64,000 nucleotides of DNA from Promethearchaeota archaeon (lineage in GTDB: Archaea > Asgardarchaeota > Lokiarchaeia > Sigyniarchaeales > SOKP01). The translations under genes were made by a program, and so were the position numbers. The DNA lies in contig JAUVNS010000003.1 of NCBI GenBank assembly GCA_030599585.1, positions 288,001 through 352,000 of the forward strand, given 5' to 3'. This document shows positions 1-64,000 of the stretch, in pieces (the stretch's first letter is position 1; every line of letters begins with the position of its first letter). The notes under the pieces are model-generated. The model ran no database searches. It was not told the origin of the DNA and saw only the letters and a program-made list of their open reading frames with translations.

Positions 1-2172
1 AATTTGAATGGGGTTATTTGTTTTTATGGATTCAATTGTTTTAAATACAATATCCATTGATTTCATAGCGTCGTCTATTCCTACCAAAGCGTCTTCAAAA
101 CCTAAATTCGTCTGAATAATATTTTCTAACTCGTTCTTATGACCTTTATCCTGCTTACTTAAAAGTAAATTTCCAAAATCAAAACCACTTGTATTTAATC
201 TTATAAAATCGTCAACAATAATTGCTGAATCTCCTGAATAAATTTCTATGCGCTCTTTTGACATTTTTGGACCATTTAAATCTGTATAAATCAAATTCGC
301 TATAGAGCCATTTTCGAATTTCAGCATAACCACACAACTATCAAAAACTGTTGTATTTTTATGACTCATAGCCCCTCCACGAGCAATTACCTCAATTGGG
401 TTAGAATTCATTAAATATAATACCAAATCAATAAAATGACAAAATTCACCAATGATTGGCCCCCCTCCTACTTTGGGGTCAAAGACCCAGTGACTTCCTG
501 GTATGAATTGACTTGAAATTCGATAGTTGATTATGATTGGATTCGAAATATTATGCAATAAATCCTTTGTTATTTTAATTAATGGACTGTATCTTCTATT
601 AAAGCCAATAGAATAATTCTTTTTGGAACTTTTCACTATATCGTATACTCCTTGACACTCTTCAAGCGTTAAACCCATTGGTTTTTCAACAAAGACATTT
701 TTTCCCGATTTAATAGCTTCAATTGTGAATTTTGCATGTGAATCATGTCTTGTATAGATGAAAACGGTGTCAATATCAGGGTCCTTCAAAATTTTCTTGT
801 AATTTGTTGTTGTATATTCCGGTTTATATGTTTGTTTACAAAAATCTGCAGTTTTTTGGGAATTCGTGGAGATTGCCTTTATTTTACAATATGGATTGGA
901 CAAAATAATGGGAAGATGAGCTCCTTGAGCAAAAGAACCGCATCCAATTAACCCAATTTGCGACTTTTTACGAATTTCTTTATGTCGCCCTTCTTTTTGA
1001 GTTATTATTTGTGGAGTTTCTTCTTTTTCAAATTTTAATAAAATGGCAATGTTTTCTGTTGGATTCATTTCTAATTTCTTATAAGCATCATTAGCATTCT
1101 CTGCGGGAATAATTTCTGATATTAAAGATTTTACATCTATTTTTTTTTCTGATAGAAGTGTTAAAAAGTATTCCATATTACGTTGTTCTGTCCAGGGGAT
1201 GTAATTCTTGGGGTAATCAAATCCTTCGTATTCGTAAGATTCATCATATCGTCCTGGGCCATAGGACCGTGAGATTAATAAATCAGTTTCTTTATAATAT
1301 AATTTATTACGATCAACGTTTATCGGGAAAGCTCCCAACATAACGATTTTACCCTTATCGCGGATTAATTCAGCAGCGTCTTCCAGTGGTTTATTAGTTT
1401 TTGATGAGGCACATATAATAATGGAATCTAAACCCTTACCATTTGTCTTTCTATCAACTACTAATTTTGAGTTATGATAGTTAGGATTGATTATAATATC
1501 AGCTCCTAATTTTTTTGCTAAATTTAATCGGTTATTCATTAAGTCAAACGCAAATACTTTCGCACCTGCAGCTTTCGCTAATTCAACAGTAATCAACCCT
1601 ATTAAACCAGTTCCAATTATTCCAACATTTTCACCTTGTCTAATGCTAGCTCGGTGAACTCCATGTAAAGCTATTGCACCCAAAGTAGTGAAAGCGGCTT
1701 CTTCAAGACTAACATTATCTGGTATTTTTACCGTTAAATTTTTAGGAGAAAATATTTTTTCAGCGTGATAGGAGCCAGCACAAGCTACTCTATTATTTAT
1801 TTGAAGGTTTTCTATATTTGATTCTCCAACAATTCCAGAACAACTGTAACCTATTGATGTTGAACTATTAGATGTTCTAGAATAATTTTTAAAAGAGCTC
1901 CTCTCTTTGTAGATTTTAAATAATTTAAATACGTTTTTTATCGTATTCTTTTTTAATTCCGCAAAAATTCGCTTTCGAATATATTTCGATTTAATAATCT
2001 GTTTATATATTGGTAAATTCATTAATCTATTCCATTTAATTGTAGATAACTCTGTTCCAGAACTTATTAGAGCAAAACTAGTATGAACTATTGCCCCTCT
2101 GGTTTCAATTTGGGGCTCTCGTGCTTCTTGTAAAGTTACTTGGCCATTTTTACTAATTCCCAATTTTTTCAT
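1..2172 (-). CDS. Bi-domain oxidoreductase (Zn-binding/MDR dehydrogenase + Gfo/Idh/MocA), stop codon beyond the window edge
   Basis: Not in the ORF track. Manual translation from ATG at 2172 gives MKKLGISKNG...ALISSGTE...GYSCSG...GIIGTGLIG...SRSYGPGRYD...GLIGCGSFA...FVEKPMG...GFNRRYSP...GEFCHFIDL...ESIKTNNPIQI, open to position 1 (724 codons). Confidence 0.9.
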   Translation of the reverse strand, partial: MKKLGISKNGQVTLQEAREPQIETRGAIVHTSFALISSGTELSTIKWNRLMNLPIYKQIIKSKYIRKRIFAELKKNTIKNVFKLFKIYKERSSFKNYSRTSNSSTSIGYSCSGIVGESNIENLQINNRVACAGSYHAEKIFSPKNLTVKIPDNVSLEEAAFTTLGAIALHGVHRASIRQGENVGIIGTGLIGLITVELAKAAGAKVFAFDLMNNRLNLAKKLGADIIINPNYHNSKLVVDRKTNGKGLDSIIICASSKTNKPLEDAAELIRDKGKIVMLGAFPINVDRNKLYYKETDLLISRSYGPGRYDESYEYEGFDYPKNYIPWTEQRNMEYFLTLLSEKKIDVKSLISEIIPAENANDAYKKLEMNPTENIAILLKFEKEETPQIITQKEGRHKEIRKKSQIGLIGCGSFAQGAHLPIILSNPYCKIKAISTNSQKTADFCKQTYKPEYTTTNYKKILKDPDIDTVFIYTRHDSHAKFTIEAIKSGKNVFVEKPMGLTLEECQGVYDIVKSSKKNYSIGFNRRYSPLIKITKDLLHNISNPIIINYRISSQFIPGSHWVFDPKVGGGPIIGEFCHFIDLVLYLMNSNPIEVIARGGAMSHKNTTVFDSCVVMLKFENGSIANLIYTDLNGPKMSKERIEIYSGDSAIIVDDFIRLNTSGFDFGNLLLSKQDKGHKNELENIIQTNLGFEDALVGIDDAMKSMDIVFKTIESIKTNNPIQI

Positions 2173-2258
2173 TTTTTTATTGACTTAAAAGTAGTTAGTA
2201 TATTTCTGATGCTTTATTATGTAATAAAATATATTGTAAAAAAAAAATTTTAGTAAAA

Positions 2259-4316
2259 TTAATTGTTTGAGCTATTTTGAAATCTTATTGGTTTTATTTT
2301 AGAGATAATTTGAATTTTATTTTTTTCCTTAAAAGAATGCTTTAAATGAATAACCAATGCAGTATTTTCGTATTTATGACCATACGCTGGAGAATAGTAT
2401 GATTTTTGAATACTCATACTAAATTGTTTATTTGATTTCACAGTAAATAATAATTCATCATCAATTTGCACTGAACTTTTTTCAATTTTTATATTAATAT
2501 CTTTATCAAAATGAAAGTATAGATCAATGTTATATGGGTCTTCATCGAATTTGTTATTGCTTTGAAATACGGTGTCTTTAATTATTATCTTATCAAGGTT
2601 TTTGTTTGTCATGATCTGTCTATTAACTAAAAATCCCTGATAACCATTATGTACGCAACTCAATTCAATCTCAGAGTTTTTTAAATTCACATTTCTCTTT
2701 GTTTTTGGTTTCTTCTCCCAACTAAACCAACCTATTGATTGAGCTTGGTTTTTATTGTTAATGGATAAAATATTGTGCGCCTTACTGCTTCGGAAATACT
2801 TTCTCTCTTTCCACGATCTATTGTAGGAATAATTTCCAGAATCAATAATAATATTCTTTCCATTATAAGAAAAGATAATATTAGTAATGTCACTATGAGA
2901 GTGAGCCGCACCTAATGGACCAAATCTTCCAAAATCTACAAATAAGTAAGATGCTTTTTCTGTCCAATTATTTCTTATAATAAAATATCCTGATTTATCA
3001 AAATATTCAAAATTTTTGGTGGGTTCAATTGATTCTAATTCATTAAATGTCTTAATTCCTTTTTCACCAAATAATAAGATTGAAACTGGGGATATTTTTT
3101 TTGTTATGAATTTCAACTCTTCTTTTCTAAATAAGATAGCACCCATATTTAACAAATCAAAAAACTTGTATTCTTCAAAATTGGTAAGGAGTAAAACTTT
3201 CCCATCATCAACATCCCCAATTAATGGAAATTGAGAATCTGGTTTGATGCTATGAAGTAAATAATCAAACATTTTTTCAATTATAATCCCTTCTGATTCA
3301 TTAATAAGGTTAGGATTTAAAAAAGCAAAAAGAGAAAAAAATTCCAATACAAACTTATGATAATTAACTGATTGCTCTATACCAACGCCATCGGGTCTTA
3401 TTTGTAAGATTATCTGTTTTTTTAATTTTTTAAAGAATTTTTTTTCCCATCTTTTTATTTGTTTAATCTCTTCGAATACTTTAGAAAATAAATAAACACC
3501 AAATAGCTCCCCAATAGTATGATTCAATGAACGCTTTGTATAGAAATATCTAAGATAGTAGGCATGTTGAAACAGAACTTTAAAAATTTTTGAAAAGAAG
3601 TGGTTATTGTTAATTTCTTTTGAATCACCGAAGAAATAGAGCGTGAAAATCCACGAAATTAACCTTATTGATATCTCTAATCCTGAAACCCAATTTATTC
3701 CACATAAAGGAGGATTTTTTTCTATCCAATCAAGAATTAATTTTTTAAATTCTATTGCATATTTCTCATCCTTAGTTATAAAATAAGCAAATCCTAAATA
3801 TGGAAGAAATTGATGACGATTTAACTCCCAAACATATTTTACATCAACAAAATGACTTTTATATTTTGGTCTAATATCTATTTTGTCTGAGTTTTCAAGT
3901 TTCCACCTGAAATCATCGAAGAAGCTATAATGCCAATCAATTTTGTCTTTAAACCTATAATTTTTTTCAAAAATAATAAATTCTTTTGAAATAACATGAT
4001 TTGCGAGTTTTATATATTTGTTTATTGAATTTAAATGATTTTGGTTTAATTCTTCAATTATTTTTGACTTCTCTTTACTATTTGAATAACCAAATATCTC
4101 GTTATTAAAAAAAACTCTTCTAAATTCATCAAAATCTAGATTCTTTCCCAATTTTTTTTTAAAAATATCATCTGACTTACCAGAATTTCTTAAATATAAT
4201 CGATTTTTACTAAGAAAGATGAATTTTAACTTCTTTTCGAATAGGGGGTAATAATAATTGATTATATTGAGATAAGAAACTTTTTTTAAAGATTTAAGTA
4301 CTTTTTGATAATTCAT
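2259..4316 (-). CDS. Heparinase II/III-like (alginate lyase-fold) protein
   Basis: Motifs WELNRHQF, NH, EQSVNYH, IGDVDDG, HSHSD, DSGNYSY, FRSSKAHN. Confidence 0.85.
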   Translation of the reverse strand: MNYQKVLKSLKKVSYLNIINYYYPLFEKKLKFIFLSKNRLYLRNSGKSDDIFKKKLGKNLDFDEFRRVFFNNEIFGYSNSKEKSKIIEELNQNHLNSINKYIKLANHVISKEFIIFEKNYRFKDKIDWHYSFFDDFRWKLENSDKIDIRPKYKSHFVDVKYVWELNRHQFLPYLGFAYFITKDEKYAIEFKKLILDWIEKNPPLCGINWVSGLEISIRLISWIFTLYFFGDSKEINNNHFFSKIFKVLFQHAYYLRYFYTKRSLNHTIGELFGVYLFSKVFEEIKQIKRWEKKFFKKLKKQIILQIRPDGVGIEQSVNYHKFVLEFFSLFAFLNPNLINESEGIIIEKMFDYLLHSIKPDSQFPLIGDVDDGKVLLLTNFEEYKFFDLLNMGAILFRKEELKFITKKISPVSILLFGEKGIKTFNELESIEPTKNFEYFDKSGYFIIRNNWTEKASYLFVDFGRFGPLGAAHSHSDITNIIFSYNGKNIIIDSGNYSYNRSWKERKYFRSSKAHNILSINNKNQAQSIGWFSWEKKPKTKRNVNLKNSEIELSCVHNGYQGFLVNRQIMTNKNLDKIIIKDTVFQSNNKFDEDPYNIDLYFHFDKDINIKIEKSSVQIDDELLFTVKSNKQFSMSIQKSYYSPAYGHKYENTALVIHLKHSFKEKNKIQIISKIKPIRFQNSSNN

Positions 4317-4441
4317 TTGCCAAAAGAAAATTTAAGTTGATTATAATAATATTTTTTAAAATTTTATTATTTCTCTTATTATTATTCTTTACCATAATAA
4401 AGATTTTAAATATATAAAATTAAAAACTGATTAAAAATTGA

Positions 4442-5704
4442 ATGTATTTGTCAATGACTAAAGAAATATTATATCTGTCGTACCATTTTCCCCCTTATAG
4501 CAACATCCTTAGTAATAGAGCTACAGAATTCTCCAAAAGATTAATAAAATCGGGGTATAAAATCTTTGTTGTAAGTGCAAAAAATAATAAAAATGCTCCA
4601 ATCGATAAAGAACTCTTAAAAGCTGTTGACTCACCGCTCATTCAAAAAACCCAAGTCTATAATTTAAGTTTTTCTTCGAGCGGTATGGCTTCAAGTATTA
4701 AAAAAATATCAATTTTGAAGGAGTTGTTTAATGTCTTTCTTTTTTTTCACTGGTTGCCGTTAAGTTTCGTTAAAAGCTGCCAAATTATAAGAAAGAATAA
4801 TATTAAAATAATCTATACATCTGCTCCTCCCTTTTTTTCGTTAGCATTAGGGTACCTGCTAAAAAAAATCTTTAAAATTCCGCTTATAACTGAATACAGA
4901 GATCCTTGGTCAGATAATCCATATTTCTTAGGAAATGTTTCCGAATTTACAAAAAAGAATTACGAGAAAATTGACAAGAAGGTATTGAAAACCTCTGACG
5001 CAATTATCGCTATAAGTGAAGGGTTAAAAGAATATCTAATTCAATCTTTTCCTTCAATCATACAAGAAGAAAAGGTTTTTGTTTTACCAAACGGATTAGA
5101 AATGAGTTCTTATTCAAAATCTAATGACAAAATCCTTCCAATTAACAAATTAATTCTGACATTTACAGGAAAACTGTATGGTCTAAGGGATATCAAGCCG
5201 CTTATAAAAATTGTATCCTCTGTCAAAGACTTAGGAAAATTAAAAGGAGTTTCCTTAGAAATAAACATATATGGAAGATACAATTTAGAATACTTATCAA
5301 ATTTAATTCAAAAATATAATGTTTCTGAGTATTTTAGTTTAAACGGATTTATTCCGCGTGATGAATGTCTAAAAAAAATATCGGAATCAACTCTTACATT
5401 ACATATTGGAGAAAACTTCGACTATCCAACAATTAGTTTTAAGGTTTGGGATTACCTAAGCATGAGAAAAAAAATTGTATATTTAGGCAGGGTGGATTCT
5501 TTTACAGCTAGATTTCTAAAAGAATATAATTTAGGTTTCACAATTTCGGTTAATGATCACGAAGCAGGTGTCATGAAATTCATTTCTCTAATTGATAGAT
5601 TGGCATCTAACCAAATTAACTTGGAAATCGATCCAAAGCAGCTATCAAACTATACTTGGGACAATTTGACGCCTAAGTTAATAGATATTTTTAACAAGTT
5701 TTGA
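4442..5704 (+). CDS. Glycosyltransferase, GT4-like
   Basis: SYHFPP, YTSAPPF, EYRDPW, PNG, KVWDYL pattern of GT-B enzymes. Confidence 0.8.
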   Translation: MYLSMTKEILYLSYHFPPYSNILSNRATEFSKRLIKSGYKIFVVSAKNNKNAPIDKELLKAVDSPLIQKTQVYNLSFSSSGMASSIKKISILKELFNVFLFFHWLPLSFVKSCQIIRKNNIKIIYTSAPPFFSLALGYLLKKIFKIPLITEYRDPWSDNPYFLGNVSEFTKKNYEKIDKKVLKTSDAIIAISEGLKEYLIQSFPSIIQEEKVFVLPNGLEMSSYSKSNDKILPINKLILTFTGKLYGLRDIKPLIKIVSSVKDLGKLKGVSLEINIYGRYNLEYLSNLIQKYNVSEYFSLNGFIPRDECLKKISESTLTLHIGENFDYPTISFKVWDYLSMRKKIVYLGRVDSFTARFLKEYNLGFTISVNDHEAGVMKFISLIDRLASNQINLEIDPKQLSNYTWDNLTPKLIDIFNKF

Positions 5705-5798
5705 TTAAAATAAAAAAAAAGATAATAATATTCTCTCAAGTTAAATTCATTTTTTTATAAATATTCTCCTTTCTCTGGAAGGGCATTCCACATAGTAA

Positions 5799-5893
5799 TC
5801 ATAACAAGACACTTCAGCAAAGTGGAGAACATGTGCTTCTTAACCGAAGGATACATATAACGAAGCACATGTACATGAAGCGGCGCGAATTAC
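5799..5893. other. GC-elevated intergenic hairpin (perfect 11-bp inverted repeat) of unknown function
   Basis: ACATGTGCTTC (5829-5839) / GAAGCACATGT (5862-5872), with outer CTTCA/TGAAG pairing, between convergent genes. Confidence 0.4.
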
Positions 5894-6105
5894 ACACAAC
5901 CTGGTGTCGTATGATTTTTTTCAAAAAAGAATATCTTTCGAGTTGAAGATTCAAATCATACTCAGCTATTTTCAGTTCTTCAATTAAATTTAAAGTATAT
6001 TTTATCGCTTTTTAACTCAACGGGAGATTTAAAAGAGCCAAATTTATATTAAAAAATGGAATTGACCATCTTAAAAATAAACGGCAAGATCAATAATATT
6101 TGAAT

Positions 6106-7749
6106 TTAATCCTTGAGAAGTTTCTTTAAAAAATTAAGCACCATATTTGTTACTTTAAACAATCTCTTTTCAGATATGAAAAATGACTGCAAATAGTTAA
6201 TATCACTAGTTGTAAGGAGCTTAAACTTAATTATAATAAACATAAAAACAAGAAGAAAAGTTAAAAGACTAAAGATGTTGAAATGTTGAGTATAAAATAA
6301 TCCACCAAAAAGCAATTCATTTATCAAATCCAGTATAAAAAATTCTAAAACTATTGTAATTATTAAAGAGATGAAAAAAGCAATGTATTGAAATATTATT
6401 TTTTTCAAATCTAGTTTGATTTTGCCAACTTTAATTGTTATTATCAAATATATGGCGCTATAAATCGAATTACTTATAATAATGCCTGTTATTGCGTAAA
6501 TTAAATCAAAATAGATCAATAAAAAGAGATATAGCGGTACTCTTATAAGTAATCCAATTATTTTAATGTAAATTAGGAATTTCGTCTTGTATTCTGCTAA
6601 CAGTAAGGAATCAAAGGGACTTGCTAGTATCAGAAAAATGAAAGTAAAAAGATACAATTTAACAATGCCAGAATAAATAACTCTTGATTCGCCATAAATC
6701 AATACAATAAAAAGATCCGTACAGAAGAATAAAATGCCGGTAATTAATGCTATTAAAAAAATCAGATATTTTATTAACAAATCATAAATTGCTACTATAT
6801 TATCCTTTTCATTTTTAGCTATGAAACCTGAAAATGACACCGTCAAGGGATACGAAACTGCAATAGCTGTATTTGATGAAACAGAAAGTAAATCTCGCGA
6901 TATTTTAAATCCTAATACCATTTGTGGGGCAAAAACTCCAATCGATTGGATTTGAATTTCGCCCCAAATATCTTTAAAAAATGTAGCAGTTCTTACTTGA
7001 CCTCCATATTTAACCATTTCTTTTACGTCATGTTTAAAAGTTTGTGTACTTTGATTGTCTGTTTTAAGTTTCCTTATATGAAAGATGACAAACATAATAT
7101 TAAGTATAAAAGGAATCAAAGTAGCTAAAACATAAATAACGCATAATGTATTAAGCTCAATAGAATTGAAAGCAAGGAAATAGAATAATAAAAATCCAAT
7201 ATAAATTGAATATTGGATAATTACCACTAAAAAAGCCCATTTAAACTTATTAAATCCCATATTTATTCCGTTTAGAATGGACTGTATATTGTTTATGATG
7301 ATTAATGGAGATAACAATACAAGAATACCCAATATGTTTACAGGTAAATTAATAGCGAAGATTTCTGAAAATAACACAAAAATTATAGAGCTAATAATAA
7401 ATATAATTATCACAAATATGGTTTTAACCAGAAGAGAACGCAAAATAAACCTTTTTAATTCATTCTTCTTCTGTAATGAGAGATATCGTGGAATGAAATA
7501 ACTTAGAGTTTCTCTTAAACTTGGGGGAAGGAAATTTAAGATAATACTTATAATCTGAATGTAGGATATAGCTATAGCGAAATAACTCCAATTCACATCG
7601 TCTATTATTCTTGCTAATAGAATTGTACTTACTAATGAAAAAATGAATGTTCCATAGGTTTTTAAAAAAGAATAAACTGAATTCCTAAACAATATACCGT
7701 AATTAACAATGGTTGGGGATTCAGAATTATTTTTATTCATGTTTAACAA
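6106..7749 (-). CDS. Oligosaccharide flippase (Wzx/MATE-like)
   Basis: About 14 hydrophobic segments, N-terminal NS..SF...ILLARI pattern, glycosyltransferase context. Confidence 0.8.
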   Translation of the reverse strand: MLNMNKNNSESPTIVNYGILFRNSVYSFLKTYGTFIFSLVSTILLARIIDDVNWSYFAIAISYIQIISIILNFLPPSLRETLSYFIPRYLSLQKKNELKRFILRSLLVKTIFVIIIFIISSIIFVLFSEIFAINLPVNILGILVLLSPLIIINNIQSILNGINMGFNKFKWAFLVVIIQYSIYIGFLLFYFLAFNSIELNTLCVIYVLATLIPFILNIMFVIFHIRKLKTDNQSTQTFKHDVKEMVKYGGQVRTATFFKDIWGEIQIQSIGVFAPQMVLGFKISRDLLSVSSNTAIAVSYPLTVSFSGFIAKNEKDNIVAIYDLLIKYLIFLIALITGILFFCTDLFIVLIYGESRVIYSGIVKLYLFTFIFLILASPFDSLLLAEYKTKFLIYIKIIGLLIRVPLYLFLLIYFDLIYAITGIIISNSIYSAIYLIITIKVGKIKLDLKKIIFQYIAFFISLIITIVLEFFILDLINELLFGGLFYTQHFNIFSLLTFLLVFMFIIIKFKLLTTSDINYLQSFFISEKRLFKVTNMVLNFLKKLLKD

Positions 7750-7794
7750 AACAAATTTATTATTTTAATTAGGTATATTTCATCTTCAAACTGA

Positions 7795-8970
7795 CTAAAT
7801 TGGATGTCTTTCTTGGTAAATTTTAATTATATCAGTAACAATCTTTTCCCAAGAATAAATGTTTCGCGCTTTTTTAACATTATTTTCTTGAATTTGAATT
7901 TTATTACTATGAGGTAAATTCAAAGCTTTCAATAATTTTAGACTCAGCTCTTCGATATTTTTTGGTTCGAATAAATAACCATTTTCATTTTCTATTATCA
8001 CTTCTGGTATTCCTCCCGTTTTCGAGGCAACAATGATAAGGCCGATTGAAAGTGCTTCAACTATTGAAAGAGGTAAACCTTCATGTATAGACGGTAAGCA
8101 TAAAATATTTGCTGATGAATAAAAGTCAGGCATTTCCTCTATTGGAATCATATTTAGAAATATAACATGATTTTCAATCGATAGGGATTTTACTAATTTT
8201 TTTAAATAATCTTCTAATCGACCATTACCCAATATAAAAAAACGCACTTTTGGGAAATTATCAATCACATTAGGAACAGATCGAATTAAGTATTCGACCC
8301 CTTTTTGAAGATCTAGACGACCTACAAATATAACTTTTTTGTTCTCGTTCTCTTCCTTTAAAAACTTATTAAGATAAGAAGATTTCTTTTTTTTAAATTT
8401 ATCAATATCAACACCGTTAGGAACAGTGATTAAAGTTTGCAAGGGAACTCGATATCTTATCAACCTTCTTTTCAAGGACGTACTAACACACATAATTTTA
8501 CTAAGCTTAGAGTAAATAAAATATGTAACGATGGCATCAAAGATATTTTCTATCAAACCTGTTAACCCAAATTCTAACCTTCCTTGGATTGATATATACA
8601 TTTTTTTCTTAAAGATCAGAATATTAAGGAAAGCAGATATGAAAGATATTGGAAAAAATCTACCCTCAATATGAATTATTTGAATTTCATGTTTACGGAT
8701 AATTTTCTTTAATTTTACTATCGCTTTTAATGGAATTCCTAAACTTGCTGATTGAGGAAAACCCTTTAGCTCAACTAAATTATAAGATCTATAACGATAG
8801 ATATGAAAACCCTCTAACTTCTCATAGTTAATTTGAGTCCTAAAAACCTTACTCGTTACAACAGTAACTTCGTGTCCTTTTTCTGTTAGTTTTTTTGCGA
8901 TGTTATAGGTTGCAGTTTCAATACCTCCTTTATGTGGAGGGAAAAAATGAGAAATCAAAAGGATATTCAT
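7795..8970 (-). CDS. Glycosyltransferase family 4
   Basis: FPPHKGGIE, PNGVD, FVGRL..QKG, PSIHEGLPLSIVEA. Confidence 0.9.
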   Translation of the reverse strand: MNILLISHFFPPHKGGIETATYNIAKKLTEKGHEVTVVTSKVFRTQINYEKLEGFHIYRYRSYNLVELKGFPQSASLGIPLKAIVKLKKIIRKHEIQIIHIEGRFFPISFISAFLNILIFKKKMYISIQGRLEFGLTGLIENIFDAIVTYFIYSKLSKIMCVSTSLKRRLIRYRVPLQTLITVPNGVDIDKFKKKKSSYLNKFLKEENENKKVIFVGRLDLQKGVEYLIRSVPNVIDNFPKVRFFILGNGRLEDYLKKLVKSLSIENHVIFLNMIPIEEMPDFYSSANILCLPSIHEGLPLSIVEALSIGLIIVASKTGGIPEVIIENENGYLFEPKNIEELSLKLLKALNLPHSNKIQIQENNVKKARNIYSWEKIVTDIIKIYQERHPI

Positions 8971-9081
8971 GGTAATTCAGTCGGTTTGATATTTCTATAA
9001 GTTAGATATTGATATAATTCATTATAATATAAAACATATTAATCTGTAATATGATTTAATTATAAGTAAGAAGAAATCTAC

Positions 9082-10215
9082 GTGTCAAAATTGGAAAATA
9101 AAATTCGAATTCTCTACATAATAACTGGTTTAACTCCGGGAGGTGCTGAGTTACACCTTTCTAAAATTATAAATAATCTAAGTTTAAATGAATTCGAGAC
9201 TGTCGTGTGTAGTCTTACACTGACTAATGACATCCTGCAGAATATAAAAGATACCGCGAGTTCAGTTTACCTTCTCGATGGAAGAAAAAAGAGTCACTTT
9301 ATTAAGATAATTCTAAAAGTGAGAAAGCTGATTAAAATAGTGAATCCGGATATAATACATTGTATAATGTTTCACTCTAATATAGTTGGGAGAATAGCAG
9401 CTTTCGGGTTGAAAAAAGTAATCATATCCTCAATTAGAACGAAACTTATACCCAACAAATTAGGTAATCTCTTCGATTTTATTAGCCAACCTTTAGTACA
9501 TTATTATTTTGTTAATTCTAATGCAGTGGGTAAATTTATATCTCGATATGGGATCAGAAAAACAAAAATTAATGTCATTGAAAATGGAATTAATTTTAAT
9601 GTTTTTTTCCCTACAAAAAGCAAGGAATCCATAAGAAGAGAATTAGGCCTTCCACACCATCCCATTTTGTCCACAGTAGCTAATTTTAAAGCGCAAAAAG
9701 ATTATCCAACAATAATTAAAGCTATAAATTTACTAAAAAATGAAACAGAGTTTACATACTTAATCATTGGAAAAGGGTTAAGATTTGAAGATCAAGGACA
9801 TAGAATCAAGCAATTAGTAAAACATTATAATCTTAATAATGTTATATTTTTAGGATATAGAGATGACATCGCTAATTTACTGTCAATAACTGATATATGG
9901 GTTAGCTCATCAATATATGAGGGCCAATCTAACAGTCTTTTAGAAGCAATGGCTATGAAATTACCTATCATTACTACTGATATCGAAGAGAATAGGGAAA
10001 TTGTACGCCATAATAAAGAAGCAATATTAGTGCCAATCAGTTCACCTCATTTGCTTGCACAATCCATCAACTTATTATTAGAAGATAACCAACTTGCTAA
10101 ATCTATAGCCGAAAATGCTTATTTACGAGTTAAAAAGAAATATAACCAGAAAGATAAAATAACTAAATTAAAGAACGCCTATTACCACATTTATAGTCAA
10201 ATAAAACCATCGTAA
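9082..10215 (+). CDS. Glycosyltransferase family 4
   Basis: GGAE, ENGI, QKDY, EGQSNSLLEAMA. Confidence 0.9.
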   Translation: MSKLENKIRILYIITGLTPGGAELHLSKIINNLSLNEFETVVCSLTLTNDILQNIKDTASSVYLLDGRKKSHFIKIILKVRKLIKIVNPDIIHCIMFHSNIVGRIAAFGLKKVIISSIRTKLIPNKLGNLFDFISQPLVHYYFVNSNAVGKFISRYGIRKTKINVIENGINFNVFFPTKSKESIRRELGLPHHPILSTVANFKAQKDYPTIIKAINLLKNETEFTYLIIGKGLRFEDQGHRIKQLVKHYNLNNVIFLGYRDDIANLLSITDIWVSSSIYEGQSNSLLEAMAMKLPIITTDIEENREIVRHNKEAILVPISSPHLLAQSINLLLEDNQLAKSIAENAYLRVKKKYNQKDKITKLKNAYYHIYSQIKPS

Positions 10216-10235
10216 TTTTAAGAGGATCTAAGGTC

Positions 10236-11360
10236 TTGAAAGTATGTATAATCTCCCATTTTGGATATCCCCTCTATAATGAGGATTTGTCTTCACAATT
10301 TGGTGGAGGATCTGAAGTTCAATTATACCTACTTTCAAAAGAATTTAGAAAAAATGTGAATGTCGAAGTTAATGTCATCACAGGTGATTACGGTGGTATC
10401 AATGATCAAATTGAAATAATTGATAAAATAAAACTATATAAGATACTACCACTGAAAAGAAACTTCTTTAATTATTTTAAATTTCTATTCAAATTTTCCT
10501 TCTATTTAATTAAAATTAATCCAGATATAATAATTCAAAGAGCTATTAGTCCATTAACTGGATTGGCAGCTGTTTATTGCATTTTATTTGGAAAGAAATT
10601 CATCTACTCAATAGCAAACAAACCAGATGTGGATTCAAGTAAAAAAGGTTTGATTCATAAAATATTTAGATTTGGGCTTAAACATACAGATTATATCATC
10701 GCTCAAAATTATGAGCAAATGGATCTATTAAAGAAAATAAAAATAAGAAATCCTTCTCACGCTTTAGTTCTAAAAAGTGGCTCCACTATAAGAAAAAACG
10801 AGCTAGACATTACTAACAAATCAGATATCTTATGGGTTGGAAGAGCAGTAAATTGGAAAAGACCAGAATTATTTTTAAAACTTGCGTTAATCTTTAAAAA
10901 TCATAACTTCAAGATGATTTGTACAAAATATGTGAACCAACAATATTGGGAAAATCTCAAGAACTTAACTGAAAGCATTCCTAATTTGAAATTTATAGAA
11001 TTTGTAAAATTTTCTGAAATAGAGGACTACTTTAAGAAAGCAAAAGTGTATATCAATACATCAATTTATGAAGGCTTTCCGAATACATTCCTTCAAGCTT
11101 TTAATTATGAAACTCCAGTAATAAGCCTTAATGTTAATCCTAATAATATTTTTGATGAAAATAATCTTGGATATTACTGCAATGATAATTTCGATTTGTT
11201 AAAAGAAAAATTATCTGAGTTGATGCAAAATTCAGCACTTCAAGAAATGATTGGAAGGAACGCTTATTCATATGTTAGTAAGTTTCATGATATTGAAATA
11301 ATTGGAAAACGTTGGATAAAGGTAATTAATTTTATTTTGGAGAAAACAAAGAAAAACTAA
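10236..11360 (+). CDS. Glycosyltransferase family 4
   Basis: GGGSE, WVGR...KRPE, EGFPNTFLQA. Confidence 0.88.
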   Translation: MKVCIISHFGYPLYNEDLSSQFGGGSEVQLYLLSKEFRKNVNVEVNVITGDYGGINDQIEIIDKIKLYKILPLKRNFFNYFKFLFKFSFYLIKINPDIIIQRAISPLTGLAAVYCILFGKKFIYSIANKPDVDSSKKGLIHKIFRFGLKHTDYIIAQNYEQMDLLKKIKIRNPSHALVLKSGSTIRKNELDITNKSDILWVGRAVNWKRPELFLKLALIFKNHNFKMICTKYVNQQYWENLKNLTESIPNLKFIEFVKFSEIEDYFKKAKVYINTSIYEGFPNTFLQAFNYETPVISLNVNPNNIFDENNLGYYCNDNFDLLKEKLSELMQNSALQEMIGRNAYSYVSKFHDIEIIGKRWIKVINFILEKTKKN

Positions 11361-11456
11361 TTAAAACATTATTAGAGAAAGAAAATGTGTAGTTTTTCTG
11401 GATTGGATGTTTTTATTATTCAAAACAATGCCAAGCTCTTCAGTAACCTATACAAG

Positions 11457-12251
11457 TTAACTTAAAAATTTTGAGAATTTTTCCATTAAATGAGATAATG
11501 TTAGTATTTCAATTATTCTAATTAAAATTGATAAGATACTTTTTAGTTGGTATTGAGAATGTTTTAAATACCTAAATTTAGTTCTTATTGAATTCACTCT
11601 CTGAATGATAAATTTAGGAATATTTTTATTCAAAAATCTCTCTATTGGCATATTTCTAATTATCAACCTGTCTTTTAAGTTAGCTCCTTTTAAGCCATAT
11701 TTATATATCAAACGACACCATAATTCATAATCTTGCCCATAACGATAAGTTTCATCATATTTGCCATATTTTTCAAAAATTTTCTTTCTGATTCCTATAC
11801 CCGAATGATTAAAACAATTTCTAATAAGTAAATTCTCTCTTATATCATTGAACTCAAAAAAATTGAGTAATTCTTTCTTATTTTGAATAGTGAAGCCATT
11901 AACTCCACAGAAAGCGTATTCGGGATTATTATTAAAAAAAAAAAGAAGTTTTTCTAAATGATTTGGTAAAAAAAAATCATCCCCGTCTTGACGGACTATA
12001 AACTCCCCTTGAGCTATACCAATTCCTTTATTTAATGATTTTGTTAATCCAATATTTTTTTTATTTTTAATTACTTTTATTCTATTATCTTTTAAAGCGT
12101 AGCTGTTCATGACTTCAAGTGAAGTATCTTTACTAGCATCATCAATAATTATAAATTCATAATTCGTATAGGTTTGATTTAAAACGCTTTTAATTGATTT
12201 ACTTAAAAATTTTTTTCCATTATATATTGACATAATTATTGAAAATTTCAA
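11457..12251 (-). CDS. Glycosyltransferase family 2
   Basis: SIIMSIYN, SVLNQT, IIDDASKD, QDGDD (DxD), QDYELW. Confidence 0.9.
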   Translation of the reverse strand: MKFSIIMSIYNGKKFLSKSIKSVLNQTYTNYEFIIIDDASKDTSLEVMNSYALKDNRIKVIKNKKNIGLTKSLNKGIGIAQGEFIVRQDGDDFFLPNHLEKLLFFFNNNPEYAFCGVNGFTIQNKKELLNFFEFNDIRENLLIRNCFNHSGIGIRKKIFEKYGKYDETYRYGQDYELWCRLIYKYGLKGANLKDRLIIRNMPIERFLNKNIPKFIIQRVNSIRTKFRYLKHSQYQLKSILSILIRIIEILTLSHLMEKFSKFLS

Positions 12252-12294
12252 CTAGATTACCCCAATTTATAATAATTAACATTATTCATTATTC

Positions 12295-13461
12295 TTATCT
12301 TCCCAAAATTTTTCTGTAGAAAAGATATTCTTGTTGAGCAATAGATTTTAGTGAACAATTTTCTACTATATAATTTCTAGCGTTTTTACCAAGTTTACTT
12401 CTCAAATTTTCATCTGCGCCAAGTTTTTCAATCGCTTTTCTAATTTCAATATGTGAAGTCCCACATAAATAACCATTTTCTTTATGCTTGATAATACTGT
12501 TTATCCCTTGAATATTCGACCCTATACATGCAATACCACAGCTCATTGCCTCTAACAAAGCCTTAGGATTTCCCTCGTAATAAGAAGGTAAAATAAACAT
12601 TTCATATTGATTTAAGATTTCGGGAATTTTATTATTTGGAATTGTACCTAGAAAATTTACATTTAAATCTAATTCTTTTACCATATACATAAGCCTTTTT
12701 GTACAAGGGCCATTTCCAATAATATCTAAACAAAATCCTTTTAAATCCTTAAAAGCTCTACATAAGTTTTCCAAATTCTTTACTTTTTTAATGTTTCCTA
12801 TAAAAATAATGTGCTTTTCTTTCTTCCGTACACTTAACGGTTTGAAAATATCAGTGTCGACAAAATTAATAATAAATTTAATTTTTCCATTTTTATATTT
12901 CTTTTTCAATTTAAAACATTTCACTATAAAAGAGATATCTTCTATATTTGTTAGAATAATTCCATCAGCTAACCTAAAAGCAAAGAGTTCAGTAAGAAAA
13001 ATCCAGATATAATTTATTAAATATTTAAGATAACTCTTGATTCCATTTTTCGTTGCAGAGTCTTTATATCTACTTAACCAATCATAACCTCCTCTTATAA
13101 TAATCTTTTTTCTAAATAGGATTTTTGTAATGCATGCAATCCAACTCCCTCTAATCTGATTTGTTTTAATAACATCAACATCATTTAACAATTTCTTTAA
13201 TCTAATTGGCAATAAGAGAGATTTAATAAAATGGAATTTAGGAATTTGTGATGTAATTTTATCAAAAACGGGAATAATTTCTATTTTTTCTAAGAGTTCT
13301 GAATACTTAAAATCGTTATCTGTCCCGAATGTTAAAAAATAAAATTTATTCTTATTGTTTTCAATTAATTTTTTATATAATGAAATTTCACGCGTTATTA
13401 TTCCTCTATCATTCCAATCATTTAAAGAAACGCCATAAGTAAAAGTTAATAAAACTCTCAT
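12295..13461 (-). CDS. Glycosyltransferase family 4
   Basis: NFVDTDIF, FIGN...KN, PSYYEGNPKALLEAMSCG. Confidence 0.9.
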   Translation of the reverse strand: MRVLLTFTYGVSLNDWNDRGIITREISLYKKLIENNKNKFYFLTFGTDNDFKYSELLEKIEIIPVFDKITSQIPKFHFIKSLLLPIRLKKLLNDVDVIKTNQIRGSWIACITKILFRKKIIIRGGYDWLSRYKDSATKNGIKSYLKYLINYIWIFLTELFAFRLADGIILTNIEDISFIVKCFKLKKKYKNGKIKFIINFVDTDIFKPLSVRKKEKHIIFIGNIKKVKNLENLCRAFKDLKGFCLDIIGNGPCTKRLMYMVKELDLNVNFLGTIPNNKIPEILNQYEMFILPSYYEGNPKALLEAMSCGIACIGSNIQGINSIIKHKENGYLCGTSHIEIRKAIEKLGADENLRSKLGKNARNYIVENCSLKSIAQQEYLFYRKILGR

Positions 13462-13682
13462 TTTATTTAATTAAAAAATATCTTCTGTTATCAAGTTTAA
13501 CTAAATTGTGTTGATCTGTATTAATTTTTCATAATATTATTTTTATGAATAATAATAAGACTTTTTTTAATATTCCAAATTTTATTATTTTCATCCATAA
13601 GTTAAATATTTAAGCTTAATAAAAGAATCATAATTACGATAATTAGACTTCAAATATCAATTAAGAAATAACAAGAATTAAA

Positions 13683-15560
13683 ATGCGTAATAAACACACA
13701 CATATCATTTTATTTACTCTCATCTATAGCATGCTAATTGGAGGATATATGCTTACCCTCATTTCACCCCGGTTCTTAGGTGCTGATATTACCCCTATTG
13801 AAGATATATTTTATCAAAATTCAAAGATGCCTAAAACATCGGCATTTAATGAATCCATCTTTATTGATGGCAATAACACATTTACTGCTAAGGCAATTAG
13901 TGAGGGGTGGAGTGGAGATGGAAGTCTCGCCGATCCTTATATTATTGAAAACTATACTATTCAAGCTATATCCGAGCACGGAATAGAAATTCGAAATACT
14001 AATCTCCATTTCATCATTAGAAATGTATCCATAACAAATGGCCGTTCAAACTATTATCATGGATTTTATCTCTACAATGTAACTAATGGAGTATTAAAAA
14101 ATAATACCGCAGATAATAACCTCGCTGGTTTTCTCCTAGTAAATTCAAATAATAACACCTTTAGTGATAATGTGGCAATTAACAATCTACAAGGCTTCCG
14201 ATTCTGGTATTCTAATAATAATTCAATTACCAACAGTACAGCAAATAGTAATTTAGAATATGGAATTTATTTAGATAACAGTAACAACAACAGCATTACG
14301 CAAAATACATTATTTTTTAATGAATTAGGAAGTATTTTTGAAGTAGATTGCGTAGGAAATGAAATATCAGACAATGTATACAGTCCTGAAACTTTTTTCT
14401 TAGAATCTGACTCTGGTGGATTCGACGCTGATGGAACGTTCACTTTATCCTGGACTGTTTCGCAAAATGCCGATAATTATACACTATATCAAAATACTGG
14501 GATTTTAGTTGAAAATTTAACCGTAACGGAATATAACATGATAGATTTATCTCTTGGAACTTATGAATTTTATGTGAAGGCATTTAATATATACGGAGAA
14601 GTAGATTCAAACATTATTACTGTGATAGTTAAATTCCATATTAATATTGATGGAAACTTGGATTTTCATCAAACCGCTATCGAGAATAATTTTACAGGGG
14701 ACGGTAGTTTAAACAATCCTTATATTATTGAAAACTATGAAATTTCTGCGACAATAGAGCATGGAGTTCATATTTTGAATACGGATCTTCATTTTATTAT
14801 CAAGGATGTAACTGTTAACGATGGTAAATTAAATAAATACTATGGATTTTATTTAGAGAACGTAACGCATGGAAGATTAGAAGATAATACAGCCTACAAT
14901 AACTTATACGGATTTTACCTCAAGAATTCCTTTAATAATACATTACTCGCAAATACCGCGATTGGAAATACCAATGGTTTAACATTAAATTGTTCCTACC
15001 TTAATTTTTTGACGGCAAATATTATAACAGATAACAGACATGGATTCTCTCTTGAATCATCAGAGAATAATACCATACTAGGCAACGAGGTGAGTGATAA
15101 TACTTACCTTGGATTTTACTTAAGTTCTTCATATAACAATACTCTAACAGATAATCTAGCCACGGGAAATCTCAACGGATTCACTCTCAGCTATTCCGAT
15201 CTTAACACATTTACAAATAACACTGCCAACAATAACGATCAGCATGGATTTAGACTTTTATATTCTCACTATAATAATTTAGTAGAAAATTCCGCTAGAT
15301 ATAATCAAAAATACGGGATATATCTCGAAGATAGTACTTTTAACAGTATTACCGGAAATAGCTTAGAGGATAATGGAATTGGCGCTATTTATGAAAAATT
15401 TACAGATGATACAGACTATCCTGATGTTTTTTTAATCGCAGCTATTATTTTTATAATAGTTTTATTGTCAATAATCCTAATTAAGTTAATTTTTTTTATT
15501 AAAAGGAAAAACATCAAATTTTTTATCCCTAAATTATCCCTAAAGAAGAGAAAGGAATGA
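13683..15560 (+). CDS. Membrane-anchored cell-surface protein with two NosD/CASH right-handed beta-helix domains separated by an FN3-like domain
   Basis: N-terminal hydrophobic signal, duplicated IDGN...GDGSL..PYIIENY.I unit, GIYL..SNNN.I repeats, FTLSW...Y.FYVKAFN.YGE (FN3-like), C-terminal TM helix and basic tail. Confidence 0.85.
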   Translation: MRNKHTHIILFTLIYSMLIGGYMLTLISPRFLGADITPIEDIFYQNSKMPKTSAFNESIFIDGNNTFTAKAISEGWSGDGSLADPYIIENYTIQAISEHGIEIRNTNLHFIIRNVSITNGRSNYYHGFYLYNVTNGVLKNNTADNNLAGFLLVNSNNNTFSDNVAINNLQGFRFWYSNNNSITNSTANSNLEYGIYLDNSNNNSITQNTLFFNELGSIFEVDCVGNEISDNVYSPETFFLESDSGGFDADGTFTLSWTVSQNADNYTLYQNTGILVENLTVTEYNMIDLSLGTYEFYVKAFNIYGEVDSNIITVIVKFHINIDGNLDFHQTAIENNFTGDGSLNNPYIIENYEISATIEHGVHILNTDLHFIIKDVTVNDGKLNKYYGFYLENVTHGRLEDNTAYNNLYGFYLKNSFNNTLLANTAIGNTNGLTLNCSYLNFLTANIITDNRHGFSLESSENNTILGNEVSDNTYLGFYLSSSYNNTLTDNLATGNLNGFTLSYSDLNTFTNNTANNNDQHGFRLLYSHYNNLVENSARYNQKYGIYLEDSTFNSITGNSLEDNGIGAIYEKFTDDTDYPDVFLIAAIIFIIVLLSIILIKLIFFIKRKNIKFFIPKLSLKKRKE

Positions 15561-15564
15561 GGAT

Positions 15565-17496
15565 ATGAGCTATAGATTTAAAAATATCACTATAAAAAAA
15601 ATCAGCCTTTATTATTACATTCTCATTTTAGCTGCTATTATTATCCTATTAGCAAATTATCCCCGTTTATATGGAGTTGACGCATTTCAGGTAATATGGA
15701 TGGCAAAAGCTCTTCAGGATGGAGCTCTAATTTCTGATAAAACTTGGTTAATCTCTCCATTTTCTTATTTTGGGTATTATCCCTTTTCATTTCGAGCGAT
15801 AGGCGTCCCGATGATTCTTGCCTTTCTAATGAGCTTTCTAGATTTTCTTTCCTTAGGCTCATTTGGGTTAACTGAAGCGGTACTAGTTTTCAATATAATC
15901 CTCATCATTGTCATTTATAAGACTTCTCGAAATCTTGGTGATAGACTTTTTGAAGAGGAGTGGAGCCGATTTGTTTTTGTTGCTGCTATGTTATTCTCCG
16001 TAAACGCTATTCAAGATTTTGCTATGACCGTGAGTACAAGAATTATTATAACGATTACTATGATTGTGTTCTTAAATATTAGTATAAAAATGTTAGAAAA
16101 GGGTGCGAAAATACGATTTAAAACTATTATCGTCGTGATTTTAGTCTTTTTGATTGGTGCCTTAGCTCATAGGCTTTGGATGAATTCCTTAATAACGATA
16201 ATATTTCTGATATTTACATTGTTTATCCGCAAATATAAAAAATTATATCAAATCTCTGTGTTTTTAATTATTCCAATAAGCATTTTCGCATTTTTCTTTG
16301 GATTTGAATTTTTTGGATTAAATCGGTATGGATTCAGTGCGGATGCTAATTTTCTTGATACAAGTATTTTTTTAAGTCTATACTATGTGTATGCAATTGG
16401 AATAATCGCCATCTTCTTCCCGGTTGGAGTAATAATAGCATTATATAAACTAACTTTTTCATTTAATGATTTTCATTCATTTTTTAAGAAAAAGAAGAAA
16501 GAGCATCCACAACTTATTACAAATAATCCCAAATTTCGTGACAGCTTTTATTATCTACTTCTTTTTCTAATACCCTTTTTATTTTTCATTTTTACAACCT
16601 TCTATGCAATAGTCGTTTTTTTACCGATAATAGTTATTTTTTCAGTTAAAGGTTTAGCTTATATAAAAAATTTTCTTTCAAACCATACAATCTTTTCTAT
16701 GAAATTAGATTGGCTATTTCCGGTAATCCCCGTATTTATTTTGACTGGTTATTACCTGCTAAGATTGGATTATTATTCAAGAATTGCTTTAGTGGATATT
16801 ATACTTTTATCCCTTGTCTCGTTAGCCTTATTTTTATTTGTATTTCTTATTAATAAACATAATAGCTTTCCTCTTTCATTTTCATCGCTTGATTCCAAGA
16901 AACTGAAAAATTTCCTTTGGATGGTTATATTAACTCTTTCAATTTTAACCTCATCTATTATAAATGTAGAGATTAGTAGATATGATAGTCTCAACAGCCC
17001 CTATCCATGGGACAATAGATATTTAACCAATGAAGAAATCCGAATTATTGAATACTTTAAAGGAGAAAATACAAATGGCTTAATTTTCGTTGCAGACCGT
17101 CATATTGCTGATAGAATTGGAGCTGTGGGATTCTTACCTGCTTTTAGCATACCCATATTAATTGGAACACCCTTGTTTTATGGTATAATCAGCCCCAATT
17201 ATGTTTATGAACACACTAAATTTTCAATTTGGGATTTTTTTAGTTTTACATTTTTCAATTTTACTCAAATAGATCCTATAAAAGAATTAAGGAGTTATAT
17301 TAACAATTTAGACGTAAGAAATGAAAATGACTACAACACCTTACTTTCATACAATATCCAATATATTATAACTATTAACGAAACTTATCAATCAGGGGGA
17401 GTAAATAATTGGTTGCTAGTCCGATCTCTACAACAATCCGAATCATTTGAACCTGTTTTTATTACTCATCATCTTTTGATTTGGCAAATATATTAA
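15565..17496 (+). CDS. Polytopic membrane protein, GT-C-like glycosyltransferase (paralogue of 27036-28946)
   Basis: Acidic GVDAF loop after TM1, many TM helices, extracytoplasmic C-terminal domain ending ...YNIQYII...LLIWQIY. Confidence 0.65.
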   Translation: MSYRFKNITIKKISLYYYILILAAIIILLANYPRLYGVDAFQVIWMAKALQDGALISDKTWLISPFSYFGYYPFSFRAIGVPMILAFLMSFLDFLSLGSFGLTEAVLVFNIILIIVIYKTSRNLGDRLFEEEWSRFVFVAAMLFSVNAIQDFAMTVSTRIIITITMIVFLNISIKMLEKGAKIRFKTIIVVILVFLIGALAHRLWMNSLITIIFLIFTLFIRKYKKLYQISVFLIIPISIFAFFFGFEFFGLNRYGFSADANFLDTSIFLSLYYVYAIGIIAIFFPVGVIIALYKLTFSFNDFHSFFKKKKKEHPQLITNNPKFRDSFYYLLLFLIPFLFFIFTTFYAIVVFLPIIVIFSVKGLAYIKNFLSNHTIFSMKLDWLFPVIPVFILTGYYLLRLDYYSRIALVDIILLSLVSLALFLFVFLINKHNSFPLSFSSLDSKKLKNFLWMVILTLSILTSSIINVEISRYDSLNSPYPWDNRYLTNEEIRIIEYFKGENTNGLIFVADRHIADRIGAVGFLPAFSIPILIGTPLFYGIISPNYVYEHTKFSIWDFFSFTFFNFTQIDPIKELRSYINNLDVRNENDYNTLLSYNIQYIITINETYQSGGVNNWLLVRSLQQSESFEPVFITHHLLIWQIY

Positions 17497-17696
17497 ATAT
17501 CTAAATTTAAACAGAATAAGTGGTTTCTTTTTCACATTGTAAAACATATGACTTGAAACATGAATTTATGTAGAACTAAATAAAAACTCAATAATAACAC
17601 AAGGGTTTCAAAAACAATTTGGTGTAAATCTCCAACGCATTTTCTGTAGGGATAATTTTAAGTTAACTTTTATAAAGAAAAGATACATAATACTAT

Positions 17697-17756
17697 TATC
17701 CATAGATAAAAGTTGAACAGTTCAACTATCCGAAGATAAAACTTTAAAAGTTCGAC
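17697..17756. repeat. Two tandem 30-bp units (24/30 identical) built from palindromes; candidate operator array
   Basis: TATCCATAGATAAAAGTTGAACAGTTCAAC / TATCCGAAGATAAAACTTTAAAAGTTCGAC, followed by ATATATATAA at 17761-17770. Confidence 0.6.
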
Positions 17757-17867
17757 AAGCATATATATAATTCACATCATTAGTTTTATAAATTAGTTAT
17801 TTTATCATAACTATTAGGTATAGAAGGGCAAGTTGGATTATACCAAAAAATAAAAATCAAGAGAACA

Positions 17868-18665
17868 ATGGAAATGGAAACAAAGAGAATTAAACAAACC
17901 ACACAAAATTTTATCCTAAAAGATCGAGTTAAACTAGACGACTTTGAACAAGAAAAGAGTATAAACAAATTTAGCACCCAAACATCAAATAATAAAGTCG
18001 TTATAACTATACCCGCTTATAATGAGGAAGAGAGTATTGGTGCGGTTATCAATGAAATTAAAACTGTGATGGAAAAAACTAATTTCCTTTATCAGATAAT
18101 GATTCTCGATGATGGAAGTGTAGATAGGACAAAAAAAATTACGGAGGAGAATAGAGTACTTTTCTTTTCAAATGGATGTAATATGGGTCTTGCACATACT
18201 TTTAAAAAGGAGATGGAAATTTGTTGCGATTTAGGGGCAGATATCATCGTGCATATTGATGCTGATGGACAATATCCTCCAAAATACATTCCAGAGATGA
18301 TTGAAAGTGTTATTGATGGACACGATTTAGTATTAGGTTCACGATTTGGAAAGGGGTCTTACAATGGATCAATTAGTAAAAAACTTGGAAATATGTTTTT
18401 CGCAAGAGTACTTTGCTTGCTATTGGGAAAAAATATTCATGATACTACTACCGGATTTCGAGCTTTCACTAAAGAGATTGCTCAATTGCCCATTGAAAGT
18501 AAATTTACCTATACGCAAGAACAATTAATTCACGCAATAAGGAGTAAGAAGTTAATTAAAGAAATCCCCATAATCGCTAGAAAGACTAGGAAAAGCAGGT
18601 TATTTGGTAATATATTTGAATATTTTTACAGAGCAACAATTACTATCTTGAAAATATTTATTTAA
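17868..18665 (+). CDS. GT2 glycosyltransferase, dolichol/polyprenyl-phosphate sugar synthase-like
   Basis: IPAYNEE, DDGSVD, DADGQY, VLGSRF, DTTTGFRAF. Confidence 0.88.
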   Translation: MEMETKRIKQTTQNFILKDRVKLDDFEQEKSINKFSTQTSNNKVVITIPAYNEEESIGAVINEIKTVMEKTNFLYQIMILDDGSVDRTKKITEENRVLFFSNGCNMGLAHTFKKEMEICCDLGADIIVHIDADGQYPPKYIPEMIESVIDGHDLVLGSRFGKGSYNGSISKKLGNMFFARVLCLLLGKNIHDTTTGFRAFTKEIAQLPIESKFTYTQEQLIHAIRSKKLIKEIPIIARKTRKSRLFGNIFEYFYRATITILKIFI

Positions 18666-18857
18666 ACTGACTTTTTTAACACTTTTTTTCTGAAATTATT
18701 TTTTCTCTGAACCTACTTGACCATCCATAAGCTCCATATCTTAACATTCTTTGTTCATTAAAATATGTTTAGCGAATTTACTTGTAAATATAATAAAAAA
18801 ATCATAGCGAATTTTTTAAATTACTTAACTTTAATTAAAGTAAACTAATCAAAAAAG

Positions 18858-19409
18858 TTGTTAAAATTGGCAAAATTAAGTAAATATCTAACAAGGATAA
18901 GAGAAAATAAAGTTAGACCATATATAAAAGGAAAAGTTTTAGATATTGGATGTGGTGATGCTAAAGCAATTAATTATGAAACGGTAACTAGATATTTTGG
19001 AGTAGATTTAGATTATAAATGTAAAGAATTAGCAAAAAAGTATCCCCTAGGAGAGTTTTATTCAAAAAATTTAGAAAATGATAAAATTAATCTACCAGAG
19101 AAAGTGGATTTAGTTCTTATGACAGCCTTCATAGAGCACATTAAGAACTATGAAAATCCATTTAGACAATCAATCAATAACTTAAAGAGTGGTGGAAGTA
19201 TTGTGATAACAACCCCTACTAAATTTGGTAATTTTATTCATTTCTGTGGTGAGATTTTAGGTTTGCTTCCAAAATCTGTAAGAGATAGTCATAAAATAAT
19301 TTTATCAAAAAGTGATTTTATAAAAATTGGACAAAAATACAATTTAAAATTAATAAAATACAAAAAATTTGAATTGTTTTGTAATCATTTTGTGATTTTT
19401 GAAAAATGA
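18858..19409 (+). CDS. Class I SAM-dependent methyltransferase
   Basis: VLDIGCGD, FIEHI, LKSGGSIVITTP. Confidence 0.85.
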   Translation: MLKLAKLSKYLTRIRENKVRPYIKGKVLDIGCGDAKAINYETVTRYFGVDLDYKCKELAKKYPLGEFYSKNLENDKINLPEKVDLVLMTAFIEHIKNYENPFRQSINNLKSGGSIVITTPTKFGNFIHFCGEILGLLPKSVRDSHKIILSKSDFIKIGQKYNLKLIKYKKFELFCNHFVIFEK

Positions 19410-19567
19410 AAAAAGTTGGCTCTTGCATTACCCTTCTTGAGAATGTAATTACATAATGTTTATTAATATTGAATATATCTCAATTTTTCTGTTGAAACCT
19501 CAAAAATGAAAGTTTTAAGAATATTACTTAATTAAAAAAAGGAAGATTAAGATTTTTTAAAATTTAT

Positions 19568-20773
19568 ATGAAGAAAAAATATATTTGTGAATCATCAATG
19601 AATATCAAAATGATATTATACAAAAATTTCATTTCAGATACAAGGGTTCAAAGAGAAGCTATCTGTTTAGCTCAAAATGGATATGAAATTGAAGTGATTA
19701 ATTGTAAAGGTCCTAAAGATAATAATACTAATATAAATAATGATAAACGTATAAAAAATAGTGAAATCATGGAAGTTCAACCAAAAAAACGTGAAACAGT
19801 AAAATCACTGTTAAAATTTTGGATATTGGCACTATTTCATTTAATAAGAGAAAAAACCCCCCCAAATATAATTCATGCTCATGATTTAACAGGACTTCCA
19901 CCAGCAGTTTTATACAAAATTTTATTCCCAAAAGTTAAATTGATTTATGACTCACATGAACTCTTCCCAGAAGCTGCAAAAGACAAACTAAATAAAATCT
20001 ATTGGTTATTTTTTTTATTATTAGAATTTATTTGTAGCAAATTTATTACCGTTCTTATCGGTGCAAGTCCATTACAACTTAAAATTCTAAAAAGAAGAAT
20101 AAATAAACCTCAATTTTGTATTTTGAATGTACCAGATTTAGATTTTATTAAAAAAAAAAAAGATTTTGATTATGAAAATCTTAAGTTTCACCCCTTATCT
20201 CCTAAAAAAGAAAAAAAAGTTAAGATAATCTATTCTGGAGGTGTATATACACATAGAGGATATGACGAATTTATATTGGTTGCTGTTAAAATACTGGAAA
20301 AAAATCATAATTTCGAGTTTTGGATAGTTGGTGGTGGTAATTATTTAAACAATGTAAAAGAGATGATAAAGGGGTATAAAATAACTAATCATTTCATCTT
20401 CACAGGAGCAGTCCCATATTGTGACCTTTTAAAATTAACCTATAACTGTGATATTGCTATTGGTTTATATGAAGATACTGTAAATAATAATATTATGATT
20501 TCAAACAAAATATTTGAATACATGTTGGTCGGAATACCATTTTTATTTACTAATTTAAAGTCATCACAACCATATTTAAAAATGGTAAAAGCAATTAAAA
20601 TAGGCTTTCCTCTTGATATAGAACAAATTGCTGAAAAAATACTGCTTCTTGCGAATAATGAAAACACACAATATGAAATATCAAAAAAAAGTAAATCCTT
20701 AATAATAGAAAAATTAAACTGGAAAAATGAATCAGTAAAATTATTAGAAGCGTATTTAGAAGCTTTAAAATAA
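19568..20773 (+). CDS. Glycosyltransferase family 4
   Basis: DTRVQREA, IHAHD, YDSHE, SNKIFEYM..GIP. Confidence 0.88.
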   Translation: MKKKYICESSMNIKMILYKNFISDTRVQREAICLAQNGYEIEVINCKGPKDNNTNINNDKRIKNSEIMEVQPKKRETVKSLLKFWILALFHLIREKTPPNIIHAHDLTGLPPAVLYKILFPKVKLIYDSHELFPEAAKDKLNKIYWLFFLLLEFICSKFITVLIGASPLQLKILKRRINKPQFCILNVPDLDFIKKKKDFDYENLKFHPLSPKKEKKVKIIYSGGVYTHRGYDEFILVAVKILEKNHNFEFWIVGGGNYLNNVKEMIKGYKITNHFIFTGAVPYCDLLKLTYNCDIAIGLYEDTVNNNIMISNKIFEYMLVGIPFLFTNLKSSQPYLKMVKAIKIGFPLDIEQIAEKILLLANNENTQYEISKKSKSLIIEKLNWKNESVKLLEAYLEALK

Positions 20774-20894
20774 TATTTAATTTTTTTAATTAAAATATTT
20801 AAACAAATAAAACAATAACAGTTTAAGTTTTAGAAGTTAGAATAAAGATAGATTAGACATCTTCAATACACTTTAAGAAAGACTCAAGTTAATT

Positions 20895-22103
20895 ATGAAA
20901 TATCTGCACTTTATGATGGATCAATTTTATTCAAGAGAATTTATTGAACAAATTCAATCTAGCTTTAAAATTGAAGAACATTATTTCATTATAGTTAAAA
21001 AAAAGAACAGAAAAAATTATATTATTTCAGAAAATTATCAGAACATTGAAGTAATTACAATTTCGCGTAAGAAAAAAATTTTAGAATTTACCCTTTCGCA
21101 TATAAAGTTCTTTACTATGGAATATAAAAGGATTCGAAAAATGATGAGACAAGCAGAAAATATCATCATTCATAATTTGACAGAAGAAATATCTGGAATA
21201 TTATTCGGATTCAAAGGAAAAGCAAAAACATTATGGGTAATTTGGGGAGGTGACTTATATGATTACATCCCATTAAATTTATATGATCATTACACTTCAA
21301 GATTATTACTAAAATTAGATAATAGAGTAATATCGGGTTTTATAAATTTCTACTATTCTTTTTTCTATGAAATAAAAAAGGCAGTAATAAGAAGACTTGA
21401 TTATGTAATTTCTGCGTATAAGGGAGATCTTACATTATTTATTAAATATTTTAAAACTAGAGCAGAATGCTATACTCAAAATATTTATCCTAATCCTGTT
21501 GATTTTAAAAAATTAGATGCGGGATTAAGTTATTCTATTGACAAAAAGTATTATTTTAAAAAAAAAGGATACAAATTACTCTTACTTGGTAATTCCGGAG
21601 GATCAACAAATAATCATCTCGATTTATTGATCCGGTTATCTGAAATGGAAGAACAAAATTTTAGAATAATCTGCCCACTTTCTTATGGCTCTCCGATTTA
21701 TATTAAGAAGATTATTGAAAAAGGTAAAACGCTCTTTGGAGATCGATTTGTCCCTCTGCTTGAATTTTTAAAACCAGATATTTATTTTCACATCTTAAAA
21801 CAGATTGATTTAGCAATTTTGTATCACAATCGGCAACAAGGGCAGGGAAATATCCAAATTCTTACATATTTGGGGAAACCAATATGCATGAAAAAAACGT
21901 CAATATTTTTTCATCTCAAAGAAAGGGGAGTGTCTGTTTTTTCAACTCAAGATTTAGAAAGATTACTATTAAACGAGATAGAATTTACTGAAGTTATGTC
22001 TAAAAAGAATAAAAAAATCGCATCGCAAAATCTTTCGGTAAAATCACTAATATCGTCAATAGAAAGCGTTTTTAATTTATTAGAAAATAGAAAATTTAGA
22101 TAA
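20895..22103 (+). CDS. WecF/RffT-like (GT56) TDP-Fuc4NAc transferase family protein
   Basis: WVIWGGDLY, LLGNSG..TNNH, PLSYG, HNRQQGQGNI motifs of the WecF family. Confidence 0.75.
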   Translation: MKYLHFMMDQFYSREFIEQIQSSFKIEEHYFIIVKKKNRKNYIISENYQNIEVITISRKKKILEFTLSHIKFFTMEYKRIRKMMRQAENIIIHNLTEEISGILFGFKGKAKTLWVIWGGDLYDYIPLNLYDHYTSRLLLKLDNRVISGFINFYYSFFYEIKKAVIRRLDYVISAYKGDLTLFIKYFKTRAECYTQNIYPNPVDFKKLDAGLSYSIDKKYYFKKKGYKLLLLGNSGGSTNNHLDLLIRLSEMEEQNFRIICPLSYGSPIYIKKIIEKGKTLFGDRFVPLLEFLKPDIYFHILKQIDLAILYHNRQQGQGNIQILTYLGKPICMKKTSIFFHLKERGVSVFSTQDLERLLLNEIEFTEVMSKKNKKIASQNLSVKSLISSIESVFNLLENRKFR

Positions 22104-22217
22104 GGTTTTGAAAGTAAGATTATAAAAATTATTGAGAAATGAAACCTGTACTAAAAATTATTAATTTCATTGAGTTCAAAGAGATATAATTAAAAAGATT
22201 GATATTGGGAGATTAAA

Positions 22218-23168
22218 ATGAGTAAAAAAATTCTAATATTGGGAGGTTTTGGTTTTATAGGTACAAATCTAATAATAGAATTATTAAAAAATGAAAAATT
22301 TGAAATAGTAGTCTTTGAAACTAAAAATTCTATTTTTGGGGAACAGGAACTTTTAAAAAAGATAGAAGTGCATAAAGGAGATTTTAATAAAGTAGAAGAT
22401 TATAAAGTAATTTTTAAAAATAATAAAATCGACTTGGTTGTCCACTTAATAAGCACAACTATTCCTTCAACCTCTAACAATAACATTAAATTTGATATTG
22501 AATCAAATCTCATAAATACTATAAATCTTTTAGATGTTATGATAAAATATAATTGTAAAAATATTGTTTTTTTCTCTTCTGGAGGTACAGTTTATGGTCC
22601 ATCAAAAAAAAAAACCAAAAAAAAAGAAGAAGATTCAAAGAATCCAATCTGTTCTTATGGAATAATTAAATTAACTATTGAAGAATATATTAAGCTTTAT
22701 GATTATTTATACGATTTAAATTATCTTATCATTAGACCATCAAACCCATATGGAGAACATCATTATAAATTAAATCAAGGCTTAATAAATGTCATTCTCA
22801 GTAAAATTATTAATAATGAAACCGTGGAAATTTGGGGCGATGGTTCTATAGTAAGAGATTACATATATATTAAAGATCTTGCTAAATTTGTCAGGGAGTT
22901 AATCGAGAAAGATATTAAGAAAGAAATTTTTAATGTTGGAACAGGAAAGGGATATTCTATTAATAGGATTATAAATTTCATTCAGAATGAAATAGGAGAT
23001 TTCAAAGTAACATATTTAAAAGAAAGAAAAGTAGATATAAAGAATTTTGAACTAAATATAGATAAATTAAAATCATTTATTAATTTAGATTTGACAAGTA
23101 TTAAAACGGGAATAAAAAAAACATACACATGGTTAAAAAAGATTCATCAAGAAACTAGTGCCTGTTAA
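22218..23168 (+). CDS. NAD-dependent nucleotide-sugar epimerase/reductase (extended SDR)
   Basis: GGFGFIG, SSGGTVYG, YGIIK (YxxxK), RDYIYIKD. Confidence 0.88.
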   Translation: MSKKILILGGFGFIGTNLIIELLKNEKFEIVVFETKNSIFGEQELLKKIEVHKGDFNKVEDYKVIFKNNKIDLVVHLISTTIPSTSNNNIKFDIESNLINTINLLDVMIKYNCKNIVFFSSGGTVYGPSKKKTKKKEEDSKNPICSYGIIKLTIEEYIKLYDYLYDLNYLIIRPSNPYGEHHYKLNQGLINVILSKIINNETVEIWGDGSIVRDYIYIKDLAKFVRELIEKDIKKEIFNVGTGKGYSINRIINFIQNEIGDFKVTYLKERKVDIKNFELNIDKLKSFINLDLTSIKTGIKKTYTWLKKIHQETSAC

Positions 23169-23494
23169 ACCTGAATAATAGTTATAAAAAATAATTTGAT
23201 TTAAGAAATTCCCGATTATTGATGAATTTCAATTTTTTCTCATTCTCAAATCCATAAGTCGAAATTTTATTGATTTCATGTAGATTTGTTTTAATATTTA
23301 TTTTACATCATTCATTCCAGAAAAAAATCAAAATGATATTTTGAATTTAATATTCTCTTATTAATATTTTATTGAAAAAATTAAATTTATGAAAAAATCC
23401 CAAAATTTCACAAAAATCTATAGTCCCATCAGATTCTTAAAAAAAAAGTGATTGGAATATTACAAATATTTACAAAATATATGTATTCTTATAT

Positions 23495-25366
23495 TCAATC
23501 TCTATATTTATTATTGAAAACTTGTTGAAGCCATATTTCAATTGTTAAAGCACGACAAATCTTTTTAGAAGTATTATAATTATAGTCATTAAATAACTTT
23601 TTCAAAATAATTAAAAAAGATTTTTTTGAATCTCGCAACAAATCTAAGAAATATTCTCTTATTGCAAAGAAAATAAATTTTTGCATATTTAGACATCTAT
23701 AAATTAGACTAGAGTTTTTGATAATAGGATTTAAATATTTAACAATAAAATTTATATCAATATATTTTGAATAAAGAGCATTTTCAGGATTTAGAATTTT
23801 TTTTGTCAATTTTATGATCTTGTGAGTTCTTAACCAATTCCCATAATCGGCATAATTTTTCTTAGATTCAATTATTGAAAATTTTTCCAGTAATGTCTTA
23901 ATGATTTCAAGAATTTTTCCATGTAATGTCATTTTTTCCGAAATAGCAAGTCCAGTTTTTTGCCATGGAATTTTTTTATAATATTCAGGATGTTTATACA
24001 ATAAGGTTTTATTATATAATTTACTGTGTAGACGATACTCATCCGGAAGAGAATATATAAATTCAATTAAATCATTGTCTAAAAAAGGTTTTCGCGTTTC
24101 TATTATACGAGATATCGCAAGTTGTCCGATATTTGTAAATCTTCTAGCACGAGTATCGATGAAATATGGACCTTCACGATTTATATTAAAGAAACTACTT
24201 TTTAAATCTGTAAATCTAATTTGATTTCCGAATCTTTTAATAGCCGCTCCTTTTTCAATTCTTTTATTGAGGTTACCAATCCAACTTCCTCCCATAATAA
24301 TGTCCCCCACAAAACCGTCAATATTTATATCACATAATTTTCTAAATTGTTCCTGGGGTAATGGATTGTGCAGATGTAGAAGAGAAACTAATCCATCGGT
24401 GTACCATACAAATTTAAATCTATTGTCCAACCAATTATCTTTATTTAACTCAAAAATATAATGGATATTATTTTTTATTTGGGAAACTAATTTTGCAATC
24501 CTTATATCATCACAATCTTTCTTACCAAAAGTATAGTATACAACATTTAAATCTTCAATTTGATCAATTATTGCCAGATTTAATCTTGAATCCAACCCAC
24601 CACTTATAGAGACACCTAATTTTTTATCAATATTAACTCTCTTTCTTACTGCTCTTTCTAATAATTTACCTAGTTGTATCACCGCTTCGTTAAAAGTTAT
24701 ATTTTGAGGTTTAATTGAGCTCCATTTCCAATAACGCTTCTCTTCCACAACTTTTCTTTTTTCTAAGGAATAGGTTATCACAGAAGATGCATTCATCAAT
24801 TTCACATCTTTAAACCACGTTATTTCACCTATTAAATGTCCAAGATCCATAAAACACTTTATAGCTTGAATATTTATTATTGGTATAAAAGCTTTAAATG
24901 GTAATAAAGCCTTGAGTTCTGATACCCAAGCAAAACAATCGTTATTGTTCCAAATATATAATGGTTTCATCCCATAGCGATCGGATATAAATTTTAGTTT
25001 TTTTTTATCATATAAAATTGCCGAATAAATTCCATCAATCTTTGAAAGCACAGTTTCTAAGTTATTATCTATATATGCATCAATTAATAATTCTGAAAAT
25101 GTCTTTGATTTGTATTTGAAAAGTTTGACAATTTCATTTAGATTATAGATTTCTCCCTCTATCCATGAATAAATTCCTGATTTTTGAAATGGAGTATTTT
25201 TTTCTCCTAAAATTCCTAAATGGACTCTTGAGGCAATAATTTTCTCATCAGAATAGATATCATCAAATTTATCTGAGGATGTATAGCTAATCATCTTCAA
25301 GGCATTTTCAATTTCAACTAATTTAAAATTATTTAAAATATCCACAACACCAACAAGCCCAGGAAT
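23495..25366 (-). CDS. Asparagine synthetase-like (AsnB-type) glycan amidotransferase, probable ATT start
   Basis: EGEIYN, DRYGMKPLY, SELKAL, ISGGLDSR (PP-loop), PFLDNDL. The frame extends upstream of the GTG at 25345 to (I/M)PGLVGVV at 25366, 7 nt after an AGGTGA RBS. Confidence 0.82.
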   Translation of the reverse strand: MPGLVGVVDILNNFKLVEIENALKMISYTSSDKFDDIYSDEKIIASRVHLGILGEKNTPFQKSGIYSWIEGEIYNLNEIVKLFKYKSKTFSELLIDAYIDNNLETVLSKIDGIYSAILYDKKKLKFISDRYGMKPLYIWNNNDCFAWVSELKALLPFKAFIPIINIQAIKCFMDLGHLIGEITWFKDVKLMNASSVITYSLEKRKVVEEKRYWKWSSIKPQNITFNEAVIQLGKLLERAVRKRVNIDKKLGVSISGGLDSRLNLAIIDQIEDLNVVYYTFGKKDCDDIRIAKLVSQIKNNIHYIFELNKDNWLDNRFKFVWYTDGLVSLLHLHNPLPQEQFRKLCDINIDGFVGDIIMGGSWIGNLNKRIEKGAAIKRFGNQIRFTDLKSSFFNINREGPYFIDTRARRFTNIGQLAISRIIETRKPFLDNDLIEFIYSLPDEYRLHSKLYNKTLLYKHPEYYKKIPWQKTGLAISEKMTLHGKILEIIKTLLEKFSIIESKKNYADYGNWLRTHKIIKLTKKILNPENALYSKYIDINFIVKYLNPIIKNSSLIYRCLNMQKFIFFAIREYFLDLLRDSKKSFLIILKKLFNDYNYNTSKKICRALTIEIWLQQVFNNKYRD

Positions 25367-25659
25367 AACATTCTCACCTTTGTTCTTAAAGATATTACTT
25401 CGTCTTAATTCTTTATTATTTATTCATATTATAATTAATTTTCATATTTTGTAATTTTCTATAAATATATTCACATTTATGTAGTTTTTTGATTCGCTGA
25501 GAGATCTATCTAAAATTAAATATAATCATTCATTAAATATAAAAAATTGAAATGAGTAAGATAAAAAATCCTTTAATATTATTTTCATTTTAATCCTTTA
25601 AATTGAATTTTAATATATAGAGGATTCTAATTTAAATAAAAAATACAGAATGTTGAAGA

Positions 25660-26937
25660 ATGTCAAGAAATATTCTATTTATAGTACGAAATTTTGAAAA
25701 AGGAGGGGGAGAGGAAAGAACAGCTGCTGAGTTAGGTAGTAAATTTCATAATAAAGGTTATAATATATATTATCTTTCATTTTTAAAGCCGTCTATTGAT
25801 ACTTATAAAGTAAAAGGTAAACATTTTAGTCTCATTGAAACGGTTTATCGATTTGATCTAGGAAAAGGAATAAAAATTGTTCTAAAAGATATAATTAAGG
25901 TTATTAGATTTAAGTTTAGAATTTTTACATATCCAAAAATAATTAAAAATTTTACTAAAAATTATAAAATTGATCTAATTATTTCATTTGGAGAATATAA
26001 TAATCTAGCTTGCTTATTAAGCAAAATTATATTCAAAAATAATACAAAATTAATAGTTTCAATCCGTAATAATCCAGATCTAATGTATACCAAAGATCAA
26101 AGTATATTAAAATATTTCATATTTAAAATAATTACTATAAAATATCTTTATAAAAAGGCAGATGTAATTATACCAAATTTTGAAGCGGATTTTGAAAATA
26201 TATTATATAATTATAATCCTAATAAAAATAATGTTAAATCAATATTTAATCTGTATAATATAAATCATTGCATAAAATTATCCAAGGAGAAAATCCCTTT
26301 CAAATACAATGAAATTTTTGAGAATTCTTTTGTTTTTATTAATATTGGAAGGATTGTTGAACAAAAAGGTCAGATACATTTAATTAAGAGCTTTAAAAAA
26401 GTTGTGGATAAAAATAACAAAATAAAATTAGTTATTTTAGGAGAAGGATCTCTTAAAAATGACTTCGAAAAACTAGTAAAATTATTAAATCTACAAACTA
26501 ATATCTTTTTTATTGGAATTCAATCTAATGTATTTCCATTCTTAAAAAGGTCTAATTGTTTTATCTTTACATCATTATGGGAGGGATTTCCAAATGTTAT
26601 TGTTGAAGCACTTTCAATGAATATCCCGATAATCTCAACGGATTGTAAATATGGTCCTAGAACAATTCTCTGTCCCGAACTAGATATTTCAGAAAAAGTT
26701 AATTATCCATACTTTGGAAAATATGGTATTTTAACCAAACCATTTTTCAATAGGAAAGCTTTAGATTATTTAAAGCTATCTAATGGGGAAAAAATCCTTT
26801 CTAATTTAATGATTAAAATTATTGAAGATCCTCATCTTAAAAAGAAATTTTCTAAAGGAATAATTAGAGCAAAAGATTTTAGTGAGGAAAAAATATTTCA
26901 TGAATGGGAAAAAATAATAAAACAATTGTTAAGTTAG
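25660..26937 (+). CDS. Glycosyltransferase family 4
   Basis: GGGEER, IGRIVEQKG, SLWEGFPNVIVEA, DCKYGP. Confidence 0.9.
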   Translation: MSRNILFIVRNFEKGGGEERTAAELGSKFHNKGYNIYYLSFLKPSIDTYKVKGKHFSLIETVYRFDLGKGIKIVLKDIIKVIRFKFRIFTYPKIIKNFTKNYKIDLIISFGEYNNLACLLSKIIFKNNTKLIVSIRNNPDLMYTKDQSILKYFIFKIITIKYLYKKADVIIPNFEADFENILYNYNPNKNNVKSIFNLYNINHCIKLSKEKIPFKYNEIFENSFVFINIGRIVEQKGQIHLIKSFKKVVDKNNKIKLVILGEGSLKNDFEKLVKLLNLQTNIFFIGIQSNVFPFLKRSNCFIFTSLWEGFPNVIVEALSMNIPIISTDCKYGPRTILCPELDISEKVNYPYFGKYGILTKPFFNRKALDYLKLSNGEKILSNLMIKIIEDPHLKKKFSKGIIRAKDFSEEKIFHEWEKIIKQLLS

Positions 26938-27035
26938 AAAATTTAATTACTTTAGGCAAAAATAAAATTACAAATCTATATGACAAATTTTTTAATTAAA
27001 GTTAGCAATTTAAGCCCAAACAAAAAGTTGATGAT

Positions 27036-28946
27036 ATGATCAATAAAACTAAAAGATTTCGCCCTTATTACTTAATTTTACTTATCCTCGCCATTATGAT
27101 TCCTTTTCTATGTTATCCTTATATTTTTGGTGTTGATGCATTTGAGTTAATTTGGATGGCAAATGCTATTAAAGAAGGAGCTTTATTTTCCGAAAATACT
27201 TGGTTAATCCATCCAACATCATATTTTGGATATTACCCCTTTTCTCATCGTGCTATAGGAATTCCTTTGATAATTGCATATTTATTAAGTTTTTTAAATC
27301 TCATTTCAGTCGGAATTTTTGGTATTAGTGAAGTAATATTAGTTTATAATATTATACTTATAATAGTCTTTTATAAAGCATCACGTAGTCTTGGAAATAC
27401 ATTATTTAATGAAGAATGGAGCCGATTCATGTTTACAGGTGCTTTATTATTCGCTCCTCATATTATAGATGAGTTTACAATGACCATTTCCACGAGAATA
27501 GTTATTACTATCTTTATTATTCTAATATTAAATTTTAATTTAAAAATAATTTCTGGGGATTACAAAATTAACTATAAAGATATAATCTACATATTATTAA
27601 TCTTTATACTCGGAGCCTTAATACATAGATTATGGTTAGGGATGATTATTCCATTTTTATTTACACTTATTATTTTTATTATTAGAAAAAATAAAAACAT
27701 TCTAAAATTGATTCTTATTTTTATTTTACCCTTAATTATTATCTGTTTTTTCTTGGGATTGTCAATTTTCGGTATTATGCCCCGTTTTGAACTAAATAAT
27801 TCAAGTTTAATTCAAAGTATCCTATTCTTTTTAAATTATTATGGATTTAATTTGGGATTAATCTCTCTTTTTTTTCCAATAGGCATAATAATTATGATTT
27901 ATAAAATATCTATAATATTAAAAAAAAAATATAAAATAGAGTCATCAATTTTTAAAGAAAAAAAGTTTCTTTTATTACAAAAAAACCTCTATTTAATCCT
28001 TTTTATTATTCCATTTATTTTCCTGTCACCCCAATTGTTTTACGCACTAACTCTTTTTTCACCTATGATAATTATCATCTCTATAAATGGTTTAATTTAT
28101 ATTAAGAATTATATTTCATCCATCTCTAAAACCGTAGATAGGTTTTTACCGTCAATTGTATTTTTACTTTTGTTTGGTTTTTATTTGGTAAGAATTGGAA
28201 TTTTCAAGCAAACAAAAATTAATTTAGTGTTTTTATTATTATTTTCAATTGGAATTTTAATAATTTTAATATCAATTTCTATAAAAATTCATCATAAAAA
28301 AAATAATTTTCATCTCAAATTAAGAAAAGAATTTTGGATTATTACATTAATTATTCCATTTCTAACATTTACTATGATGGAGATACAGATGAGAAATTAC
28401 GAAAGAATGAATAGTTCTTATCCTTGGGAAAATAATTATCTTACAAATGAAGAAAAACAAATAATCAATTATTTTCAAAACAAAGATTTAAATGGTTTGA
28501 TATTTGTTTGCGACGATGAAATTTCGGCAAGAATTGGAGGAATAGGATTTTTACCTACTTTTCATGGATTAGAACTGATTGGATTATGCTTATGGTATGG
28601 TGTGGTTAGTCCAGAAGAAATTCACATGGGAACAAAAGTATCATCTTCTCTGTTAGATTTAATAGCTCAGTATTATTATTTTTATAAACCTCTAAATGCC
28701 AATTGGTCGTCAGAATCATGGCCTTTAGAGGTTCTGAAGCTAAAAATTATCAAATTAAACATGACATACTTAATGGATTGCTTACTTATTCAATCTGAAT
28801 ACAATATTCAATATGTAGTTACTATTAAACAAAAATTTACCCATTTCAGTAATGAGTGGATCTTAATAGAATCTTTATACCAATCAGATTTAGAACCAAT
28901 TTTTTCAACTCAACACTTTTTAGTATGGAACTTGCACGGTTTATAG
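27036..28946 (+). CDS. Polytopic membrane protein, GT-C-like glycosyltransferase (paralogue of 15565-17496)
   Basis: Shares GVDAF..IWMA.A..GAL, TWLI.P.SYFGYYPFS.RAIG, EEWSRF, YPW.N.YLTNEE, NGLIFV, RIG..GFLP with the other copy. Confidence 0.65.
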   Translation: MINKTKRFRPYYLILLILAIMIPFLCYPYIFGVDAFELIWMANAIKEGALFSENTWLIHPTSYFGYYPFSHRAIGIPLIIAYLLSFLNLISVGIFGISEVILVYNIILIIVFYKASRSLGNTLFNEEWSRFMFTGALLFAPHIIDEFTMTISTRIVITIFIILILNFNLKIISGDYKINYKDIIYILLIFILGALIHRLWLGMIIPFLFTLIIFIIRKNKNILKLILIFILPLIIICFFLGLSIFGIMPRFELNNSSLIQSILFFLNYYGFNLGLISLFFPIGIIIMIYKISIILKKKYKIESSIFKEKKFLLLQKNLYLILFIIPFIFLSPQLFYALTLFSPMIIIISINGLIYIKNYISSISKTVDRFLPSIVFLLLFGFYLVRIGIFKQTKINLVFLLLFSIGILIILISISIKIHHKKNNFHLKLRKEFWIITLIIPFLTFTMMEIQMRNYERMNSSYPWENNYLTNEEKQIINYFQNKDLNGLIFVCDDEISARIGGIGFLPTFHGLELIGLCLWYGVVSPEEIHMGTKVSSSLLDLIAQYYYFYKPLNANWSSESWPLEVLKLKIIKLNMTYLMDCLLIQSEYNIQYVVTIKQKFTHFSNEWILIESLYQSDLEPIFSTQHFLVWNLHGL

Positions 28947-29104
28947 AAAAACCCCCATTAGGTTAAACCTATATATCAATTTTTATTTTCTTAGATTTTA
29001 AAGAATGAATTAGTATTTAAAAAAATACAAAATGTAATGATTTATTCCATTATCTCATTAAATTACAAAAATTAAAACTTAATCCTAAATTAGCTAGTAT
29101 CAAA

Positions 29105-30268
29105 ATGTCAATGAGAAAAAATATCGGTTTTGTTTTAGCTTCTAAATTATTTGGTGGAGCAGAAACAATAGTTAAGGAAATTCTACGAAAAATAAATCTT
29201 CATGAATTTAATGTATATCTATTCATCGATAAAGATCTTATAAAATTTTTCAAAGATCTTTCGAATATTAAAATAATTAATCTAGGAGATTTAAGAACCG
29301 CTTTACCATTTCATCCAACTATTTTTATTGCGAGAAAGATTCTTTTAAAAAGTGTTAAAAAATATAATATTTCACTTCTAAATTTCCATTTACCTCATTC
29401 ACTCTTCCTAAAAAAAGATAATAAAATAATTAATATCTTTACAATTCACGGAACAAAGTACTTAGATCCTGTTTTTTTTAAATCAAATCAAGCTAAGTAT
29501 AACTATAAGTCAATAAAGAATATCTATTTTTTGATAAGATATTATTTTGAAAAATGGATATATATAAAACAATTAAAGAAAACTGATTTTATAATCTCTG
29601 CGTGTGACTTCTTCTTAGATTTATTATCTAAAAATGGAATTAAGAATAAGAAAGTGAAAATTGAAAATGGCGTTGATTTATCTATCATCAAAAATCGTAA
29701 AAAGATATTGAAAAATCGAGAAGCAATAAGAATATTTTATTCCGGGGGGTCCCGTAATGTAAAGGGTTGGGATATTTTACTAAAGGCAATTAACAAAATA
29801 GCTAAAAAGAGCTATAGCTTTAAAATATTCTTTCTTAGGGAAGTCCCTAAAAGTCATACTATTAGAAAGTATGTTAAGAGCAAAAAATTACAAAATTACA
29901 TTGAATTTATTGGTTTTTGTAAGCGAGAAAAATATTTAGATTATATGTATAGCTGTGATTTTGTGTGCTTACCATCATATATTGAAGGAATTGCTGCTTC
30001 GTTGATGGATTGTCTTGCTTTAGGAAAGCCAATTGTGACTACTAAGGTTGGAGGGACGCCCGAAGTCATAAAGGATGGAGTAAATGGTTTTCTATGCCAG
30101 CCAACTAGTTCAAGCCTTGCTAAGACATTAGAAAAAGCCTTAAAAAACAAACAAAAACTTGAAGAGATGAGCAATAATAACCTTGAGAAAGCCATCGATT
30201 ATAGTTGGGATCTGGTTATCAAAAAGTATGAAAATCTATTTAAAAAAATTATAAAAAATTGGGTATAA
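29105..30268 (+). CDS. Glycosyltransferase family 4
   Basis: GGAE, TIHG, ENGVD, PSYIEG...GKPIVTTKVGG.PE. Confidence 0.9.
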   Translation: MSMRKNIGFVLASKLFGGAETIVKEILRKINLHEFNVYLFIDKDLIKFFKDLSNIKIINLGDLRTALPFHPTIFIARKILLKSVKKYNISLLNFHLPHSLFLKKDNKIINIFTIHGTKYLDPVFFKSNQAKYNYKSIKNIYFLIRYYFEKWIYIKQLKKTDFIISACDFFLDLLSKNGIKNKKVKIENGVDLSIIKNRKKILKNREAIRIFYSGGSRNVKGWDILLKAINKIAKKSYSFKIFFLREVPKSHTIRKYVKSKKLQNYIEFIGFCKREKYLDYMYSCDFVCLPSYIEGIAASLMDCLALGKPIVTTKVGGTPEVIKDGVNGFLCQPTSSSLAKTLEKALKNKQKLEEMSNNNLEKAIDYSWDLVIKKYENLFKKIIKNWV

Positions 30269-30304
30269 TTCAAATCTATATGTGAAAATAATGAAAACAT
30301 CAAA

Positions 30305-31543
30305 ATGAAGAAAATTAAATATCTCATACTAGGTGCTGGAATTAGTGGTTTATCATTTGCATATTATTTAAAAAGGGATGACTATCTAATTCTAGAAAAA
30401 GAAAACATACCTGGAGGTCTACTTCAGACAATAAAAAAGCAAGGGTTTACATGGGACTATTCAGGTCATTTTCTTCATTTCAAGAATGAAATATTGAAAA
30501 AAAATATAGAGACTTTAATGGGAGAAAAATTATTACATATTTCACCCAAAATAACAAGTATATATTATAAAGGTAGATTTATAGATTATCCCTTTCAAAA
30601 GAACATTCATCAACTGAATAAAAGTGATTTCATCGATTGTATTTATTACCTTTTTAATAAAAAACCTAAAGCTAAATATTCTAATTTCAGAGAGATGCTC
30701 CTAGGAAAGTTTGGAAAGGGAATTTGTGAAAAATTTCTATTTCCATACAATGAAAAACTGTATTCAACAGATTTAAATAATTTAGATGCAGCCGCGATAG
30801 GAAGATTTTTTCCTGACACAAATATTAAAGAAATCATAGAAAATTTTAAGAATCCTGAAAATTCATCCTATAATACTTCATTTATTTATCCTAAAGATGG
30901 AATTTATTCTTTTTTAGAATTATTTATTAAAAATTTAATTAAGATTAAATCAAATGAGGAAATTAGAGGAATAAATATTAGTAATAAAATTGTTAAAACT
31001 AAAAAAGAGGAATACAAATACAAATTTTTAATTAATACGATTCCATTAAATGAATTCTTAAATCTGTGTAATATTCAAACCAATAATATTTTAAATCATA
31101 ATAAAGTATTAGTGTTTAATCTAGGATTTGATTCTGAATCAAATTTTAAAAATCATTGGATCTATTTCCCTGATAAAAATATTTCCTTCTATAGAGTTGG
31201 TTTTTATAATAATATTTTGAATGAAAACCTATTATCTTTATATGTAGAGATTGGTTTTAAATCAAAAAAATTGGTGGATATTAAATCTTATAAGAAAAGA
31301 GTATTATATGACTTAAAAAGGGTTGGCATAATCGAAAATCATAATTTACTAGCTGATCATCATGTTATAATAAATCCAGCATATTGTTTTATTTCAAAAG
31401 ATTCAAAAAAATTCGTTTCTAAAATTGAATCCTATCTTTCAAATAATAATATATATTTGTGTGGAAGATATGCACAATGGATATATTGTTCAATCGAAGA
31501 TAATATTATTAGAGCAAAAGGTTTAGCCAATAAGTTATCTTGA
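30305..31543 (+). CDS. FAD-dependent oxidoreductase, UDP-galactopyranose mutase-like
   Basis: GAGISGL, E....GG, GFTWDYSGHFLH, PYNEKL, FIYPKDG, FYRV, GRYAQWIY. Confidence 0.7.
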   Translation: MKKIKYLILGAGISGLSFAYYLKRDDYLILEKENIPGGLLQTIKKQGFTWDYSGHFLHFKNEILKKNIETLMGEKLLHISPKITSIYYKGRFIDYPFQKNIHQLNKSDFIDCIYYLFNKKPKAKYSNFREMLLGKFGKGICEKFLFPYNEKLYSTDLNNLDAAAIGRFFPDTNIKEIIENFKNPENSSYNTSFIYPKDGIYSFLELFIKNLIKIKSNEEIRGINISNKIVKTKKEEYKYKFLINTIPLNEFLNLCNIQTNNILNHNKVLVFNLGFDSESNFKNHWIYFPDKNISFYRVGFYNNILNENLLSLYVEIGFKSKKLVDIKSYKKRVLYDLKRVGIIENHNLLADHHVIINPAYCFISKDSKKFVSKIESYLSNNNIYLCGRYAQWIYCSIEDNIIRAKGLANKLS

Positions 31544-31772
31544 TTTTTTTATGAGGTTGTTTTAAATAACTTATTGTTTGAGTATTTCCGTTTTTTTACA
31601 TTATAATAAATAGTTAAACCAAAAGGTAATATTTTTTAAAGCACATTAATAAATTTCCTTCATTAAAATATTTTTATTCTTTACACTTCTAAATAAGAAA
31701 CATTAGGGTTGAAAAAAGCTTAATTTTTAATCGATCAAAACTTTAAAAATTTAATTTATATCAATAAGATTT

Positions 31773-33290
31773 TTGATTCATGATAAAACCGTGAAGGAAA
31801 AATTTATTTTTACCTTATTTTCTCAACTTATTTCAAATTTTGCTAATGTAATCTCTCATTATTTCTTAGCTTTATTTCTAGAGATAGAACTTATGGGAGC
31901 TTGGGCATTATTAAATAGTATAATTAATTTAGGTTTTATATTTGTTAATTTGGGGATTGATTCTATACATTTTCAGTATTCAGGGAAAAAGAATTTTGAT
32001 TCATATTTTGGGTCTTATTTATTTATCAAATTATTTTTAATTTTCTTAAATTTGGTTTTTTCTATTTTTCTAATATTCATATTTCAAATAAATAATGCTA
32101 TCTATTTGGTTTTATTTTTATGCTTATCAAAAATATTTATCAACCTCTCTAACATATTCATAATTAATCTTAAAGCAAGATTAAAAATTTTTAAAAGTGA
32201 GATTCCATTTTTTCTTGCAGCTTTATTTAAAGGTATTTCAGTATCATTAATTGCTCTTAATCTTAATTTTGTGTCATCTATAATTAATCCCTTAATATTA
32301 ATATCAATATCAAATTGCATTTTTGATTTCTTATGTTTTCTATATTTAATTGTTATTTCTAAATTTAATATTGACTTCAACAAACCAAAAAGAAGAATTA
32401 TATTAAAATATTTGAGAGATGCAAAACCTTTAATGTTATATACCATTTTTTCCATAATTTCTGCAAATATTGGTAATATAATCTTAGATTATAATTTCGG
32501 GGAAACTTCTTTAGCAAATTTTTACATAATAAATTCATACATTATTCATGCGTTAATTTTTATATCAGGGAGTATAATTACTCTGTATTTAACATATTAT
32601 TCAAAACTTTTCGAATCTGGAAATTTTAGACTTATTGAAAAAATTACACATATTGTTGAAAAATTCTCTTCCATTTTCTTTTCAATGATTTTGATATTTG
32701 TTTTTACCTTAAGTGATATTTTATTTTACATATTTTTACCCAATTACCTTGATTCAATTCCAATCTTACTTATTTTAATTTTTATACCTTATGCACACGG
32801 AATTACTCGACCATATGGTCTACATATGATATCTGGAAAAAAACAAAAAATATCCGCATATTGGGAGAGCTTAAATAGTATATTCGCTATTCTATTGATG
32901 ATTTTACTTATTCCAAATGAATTTTTTTTAATTCCATTTTTGGGTTTAGGATCTATAGGATACGCTCTTGCATTAACTATTCCTCCATGTTTATCGGTAT
33001 TTGTATGTCGTTTTTTTTCAAATAAATTCTTTAAGATAAAATCTCAGAGAGAAGTAATATATCATCTAATTATTGCTTTTTTGAATATAGCTCTTCTAAT
33101 TTTAATCCGACAATTTTTAGAGTTTCTTCACTTGAATATTCTGTACATTCTTCTTATAATCACTATTTTAGGGATATTCTTCTTTATGGGTCCATTAGTT
33201 ATTTTTAGATTTTTTACAATAGAAGATTTAAATTTTCTCAAGAGTTTACTAAAATTCGATTCGTATAAAAGTTCTTATCTTGAAGAATAA
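31773..33290 (+). CDS. Oligosaccharide flippase (Wzx-like)
   Basis: About 14 hydrophobic segments, NLGID, LGLGSIGYALA; follows glycosyltransferase genes. Confidence 0.8.
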   Translation: MIHDKTVKEKFIFTLFSQLISNFANVISHYFLALFLEIELMGAWALLNSIINLGFIFVNLGIDSIHFQYSGKKNFDSYFGSYLFIKLFLIFLNLVFSIFLIFIFQINNAIYLVLFLCLSKIFINLSNIFIINLKARLKIFKSEIPFFLAALFKGISVSLIALNLNFVSSIINPLILISISNCIFDFLCFLYLIVISKFNIDFNKPKRRIILKYLRDAKPLMLYTIFSIISANIGNIILDYNFGETSLANFYIINSYIIHALIFISGSIITLYLTYYSKLFESGNFRLIEKITHIVEKFSSIFFSMILIFVFTLSDILFYIFLPNYLDSIPILLILIFIPYAHGITRPYGLHMISGKKQKISAYWESLNSIFAILLMILLIPNEFFLIPFLGLGSIGYALALTIPPCLSVFVCRFFSNKFFKIKSQREVIYHLIIAFLNIALLILIRQFLEFLHLNILYILLIITILGIFFFMGPLVIFRFFTIEDLNFLKSLLKFDSYKSSYLEE

Positions 33291-33432
33291 TCTACATTTT
33301 AGATTTAGTTTTACAAGTAAACCTATTGAAGTCCATTTTCTTCAATTATAACCCGTTTTAATTTCTATTTAAATTTCAAATAATAAATCAATGAAACTGA
33401 AAATTAGGAATAAAAAAAATAGAAAAAAGAAA

Positions 33433-34107
33433 CTAATGATCTTCCTTTTTAATTTCTTTTATTGCAAAACTTAGATTTCTATGAGATTCATGAGTCAAAT
33501 AAATAAATTCCCAATTATATTTTTTACAAAATTGATTTACTGCTTGAACAACCCCATAAGAAAAGCTCTTTATAATGTTTCCTTTACAATAATCATGTCC
33601 AGTTATAAAACCTCCACTTTTAACCTTCAATCGAGAGATTAATAATTCATTTAATGTTTGATCATATTGATGAGATGTGTCAATATATACCCAATCAAAA
33701 TAATTATTGGGAAATTTTTTTAATTCATTTTCAGATCTTCCATTCAAAATTACGATTTTTCTTGATTTAATTTGATCTTCAAATCTATTTTGAACATATT
33801 CCTTTTTTGATTTATTATATCTTTCTGATTTCCAAATATCAATCAAATAAAGCTTTTTAGGTTTGGAATATTTAAGAATTTTGTTTGAAAAATCACCTTT
33901 ATTAACTCCCAATTCTGCAACTATTCCATTCTTAGGAATGTTTTTTAATAGTTCAATTCTATCAAGAATTACTTTGAGATTCTTAATATGTTTATTATTT
34001 AATTGAGATCCACCATTACTTTTTTCAGTCCTTGACAATTTAGTAATCGTAAATCCAAATAATTTTGCTATTTTTTGAATTAATCTTATAATATAATGAT
34101 AGATCAT
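33433..34107 (-). CDS. Class I SAM-dependent methyltransferase (Methyltransf_24-like)
   Basis: AELGVNKG, IDIW, FDWVYIDTSH.Y, KSGGFITGHDY. Confidence 0.85.
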   Translation of the reverse strand: MIYHYIIRLIQKIAKLFGFTITKLSRTEKSNGGSQLNNKHIKNLKVILDRIELLKNIPKNGIVAELGVNKGDFSNKILKYSKPKKLYLIDIWKSERYNKSKKEYVQNRFEDQIKSRKIVILNGRSENELKKFPNNYFDWVYIDTSHQYDQTLNELLISRLKVKSGGFITGHDYCKGNIIKSFSYGVVQAVNQFCKKYNWEFIYLTHESHRNLSFAIKEIKKEDH

Positions 34108-34423
34108 ATTTAATTTAAAGAATGAATCTTTTTCAATTTATTTAAGTATTAAATTCTTTTTACTTTTTAACCTATTATAGTTTAATGGAACTTTAAGATC
34201 TTTCCGCTTAAGAAAATTCAGGTTGTTTAAAAAAGTGCTGGAAAAGATCCGCTATACTATATTTGAGGGTGGAGAGATTAACCAAAATTATAGTATAAAA
34301 TATTAATATAAAAATTATGAATGTAGAAAATAGTTAGAATTATCTTATGATAAGACATTCAAAAAAATTTAAATGATTATTAAATCTCTTTAGTATATTT
34401 CTAATTAATCTAGTTAATGTAAA

Positions 34424-35305
34424 ATGAGAGGTATAATCTTAGCGGGGGGCAGCGGATCAAGGCTTTATCCGATTACACAGGCAATTAGTAAACACCTCAT
34501 TCCCATATATGACAAACCGATGATATATTACCCGCTATCTGTGCTAATGCTTGCGGGTATTAGAGAGATTCTAATTATTTCAACACCAGAACATATTAAT
34601 CAATATAAAAAAATCTTAGGGGATGGTAGTAGGGTGGGTCTTAAGTGTTTTTATAAGATTCAAAAAGAACCTAACGGACTGCCAGATGCTTTCATTGTTG
34701 GAAAAGAATTCATTTCAGGTGAAGATGTAGCTCTCATTCTTGGTGATAATGTATTTTATGGTCAAGGTTTCACACCTGTCTTAAGGGAGGCTTCGTTATT
34801 AAAAGAAGGTGCTCTAATCTTCGGTTATTATGTCAATAATCCTAAAGAATTTGGTGTTGTTGAATTTGATAAAAACACGAAAGTATTATCATTAGAAGAA
34901 AAACCGTCTAATCCTAAATCTAATTATGCTATTCCTGGGCTTTACTTCTTCGATGAGAAAGTTGCAGATTTGGCAATGACTTTAAAACCCTCGCTAAGAG
35001 GAGAGCTTGAGATAATTGATTTGCTTAAAGAGTATCTTAAAAATGATAAATTGCGAGTACAGATATTAGGAAGAGGTTTCGTTTGGCTCGATACGGGAAC
35101 TTATGACGGTTTGTTAGAAGCATCAAATTTTGTAGGAACGATTCAAAAACGACAGGGATTATATATTGCATGTATCGAGGAAATTGCTTATATGAAGGGT
35201 TATATTACCCGAAAAGATGTTCAAAATATTGCTGGTACCATCTCAAATACGGCATACGGGAACTACTTAGAAAAAATATCTAGTGACGATTCAGAGCGAA
35301 TATGA
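34424..35305 (+). CDS. rfbA: Glucose-1-phosphate thymidylyltransferase
   Basis: GIILAGGSGSRLYPIT, YDKPMIYYPLS, LILGDN, EEKP, WLDTGT. Confidence 0.97.
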   Translation: MRGIILAGGSGSRLYPITQAISKHLIPIYDKPMIYYPLSVLMLAGIREILIISTPEHINQYKKILGDGSRVGLKCFYKIQKEPNGLPDAFIVGKEFISGEDVALILGDNVFYGQGFTPVLREASLLKEGALIFGYYVNNPKEFGVVEFDKNTKVLSLEEKPSNPKSNYAIPGLYFFDEKVADLAMTLKPSLRGELEIIDLLKEYLKNDKLRVQILGRGFVWLDTGTYDGLLEASNFVGTIQKRQGLYIACIEEIAYMKGYITRKDVQNIAGTISNTAYGNYLEKISSDDSERI

Positions 35306-35379
35306 GATTTTTTAAAGATTGAGGAAATAAAAATTTTTATTCAATAATTCAAAAAAAACCTAAAAATTGTTAAGAAATC

Positions 35380-36402
35380 ATGAAAGTATGTCTCGTTACT
35401 GGCGGTATGGGATTTATCGGATGTAATTTTATAAGATTTTTACTCGAAACTAATGAAGAAATAAGAATTATTAATGTAGATAAGCTAACTTATGCGGGAA
35501 ACCCTGAAAACTTGAAAGATATAGATAAAACCTATGATTTTTCTTATAAATTCTATAAGGCTGATATTTGTGATTTTGATTTTATTGATAAATTAGTACG
35601 AAAAGAAACTGTCAATTTTATCATAAATTTTGCGGCAGAATCTCACGTAGATCGGTCCATAGATAATCCTAGTATATGCTGTGATACTAATATTTTTGGC
35701 GCGCAAACTCTTTTAAATGTTGCTCGAAAGAATAAGATTGAAAAATTCCTACAAATTTCTACTGATGAAGTGTATGGATCATTAGGTTTTGAAGATCCTG
35801 CATTTACAGAAATAACTTCCTTATCTCCTAATAGTCCTTACTCTGCCAGTAAAGCATCAGCGGATCTTCTTGTTCGAGCATATTATAAAACATTTGATCT
35901 TCCTATCAACATCACACGTTCCTCAAATAATTACGGTCCCTATCAATTTCCTGAAAAATTAATTCCGTTAATGATTCATAATGCTTTAAATGATAAACCG
36001 TTGCCTGTTTATGGTGAAGGGATAAATATAAGAGATTGGATTCACGTAAAAGATAATTGCGAAGCGATTCTACAAGTCCTAAATTATGGAAAAATAGGTG
36101 AAATCTATAACATTGGCGGAGATTCTGAACTACAAAACATTGACTTAGTTAAGAAAATTTTAAAAATCCTTGATAAACCCGATTCTCTCATAACTTTTGT
36201 AAAGGACCGACCTGGTCATGATTTAAGGTACGCAATAAATCATGAGAAAATAACAAACACACTTAATTGGGAACCGAAAATCAGTTTTGATAAAGGTTTA
36301 GAATTGACCATAAAATGGTATTTGGATAATCAAAATTGGCTCGATAATGTGATTTCAAAAGAATATTTAAAATATTATGAAAAACTTTATGGAAACCGAT
36401 GA
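35380..36402 (+). CDS. rfbB: dTDP-glucose 4,6-dehydratase
   Basis: TGGMGFIG, DKLTYAGN, AAESHVDRS, STDEVYG, PYSASKA, DRPGHDLRY. Confidence 0.97.
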   Translation: MKVCLVTGGMGFIGCNFIRFLLETNEEIRIINVDKLTYAGNPENLKDIDKTYDFSYKFYKADICDFDFIDKLVRKETVNFIINFAAESHVDRSIDNPSICCDTNIFGAQTLLNVARKNKIEKFLQISTDEVYGSLGFEDPAFTEITSLSPNSPYSASKASADLLVRAYYKTFDLPINITRSSNNYGPYQFPEKLIPLMIHNALNDKPLPVYGEGINIRDWIHVKDNCEAILQVLNYGKIGEIYNIGGDSELQNIDLVKKILKILDKPDSLITFVKDRPGHDLRYAINHEKITNTLNWEPKISFDKGLELTIKWYLDNQNWLDNVISKEYLKYYEKLYGNR

Positions 36403-36412
36403 ATCCTAATTT

Positions 36413-37339
36413 TTAATCAATTAATTTTAGAAATAAATCCTCAAGAGATGGTTCCACTTCCTTTATCTTAGTTATCTCATATTTCCCTAAAAGATTGAGG
36501 AGATTTTTATAATCTTTTCTTTCTTTTAGGTATACGAGAATATTTTCATTCATGTGATCGCTGTTCACTAATATGAAATCATGGTCTCGTAATTCAGATA
36601 TCAATTCTTGTTTTTTAGTATCAAGGAAAATCTCGACAGTTATTCCAGGTCCTGCTAAATTCCTAATCTCATCTTGAGTCCATATTTTAATTATTTTTCC
36701 ATCTTTGATGAAAGCAATTCTGTCGCATAATTTCTCAACCACGGATAAATCATGGCTTGTGAAAATGACTGTACTTCCGACATTTTTGATGATATCAATA
36801 AACAGGTTGACAGTCTTCACATCCAGCCCCCGCGTAGGTTCATCAAGAAATAAGATATAACGTTCCAATAATAAAGTTCGAGCTAATGCGAGTTTCATTT
36901 TCAATCCGCTTGAGAGATGCTCAACATATTGATTTAGCCATTTTTCGATTCCAAATAATTTTGACATTTCGAGAATCTTTTGCTCATATTTAGGAACTTG
37001 ATATAACTTGCAAAAGAATTTTAGGTTGTCGTGAGCCGTTATTCTATGGTAAAGCATGTCACTCCCTAACATTAAAGCGATCTTTGATTTTATTTTCTTG
37101 GCATCTTTAATGAGATGATGCCCGTCTATAATCGCATAACCGCTAGTTGGATGGAGTAACGTAGTTAAAATCTGGATAAGTGTAGTTTTTCCCGCGCCAT
37201 TTGGACCTAAGAGGCCAAAAATCTCCCCCTTTTTGATGGAAATATTTACATCTTTTAATGCATTTCTGTGTTTGTCTCTTCCTTTTAGGTGGTAGGTTTT
37301 TGATAAATCGAATGTTTCAATTAACGCATCTTTCGTCAA
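36413..37339 (-). CDS. ABC-2 type exporter ATP-binding subunit
   Basis: GPNGAGKTT, LSSG signature, FLDEPT, SH. Confidence 0.93.
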   Translation of the reverse strand: MTKDALIETFDLSKTYHLKGRDKHRNALKDVNISIKKGEIFGLLGPNGAGKTTLIQILTTLLHPTSGYAIIDGHHLIKDAKKIKSKIALMLGSDMLYHRITAHDNLKFFCKLYQVPKYEQKILEMSKLFGIEKWLNQYVEHLSSGLKMKLALARTLLLERYILFLDEPTRGLDVKTVNLFIDIIKNVGSTVIFTSHDLSVVEKLCDRIAFIKDGKIIKIWTQDEIRNLAGPGITVEIFLDTKKQELISELRDHDFILVNSDHMNENILVYLKERKDYKNLLNLLGKYEITKIKEVEPSLEDLFLKLID

Positions 37340-37372
37340 ATTTTAAGCACCATCGCTTTATACTCTAAAATT

Positions 37373-38206
37373 TTAATAACCTACTATTCCAAACTTATTA
37401 TAAACTTTGTTAAAGATGTAAATTCCTATTAAAGGGACGATAATTGCGGTTCCGAGCAGGATGATGAGCTGGCGGGGGTAACTCGCTAATGTTAGCAATA
37501 TGTTATTTTCCGTCCATGTAATTCTGAGGATTTCAAAGATGTGATAGAAAGGATTCCACCATATTGCTTGTTGAATTTCTTGGGGGAATATTTCAAATGG
37601 ATATATCACACAACTGGCATAAAAAACAATTTGAATGCCAATAGAAAAGATACGCCAATAATTTTCCTTTGAGATAGCGAATACACCCAAAAAGAGACCA
37701 GCTCCACTGAAGATTAAATCAATTAAAAGATAAATGCATATAATTAGAATTATGGTCGGCAGCGAGATAGGAGATATTATAAATGTTAATACAAATAATG
37801 CAACGAAAGGAATTGCGATTATGATTAAATGAGAGAAAAAAACACCGAATAGGAGATGTACCTTGTTAAATGGAGCAATCATCAAAGCAGGCAATGTTTT
37901 CCAATACTTTTCGAGTCGAAAATTCTCTGGAAAATCTTGAATTATTCTTCGAAGTAATTCAATATTGAATGCTGTAAAAAGGAAGATAAGATAATTCGTA
38001 TTATTCCATTGTCCGAGATTGACATCCGCAACGAAAAATCTCATTAAAACGATTAAAGACATGAAGATCGGTAAGAAGGGGCTAAAAATGGAGTAGATAA
38101 GGTTAAATTTAAATCTTAGCTGGATTTTCACATTTTTTTCAGCAATAGCGAAAATTCGTGAAAAATTATACTTTAGGAACTCTCTGTTTAAGATTTTTTT
38201 GCGCAA
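37373..38206 (-). CDS. ABC-2 type exporter permease
   Basis: Six TM segments, EK...TL..L..AP, YP, NPF motifs; adjacent to the ATPase gene. Confidence 0.88.
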   Translation of the reverse strand: MRKKILNREFLKYNFSRIFAIAEKNVKIQLRFKFNLIYSIFSPFLPIFMSLIVLMRFFVADVNLGQWNNTNYLIFLFTAFNIELLRRIIQDFPENFRLEKYWKTLPALMIAPFNKVHLLFGVFFSHLIIIAIPFVALFVLTFIISPISLPTIILIICIYLLIDLIFSGAGLFLGVFAISKENYWRIFSIGIQIVFYASCVIYPFEIFPQEIQQAIWWNPFYHIFEILRITWTENNILLTLASYPRQLIILLGTAIIVPLIGIYIFNKVYNKFGIVGY

Positions 38207-38226
38207 TATAACTCAATTAAATTATT

Positions 38227-39204
38227 CTAATTCAAAATTAAATTTGTACCATACTTTTGGTCGTACCATTTTAAATAATCTTCTAATCCTTTTTCTTGGG
38301 AATATTTAGGTTCGAATTTTAACATTCGATTTGCCTTACTAATATCGGCGTAACTATGTAATATATCTCCGGGTCTTGGGTCTGTATATTTTATCTTTAA
38401 GTGTTCTTTATGCGTCAATTTTAAAAGTAGTGTTGCCAAGTTTGTTAAAGTAATCGGTAACCCAGCACCGATATTAAAGATTTCACCCGCTACATCTTGT
38501 TTGACTGCGAGTAGATTAGCTTGAATCACATCTTTAATATATGTGAAATCTCTTGAATTTTTGCCATCTCCAAATATTGTAAGGTCTTCATCCCTAATGA
38601 TATTCCCTAACCAAATTGCTATTACTCCACTATAGGTAGAATCTTTCTGTCTAGGGCCATACACATTAAAATATCTTAGAGAAGTTGTTTTTAATCCATA
38701 AACTTTATGATATGTTTGCATATATGCTTCACAAGCTAATTTTGCTACGCCATAAGGGGAGATTGGTATTCTACACATATCCTCTTTTTTTGGTAAGGTG
38801 GGAGTGTCACCATATACTGAAGAACTGGACGCGTAAATTATTTTCTCAACATCCATTCTCCGAGCTGCGTTTAAAACGTTTAAAACTCCATTAACATTGA
38901 CATCGTTACAATTTTCCGGCATTTTTACCGATTGAGGGACGCTCGTAAACGCAGCAAGATGATAGATGATATCGATATCTTCAAAAATATCTAAGAGGAA
39001 ATTTAAATCTCGAATGTCACCCTTATAGAACTTGAATTTATCGTACTTAAACGCCTTGTCTAAATTCTCCATCCTCCCATTAAATAAATTATCTATACCA
39101 ATAACTTCAGCGCCTTGTTCCAACAAGCTATCCGTTAGGTTGCTTCCAATGAAACCCGCTGCCCCTGTAACTACTATTCTCTTTTCTTTAATATCAATTA
39201 TCAT
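38227..39204 (-). CDS. NAD-dependent epimerase (UDP-GlcNAc/Glc 4-epimerase, WbpP-like SDR)
   Basis: TGAAGFIGSNL, HLAA..SVP.S, ASSSSVYGD, SPYGVAK, LRYFNVYGPRQ. Confidence 0.9.
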   Translation of the reverse strand: MIIDIKEKRIVVTGAAGFIGSNLTDSLLEQGAEVIGIDNLFNGRMENLDKAFKYDKFKFYKGDIRDLNFLLDIFEDIDIIYHLAAFTSVPQSVKMPENCNDVNVNGVLNVLNAARRMDVEKIIYASSSSVYGDTPTLPKKEDMCRIPISPYGVAKLACEAYMQTYHKVYGLKTTSLRYFNVYGPRQKDSTYSGVIAIWLGNIIRDEDLTIFGDGKNSRDFTYIKDVIQANLLAVKQDVAGEIFNIGAGLPITLTNLATLLLKLTHKEHLKIKYTDPRPGDILHSYADISKANRMLKFEPKYSQEKGLEDYLKWYDQKYGTNLILN

Positions 39205-39226
39205 ATCATTTCAATTATTTTTTTAA

Positions 39227-40342
39227 TTAATTTAAAATATTCAAATTCTCTCTTATTATCTTTACTATTCTTTCCGCAGTATGACCGTCCCATTTTTCTA
39301 TATCTTTTCCCTGTTTATATTTATTGGAAATTATTTCTTTTATGTATTTTTTGGCTTTTATTAGGTCGTTTCCTATTATTGTATTAGTTCCTTCGTCAAC
39401 GGTGATAGGTCGTTCAGTGCTTTCCCTGGCCGTAAGAATTGGAATTTTAAGAAAGGATGCTTCTTCTTGAATCCCTCCCGAATCAGTAAGAATTAATTTT
39501 GAGTTCGTCATTAAGTTTAGAAATTCTAAATAACCAATTGGGCTAGACAAAACAATATTTAAATCTTTAATATTTTTTTCAAGATCGAATTTTTCGAGAT
39601 TTTTTTTAGTGCGGGGATGGATAGGGAAAAAAACCTTAATTTTTTCCTGTAAAAATTCAAGTATATTCACCAATTTTTCCAAGTTCTCTTTAATATCGAC
39701 GTTAGAAGCGCGGTGTAAGGTAATTAATGCGTAATCGTTTTTTTTCAAATTATATTTATCGAGCATATTTAGTTTTTTTGCTTTTTCGAGATTCGTAATC
39801 AGTGTATCAATCATTATATTCCCAACAAAAAAGATTTTATCGGTAGCTATTCCCTCTTTTTTTAAATTGTGCGCTGCGCTTTTTTCAGTTGTAAATAAAA
39901 AGTCTGAGATTTGGTCAGTTAACAACCGATTAATTTCTTCTGGCATCCTCGTATTAAAACATCTTAGACCAGCCTCAATATGAGCTATTTTAACATGTAA
40001 TTTTTTTGCTACTAATGCACACGCTATAGTGGAATTAACATCTCCTACTACTACTACCAGCGAAGGCTTCTCTTTAATTATTATTTTCTCAAACTCTATC
40101 ATAATATTTGCAGTTTGAACAGCGTGCGAGGCAGAGCCCACATTAAGATGAACATCTGGTTCAGGAATTCCAAGGTCGTCAAAAAATACTTTTGACATAT
40201 TATAATCGTAATGCTGACCCGTATGAATTAGTTTGAAATTAATTTTTTCCTTCTGAAACTCTTTAATCAGAGGAGCAATTTTCATAAAATTAGGTCTTGC
40301 TCCAGCTACGATATAGATAGATTCTTTCAAAATTCGACTCAT
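39227..40342 (-). CDS. wecB: UDP-N-acetylglucosamine 2-epimerase (non-hydrolysing)
   Basis: GARPNFMK, HTGQHY, GDVNST, HIEAGLR, PEEINR, TDSGGIQEEA, TERP. Confidence 0.95.
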   Translation of the reverse strand: MSRILKESIYIVAGARPNFMKIAPLIKEFQKEKINFKLIHTGQHYDYNMSKVFFDDLGIPEPDVHLNVGSASHAVQTANIMIEFEKIIIKEKPSLVVVVGDVNSTIACALVAKKLHVKIAHIEAGLRCFNTRMPEEINRLLTDQISDFLFTTEKSAAHNLKKEGIATDKIFFVGNIMIDTLITNLEKAKKLNMLDKYNLKKNDYALITLHRASNVDIKENLEKLVNILEFLQEKIKVFFPIHPRTKKNLEKFDLEKNIKDLNIVLSSPIGYLEFLNLMTNSKLILTDSGGIQEEASFLKIPILTARESTERPITVDEGTNTIIGNDLIKAKKYIKEIISNKYKQGKDIEKWDGHTAERIVKIIRENLNILN

Positions 40343-40450
40343 TCTAAAATTTTACTAAAAATTTTATTTTAAAGCTTATTTTGAATAATTTTTTATTATA
40401 GAAAAAAGGAATTAATTCACCTTAATCATCAACATAATCAAAAATTAAGT

Positions 40451-41242
40451 TTATGGAATAAATAATTTTAATAAAGAAAAAATACCTATGCCCAAAGCGT
40501 AAATAGGTATAAGATATTTCCAGATTTTATTGGGCAAAACTCTAACCATATACGGAGCTACAAGAGCTGCAAGAAATTCTCCCGTAAAGATTGATGGTAA
40601 AAGAAAGAGATCACTTTCTACTCCAGCATAACTTATTAAGAAGAAAATAAAAATTCCTATAAGAGAAACCATCGCTTTTGAGAACGATACGATGGCAGTT
40701 GCACTTTTTTCGTAAATACCTGAAAAAATTTGCCCCATAGTTATAAGTGGGCCATATCCTCCACCGCTTATTCCTTTATTGAAGCCTGCCAGAGCAGAAA
40801 AAGCATATAACATTTTAGGTTTCGGATTGAAAACATCGCGTTTCTTTAATTTTATTCTTAAAAATCCTGCAATACCCATGACCATAGCTAATATTGCTAC
40901 ATATGTTTTAATAAAGAAATCGGGAAATTTTATCGCAAAAAATCCTAGAGAAATTGAAATAGTTATTGCTAAACAGCCAAAAAAACCCATATAAAGTGCA
41001 AGTTTAGTGGCATCACTAAGAGGACGGAAAGAAAAATTAACGTTTTTAAATTCATGATCAAAAAAAGCACCAACGAAACCTGTTATAGCTTCAGAAATTA
41101 AAATTGTGGGAACTATTTGGAGCGGGTTATAACCAAATAAGAACAATAATGGTGTTAATGTAGTACCAAATCCCATGCCAGATGAATAATCCATTGTTTT
41201 AAATAAAAATGCTAATAATATAATTAGCAATATTAATTCCAT
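40451..41242 (-). CDS. TauE/SafE family (sulfite exporter-type) membrane protein
   Basis: MDYSSGMGFGTTLTPLL and GFNKGISGGGYGP repeats typical of TauE/TSUP. Confidence 0.85.
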   Translation of the reverse strand: MELILLIILLAFLFKTMDYSSGMGFGTTLTPLLFLFGYNPLQIVPTILISEAITGFVGAFFDHEFKNVNFSFRPLSDATKLALYMGFFGCLAITISISLGFFAIKFPDFFIKTYVAILAMVMGIAGFLRIKLKKRDVFNPKPKMLYAFSALAGFNKGISGGGYGPLITMGQIFSGIYEKSATAIVSFSKAMVSLIGIFIFFLISYAGVESDLFLLPSIFTGEFLAALVAPYMVRVLPNKIWKYLIPIYALGIGIFSLLKLFIP

Positions 41243-41254
41243 CTTTATCTAACC

Positions 41255-41410
41255 TTACAATAAGAAATAGAACGATATCATTGTTAAGAAATAAATAGCA
41301 AATGCTCCTGCTAGCCTCTTGATAGAACGCCTCTCGATTTTCATTCTCTCAGAAATAGTTTTTTCATCTAGATCTTTAGCTTCTTTTCCAATCTCCCAAT
41401 TATTTGGCAT
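41255..41410 (-). CDS. Small (51 aa) protein with a single C-terminal TM helix
   Basis: Below the ORF-track cutoff: MPNNWEIGKEAKDLDEKTISERMKIERRSIKRLAGAFAIYFLTMISFYFLL*. Its stop lies 12 nt before the TauE ATG. Confidence 0.65.
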   Translation of the reverse strand: MPNNWEIGKEAKDLDEKTISERMKIERRSIKRLAGAFAIYFLTMISFYFLL

Positions 41411-41430
41411 TCTTCATCAACTAACGATTT

Positions 41431-41490
41431 AATTATATTTAATGTGATCTAATTATGATTAATTATATATAATTACTGGCAATTATATAA
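41431..41490. promoter_or_regulatory. Six 10-bp-phased AATTAT-type units; candidate operator array
   Basis: aattatattt aatgtgatct aattatgatt aattatatat aattactggc aattatataa; perfect palindrome AATTATATATAATT at 41461-41474. Confidence 0.55.
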
Positions 41491-41621
41491 AGATTATGGC
41501 TTTTTTGACATAAGTCTAATCTTATTGAGAAATTATCTTTTTTATAAATATTTTTAAGAAAATACTTTAATGTTCTTAATATAAAAAAAATATAAAAAAA
41601 CATAAAAAAACTGAATTCTAA

Positions 41622-43415
41622 ATGGATAAGCAAAGAATTTTAAAAGAAGCCCAAAAAATTGCTGCGAAATTCTCATTTTGGATGGTTTCCGGGAACATCT
41701 CGCATTTATTTGGGTATGTGTACGAGACTCCTGGGGGGAAATACGAGTTAGAGATTAAATTTGACGACGATTTTCCGTACGTTCCTCCGGATTTAGTGCA
41801 CCATAAGGAGATCAAGGAGCTTTTAGGAGATTTTCAGTTAGAATCGGTTAATAATTGGACAATAAATTCTTCAGTGGTAGGCATTATTATTGAGCTTAAA
41901 TCAAAAATCCAGCAGGCATTGCCAAAGCCTGAGAAAGAAGAACCACTACCATTAATCCCTACATCTGATGTATCTGATGTTGATGAAGCTCCTGAGCAAA
42001 ATAAAGCTGAATCACTCCAAGAAAGAGATGGAGAGGAAGTGATAACAGCGGAAATGGAAACGAAAATAGAAGAAGAAACTGCAAAGGAAGAATATTTGAC
42101 TCCAGATTTGGACGTCTATCCTCCTGATTTTGAATACGAGAAATTTCTCACGCCTTCCGAAATCGAAGAAGATACATCACACAAAAAAGAGCCTCACGAG
42201 GACAGTTTAGTAACTGAACCCTCAGAATTGGATGAAATTAGTTCTCAAGAAACGACTGAATTAACTCAACCAGAGCTTTTTGCAGATCACGAGCAAACAA
42301 GTGTTGCATTAAACACGGAAATCGGTTTAATTCAACAGGAATACGCTTACGACCAACTTTCCCAACAGAAAGGGGATTTAAACATTTATTTAACCATTAC
42401 TCTTACGAAGACATTTATAATTCAGATTAATTTCAACGACTATCCTGAAAAACCGTCGATAATTGTTCCGGAAGACGCTCACAATTTAGTAGGCGATGTT
42501 TATCAAACTTTAGACGTGTTAAAAAACTGGAACCCTGAAAAACATCCTCATATTGTGGATATTTTACGCGAATTAGAGAAAAAATTGTATTTTATAAAAG
42601 ATATTGAGCAGGAATCAAAGAAAATTCTTGGAGAATATCAATGCGATGTAGACTCTGACAATGTAACCAAGTTACAAGTCCATTTGGTAACCTATGGATT
42701 TAAAGAGTATTTATTGGATGTAAACTTGGATTCTTTTCCTAAACCTCCGGCCATCAAATTATCTTCGCAATTACAGCAAATTATTATGACTCCATTGACC
42801 GAATTGAAGTCGTATAAAAATTGGGTAGATGGAGAATCTGAACCTGTTGAAGTTATAAGAGAACTCGCTTGGTTGGTAGATAAAAACTCTAGGATAACTT
42901 TTGAAATAGAATTATTAAAGGAGCACTATAAAAAGATCGAATACAATTCGTCTACATCGACTCTGATTGTGAACATGAAAGGTAAAATGAAAACTCAAGA
43001 TTTGACTTTCGAATTTCAGATCGATTTGCCTATTGATTACCCCATGAAAGTGCCCTCGATTAAAATTATTAACGAATTTGAACTCGAGATGCACGAAAAA
43101 ATCAAGAACGACCTTCAATCTTCTTTTAAGAATTTCTTTGACGATTGGTCTCCATTTAGCTATTTAGTGGATTTATTTAACGCTATCTCAAAGAAGATAT
43201 TTGAAATATCCGTAGTTTCGTGTGTTATATGCCATAAAATCGACTGTCCTACGTGTAGCTTAAAAATTGCAGGTCCAGAACAAGAAACATGCCACATAGA
43301 TTGTCCATATTGTGAGCGATCATACCATAAACATTGCTGGGAGCAAACGATAAAATCATTTGGAAAATGTGGATTTTGTCTTAAAGTTCCACCCCTAGAC
43401 CTAATGCCGAATTAA
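41622..43415 (+). CDS. Putative E3 ubiquitin ligase: four UBC/RWD-like repeats, acidic linker, C-terminal RING finger
   Basis: Four copies of the E2-fold strand-turn motif (FDDDFPYVPP, FNDYPEKP, LDSFPKPP, LPIDYPMKVP), each followed by a W-containing helix (NNWT, KNWN, KNWV, DDWSP); Cys/His-rich residues 534-586. Confidence 0.8.
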   Translation: MDKQRILKEAQKIAAKFSFWMVSGNISHLFGYVYETPGGKYELEIKFDDDFPYVPPDLVHHKEIKELLGDFQLESVNNWTINSSVVGIIIELKSKIQQALPKPEKEEPLPLIPTSDVSDVDEAPEQNKAESLQERDGEEVITAEMETKIEEETAKEEYLTPDLDVYPPDFEYEKFLTPSEIEEDTSHKKEPHEDSLVTEPSELDEISSQETTELTQPELFADHEQTSVALNTEIGLIQQEYAYDQLSQQKGDLNIYLTITLTKTFIIQINFNDYPEKPSIIVPEDAHNLVGDVYQTLDVLKNWNPEKHPHIVDILRELEKKLYFIKDIEQESKKILGEYQCDVDSDNVTKLQVHLVTYGFKEYLLDVNLDSFPKPPAIKLSSQLQQIIMTPLTELKSYKNWVDGESEPVEVIRELAWLVDKNSRITFEIELLKEHYKKIEYNSSTSTLIVNMKGKMKTQDLTFEFQIDLPIDYPMKVPSIKIINEFELEMHEKIKNDLQSSFKNFFDDWSPFSYLVDLFNAISKKIFEISVVSCVICHKIDCPTCSLKIAGPEQETCHIDCPYCERSYHKHCWEQTIKSFGKCGFCLKVPPLDLMPN

Positions 43416-43546
43416 AAGAAAATTTCTTATTGAACGATTTTATAAAATTCTTTCAAAAGATTCATTATTATTTATCTGGTTCTTGGTGAATTGGTTAAAT
43501 TTTTTAGTTTTATGTTATTTTATTTTACAATTACATCGTTATCAAG

Positions 43547-46500
43547 ATGGTTTTCGTGGAAACATTAGAAAAAAGATTGAATCTGATAAAATTAGAAGAG
43601 AATATATTGGACTTTTGGAAGAAAGAAGAAATTTATTCTAAGATCAGAGAGAAAGAAAAAGATAAAGAAGTTTGGAGGTTTATAGACGGGCCTCCTTATA
43701 CTACTGGCTCAATACATCTCGGAACTGCCTGGAATAAAATCCTAAAAGATTATTTAATTAAATACAAAAGAATGAGAGGCTTTAGGGCAACAGATACCCC
43801 AGGATACGATACCCATGGATTACCAATTGAGGTTCAATTAGAAAAAATCTTAGGTATAAAGAATAAGCAAGAGATTCAGAAATATGGCGTAGACAAATTT
43901 ATAAAAGGGTGTAAAGAATACGCACAAGAAAGGCTTTTAGTAATGAACGAGCAATTCAAACGCTTAGGCTGTTATTTCTGGGATTGGGACAATCCTTATA
44001 TAACGTTTAAAAACAGCTATATCGAAGGAATATGGTGGACTTTGAAAAAAGCTTACGAGAAGGGTTTAATGTACCAATTTTTTAGACCCTTAAATTGTTG
44101 TCCAAGGTGCGCGACTGCTCTTGCTAAGCACGAACACGATTATAAAAATGTTATAGATACAAGTTTATTTCTAAAGATAAAATCTGCAGATATGGACGAT
44201 ACTTATTACATAATTTGGACTACTACACCTTGGACTTTAGTAGCAAACGAAGCAATAATGGCGAATCCGGCTGCTGAATACGTAAAAGTTAAATTAATAG
44301 ACTTGAATGAATACTGGATTTTATCGAAAGCGTCCGTTACGCATCTAATCTCCGGAGAATTGGGCTTCAAATACAAAATTGTAGAGGAATTTTACGGCGA
44401 ACAATTGAAGGGTAATAAATACATACATCCCTTGTTAGAAGAAGTTCCTTTTCAAAAAGAATTGGCAAAACAAAGCGACACAGTACATTCTATCATTTTA
44501 TCGGAAGAATATGTTTCGGCTTCGGAAGGGGTTGGATTAGTTCACTCTGCTCCCGGCCACGGACCTGAAGATTTTGAGGTAGGCGTTGCAAATAATATTC
44601 CCGTTTTTACTCCAGTTGACATAAAGGGAGTATACACGAAAGACGCAGGAATATTTGAAGGAAAATTTGTATTTGACGCGAACAAAGAAATTCTGGCTTT
44701 ATTGAAACAAAAAGGAACTCTCCTTTTAACTAGCGAGTTAGAGCACGAATACGCTCATTGTTGGAGGTGCGATTCGAAACTAGTATATCGAGCGACAAAC
44801 CAATGGTTTTTTAAAACTGAAAGTCTATCTTCGGAACTATTAAAAAAAAACGAAGAAATTTATTGGGTTCCTGACTGGGCCGGCAATAGATGGTTTAAAA
44901 GCTGGTTAACTTCTTTAAAAGATTGGTGTATTTCAAGACAGCGCTTTTGGGGTGTTCCTTTAAATGTTTGGATATGTGATAACGAAGATTGTGGGGACAT
45001 AGCAGTGATAGGTTCGGCAAAAGAACTAAAAGAAATTGCTGGAGAATGCCCAGAAGACTTACACCGTCCATGGATAGATGAAGTTACTTGGAAATGTAAA
45101 AAGTGTAATAAAGGAACAAAAAAGCGGATACCAGACATTTTAGATGTTTGGTTGGACTCTGGGTCGGTAATGTGGGCTTCACAGGAAATATACGATGGCG
45201 AGAGCCATTACGATACCTGGGTTCCTGCGGATTTCATACTTGAAGGTAAAGATCAGATCAGAGGGTGGTTTAATAGCTTGTTATGTAGCGCGATGGTTTC
45301 CACAGGAAAAAAAAATTACGATAATTGCTACATGCACGGTTGGGTTTTACGAGATAAAGTAAAAATGAGTAAATCGAAAGGGACAGCATTTTTACCTGAA
45401 GATCTTATTAATGGCACATTAGATCAAATAAAAAGCAAGAAATCCTATTCGCAGATAAAAGGTATCGAAACATTCCGTTTCTACTGTATCGGAGCAACTC
45501 AACCAGGTCGCGATTTAAATTTCAGTGCAAAGGAATACGCAGATACGTACAAAACCATTAATACAATTTGGAATGTTTACGTTTACGCGAATGAGAAATT
45601 TGGTTTAGCTAAATTTGATCCCTCTAAGGATAAAATTGACGAGAAAAAGCTAAGCAAGTTTGATAAGTGGATACTTTCAAGAACAAATTCTACTATTGAA
45701 AAAATAACAGAATTAGCCGATAAATACGAACTCCCATGGATTCCCGGTGAACTGAGAGATTTAATTGTTAGCGACATAAGTAGATGGTATATAATGTTAA
45801 ACCGAGAAAAACTCGACATCTATTCCAACGATCCAAATAAACTCCAGATTATGGCCGTACTTTATAAGGTCTTATTCAATGTTGTATTGCTGTTAGCTCC
45901 GATCAATCCAATGCTCAGCGAAGAATTATACTTAAAAATGTTCAAACCTCACTTAAAATCGATGGGTTTGGAGGAATCTGAAAGCATTCACCTGCAAAAT
46001 TGGCCAGAAATCGATAAAACAAATATTGACGCAAAATTAGAAGAAGAAATGAGATTTGTAAGGGACCTAATAGAATCGATTAGAGCGTTAAAAGAAGAAA
46101 ATAAAATTAGGCTAAGATGGCCAAACAAACGAATAATTATAGAACCTAAAGAAGACATGCCTGAAATAGGATTTCCAGAGATTATTAAACAAATAGGAAA
46201 TGTAAAGGAATTAGAAATAAAAAAATCGGTTACATCTGCGGATAATTTGCGAAAAATAGAACACAAATATTGTAACATTTATCTGGATGTTAGCGTTGAC
46301 GACAAATTATTAAATGAACGTGTAGTTAACGATTTAATAAGAAATATTCAATTCTCTCGTAAAAAGAAAGACTATAAAGTAGGTGAGACGATTTCATTAA
46401 CAATTGGAACTAGTACCGATTATTTGAAGGGATACATCGAAACCAAAAAAGAAAGCATTTCGGATAAAGTATCTGCCAAAAAATTTGAAGTGTCTTCCAA

Positions 46501-46696
46501 GGAATTAAATGAAGAGAAGGAAAAAGTGTTTGCAAAGTTGTACCTTTGTCCAAATAAAGATTGTTCTGCTTCTTTAAAGGAAAATATTAATAAAAGACTA
46601 AAAAAAGATGCTGAAGTACAATGTCCATATTGCAACACGAAGTTAGAAGAAGCAAATTTAAAGACTATTACATATAACTATAAAAGAGAAAACTAA
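43547..46696 (+). CDS. ileS: Isoleucine--tRNA ligase (archaeal/eukaryote type)
   Basis: DGPPYTTGSIHLGTAWNK, WTTTPWTL, DWCISRQRFWG, EGKDQIRGWF, KMSKS. Confidence 0.97.
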   Translation: MVFVETLEKRLNLIKLEENILDFWKKEEIYSKIREKEKDKEVWRFIDGPPYTTGSIHLGTAWNKILKDYLIKYKRMRGFRATDTPGYDTHGLPIEVQLEKILGIKNKQEIQKYGVDKFIKGCKEYAQERLLVMNEQFKRLGCYFWDWDNPYITFKNSYIEGIWWTLKKAYEKGLMYQFFRPLNCCPRCATALAKHEHDYKNVIDTSLFLKIKSADMDDTYYIIWTTTPWTLVANEAIMANPAAEYVKVKLIDLNEYWILSKASVTHLISGELGFKYKIVEEFYGEQLKGNKYIHPLLEEVPFQKELAKQSDTVHSIILSEEYVSASEGVGLVHSAPGHGPEDFEVGVANNIPVFTPVDIKGVYTKDAGIFEGKFVFDANKEILALLKQKGTLLLTSELEHEYAHCWRCDSKLVYRATNQWFFKTESLSSELLKKNEEIYWVPDWAGNRWFKSWLTSLKDWCISRQRFWGVPLNVWICDNEDCGDIAVIGSAKELKEIAGECPEDLHRPWIDEVTWKCKKCNKGTKKRIPDILDVWLDSGSVMWASQEIYDGESHYDTWVPADFILEGKDQIRGWFNSLLCSAMVSTGKKNYDNCYMHGWVLRDKVKMSKSKGTAFLPEDLINGTLDQIKSKKSYSQIKGIETFRFYCIGATQPGRDLNFSAKEYADTYKTINTIWNVYVYANEKFGLAKFDPSKDKIDEKKLSKFDKWILSRTNSTIEKITELADKYELPWIPGELRDLIVSDISRWYIMLNREKLDIYSNDPNKLQIMAVLYKVLFNVVLLLAPINPMLSEELYLKMFKPHLKSMGLEESESIHLQNWPEIDKTNIDAKLEEEMRFVRDLIESIRALKEENKIRLRWPNKRIIIEPKEDMPEIGFPEIIKQIGNVKELEIKKSVTSADNLRKIEHKYCNIYLDVSVDDKLLNERVVNDLIRNIQFSRKKKDYKVGETISLTIGTSTDYLKGYIETKKESISDKVSAKKFEVSSKELNEEKEKVFAKLYLCPNKDCSASLKENINKRLKKDAEVQCPYCNTKLEEANLKTITYNYKREN

Positions 46697-46727
46697 TAGA
46701 TTTTTAATTCTATTATCTAATTTTTTG

Positions 46728-47774
46728 TTATATTTTAGGATTTGTTTTATAATAGTCTATCCAGTAATCAAACAATTCTTTTAGCGTTTCTTGGATCGAT
46801 TTAGTAGGCTTCCAACCCAATTCAGAAGTGATTTTTGTATTGTCTCCAATTATAATATCTTCGTCAGTTTTTCTTAATTTATGAGTGACATTTTCAATTA
46901 CTTTAATATCCTTCTGAGAAAAGCTTAACGATATATCCAAAAGCTTTCTAATTTGGGTTTTCTGATTTGTACATACGTGATACGTCTCTCCGGGCGTTCC
47001 TTTTGTAGCAGTTAACCAAATAGCCCTGATTGCATCTACCACATCTAATATATCTCTATAAGGATTTAAATTTCCTACTTCAATAACGGGCTCTTTCAAG
47101 CCTAATTCAATCTGAGCGATTTTTCTTATGAAATCCGAGGATGCGTCGTTAGTTCGCCTGGTGCCGGTCAGATTAAAAAATCTCAAGTTAACTGCTTCTA
47201 TCCCGAAATTAATGTAATATTGTCGAGCAAGAAGTTCAGCTGCAATCTTACTAATTCCATAAGGATGAATTGCCTTTAATGGATCAGATTCTTTTAAAGG
47301 GCGACCTATGTTAGTAGTCGTACCAAATTCAGCAGCAGAACAAGCTAAGATAACGCGGGTTTTTAAGTTGAATTTTTTAATTGGTTCAAACACATTTATA
47401 GTACCAATTACATTAGTTTCAAATGTATTAACAGGATCTTCCCACGATGGGATTATGTAGGGTTGTGCTCCAAAGTGAAACAATAATTTTGGTTTTATTT
47501 CTTCTATTATTTTCTCTAACAATAACTGATTTTTTATATCGCATTCTAAAAAGATTAGGTTCTCGTGATTACTCGCAATTTGAATTTTTTTTCCTAAAAA
47601 ATTAACTTTATTTTTTTTTGAGATAGTTTCTTTTCCATTTGTATATTTGACTAAATTTCGAAAAGAAGAAGAGGGTCTGTCCAAACCATACACAATATAG
47701 TTTTCATCAATACACCTATCTATAAGATGCGAGCCTAAAAAGCCATTTGACCCTGTAATCAATATTTTGTCCAT
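46728..47774 (-). CDS. GDP-mannose 4,6-dehydratase / Rmd-like GDP-deoxysugar reductase
   Basis: ITGSNGFLGSHL, HFGAQ...SW, PYGISK, FNLTG, VGNL...RD. Confidence 0.8.
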   Translation of the reverse strand: MDKILITGSNGFLGSHLIDRCIDENYIVYGLDRPSSSFRNLVKYTNGKETISKKNKVNFLGKKIQIASNHENLIFLECDIKNQLLLEKIIEEIKPKLLFHFGAQPYIIPSWEDPVNTFETNVIGTINVFEPIKKFNLKTRVILACSAAEFGTTTNIGRPLKESDPLKAIHPYGISKIAAELLARQYYINFGIEAVNLRFFNLTGTRRTNDASSDFIRKIAQIELGLKEPVIEVGNLNPYRDILDVVDAIRAIWLTATKGTPGETYHVCTNQKTQIRKLLDISLSFSQKDIKVIENVTHKLRKTDEDIIIGDNTKITSELGWKPTKSIQETLKELFDYWIDYYKTNPKI

Positions 47775-47967
47775 TTTAAAACCATTTTTTCTAAAACATT
47801 TAGAAATCCAAGAATTTCTGATAGTAAAAAGTATACAAAATTAATTAATATTATAATTTTAATCAGAAAATAATGATAATAATAGTTATAAGAATAAATT
47901 AAAATTTAAATAATTAAAAAAAAAAGGTACTTCTAAGTAAAATTCTTAAGTTTTATTAACTGAAATC

Positions 47968-48501
47968 TTAATTGGGTAAAAATTCCATCTCATCTAATGC
48001 ATCTATAACTATTTTAGTACTTTCTTCGATTGTTTGCTTGTCAGTATCAACAACTATGTCTGCTTTGTCTGGTTCTTCAAAAGGAGAATCGATGCCTGTG
48101 AATTGTTTGATCTCGCCGGCTCTAGCCTTAGCATACATTCCTTTCACGTCTCTCTGTTCACATACTTCAATTGGACATTTTACATAAACTAAAATGTAAT
48201 CCCCAATTTCTTTTCGAGAGTAATCCCTAATATCGTTAAAAGGTGAAATAAAAGAAGCTAAAACGGCAACTTTATTTCGAGTGAGTAGCTTTGCTACAAA
48301 GGTGATTCTTTCGATATTCATTCTTCGATCGTCGTCTGAAAATCCTAGGTCTCGAGTTAAACTCTTTCTGACAATATCTCCATCAAGCCGTTCTACTTTC
48401 ATCCCTCGAGCTTTTAGATCCTCAGCTACGGCATCAGCTAAAACAGATTTACCTGAACAAGCAAGTCCCGTAAACCATAACGTAAATCCTTTATGTTCCA
48501 T
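47968..48501 (-). CDS. cysC: Adenylyl-sulfate (APS) kinase
   Basis: WFTGLACSGKS, LDGD.VR, SFISP, RDVKGMY, FTGIDSPFEEP. Confidence 0.96.
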   Translation of the reverse strand: MEHKGFTLWFTGLACSGKSVLADAVAEDLKARGMKVERLDGDIVRKSLTRDLGFSDDDRRMNIERITFVAKLLTRNKVAVLASFISPFNDIRDYSRKEIGDYILVYVKCPIEVCEQRDVKGMYAKARAGEIKQFTGIDSPFEEPDKADIVVDTDKQTIEESTKIVIDALDEMEFLPN

Positions 48502-48533
48502 CTTTTTTTCTCTTTCGTAATTTATATTTTCAA

Positions 48534-49919
48534 TTAAAATTCTATACTTTTTCCTTCTAAATCTTCTGGAATATTGATTCCAAATATATTCAATATCGTA
48601 GGTGCTATATCTAAAATATTTTTTGTTTCTAATTTTTTCCCTTTTTCTTTTAATGGGTCATAGATGATAAAAATCCCGTTATAATCGTGAACTGCATCGT
48701 CAGGTCCAGTGTCATTTTCGTCTAAATACATACTTTTATAACCTATTGTTCCAGCTGATCTCCAATTCAAATCGTCAAAATAAACTAATAGGTCAGGAGC
48801 GTCGCCTCGTACATTCTCGTATAAATCCTCAGGTTTAAAAATTTTCGTTTTCATAGGGTTTCCCAAATTATCGGGAATTGTTTTTAACTTTTCTGTTAAA
48901 ATTCTTCGATAGTTCTCGTATTCGGAGGGCTCTATGATTCCAAATTTCTCTCTACCCTTAACATTCAAAAAAATTCGGGCGTAATAACCCCCCCAACCCC
49001 ACGCATAGGTTTTATTCCAATCAATTAGTTCGTCTTTCAACCTCGTTCCTGGAAGCGGGCGCTCTTTAAATGTTAATAATCCAAGCTTTTCTAACGCCAT
49101 ATTTACACAAATACACCCTTTCATGGCTTTAGCACCATGATCTGAAACAACAAAAACTATAGTATCTTGATCAAGTAAATTTAAGACCTCTCCAATTTCT
49201 TTATCTAAGAATTTATAGAAATTTTTCATTGCTGTTTCAAATGTATTACCTGGTTCAAATTTGTGATGCGATTTATCGTAATATTTCCAAAACGCGTGGT
49301 GGAATCTATCCAATCCAATTATAACAAATTGGCAAAAATCCCATTCCTTATTCTTTATTAGGTATTTGAGGGCTTTAAAATGCATTTTTGTCATTTTATA
49401 AAGGGATATTAACAATTCTGCCTTGTGTGATGTCCGAAATAACACGTCAAAAGTATAGTGCTCTACAACTTTGCTTATCTCTTCCTTTAACTCCGGAGGA
49501 TAAGTAAAGTTCGATAAAGAATCAGGAGTAATAAAGCCAGAAATTAAGCTCCCATTAATTGGTTGAGGTGGGAATGTGGGTGGTACGCCTAGTATTATTG
49601 ATTTGTATCCTCTCTTTCCTATAATGTCCCAAATTTTAGGTTCTTTTATGTTTTGTGAGTTAGCGATCCAGAAATCAGTATACGAATTTTCTTTTCGATG
49701 TCGAAACCCATATATTCCTAGAGTCCCTGCTTTTTTGCCTGTTGCCATTACCATCCAAGCTGGAACGGTAATTGGGGGATCTGAACTTCTAAGCTTTCCA
49801 TATACCCCTTTATTCATTAATTTTCTTATGTTTGGGCATTCGTCTTTAAAATCTTCGAATAATGTTTTAGGAGTAGCACAATCTAAACCAATAACTATCA
49901 CTTTTTTTTTGCTACTCAA
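48534..49919 (-). CDS. Alkaline phosphatase-superfamily protein (type I phosphodiesterase/nucleotide pyrophosphatase)
   Basis: IGLDCAT, PPITVPAW (Thr nucleophile), DRFHH, VSDHG, NDTGPDDAVH, DIAPTIL. Confidence 0.88.
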   Translation of the reverse strand: MSSKKKVIVIGLDCATPKTLFEDFKDECPNIRKLMNKGVYGKLRSSDPPITVPAWMVMATGKKAGTLGIYGFRHRKENSYTDFWIANSQNIKEPKIWDIIGKRGYKSIILGVPPTFPPQPINGSLISGFITPDSLSNFTYPPELKEEISKVVEHYTFDVLFRTSHKAELLISLYKMTKMHFKALKYLIKNKEWDFCQFVIIGLDRFHHAFWKYYDKSHHKFEPGNTFETAMKNFYKFLDKEIGEVLNLLDQDTIVFVVSDHGAKAMKGCICVNMALEKLGLLTFKERPLPGTRLKDELIDWNKTYAWGWGGYYARIFLNVKGREKFGIIEPSEYENYRRILTEKLKTIPDNLGNPMKTKIFKPEDLYENVRGDAPDLLVYFDDLNWRSAGTIGYKSMYLDENDTGPDDAVHDYNGIFIIYDPLKEKGKKLETKNILDIAPTILNIFGINIPEDLEGKSIEF

Positions 49920-49930
49920 GACAAATTCTC

Positions 49931-51085
49931 CTAATTGGCTCCGACAAACGGATTACTATATTTTAGTATAACTTCAGCTACTTCAGGTCTCATAACATCT
50001 GCCGTTGGTGGATTTCCAGCAAGAAGAGCTTCTCGAATTTTTGTTCCTTTAAAAAAGTCGTGGAGTTCAGGAGGGTGAGGACAGATTTTATCGTTTACAA
50101 TTGAATTACACTTCTTACAACGCGAAAAAGATCGAAAGAATAACGGCTCTATCCCTAAATCTGGAAACATATCAAAAATTTTATGGGCGTCATATGGCCC
50201 GTAAAAATCTCCCACTCCAGCGTGGTCTCTTCCTATAATTATATGATCGCAACCAAAATTTTTTCTTGCAATTGCGTGGAAAATAGCTTCTTTTGGACCA
50301 GCATATCGCATTTCTGTTTCAAAAGTGCTTAAAACAACGCGATTTTCAGGATAATAGTTTTTAATCAACGCCTTATAAGCATTAATTATCACTTCGTCTA
50401 AAAAGTCCCCTGCTTTTTTCCTACCGATCACAGGGTTTATGAAAAGCCCATCAACAAAAGTTAAACCCGCCTTCTGGACATATTCGTGTCCTAAATGAGG
50501 AGGATTTCTCGTTTGAAAAGCTACAACGCGATCCCAATTTTTTGCTTTAAACAGAACGCGCGTTTCTATTGGTTTTAAATCTAGTTCAGGAAAAATTGGA
50601 TTAATTTTGTTAATGAGGAATATATCTCCCCCTATTAATTTTTCTTTTTGGTCGAAAACTCTTTTAACTCCTGGATGAGTTTTATCTAATGTGCCATATA
50701 CTTTTTCTGCGAAGTTTTTTTTATTATAACTATAAATATCTTTGATGTTGAACAAAGCAATCGGGTTATTAGAAAAGTCGGTTAAAATTACGGAATCATC
50801 CTCTTTTAGGTTCGATACCTCGCTTTCAGAGACATCAAGCACAATCGGAAATGGCCATGCGATCTCGTTTTCTAAATACATCTGATCCAGAACATTTAAC
50901 ATATCGTTTTCGGTCATGAACCCTTCTAAAGGGCTAAAAACTCCAAAAGCGATGTTTTTAATAACTTTCAAAGTTTCCGAATCGGTCTTTATTTTTTCAA
51001 ACTCGTCAATTTGGGCTAAAATTTTCTGCTTTTCGCTTTCAGGTAGTTCTTTATTAATCAAACTACCCCCATGTGGTTCTATCAT
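49931..51085 (-). CDS. sat: Sulfate adenylyltransferase (ATP sulfurylase)
   Basis: PHGG, SPLEGFM, FQTRNPPHLGHE, MRYAGPKEA, GRDHAGVG, MRPEV. Confidence 0.96.
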   Translation of the reverse strand: MIEPHGGSLINKELPESEKQKILAQIDEFEKIKTDSETLKVIKNIAFGVFSPLEGFMTENDMLNVLDQMYLENEIAWPFPIVLDVSESEVSNLKEDDSVILTDFSNNPIALFNIKDIYSYNKKNFAEKVYGTLDKTHPGVKRVFDQKEKLIGGDIFLINKINPIFPELDLKPIETRVLFKAKNWDRVVAFQTRNPPHLGHEYVQKAGLTFVDGLFINPVIGRKKAGDFLDEVIINAYKALIKNYYPENRVVLSTFETEMRYAGPKEAIFHAIARKNFGCDHIIIGRDHAGVGDFYGPYDAHKIFDMFPDLGIEPLFFRSFSRCKKCNSIVNDKICPHPPELHDFFKGTKIREALLAGNPPTADVMRPEVAEVILKYSNPFVGAN

Positions 51086-51129
51086 GATAATTCTATTTTC
51101 TTATTTCTTATTTTCTTTGAAATTTTAAT

Positions 51130-51369
51130 TTAATCGATATACCCTAGATCTCTTAATCGCTCTTTTACTCTATCTTCTTCGTCTTTTGTAAACGCTTGTT
51201 TTGTCTTTTCATCTTGCTCAATTGAAGATAAAACTTGCCTTAAGACATAGGTTACATAACTAGATACTGAAGAAAAACCAGTCCCTTTCATTCGTTCTTT
51301 TACCTTATCTGCTAAAGGTTTGGGAATAGAAACCGTCGTATATTCAACTTTATGTTCATCGTTAGACAT
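51130..51369 (-). CDS. Ribbon-helix-helix (CopG family) transcriptional regulator
   Basis: YTTVSIPKPL (ribbon), GFSSVSSYVTYVLRQ (helix 2), tail ERLRDLGYID. Confidence 0.88.
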   Translation of the reverse strand: MSNDEHKVEYTTVSIPKPLADKVKERMKGTGFSSVSSYVTYVLRQVLSSIEQDEKTKQAFTKDEEDRVKERLRDLGYID

Positions 51370-51405
51370 TTTTATTTCACTAATTCAAAGTTTAATTTTA
51401 TCAAT

Positions 51406-51455
51406 AATGTATACAAATGATATATAATTATATTTAATTATACATAATTAAAAAA
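51406..51455. promoter_or_regulatory. Five 10-bp-phased AAT(T/G)AT-type units upstream of the RHH-sat operon; candidate operator array
   Basis: aatgtataca aatgatatat aattatattt aattatacat aattaaaaaa; shares TAATTATATTTAAT (51425-51438) with 41430-41443. Confidence 0.55.
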
Positions 51456-51564
51456 CTATTGTACATAATAATTTTTCGCGATTGTCTTGTTCAGAGAAGA
51501 AATCCTTCGTATGTTGTGCCTAATTTATTTTTCAGTTTGATACATTGACTGTTATAGAAATCTA

Positions 51565-54500
51565 TTAATAATTTGCATAATACACCGTTAAATTACCAAA
51601 TTTGTACAATTGGTTCTTGTAGAATAATGGTATTAACTCGCTATAGATATCTATAAACTCTTCAGCCTCTTTCTTATATTCTGTATTCTCTTTTGAAAGA
51701 ATTAAGTATCTAATGTCTTTTTTTCTCAAATATTCAAATATTTTTAAATAATTAAACAAACAATATTCAATTTTAAAATCTGGATTCCAAGTCGCCTTTA
51801 AATCGTCTACCAATATTCTGTAATCAAAATGAGGTGATGAGGTTCCCATAGATAAAAATCCAATATCGGATACATTATTTAGGAAGGCGTAATAACCAAA
51901 TTCAGTTTGATTTATTACTAATTTCCAATGAAATTGATTTAATCCAGAATAATTACTATCCGTGCATTCAAAATAAAATTTCAATTTATACCAAACATTG
52001 TTGGTAATCTCTGAAATTTTTTCAAAAGTACTACCGTTAAAATAATAAAACCCTCCATTTTTTATTTGTAAAGAAAAACCAAGAGCAGATTGATATGAAG
52101 AAAAATTTAACCAAACACTATTACTCTTATTGGATGTTTGTATATAGAACTCAATAGCACCATTATTTTGATAAGAAATAAATTTGAACTGAACCTCGGC
52201 TCTTCCATTAGGATTTTGATCTACAAACTCTAATATATTTTTATGATTAAATATTTCCTCAATCAATTTGATAGAGCAATTGGAAGTTGTCTTTGATATT
52301 ACATCTGGACACTCCAAATATTGCATACCACGCTCCATTTCGGAATGGAGTCGATAGGTACCTCGTCGAGTGATATCTCTTATGCGTGCTACTAAGATTT
52401 TTCGGTCACATAAGAAATTCGAATCTCGGGGGGTATTTTGAGTTACCCAATTAATAACATGAGCTTCTTCGTCGTTTAAAATGCCATCATAATTATACAA
52501 TTTAACACTAGCCATAATTGTGTTAGAAAATGAGAAGACCATTATTATTGATATCAAAATCGCAATTGGAAATGATTTTAAAATTTTATACGGAATTTTA
52601 AAATTCCGAGAATTATACAAGTTAATAATTTTAATTAATCCAATTGAAGCAAAAATAGAGAGAGGGATAATAGTATAGTGCCATATTCTATTAAACCAAT
52701 ATTTCATAATAAAATAATCTTGAGTAGGTAAATTAGCTAGATTTATAAAAGAATACTTAACATAATAGTAGAAAAATAAACTGAAAGCAATTCCCATTAG
52801 TAATAAAAGCCAACTAAACAATATATAGAACAATTTTCTCCTTTTTTTATAACAGAAATACATCATAAAAATCCCAAAAATGCCTATAAAACCTAAATTA
52901 TAAAAGAAAACATGGAGAACATACGTGAAATTACTTAATCCTCTAATAGTTCTTATTAAATTAAGAAGAATTTCCAAAACTAAAAAGCCTAAGAAGATTA
53001 GAGAACTCAGAAAAAAAAAAAATTTTGCATTACTTTTAGAATTCTTATTTCTTCTTCTAGCTAAGTTGCCAAATTTTAATCTAATTAAGTAAAATAAAAA
53101 GTTGAGAAAAAGAAATCCTAATAAGATTGAATAACATAAACAAGAATTAATAATTAAACTATTTTCATAATTTTTATCTATAAGATACATAGGTTCATTT
53201 AAGAATTTGAAGAACTGGCCAACAATTTTCCAACTGAATAATTTATTTCCTATGATATCAAAAAATATAAAGAAAATTGTTAGGAATGAAATAAAAATAA
53301 GATAAGTTTTAAGAAAATGGATGTTTCGCCTATTAACTACTAAAAGGATAAAAATTAATAATAGAGCAGGAATTACCGGAAGATAATATATCATTAAACT
53401 TTGAATTAAAAAAAAAGCTGCTAATGCGATTAAGAGTAATTTTTCAATTTTTTGCTTTAAATTCTTAATGTGTGTATCATTTCTTTTTTTAATTAAGATA
53501 AGAAAAAGAGCTATAGAAACGGTAAATAATATATTTGCAAAACTTTTATATCGAAATACCAAAAATGCGTCGTAAGTGAACAGAGATGTAAATTTTTCTT
53601 CGATTTGTGGATTAATAAAATAAAATAAGTAAGAGAATGTAACAGCAAAAATAGCCGATAGAATGGCATAAATCTTTTTGAAGTCAATTAATAATGATCT
53701 CATTAATAAATATAGAGATGTAATTGACAAATATATGAAAGGAAACAACATGACACTCATATTAACTGCAGGAATTCCACCTAATGTGCTAATACTATAT
53801 GTTATATAACCCCAATATGGTGAATACCAATAAAAATAATCTCTTAGCGTCGTATCTTGGCGTCCGACAAAATCAGAGAAATCCATTATTCTATAGAAAT
53901 CTGTATCATAAAGGTATTTTGCATTCAAATGCATGTTAATTGTAATAATTATTATGCTAATTGCTAAAAACAATATCAGGAGTGAACTTCTTGATAAAAT
54001 TACCTTAGCATTATCATGAAATATTATCTTTTTTCGATATATTTGAAGAATTAGGCTCAAGGAGTATGAAATTAGGATGAAGAAAAATAACATTATAGAA
54101 AAATACATTCTTTGTAATCCAAGTTGATCCAAGATTAAAGTTAGACTTCCAAGCACAGCAAATGATATTACGGGGTAAAAAACTAATTTAACTAAAATAG
54201 GGTCAACACCAAACCTTTCGTGAATAGTATTATTCGGAAGGAATATTTTAAAAATACATGATCCTAAAACAAAACTACATCCAATTAAAAATACAATCGC
54301 CCTAAATATATTAAGAAGGGAAATTCGACTCCATTCTATAATCATTTCAGAATTTGGAACTGGAGGGATAAAAAATGTTATAACCATTAAAATTATTAAT
54401 ATGAAATTTATTAAATCCTCATTTATGACTCTAAAATTTAATGAAATTCCAGTGTCTTCAAATTTTTTCATGTTTATAAAGAAATAGAATACTCCAATTA

Positions 54501-54654
54501 TAAAAAGGGCAAAACCGATCATTGATAAAATTGGAACTTCATAATTGAATGGAGATAATATCACATTTATGAGAAAAAGAAAGTAGAGAACGATAAATGT
54601 AATTATAAAGGTAGGTATAAAGAATCTTTTATCGATCGTCAAAACCCTTCTCAA
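51565..54654 (-). CDS. Large polytopic membrane protein, GT-C/STT3-like, with an inserted beta-sandwich (LamG/ConA-like) domain
   Basis: Many TM helices, acidic loop YDTDFY, INWVTQNTPRDS, insert with NNVWYKLKFYFEC...WKLVIN, ending YLRKKDIRYLI...LYKFGNLTVY. Confidence 0.6.
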   Translation of the reverse strand: MRRVLTIDKRFFIPTFIITFIVLYFLFLINVILSPFNYEVPILSMIGFALFIIGVFYFFINMKKFEDTGISLNFRVINEDLINFILIILMVITFFIPPVPNSEMIIEWSRISLLNIFRAIVFLIGCSFVLGSCIFKIFLPNNTIHERFGVDPILVKLVFYPVISFAVLGSLTLILDQLGLQRMYFSIMLFFFILISYSLSLILQIYRKKIIFHDNAKVILSRSSLLILFLAISIIIITINMHLNAKYLYDTDFYRIMDFSDFVGRQDTTLRDYFYWYSPYWGYITYSISTLGGIPAVNMSVMLFPFIYLSITSLYLLMRSLLIDFKKIYAILSAIFAVTFSYLFYFINPQIEEKFTSLFTYDAFLVFRYKSFANILFTVSIALFLILIKKRNDTHIKNLKQKIEKLLLIALAAFFLIQSLMIYYLPVIPALLLIFILLVVNRRNIHFLKTYLIFISFLTIFFIFFDIIGNKLFSWKIVGQFFKFLNEPMYLIDKNYENSLIINSCLCYSILLGFLFLNFLFYLIRLKFGNLARRRNKNSKSNAKFFFFLSSLIFLGFLVLEILLNLIRTIRGLSNFTYVLHVFFYNLGFIGIFGIFMMYFCYKKRRKLFYILFSWLLLLMGIAFSLFFYYYVKYSFINLANLPTQDYFIMKYWFNRIWHYTIIPLSIFASIGLIKIINLYNSRNFKIPYKILKSFPIAILISIIMVFSFSNTIMASVKLYNYDGILNDEEAHVINWVTQNTPRDSNFLCDRKILVARIRDITRRGTYRLHSEMERGMQYLECPDVISKTTSNCSIKLIEEIFNHKNILEFVDQNPNGRAEVQFKFISYQNNGAIEFYIQTSNKSNSVWLNFSSYQSALGFSLQIKNGGFYYFNGSTFEKISEITNNVWYKLKFYFECTDSNYSGLNQFHWKLVINQTEFGYYAFLNNVSDIGFLSMGTSSPHFDYRILVDDLKATWNPDFKIEYCLFNYLKIFEYLRKKDIRYLILSKENTEYKKEAEEFIDIYSELIPLFYKNQLYKFGNLTVYYANY

Positions 54655-54702
54655 ACAACTTCTTTTAATTTTTTTTAAAATTTCTGATAAGTGCTCTTTT
54701 TT

Positions 54703-55242
54703 TTAATGAAACTTTCCTTCTTTTTTGAGTGTTTCATAATGTTCCTTATTTCTGTATTTGAATACCTTTGCTGGATGACCTCCTGCAATCCCATATTTTG
54801 GAATATCACTTACAACTACGCTCCCTGCTTGAATAATTGCGCCCTCTCCTATTGTTATTCCGGGAAGAATAGTTGATCGAGACCCTATCCAGACATTATC
54901 ACCGATAATTATATCTTTATAAACATAACCCTTATAAGGGAGCGCTTCTCCTTCATAGTTATGGTTTCGAGTAATAAAGAGAATATCATCTCCAGAATGG
55001 AAATTATCCCCAATTACAACCTTTCCATCGGCTCTTATCACTAGACCGTTGAAACTACAATTTTTCCCTAAGTGCGTCCTTTTATTTAACTTAGTATTAG
55101 AATATGGTCTTATTCTAGGTTTTGACTTATAAGAAGCGATTATTTTCAAATTTCTTTTTAATACCCATTTAGGATCAATATATTTTAATAGGGAATCTCT
55201 TAATATTTTAAGACTTCTAAATTTTTTTCTCGTCAATTTCAA
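54703..55242 (-). CDS. Hexapeptide-repeat (LbH) sugar O-acetyltransferase
   Basis: VVIGDNF, TRNHNY, IIIGDNVWIG, ILPGITIGEGAIIQAGSVV, GGHPAK. Confidence 0.9.
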   Translation of the reverse strand: MKLTRKKFRSLKILRDSLLKYIDPKWVLKRNLKIIASYKSKPRIRPYSNTKLNKRTHLGKNCSFNGLVIRADGKVVIGDNFHSGDDILFITRNHNYEGEALPYKGYVYKDIIIGDNVWIGSRSTILPGITIGEGAIIQAGSVVVSDIPKYGIAGGHPAKVFKYRNKEHYETLKKEGKFH

Positions 55243-55296
55243 TCAATTCCAATACTCTAAATTTTTATTTATTTTATGACTATATTTTTAAGATTA

Positions 55297-56178
55297 TTAA
55301 TCCCAATTAAAATCTCTTTCTAAATACTCATACAACTCTTTATTATGGGGTTCAAAAAATTCTTTTAAATTTTGCATCGTTTTCTCATTCATCTTTTTAC
55401 CTTTTGCGTCGGAATGATACTTACGATACTCTATATGGCTCCATTTTGGTAAATTGAGAAAATTAATAACATTTTTTACTACTTCTTTAGGGTTATCAAA
55501 TAAGTCCTCACTTCTTATTATTAAAATCTGCTCTTTATTGAAATATTTAAACCAAATCCTTATTTGTTTTAAGTAAATACTCCTAGTTAAATAAGCAAAG
55601 GCAGGAAAACGTGAGCTCCTATAAAATTCATCTTTCAAAATCTTATTATACTCATCTTTTGTTCTCTCATCTTCTTTTTTTATGGCTTCTTCAAAAGTAA
55701 ATTTTTCTCTACCACTTTTTAAAGTATGAAAATATTGTGAAAAAGATCGGTTAACAGGATTTCTTAATAACATAATAATTTTTATGTGAGGAAGTTGTGA
55801 ATAAACTCTTTTAGCAACATGAGGGTGGAGTATGTAATAGGGTGATGCTTCGCCAGTAACAAAATCACGATGGCAGAATTTCTCCATAAAATACTTATAA
55901 ATTTTAGTAGGGAAATACGACCTATACCAAACTAAACCTTTTTTAAAATTTGAATCAAAGTATCTAACCTCTTTTCTAAAAGAAGGTATTATTGAAGGAT
56001 GACTTACTAGATAATTGTATAAGGATGTTGTTCCTGCTTTTTGGGCTCCAACTATTAGAAAATCTGGTAAAACCCTTATTGGACCAGTTATCAATCGGAT
56101 TGAATGAACAAAAACTTCGATAGTTCCGTTTATTATATTATGAATTTTTTTTAAAATTTTCATACCTAGCTTTACCAA
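55297..56178 (-). CDS. PAPS-dependent sulfotransferase, heparan sulfate 3-O-/N-sulfotransferase-like
   Basis: PDFLIVGAQKAGTTSL (5'-PSB loop), KEVRYFD, GEASPYY, LRNPVNRSFSQY (3'-PB), FFEPHN.ELY. Confidence 0.9.
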   Translation of the reverse strand: MVKLGMKILKKIHNIINGTIEVFVHSIRLITGPIRVLPDFLIVGAQKAGTTSLYNYLVSHPSIIPSFRKEVRYFDSNFKKGLVWYRSYFPTKIYKYFMEKFCHRDFVTGEASPYYILHPHVAKRVYSQLPHIKIIMLLRNPVNRSFSQYFHTLKSGREKFTFEEAIKKEDERTKDEYNKILKDEFYRSSRFPAFAYLTRSIYLKQIRIWFKYFNKEQILIIRSEDLFDNPKEVVKNVINFLNLPKWSHIEYRKYHSDAKGKKMNEKTMQNLKEFFEPHNKELYEYLERDFNWD

Positions 56179-56280
56179 ATTTACTATTTAGATTAATTAA
56201 ACTAATCTAAGGTGTAATTTACATATGTTCTCTTTATTAATTTAAAATTAACTTATTCTATTAAAATTTACTCCCAAACT

Positions 56281-56390
56281 AATCTTGAAAATTTAAATGG
56301 ATCAAGGTTATTAAAGAATTTAATAAACCAAAAATTATCTTTCTTATTATAAATTCATAGTTTAATAAGAAATATCTCTTCTTAAAGCAT
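56281..56390. repeat. Non-coding ~110-bp direct repeat, copy 1 (copy 2 at 63252-63360)
   Basis: Last 80 nt match copy 2 at 69/80 by manual alignment; contains BRE/TATA-like AAAGAA-TTTAATAAA. Confidence 0.85.
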
Positions 56391-56508
56391 TTAGAGAAAA
56401 TATTCAATATTTATTACTTAAAGGACCATTCGATTGATTTAATAAAAAATTTTAACTGATAAAAAATTTCTTAGAACTTATAGGGAAGAAAGAATCTCGT
56501 ATGTTCAA

Positions 56509-57867
56509 CTATAATTTAATATTCTTCATAACTTTATTAATTAATTTTAATTCTTTGTTCTCATTATAAATTTCCTTTTCCATATCGATGTGCTCCAATA
56601 AAATTCTTTCAAAATTTAACACCAAATCAATGTTTTCTTCATATAAATTCTCAGTTTCCTTAGGATCTTCTCTTAAATTGAATAATTTCTTAATTTTCTT
56701 GTCGAAATCTAAAATTAATTTCCAATTTTCAGTTCTATAAGATATTAGTCTTGAACCTTCTTCGAGTGAAAGTTTCACTTTTCCATTTTTAGCTAAAGAC
56801 TCAGTAATAACCCCTTCACATAAATGACCATTAGATTTGTTCTTCAATAAAGGGTAGAAGCTTCTTCCTTTAAATTGAGTTTTTTCATCAACTTTTAAAT
56901 ATTCAAGAATAGTTGGGGCTAGATCGATTAGTGATACTAGATTATCCAATTTTACTCCTTCAGGTAATTCTGGACCCTTTATTAATAAGGGCACATGGAT
57001 TAATTCTTCGTACAACTTTGCTTGGTGACTGAAACCTCCGTGTTCTCTGAATTCTTCCCCATGGTCAGCTGTTATGATAATTAATGAATTATCGTATAGA
57101 TTCATTTCCTTTAATTTAGAAAAGAGTTTACCTATTTCGTTATCTACATACTTAACTGTTCCACTATAGATACTAATTATTTCTTGTATTTTTTTTTTCG
57201 ATATATTTGAGGGATTTTTGCTGAGGATTCCTTCTAATTTAGCTAATTTCCGAAAACTTACAGTTCTATATTCTTCTGGGGGTAAAAAGGGATGATGTGT
57301 GTCCATATAATGGATCCATAAAAAAAACTTGTTTTCTACTTGCTCTAACCAATCAGTTGCTTTCTTATTAATACTGTGAGCTGGTTTATAAGGAATTTTT
57401 ATTTTATATTTGGAATTTAAAACACTTAGAATTTTTTTAGCTAAATTTTTCAATATTTTATATCTTTTTATAAAATTCCGTAGAGATCCTGATTTTTTAT
57501 AATCAACATTTTCATCTGAAATACTATCATAAAAATAATCAAAAAACTTATCATAATTATAAACTTTACTTAAATAAGGGTTTGAATGAAATCCTGCCGT
57601 AATATAACCTTTTCTCTTTAAAATTTCAGTTATTGAAATCCTTGACGAAGAAATTTTAGGAAAATTCTCATCCATTAAAGCATATGTAGATGTAAAAATC
57701 GATGGAAAAGAGAAAGGAGTTGATGGGCCATTGACAATAGCTTGAGATAAAGATATACCCTTTTCTGCAAATTTATCTAAATTTGGAGTTAGGTTTTCGC
57801 TACTACCTAAGCATCCTAAGAAATCAGCTCTTAAACAATCTATTGTTAGTAATATCACATTTGTCAT
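56509..57867 (-). CDS. Sulfatase-like hydrolase/transferase
   Basis: NVILLTIDCLRAD, FFLWIHYMDTHHP, TADHGEEF.EHG, LYEELIHVPL, DLAPTIL, LFNL..DP.E. Confidence 0.88.
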   Translation of the reverse strand: MTNVILLTIDCLRADFLGCLGSSENLTPNLDKFAEKGISLSQAIVNGPSTPFSFPSIFTSTYALMDENFPKISSSRISITEILKRKGYITAGFHSNPYLSKVYNYDKFFDYFYDSISDENVDYKKSGSLRNFIKRYKILKNLAKKILSVLNSKYKIKIPYKPAHSINKKATDWLEQVENKFFLWIHYMDTHHPFLPPEEYRTVSFRKLAKLEGILSKNPSNISKKKIQEIISIYSGTVKYVDNEIGKLFSKLKEMNLYDNSLIIITADHGEEFREHGGFSHQAKLYEELIHVPLLIKGPELPEGVKLDNLVSLIDLAPTILEYLKVDEKTQFKGRSFYPLLKNKSNGHLCEGVITESLAKNGKVKLSLEEGSRLISYRTENWKLILDFDKKIKKLFNLREDPKETENLYEENIDLVLNFERILLEHIDMEKEIYNENKELKLINKVMKNIKL

Positions 57868-57879
57868 AATACATAAATC

Positions 57880-58971
57880 TCAATTATGGAAGTTTTTATT
57901 TACAAATTTGATTTTATCATATGTGATAATATCATCTTCTTTTAAATCTTCTAAAGCTGTTCCTCCAACAACATAATCAAGCATAAAGGGGGGAATTCCT
58001 GTACCTGGTCTTTTGAAAGTTATCATTTCATCAGTTATTATATCTCCTTTTGAGATATCCTGATTAGCAATTAAACTCCTTCTAGCATGAGTCCTCGAAT
58101 TCATTTCGCAAGGAAGTGGTTGTTTATGATACTTTCCACTGATTTTTTGAACAAATCTTATCTTTACTATTAGATTTTGCAAATCTAATGGGTCCATCGA
58201 ATGATAATGATCATTTCCTGGAAGACTTTTATCAAGTGTAAAATGTTTTTCTATAATTTTAGCACCGTAAGTATAAGCGATAGTAGGAACTAGCATTGAA
58301 TCATCAGGTTTAGTATGATCAGAAAAACCTAATATGTATTCAGGGTAAATATTACCAAGATGTTTAATCATGTTAAGATTCGCATCTTTGTATTTTGTAG
58401 GGTAATCTAATATACAATGGAATAAACATATTTCATTATTCCCCGTAGATTTGATCGTATTTATCGCCCTTTCAATCTCTCCTAGTGTTGCAGCTCCAGT
58501 TGATAAGAATATGGGTTTTTTTTTATTTGCAACATATTCAATAAAAGGAGTATTTGTTAAATCTGAAGAGGATATTTTAAATATTGGCATCAAATCATCT
58601 AAGTAATCTGCAGCACTAAAATCAAATGGTGTAGATAGAAACATTAAGTTCTTTTTAGTGCAAAATTCTGAAAGTTCCTTATACTCTTCAAAGCCAAATT
58701 TATCATATTTCTTAAATAATTTGTATTGAGAATCAGTAGGTTCTTCTTTTAAATCCCAATATGCTGGAGCATGTTTGGACACGATCTTCTCGGTTTTATA
58801 AGTTTGGAATTTTACAGCATCTGCCCCCTTTTCTTTTACTTCTTTAATCATCTTTTTAGCAGCATTTAATAAAGTAAGGTTTTCTTTATCAGCGATATCA
58901 TAGTAATTCACGCCTATATCTGCTATTATGAAAAATCCATTTTCCTCTATTGTTTGCTTATAATCTTTCAC
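57880..58971 (-). CDS. neuB: NeuB-family nonulosonic acid synthase with C-terminal SAF/AFP domain
   Basis: DAVKFQTY, STPFD, KISS.D, LSTG, HC..YPT, GFSDHT, IEKHFTLD, NDH, RRS, KRPGTGI. Confidence 0.88.
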   Translation of the reverse strand: MKDYKQTIEENGFFIIADIGVNYYDIADKENLTLLNAAKKMIKEVKEKGADAVKFQTYKTEKIVSKHAPAYWDLKEEPTDSQYKLFKKYDKFGFEEYKELSEFCTKKNLMFLSTPFDFSAADYLDDLMPIFKISSSDLTNTPFIEYVANKKKPIFLSTGAATLGEIERAINTIKSTGNNEICLFHCILDYPTKYKDANLNMIKHLGNIYPEYILGFSDHTKPDDSMLVPTIAYTYGAKIIEKHFTLDKSLPGNDHYHSMDPLDLQNLIVKIRFVQKISGKYHKQPLPCEMNSRTHARRSLIANQDISKGDIITDEMITFKRPGTGIPPFMLDYVVGGTALEDLKEDDIITYDKIKFVNKNFHN

Positions 58972-60638
58972 TTCTTTACCATCTCTTCATATTTTTCATA
59001 TTCACTAAAAATTAATCCTAATACGTTACTAATACCAGACCGTAGATTATTCTCCAACATTAATATGTTATTCTTTTTACGTAAATCATAATCATTTATT
59101 AATCTAATAAGAGCACTTTTAATTTCATCATCTGGTATTTTTGTACCTAATCCAACATTAATTATCCCATTCTCTTCGCTTGCGAAAGTATGGAGTAAAC
59201 CTCTTTCATTTTCTACTAATACAATTGTAGGAACTCCAATAGAGGCTAATTCATATACAGTTCTTCCTGCAGCAGTTAACGCAATATCTGCCTCATACAT
59301 ATATTTACTTATATGGTTGATATGTTGCTTTACATTCACTTCGAAACTATAGTCTTTAGATTTTTGCTTTAATTTTTCAGCATTTTTATATCCTAGACCC
59401 AATATAGCATTTACTTTTAGATCCTTAATCTTTAAACTCTCAAGAATATCCAATATCTTCTCAGTATAATTATTTGGATCAGTTCCACCATAACTGATAA
59501 TGATATTTGTAACTTCTTTAGATATTCTTCTTCTACCCACAAGATGAAATTCTTCTCTTAAAATATAGTAATCCTTACCCCAGTAGTGATTTTCAAGAAA
59601 ATTTTTCCTTACATACAAAGCGTTAATAACTAAATCTGCAACTTTAGCACCTTCTCCTAAATCCTCAAAGTTTATAATGAAAATTCCTTTTTCTTTTAAA
59701 AATTTTATGTATTCTATATCTGTGTCCAAAATGTCATTAATAACTATAAAGGGTTTGAATTCTGATATGATTTTATCAAATTCTCCTTTTTTATCAAAAG
59801 TAGCTAGCTTAAAATTGTTTTCCTTAATGATTTTAGTACCGAGGTCATATTCTTGCTTAGTAACAAATAATAACTCGTGATCTATCAGTTGAGTAGCAAG
59901 TGCTAAAGTTCTATATATATGTCCCAAACCAATTTTGTTATACCCATCAACTCTTATTAGAATTCTTTTACGTTTGAGAAATTTTTCTGCCATCCACCAA
60001 TCTATATGGTTTTTTATAAGAATATTTTCAGGAAGTGTGAGTTCTATTAATTTTACATTTTTGGTGATTAAATTTTGATGTTGTAGCAGAGTTTCCTTTT
60101 TAGAAATAATAATTTCACTAATTTCTTGTAATTTGCGTCTGTGATTTCGATCTTTTTCTTTTTGATATAATTTTGTACCAAAACCTTTAGAATCTTCAAT
60201 CCATAACTTTAGATGAGGTTCTTCATTATATTGAACCGATAATGCCGAATCTTTTTGTGAAGAAATTAACTCCTCAATGGATTTATCGATAGTTTCTGTT
60301 TTTATTAACGGGCAGTTTGGAAACAGGATCACAAGATAATCGTATTGTTTTTGCTCCTTTACTTCAATCTCCTTAAGTAAAACTGTAGACAGAATATTCA
60401 AATCGTAGTTTTTTTCTAAAATTAATTCTTTTTCAGTAATAACTTTTAATGCGTTGATCTCCGTAATGTGAGCAACATTTTCATCATCAGTATAATAATA
60501 AATGTCATCTATATACTTAGATTTCTTTGCGATATCATTCGCGTATAATATTAACGGTTTTTTTACTAAGAACCGTGAAAACATTTTGGGTATTGCTTCA
60601 TTTCTTATTAAAACGGGTATTATTGCTAATATATTCAT
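58968..60638 (-). CDS. Fusion: degenerate acylneuraminate cytidylyltransferase domain + PseG/SpsG-like UDP-sugar hydrolase
   Basis: N-terminal ILAIIP...KPLI...PNCPL; C-terminal RVDG...IGLGHIYRT, FEDLG, ILREEF, YGGTDP, AAGRTVYEL...GVP. Confidence 0.8.
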   Translation of the reverse strand: MNILAIIPVLIRNEAIPKMFSRFLVKKPLILYANDIAKKSKYIDDIYYYTDDENVAHITEINALKVITEKELILEKNYDLNILSTVLLKEIEVKEQKQYDYLVILFPNCPLIKTETIDKSIEELISSQKDSALSVQYNEEPHLKLWIEDSKGFGTKLYQKEKDRNHRRKLQEISEIIISKKETLLQHQNLITKNVKLIELTLPENILIKNHIDWWMAEKFLKRKRILIRVDGYNKIGLGHIYRTLALATQLIDHELLFVTKQEYDLGTKIIKENNFKLATFDKKGEFDKIISEFKPFIVINDILDTDIEYIKFLKEKGIFIINFEDLGEGAKVADLVINALYVRKNFLENHYWGKDYYILREEFHLVGRRRISKEVTNIIISYGGTDPNNYTEKILDILESLKIKDLKVNAILGLGYKNAEKLKQKSKDYSFEVNVKQHINHISKYMYEADIALTAAGRTVYELASIGVPTIVLVENERGLLHTFASEENGIINVGLGTKIPDDEIKSALIRLINDYDLRKKNNILMLENNLRSGISNVLGLIFSEYEKYEEMVKK

Positions 60639-60776
60639 TTTATATTTTCAAATCTAGGCTTAAATTTTTATTATTTAACTCCATTAAGGTATTCCCTTCT
60701 CTTAAAAATTCAAAATAACCTTTAAATCTTAGCAAAAAGGCTTCTATGATGTTTCAGATGCCTTAATATTTCGATT

Positions 60777-61838
60777 TTAACCATCTATATGATATTTTTT
60801 GAACGATTGATCCTTATCTATTTCTTGTTTAAGCTTCTTATTTAGTAGATATTCATATTCTTTTTGTTCATAATCACTTTTCTCCAGAGTTACTTTATAA
60901 CTAACATTATCACTTTTTAGTGTATCTCCTTTTTTTAGATCCCTACTAGCAACTAATTGTTTTTCTCTGTTCTTGTATTTTAACTCCACTTCATTCAAAA
61001 TCGATAGGTTGTTGTCACCTAAAATGGTAATTAAACTATCCAATTCATTTCTTAGCACAATTAAATCTCGATGGCCCACCGCTGCTTCATAATCCGTCCT
61101 TTGTAACCCTTTCTTTAAAACTATATGCTTTTCAAATAACCTTGCCCCACAAAGGTATGCATATTTAACAATTTCATTCCCCCTCTTAATTTCAGAAAAG
61201 GAGGTATGATCTGCATATCCTAAAACGTTCTTATAATTCTCTTTCAAACTATGTAATTTTGATAGATTCAATTTTTCATAATCAGTCGGAAAACTTTGGA
61301 ATCCGTACATCAAAATTAAATTTGCTTTTATTGCAGATTTTAAGTTATCTATTTCTTCCATTGTAAAATTAATATCATCTAGAGTACGACCACCAACTCC
61401 AAGAATTATCACAGAGTTTAAATCAACTAATTTTTCTATATATGGAACTTGATTGAAACATATAGAATGAACCTCTATTGCATCTATAGAATCAATGTTC
61501 TCTCGTACTAGATCCAAGCTTTTCAAATCGATAGGCAAAATTACTACTTCTAAATTCTTGGATTTAGCATATTTTATTACATTAATCCAAGATTTTTTAT
61601 CAATATACCATTTATGGAAATTTTGAAAAATCTCCGTATTTTCAGTATATGAATCATCAATATCTAATAATATCTGAAATTTCACTCCATCTGCTTTTCC
61701 CTCAACGGCGGTATCGATTTGATTTTTTAGATAGTCGATGCTGCCTTCGTGAGAAAAAGCAGTTTCAGCTAGAACGAAGTAATTTTTATTTCCTTCCTTT
61801 ATTAATTCGTTTAGTTTTATCCTTTTCATAAAAATCAT
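60777..61838 (-). CDS. neuB: Second, divergent NeuB/SpsE-family synthase
   Basis: LAETAFSHEG, DGVKFQ, FPT, GYADHT, FEKH, SAF-like tail. The start may be the ATG at 61829. Confidence 0.8.
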   Translation of the reverse strand: MIFMKRIKLNELIKEGNKNYFVLAETAFSHEGSIDYLKNQIDTAVEGKADGVKFQILLDIDDSYTENTEIFQNFHKWYIDKKSWINVIKYAKSKNLEVVILPIDLKSLDLVRENIDSIDAIEVHSICFNQVPYIEKLVDLNSVIILGVGGRTLDDINFTMEEIDNLKSAIKANLILMYGFQSFPTDYEKLNLSKLHSLKENYKNVLGYADHTSFSEIKRGNEIVKYAYLCGARLFEKHIVLKKGLQRTDYEAAVGHRDLIVLRNELDSLITILGDNNLSILNEVELKYKNREKQLVASRDLKKGDTLKSDNVSYKVTLEKSDYEQKEYEYLLNKKLKQEIDKDQSFKKYHIDG

Positions 61839-62640
61839 CTTCCAATTTTACAATATTACATGTTTTATACTTTTCTTCTAATTCTTCTAAATATTCCCCG
61901 TAGATTTTTTTCGTATTGTTAGGAAAATTAATCTTAATATTACGACTGATTTCTAAATAAGGAATAGGGGTGGTTTTATTTAGATTTAATATATCATCTA
62001 AATATATCACTTTTTTTTCTTTTAGATGCTTCATAATAAAAAGAGTCCTTTCAAAATCCTCTGGTGTGTCCACTGTAAGACTAAACAATGGATTCTTCAT
62101 TATTGAAGGTGGATATAGGATCAATTTCCTTAAATTATTTTCGCTAAAGAAGATATAATAAGTCAGATATTCTGTCTGATCAAGATCTAAAGAGGAATAT
62201 ATTTTTTTTAATCCAGAAACAGAAAAAATCTCAGATGTAACTCCTAATGGAAGTGTGGTTGTTCTTGTATAATCAGCTTTGTGTTTATTGTGAAGTTCTA
62301 TCATTTTATCAGTAAATATCTCATCACAAAATATGTTGTCACCTGTAATTCTTATGACATTATCTGCATTTTCAAATGCTGCAACATTCAGCATTCGATC
62401 AATAACCACTTCTTTACTTCCTGCATACCCATAGATACCATTTTCTTTTGCGATTGAAAGTAGTATTTCATCATCAGGATCAACAGATGTACATAAATAT
62501 ATTTTATCAATATTATGAGCTCTTTTTACTCTATCTATTAAATGTTCAATCAGCTTTTTATTACCTATATCTCTTAGTACTTTTTTAGGTAATCTTCTTG
62601 AATTGGTCCTGGCAATTATACAACCAATAGTTTTTGGCAT
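61786..62640 (-). CDS. Cytidylyltransferase, SpsF/KdsB-like
   Basis: IIARTNSRRLPKKVL, CTS...DD, GS...V, RITGDN, LTVDTPEDF; overlaps the next gene by 44-53 nt. Confidence 0.88.
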   Translation of the reverse strand: MPKTIGCIIARTNSRRLPKKVLRDIGNKKLIEHLIDRVKRAHNIDKIYLCTSVDPDDEILLSIAKENGIYGYAGSKEVVIDRMLNVAAFENADNVIRITGDNIFCDEIFTDKMIELHNKHKADYTRTTTLPLGVTSEIFSVSGLKKIYSSLDLDQTEYLTYYIFFSENNLRKLILYPPSIMKNPLFSLTVDTPEDFERTLFIMKHLKEKKVIYLDDILNLNKTTPIPYLEISRNIKINFPNNTKKIYGEYLEELEEKYKTCNIVKLEDDFYEKDKTKRINKGRK

Positions 62641-62827
62641 GATTATTTCAAAACAACACTATTAGTATAACATTTATACTCGTAATGTTTAATTTTTTAT
62701 AGATTTCATTGAAAGTAATTTCTATGTCATACAATATTTGGAAAACTTTGATTCAAGATTTTGGGCAATCACCATCTAGCCCGTTTAGGATTAATTCTTC
62801 TAATCGTTATTGTTCATCTAGTTTTTC

Positions 62828-63071
62828 ATGAAACTATCCTTTTTTGAGTTTTTGGTAATGTTCTTTATTCTGGTATTTGAAGACCTTTACGGGATATCCT
62901 CCAGCAATCTCTATTTTGGTATATCAAGAAAAATGACCTTATTTTTGTATCTGACTTATAAGAAGCGATGAGTTTCATATTTCTTTTTAACACCGATTAA
63001 GGAACAATATATTTCAATGTTGAATTCTTTGTTATTCTGAGATTTCTGAATCTTTTCTTCCTCAGTATTAA
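62828..63071 (-). pseudogene. Degenerate, internally deleted copy of the LbH acetyltransferase at 54703-55242
   Basis: Translates as LILRKKRFRNLRITKNSTLKYIVP*SVLKRNMKLIASYKS...DIPK*-IAGGYPVKVFKYQNKEHYQKLKKG*FH, against the intact MKLTRKKFRSLKILRDSLLKYIDPKWVLKRNLKIIASYKS...DIPKYGIAGGHPAKVFKYRNKEHYETLKKEGKFH. Stops, frameshifts and about 100 codons missing. Confidence 0.9.
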
Positions 63072-63251
63072 TCAATCCCACTACTCTGAAAGACCATCTA
63101 ACTATTGAATTATACATTTAGGATTATTATAGCGAATTTATATTTTTTTCCAATTATTCATACTAATCCGTAGTTTATAGAATTAAATCTAAATAATTTC
63201 TCTTATTATACCTAAAGTTAAAATATTTTTTATAAAACATATTTAGTATTT

Positions 63252-63360
63252 AATCTTGAAAAATTAACCATCTCGATTAATTAAAGAATTTAATAAAGCA
63301 TAAATTATCCTTTTTATTATAAATTCATAGTCTAATAAGGAATTTCTCGCTTTAAACCAT
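63252..63360. repeat. Non-coding ~110-bp direct repeat, copy 2; probable promoter of the CDS at 63359
   Basis: Homologous to 56281-56390 and ends at the ATG at 63359. Confidence 0.85.
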
Positions 63361-64000
63361 GAAAGTATTGATACTTTACAACTTTTTTAATTATCAAAAT
63401 AAATTTCTGCCAAAGATTATTAAGAAATTACTCAAATATTATAATTCTTCAAAATTGAATTCAATTATATCTCAAATTAGAAAAGATTTCTCATATAACG
63501 TAGATATAACTGTTCTTACCCCAATAAATGAGGAATTGAAACTAAAATCAAAGATTTCACTTAAATTCTTGCCAAAATTAAGGGTTGAGATCGATCGTTT
63601 AATTTTTAGAGGAATCAAGGATGATGTAGTGCAAAAAACTAAGCAAACGTTAAAAACTCTTTATTCTAACTTATTAGATTTACAAATTTACTCTCTTAAG
63701 GGGACATTTTTACCTAAAATATTTGAATTCGAACTCTCATTATTTCTTAACGAATTTTTTGGGAAATATGAGTTAATAAAAAAAATAATTCAAGAAAGAG
63801 AATACGATGAAATTTATTTATGTAATATTAATAATAGGTCATTAGATTTTTTCAAAAAGATCAATTCAGATATGAAGTTATTCAATGACAATTTTTTCTT
63901 AAAAAATGCCAATCTCTTAAACGGGATAAGTACTATCCACTACCTTTTGATAACTTTGGGCCTAAATTTCAAAAGGATTTTATTCAAGAAGCAATTGCAA
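63359..64000 (+). CDS. Hypothetical protein, N-terminal 214 aa (runs off the window)
   Basis: Not in the ORF track. Open frame MKVLILYNFFNYQNKFLPK...RILFKKQLQ to the window end; no motif recognised. Confidence 0.75.
   Translation, partial: MKVLILYNFFNYQNKFLPKIIKKLLKYYNSSKLNSIISQIRKDFSYNVDITVLTPINEELKLKSKISLKFLPKLRVEIDRLIFRGIKDDVVQKTKQTLKTLYSNLLDLQIYSLKGTFLPKIFEFELSLFLNEFFGKYELIKKIIQEREYDEIYLCNINNRSLDFFKKINSDMKLFNDNFFLKNANLLNGISTIHYLLITLGLNFKRILFKKQLQ

Follow-up and report, generated by a model that had tools for sequence, protein, structure and literature searches.

The gene and its protein

The window (the whole stretch of DNA analysed, 64,000 nucleotides from a Promethearchaeota archaeon) contains a gene for a 597-aa protein. 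Its translation and model indicate a C-terminal RING that is preceded by four Cys-less E2-like (UEV/RWD) domains and an acidic linker. The features are:

41622..43415 (+), whole gene, 597-aa protein (open reading frame list and translation)
41622..41921 (+), domain 1 (aa 1-100), UEV/E2-like, lacking a catalytic Cys (UQ_con match at aa 33-109; no Cys)
41922..42296 (+), acidic, variable, disordered linker (aa 101-225; pLDDT 26-49)
42303..42587 (+), domain 2 (aa 228-322), RWD/UEV-like (secondary structure of the model, pLDDT >90)
42591..42881 (+), domain 3 (aa 324-420), RWD/UEV-like (AlphaFold model)
42894..43151 (+), domain 4 (aa 425-510), RWD/UBC-like (Pfam RWD, UQ_con)
43164..43220 (+), connector from domain 4 to the finger (aa 515-533, containing KKIFEISVVS; helix predicted in the full-length model)
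43221..43379 (+), RING finger with 12 ligands (aa 534-586; ligand table, models, PDB profile matches)
43245..43292 (+), insertion with C542, C545 and C557, three of the four presumed third-zinc ligands (aligns with Rbx1 C53/C56/C68)
43332..43334 (+), codon of H571, presumed fourth ligand of the third site (Rbx1 H82; ligand table of 45 fingers)
43380..43412 (+), conserved Pro-rich tail, L-K/R-x-P-P-P-x-x-M (alignments)

The protein has 301 homologues of 55-91% identity, and its full-length AlphaFold model has a pLDDT of 74. Domain 1 is modelled as a helix, four strands and helices (pLDDT ~90), and the linker that follows differs in both sequence and length across the aligned homologues. Domain 2 falls inside the stretch that Foldseek aligns to FANCL when searched with the full-length model. 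Domain 4 is matched by Pfam RWD (aa 428-522, E 1e-4, 22.9 bits for a cut-off of 22.8) and by UQ_con (aa 438-486, E 4e-7). The sole Cys outside the finger, C341, lies within the first ~20 residues of domain 3, far N-terminal to the position of the catalytic Cys in E2s, and the idea that the four upstream domains act as catalytic E2s was therefore rejected. The stretch FEISVVSC, which the sequence-only reading had likened to the Rbx1 strand WDIVVDNC, is conserved solely in copies with an upstream RWD domain and is replaced by unrelated sequence in beta-helix and LRR fusions. Being tied to the preceding RWD, it is therefore assigned to the RWD-to-RING connector, outside the finger. After beta-helix-fused fingers, the Pro-rich tail takes the form L-E-x-P-P-x-E-L.

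Ligands and fold of the finger

Positions 43197-43382 correspond to residues 526-587, and the tail reads C534-x2-C537-x4-C542-x2-C545-x11-C557-x3-C561-x2-C564-x4-H569-x-H571-C572-x10-C583-x2-C586. Residues 534-586 thus offer ten Cys and two His as ligands, in the order given by the sequence-only reading, which translation of the reading frame 41622..43415 (+) bears out. These 53 residues hold ten of the 11 Cys of the whole protein, a concentration far from chance. All but one of the 12 ligands are invariant among 114 full-length homologues; the exception, C557, is conserved to at least 90%. In a wider set of 45 diverse fingers, drawn from the 52 clusters that turned up when 1.84 billion cluster representatives were searched, C534, C537, C564, H569, C572, C583 and C586 each occur in every finger and C561 in 44. 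The four residues on whose conservation the proposed third zinc site had been staked are kept as well: C542 and C545 in 43 fingers each, C557 in 40, and position 571 as His in 39 or Cys in three (42 together). Only P0134 and P0167, from different subfamilies, lack C542 and C545; in both the insertion is deleted, C557 is gone and position 571 is Asn or Gly, and the remainder is exactly a C4HC3 RING. The knuckle is present with Ser at position 571 in P0126, and without C557 in P0130, P0153 and P0170. The joint loss in two lineages and the exchange of H571 for Cys in three therefore support the idea that C542, C545, C557 and H571 behave as one extra zinc site, as far as sequence can tell.

Two further His, H538 and H558, were considered as ligands and rejected, because they vary freely among the 45 fingers. 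R566 varies too (R, K or S in 41 of 45), and P0151 and P0171 have His at this position, the equivalent of Rbx1 H77. The spacings C557-x3-C561-x2-C564 and H-x-H-C are constant across the fingers, and x10 is found in most. From the second CxxC onward, spacing identical to that of Rbx1 had been noted in this protein, where it holds; it is not a trait of the family, in which the C545-C557 loop spans 6 to 26 residues, with x11 in just three of 40 fingers.

The RING-only AlphaFold model has a pLDDT of 86. When it was searched against 48,161 chains, the top 50 were essentially all RING/U-box domains, nearly all from ubiquitin ligases, with no Rubicon, no C1 and one PHD-type protein, PHF7, itself an E3. 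PHD and other non-RING fingers, named earlier as the outcome that would tell against a RING, were not the best structural matches. Listerin ranked first (Z 7.0-7.2 over 64-67 residues); RBX1 matched at Z 6.1 over 62 residues and the FANCL RING at Z 5.0, and ordinary RINGs aligned over ~50 residues. The Z-scores of Rbx1, Listerin and ordinary RINGs fall within ~1 Z and do not separate them. With a domain this small, Foldseek on a 78-residue finger model returned nothing at E <= 0.001; the kind of matches was again RING/U-box. The C4HC3 spacing fits RING and PHD alike, and Pfam PHD matches four of the 45 members below threshold. PHD folds have interleaved sites, no RING helix and bind histone tails. 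Judged by its eight core ligands, conserved in 44-45 of the 45 fingers, and by its modelled structure, the segment 534-586 is a real RING finger. I536, P562, W573 and the C583-G-F-C586 turn, at positions that usually face the E2 in RINGs, are invariant in the 114 homologues. Many active RINGs carry an Arg/Lys 'linchpin' right after the last Cys; the residue after C586 is Leu.

Relation to known RING ligases

In a phmmer search of PDB sequences, the tail matches only RBX1 (E 0.005) and RBX2. C534, C537, C542, C545, C557, C564, H569, H571, C572 and C583 fall on RBX1 C42, C45, C53, C56, C68, C75, H80, H82, C83 and C94, respectively, gapless from C542. The same register is returned by hhalign with an alignment of the Rbx1 family (E 4.2e-5, probability 70%, 59 columns), with every ligand matched save Rbx1 H77, which pairs with Arg566 and for which C561 stands in. 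Ten of the 12 Rbx1 ligands are identical in register, all four of the third site included; D97 is replaced by Cys and H77 is unmatched. Both programs thereby reproduce the third-site mapping to C53/C56/C68/H82 given by the sequence-only reading, and the alignments and ligand table confirm the Arg at the H77 equivalent, its replacement by C561 and the Listerin-type C4HC3 core. In the reverse direction, an RBX1 fragment searched against the 4.85-Mb genome finds this finger as its sole match (E 0.009, 32% identity). An Rbx1-type third site (CxxC and Cys insert, His beside ligand 6) is present in the sequence as a putative metal site; the RING-H2 core (C-x-H-x2-H) is absent.

Rbx1, Rbx2 and APC11 (zf-rbx1 PF12678, zf-ANAPC11 PF12861) resemble the archaeal finger in having twelve ligands for three zinc ions, the latter number being presumed for the archaeal protein. 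In both, the third site consists of a CxxC knuckle and a Cys between ligand pairs 1 and 2 with a His adjoining ligand 6, and Rbx1 further shares the C-x6-C and H-x-H-C spacings and a weak reciprocal sequence match. However, C561 serves the C4HC3 core in place of H77, the last ligand is Cys instead of Asp, and the linker between the first and second CxxC is x4 instead of x7. Rbx1 is a small cullin-bound subunit, whereas the archaeal finger forms the C-terminus of a 597-aa protein and has no cullin-inserting N-terminal strand. The Pfam model zf-rbx1 scores 11.5 bits here (E 0.37, P0001:520-597) and at best 21.7 bits among the 45 fingers, for a gathering cut-off of 31 bits. With scores so far below threshold, the specific descent link to the cullin-RING/APC catalytic RING that had been proposed is not borne out. 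The zf-rbx1 alignment covers the finger almost fully, first CxxC included; zf-ANAPC11 and RH_dom reach the first CxxC too, and Prok-RING_1 and zf-RING_2 start at the second. In a scan of the genome, zf-rbx1 matched other RINGs over the generic half alone. Searched against the PDB, the family profile retrieves RING ligases (E 4e-6 to 1e-4), among which RBX1, at 27 bits, scores no better than the RING-H2 ligases RCHY1 and Arkadia.

With the full-length model, Foldseek against the PDB places FANCL first (9a0j_L, E 2.3e-7, 404 columns), with further FANCL matches in 7kzp_L (E 1.7e-6), 3k1l and 3zqs; BRE (E 2.7e-7) and Listerin were matched too. FANCL (ELF, double RWD, C4HC3 RING) has the same order, three E2 folds without catalytic Cys followed by a C-terminal RING, but the archaeal protein has an additional N-terminal UEV-like domain, the acidic linker and a putative third zinc site. 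Pfam FANCL models match neither the whole protein nor its tail at E up to 1, and we know of no Fanconi partners in archaea. The resemblance seen in the model is a likeness of layout only, and shared descent is not claimed. Listerin/Ltn1 likewise has an RWD followed by a C4HC3 RING with C-x2-C-x4-H-x2-C, but carries a long HEAT-repeat body, and nothing seen here ties the archaeal protein to ribosomes. The Listerin RING binds two zinc ions.

No Pfam RING model exceeds its threshold on the 597-aa protein. Prok-RING_1 (PF14446) matches 27 of the 45 members, most of any model and all below threshold; its score for the two-zinc variant P0167 is 28.8 bits for a gathering cut-off of 29.1, and it gives no match to this protein (P0001) at E up to 1. 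On three-zinc members, it aligns from the second CxxC over 35 of 54 positions, and the model itself has no third site. The near-threshold score of P0167 suggests that the core finger is of the Prok-RING_1 prokaryotic type. The same genome also has a plain C4HC3 finger of two-zinc type, and its local motifs are similar.

A candidate ligase and its putative third zinc site

The protein is probably a Lokiarchaeial single-chain RING E3 candidate that combines a C4HC3 core with an Rbx1-like third zinc site. Zinc count, ligand pairing, E2 binding, ligase activity and substrates are what we infer from the sequence, as follows. Zinc 1 would be held by C534, C537, H569 and C572, and zinc 2 by C561, C564, C583 and C586, giving a cross-brace C4HC3 core of the prokaryotic/Listerin/FANCL type. 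A third zinc would be bound by the knuckle C542-x2-C545 and by C557, inserted between ligand pairs 1 and 2, together with H571 beside C572, at the same sequence positions as in Rbx1, Rbx2 and APC11. The finger would recruit a ubiquitin-charged E2 of the same genome, and the four Cys-less UEV/RWD domains, by analogy with the ELF and double RWD of FANCL, may bind ubiquitin and/or substrate. The genome carries ubiquitin, an E1, two E2s and a JAMM protease, with E1, E2 and JAMM in one operon. Ubiquitin is encoded at C47:25993-26184 and C28:101313-101489, the E1 at L007:2051-3283 (-), and the E2s at L007:1468-1995 (-) and L006:1444-1953 (+). Cascades of E1, E2 and RING proteins from Asgard archaea have been reconstituted in vitro (bioRxiv 10.1101/2023.07.25.550441; PMC5654768). 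When the finger was predicted in complex with the operon E2 (L007:1468-1995, -) and three zinc ions, the score was 0.01 where the mark is 0.32, a verdict for neither side. At three homologue loci, the gene neighbourhoods revealed no conserved partner gene, and no conserved neighbouring gene hints at a substrate; the isoleucyl-tRNA synthetase-like gene downstream recurs at one of the three (L011).

The third site could have been inherited, the finger being a specific relative or ancestor-like form of the Rbx1/Rbx2/APC11 RING. The shared register, the spacings C-x6-C and H-x-H-C that stay constant in the family, the exclusive matches in both search directions with single sequences and the His of P0151 and P0171 at the H77 equivalent are consistent with this. 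However, the core is C4HC3 instead of RING-H2, zf-rbx1 stays far under its threshold, and the family profile scores generic RING-H2 fingers equally. The proximity of P0167 to the Prok-RING_1 cut-off and the plain two-zinc finger in the same genome also speak against it. Lokiarchaeia and a small number of further lineages account for the strong matches; among 30 Asgard families sampled, these occur in the window's class and one other family only. The Pfam Cullin model finds no match in the genome and is equally silent in the control genomes, a set without a eukaryote, and a tree of so short a domain would not resolve the matter. We consider such kinship unlikely and lean towards a parallel origin of the third site, with ancestry shared with Rbx1 at least unproven.

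That the finger is instead an ordinary two-zinc RING or PHD-like finger, its extra Cys and His unbound, redox-active or differently wired (e.g. with C542/C545 serving the core and C534/C537 an accessory knuckle), would explain why the second CxxC is where the alignments of zf-RING_2, Prok-RING_1 and the PDB matches RNF4, RCHY1 and Arkadia start, and some members do lack one third-site ligand. Yet the variants without C542/C545 keep C534/C537 and with them a complete C4HC3 set, and the 12 ligands are conserved while neighbouring His are not, with Cys three times in place of H571, making this wiring quite improbable. A treble-clef finger that binds without being a ligase (a PHD-like reader, a Rubicon-homology-like small-GTPase binder or a C1-like finger) is very unlikely: sub-threshold Pfam matches to RH_dom (23 of 45, best E 0.0016), C1_1 (6) and PHD (4) and the Leu at the linchpin position speak for it, but the structural matches are essentially all RING/U-box, the residues that usually face the E2 are invariant and the rest of the protein consists of ubiquitin-system folds.

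Cullin-RING ligases and APC/C are central to eukaryotic protein turnover and the cell cycle, and three-zinc RING ligases are, to our knowledge, found only as their catalytic subunits. There is a small chance that the three-zinc RING of cullin-RING ligases and APC/C goes back to an Asgard finger of this type. The archaeal finger would then still be fused to UEV/RWD arrays, LRR or beta-helix domains, and would have become a separate small subunit, docked on a cullin scaffold, only in the eukaryotic stem. A literature search (Asgard with Rbx1, FANCL, RWD/RING and asCOGs) found no description of this finger family and nothing that connects Asgard archaea with Rbx1-like fingers or with FANCL-like proteins. 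As an expressible domain of ~75 residues, the finger offers a test of whether the three-zinc plan is older than eukaryotes or is easily invented in parallel, and the protein is a candidate E3 for the E1/E2 system of its genome. LRR, beta-helix and RWD domains all occur as fusion partners of this type of finger, the arrangement one would expect if a ligase module is coupled to domains that bind targets, and the LRR and beta-helix fusions suggest that archaea have a family of single-chain ligases whose target-binding parts can be exchanged.

Ligands and fold of the finger

The finger under study closes P0001, a 597-aa protein in which ten of the eleven cysteines fall within 53 residues; window coordinates 43197-43382 translate to residues 526-587.

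41622..43415, + strand: open reading frame of P0001, 597 aa, finger at the 3' end (ORF list and translation)

Translation of this frame bears out the Cys/His pattern and spacings that had been read from the DNA alone: C534, C537, C542, C545, C557, C561, C564, H569, H571, C572, C583 and C586. Among 114 aligned full-length homologues, C557 is kept in at least 90% and the other eleven ligands are invariant, as are the positions that in RINGs usually face the E2 (I536, P562, W573 and the C583-G-F-C586 turn). Many active RINGs have a basic 'linchpin' residue after the last Cys, where P0001 has Leu. H538, H558 and R566 vary freely in A3, an alignment of 45 diverse fingers, and are therefore ruled out as ligands.

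Table. Conservation of ligand positions in A3 (45 fingers)
C534, C537, C564, H569, C572, C583, C586: 45/45 each
C561: 44/45
C542, C545: 43/45 each
C557: 40/45
Position 571: His 39, Cys 3, Ser 1, Asn 1, Gly 1

An AlphaFold2 model of the finger built with A3 (pLDDT 86) returned exclusively RING/U-box ligases in Foldseek, none significant, the domain being too small. An aligner run over 48,161 PDB representatives placed the Listerin RING first (Z 7.0 and 6.0), followed by RING/U-box domains, with FANCL at Z 5.0 and APC11 at 4.6. Within Foldseek's best 1000 chains, Listerin could be aligned over 67 residues (Z 7.2) and RBX1 (8rx0_R) over 62 (Z 6.1; model 1-75 vs chain 30-103, 24% identity), compared with about 50 for ordinary RINGs; the Z-scores do not separate RING subtypes. 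The predicted fold is a RING and probably not a PHD finger, the kind of best hit that was to count against the sequence-only reading.

The proposed third zinc site and the comparison with Rbx1

The C542-x2-C545 knuckle is missing from only two of the 45 fingers, P0134, which belongs to the four-domain family, and P0167, whose subfamily is fused to other domains. C557 is missing from both as well, position 571 is Asn or Gly, and both retain a complete C4HC3 RING (C534, C537, C561, C564, H569, C572, C583, C586). With kinship ignored, simple arithmetic puts at about 3/990 the chance that both knuckle-less fingers belong to the three whose residue 571 is not a ligand. In three other fingers H571 is replaced by Cys, so that a ligand is retained. 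The joint loss of knuckle, C557 and the ligand at 571, together with these swaps, argues for C542/C545/C557/H571 as one separate, third site and for C534/C537 as part of the core cross-brace, and the finger would then hold three zinc ions. Counter-examples are P0126, with Ser at 571, and P0130, P0153 and P0170, which keep the knuckle without C557. The proposed third-site set is conserved in 43, 43, 40 and 42 of the 45 fingers (Cys at 571 counted).

Searched against all PDB sequences with phmmer, residues 520-597 match RBX1 (E 0.005) and RBX2 only, and the RBX1 alignment runs without gaps from C542 onward, reproducing the ligand mapping of the sequence-only reading. Conversely, the 67-residue RBX1 stretch of that alignment matches a single place in six frames of the 4.85-Mb genome, the finger itself (E 0.009, 32% identity). 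A profile-profile comparison (hhalign) with an alignment built for the Rbx1 family gave E 4.2e-5 and a probability of 70% over 59 columns, pairing (Rbx1=P0001) C42=C534, C45=C537, C53=C542, C56=C545, C68=C557, C75=C564, H80=H569, H82=H571, C83=C572, C94=C583 and D97=C586; the single ligand mismatch sets H77 opposite R566, the Arg anticipated there. The likeness to Rbx1 lies in eleven ligand positions in register, third site included, and the difference in the C4HC3 core, where R566 stands opposite H77 and C561 takes over as ligand. The structural half of the earlier proposal, a RING whose core is C4HC3 and whose third site is of the Rbx1 type, is supported by the ligand table and covariation, this register and the RING/U-box structural matches.

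The further proposal of kinship with the cullin-RING/APC catalytic RING was not borne out. Pfam zf-rbx1 covers almost the whole finger, from the first CxxC on (profile 2-55 of 55). The alignments of zf-ANAPC11 and RH_dom likewise take in the first CxxC, and those of Prok-RING_1 and zf-RING_2 begin at the second. The zf-rbx1 score stays far below the 31-bit cut-off, at 11.5 bits for P0001 and 21.7 at best in the 45-finger family. Generic RING-H2 ligases, aligning from the second CxxC, score as well as RBX1 (27.3 bits) with the finger-family profile (RCHY1 28.7, Arkadia 27.7). Prok-RING_1 (cut-off 29.1 bits) is the Pfam model matching most family members, and its best score, 28.8 bits, belongs to the two-zinc variant P0167. 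The spacing said to be identical to Rbx1 from the second CxxC is so in P0001 but not in the family, whose loop ranges from x6 to x26 (x11 in Rbx1); the x4 linking the first CxxC to the second, C557-x3-C561-x2-C564 and H-x-H-C are constant, and x10 mostly so. Most simply, the finger is read as a C4HC3 RING of prokaryotic type into which a zinc knuckle has been inserted.

Protein architecture and proposed mechanism

The full-length AlphaFold model of P0001 (pLDDT 74) comprises, ahead of the finger:

aa 1-100: E2-fold domain 1
aa 101-225: disordered acidic linker
aa 228-322: E2-fold domain 2
aa 324-420: E2-fold domain 3
aa 425-510: E2-fold domain 4 (Pfam UQ_con and RWD), joined to the finger by a connector

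A Cys at the catalytic position is absent from all four E2-fold domains. When the full-length model is searched against the PDB with Foldseek, FANCL ranks first (E 2.3e-7, 404 columns), ahead of BRE/BABAM2 (2.7e-7) and Listerin (2.4e-4), followed by CENP-O and true E2s. The modelled layout is FANCL-like, a likeness of architecture and not evidence of descent.

P0001 may be pictured as a single-chain RING E3, in which the three-zinc finger would recruit ubiquitin-charged E2 and the UEV/RWD array would bind ubiquitin and/or substrate, by analogy with the ELF and double-RWD domains of FANCL; the zinc number, E2 binding and ligase activity are predicted properties. In vitro, Asgard E1/E2/RING cascades are functional with small RING proteins other than this one (bioRxiv 10.1101/2023.07.25.550441; PMC5654768). 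A literature search linked Asgard archaea to neither Rbx1-like fingers nor FANCL-like proteins; the nearest statement concerned one RWD-like sequence from an Asgard archaeon.

Distribution and genomic setting

A word-indexed search found 301 homologues of P0001; the 120 listed are nearly all full length (55-91% identity), and their named sources are Asgard MAGs (Prometheo-/Lokiarchaeota, also Hod-, Hermod- and Odin-labelled). Of the 301 Asgard genomes sampled, 51 gave the full protein: 47 of 68 in the window's family (48/69 with the window's genome), plus one genome in each of three further families of that class, one of which shares the window's order, and none in the other 26 families. Strong finger-profile matches have the same range and weaker ones elsewhere are mostly two-zinc fingers; a 669-aa protein of another Asgard family (f18) has the full three-zinc signature. 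Exhaustive phmmer of residues 425-597 against 1.84 billion cluster representatives matched 52 clusters, many sharing just the finger. Among the sources named for distant members are Loki-, Hel- and Sigynarchaeota and one Thermoplasmata MAG. So scattered a distribution is not what simple vertical descent towards eukaryotes, or a recent transfer out of them, would give.

The finger is also found, terminal or internal, fused to varied domains (right-handed beta-helix repeats, leucine-rich repeats, other RWD domains), and is therefore a mobile module. The following have the look of single-chain ligases in which the target-binding parts are interchangeable:

P0141-P0144, P0150: beta-helix (NosD-like) fusion
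P0159: LRR fusion
P0161: double-RING protein (N-terminal RING, RWD, three-zinc RING)

The window's genome, G000, contains ubiquitin genes and two E2s with catalytic Cys (L006:1444-1953 and L007:1468-1995, in fetched loci). A compact, eukaryote-like ubiquitin operon in L007 (G000:C28:97920-101387), with its three genes on the minus strand, adjoins a weaker, sub-threshold ubiquitin-like match:

L007:2051-3283: E1-like enzyme, 410 aa
L007:1468-1995: E2, 175 aa, WHPN and catalytic Cys
L007:663-1487: JAMM/MPN protease, 274 aa, HSHPS motif
C28:101313-101489: ubiquitin-like gene directly upstream of the operon

The genome search gave no cullin match, although it is unable to show absence.

Across the loci compared, no neighbour of the P0001 gene is conserved beyond near relatives. 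A gene for an aminoacyl-tRNA synthetase of class I, with isoleucyl-type domains and DUF5915, lies directly downstream (window 43547-46696, +) and again follows the homologue in a related metagenome contig (L011 7831-11010), probably plain synteny; sugar-nucleotide enzymes surround the pair. At one homologue locus, L010, the four-domain RING gene is followed, some 3 kb further downstream, by a 170-aa E2-like gene that matches UQ_con weakly (10740-11252, +); such a neighbour was not seen at the other homologue loci.

A second RING gene of G000, on the same contig (L003, C34:164610-167741), has a minus-strand open frame ending at 1456 (679 aa; longest start-to-stop ORF 512 aa). Its frame ends in a plain two-zinc C4HC3 RING (CTVCHK-x14-CPFC-x4-H-x2-C-x10-CPMC) with local motifs resembling the P0001 finger (CTVCHK ... 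CPFCSSTYHYLC ... CPMC), and by eye its body looks coiled-coil. Proteins of ~680-700 aa with this finger recur across the window's family and form a second, undescribed RING protein family. In Asgard family f24 (L013, L015, L017; 384-1050 aa), a zinc ribbon precedes a C4-H-x2-H-C2-type RING (CIICR-x15-CPQC-x4-H-x2-H ... CPVC), unlike the three-zinc type. In many genomes of a sister genus, g2 (e.g. G255, G279, G291), the P0001 match breaks at the acidic linker into aa 1-~110 and ~140-590, and single in-frame TAA or TGA stops occur inside matches; divergence of the linker, splitting of the gene or errors in sequencing may lie behind this.
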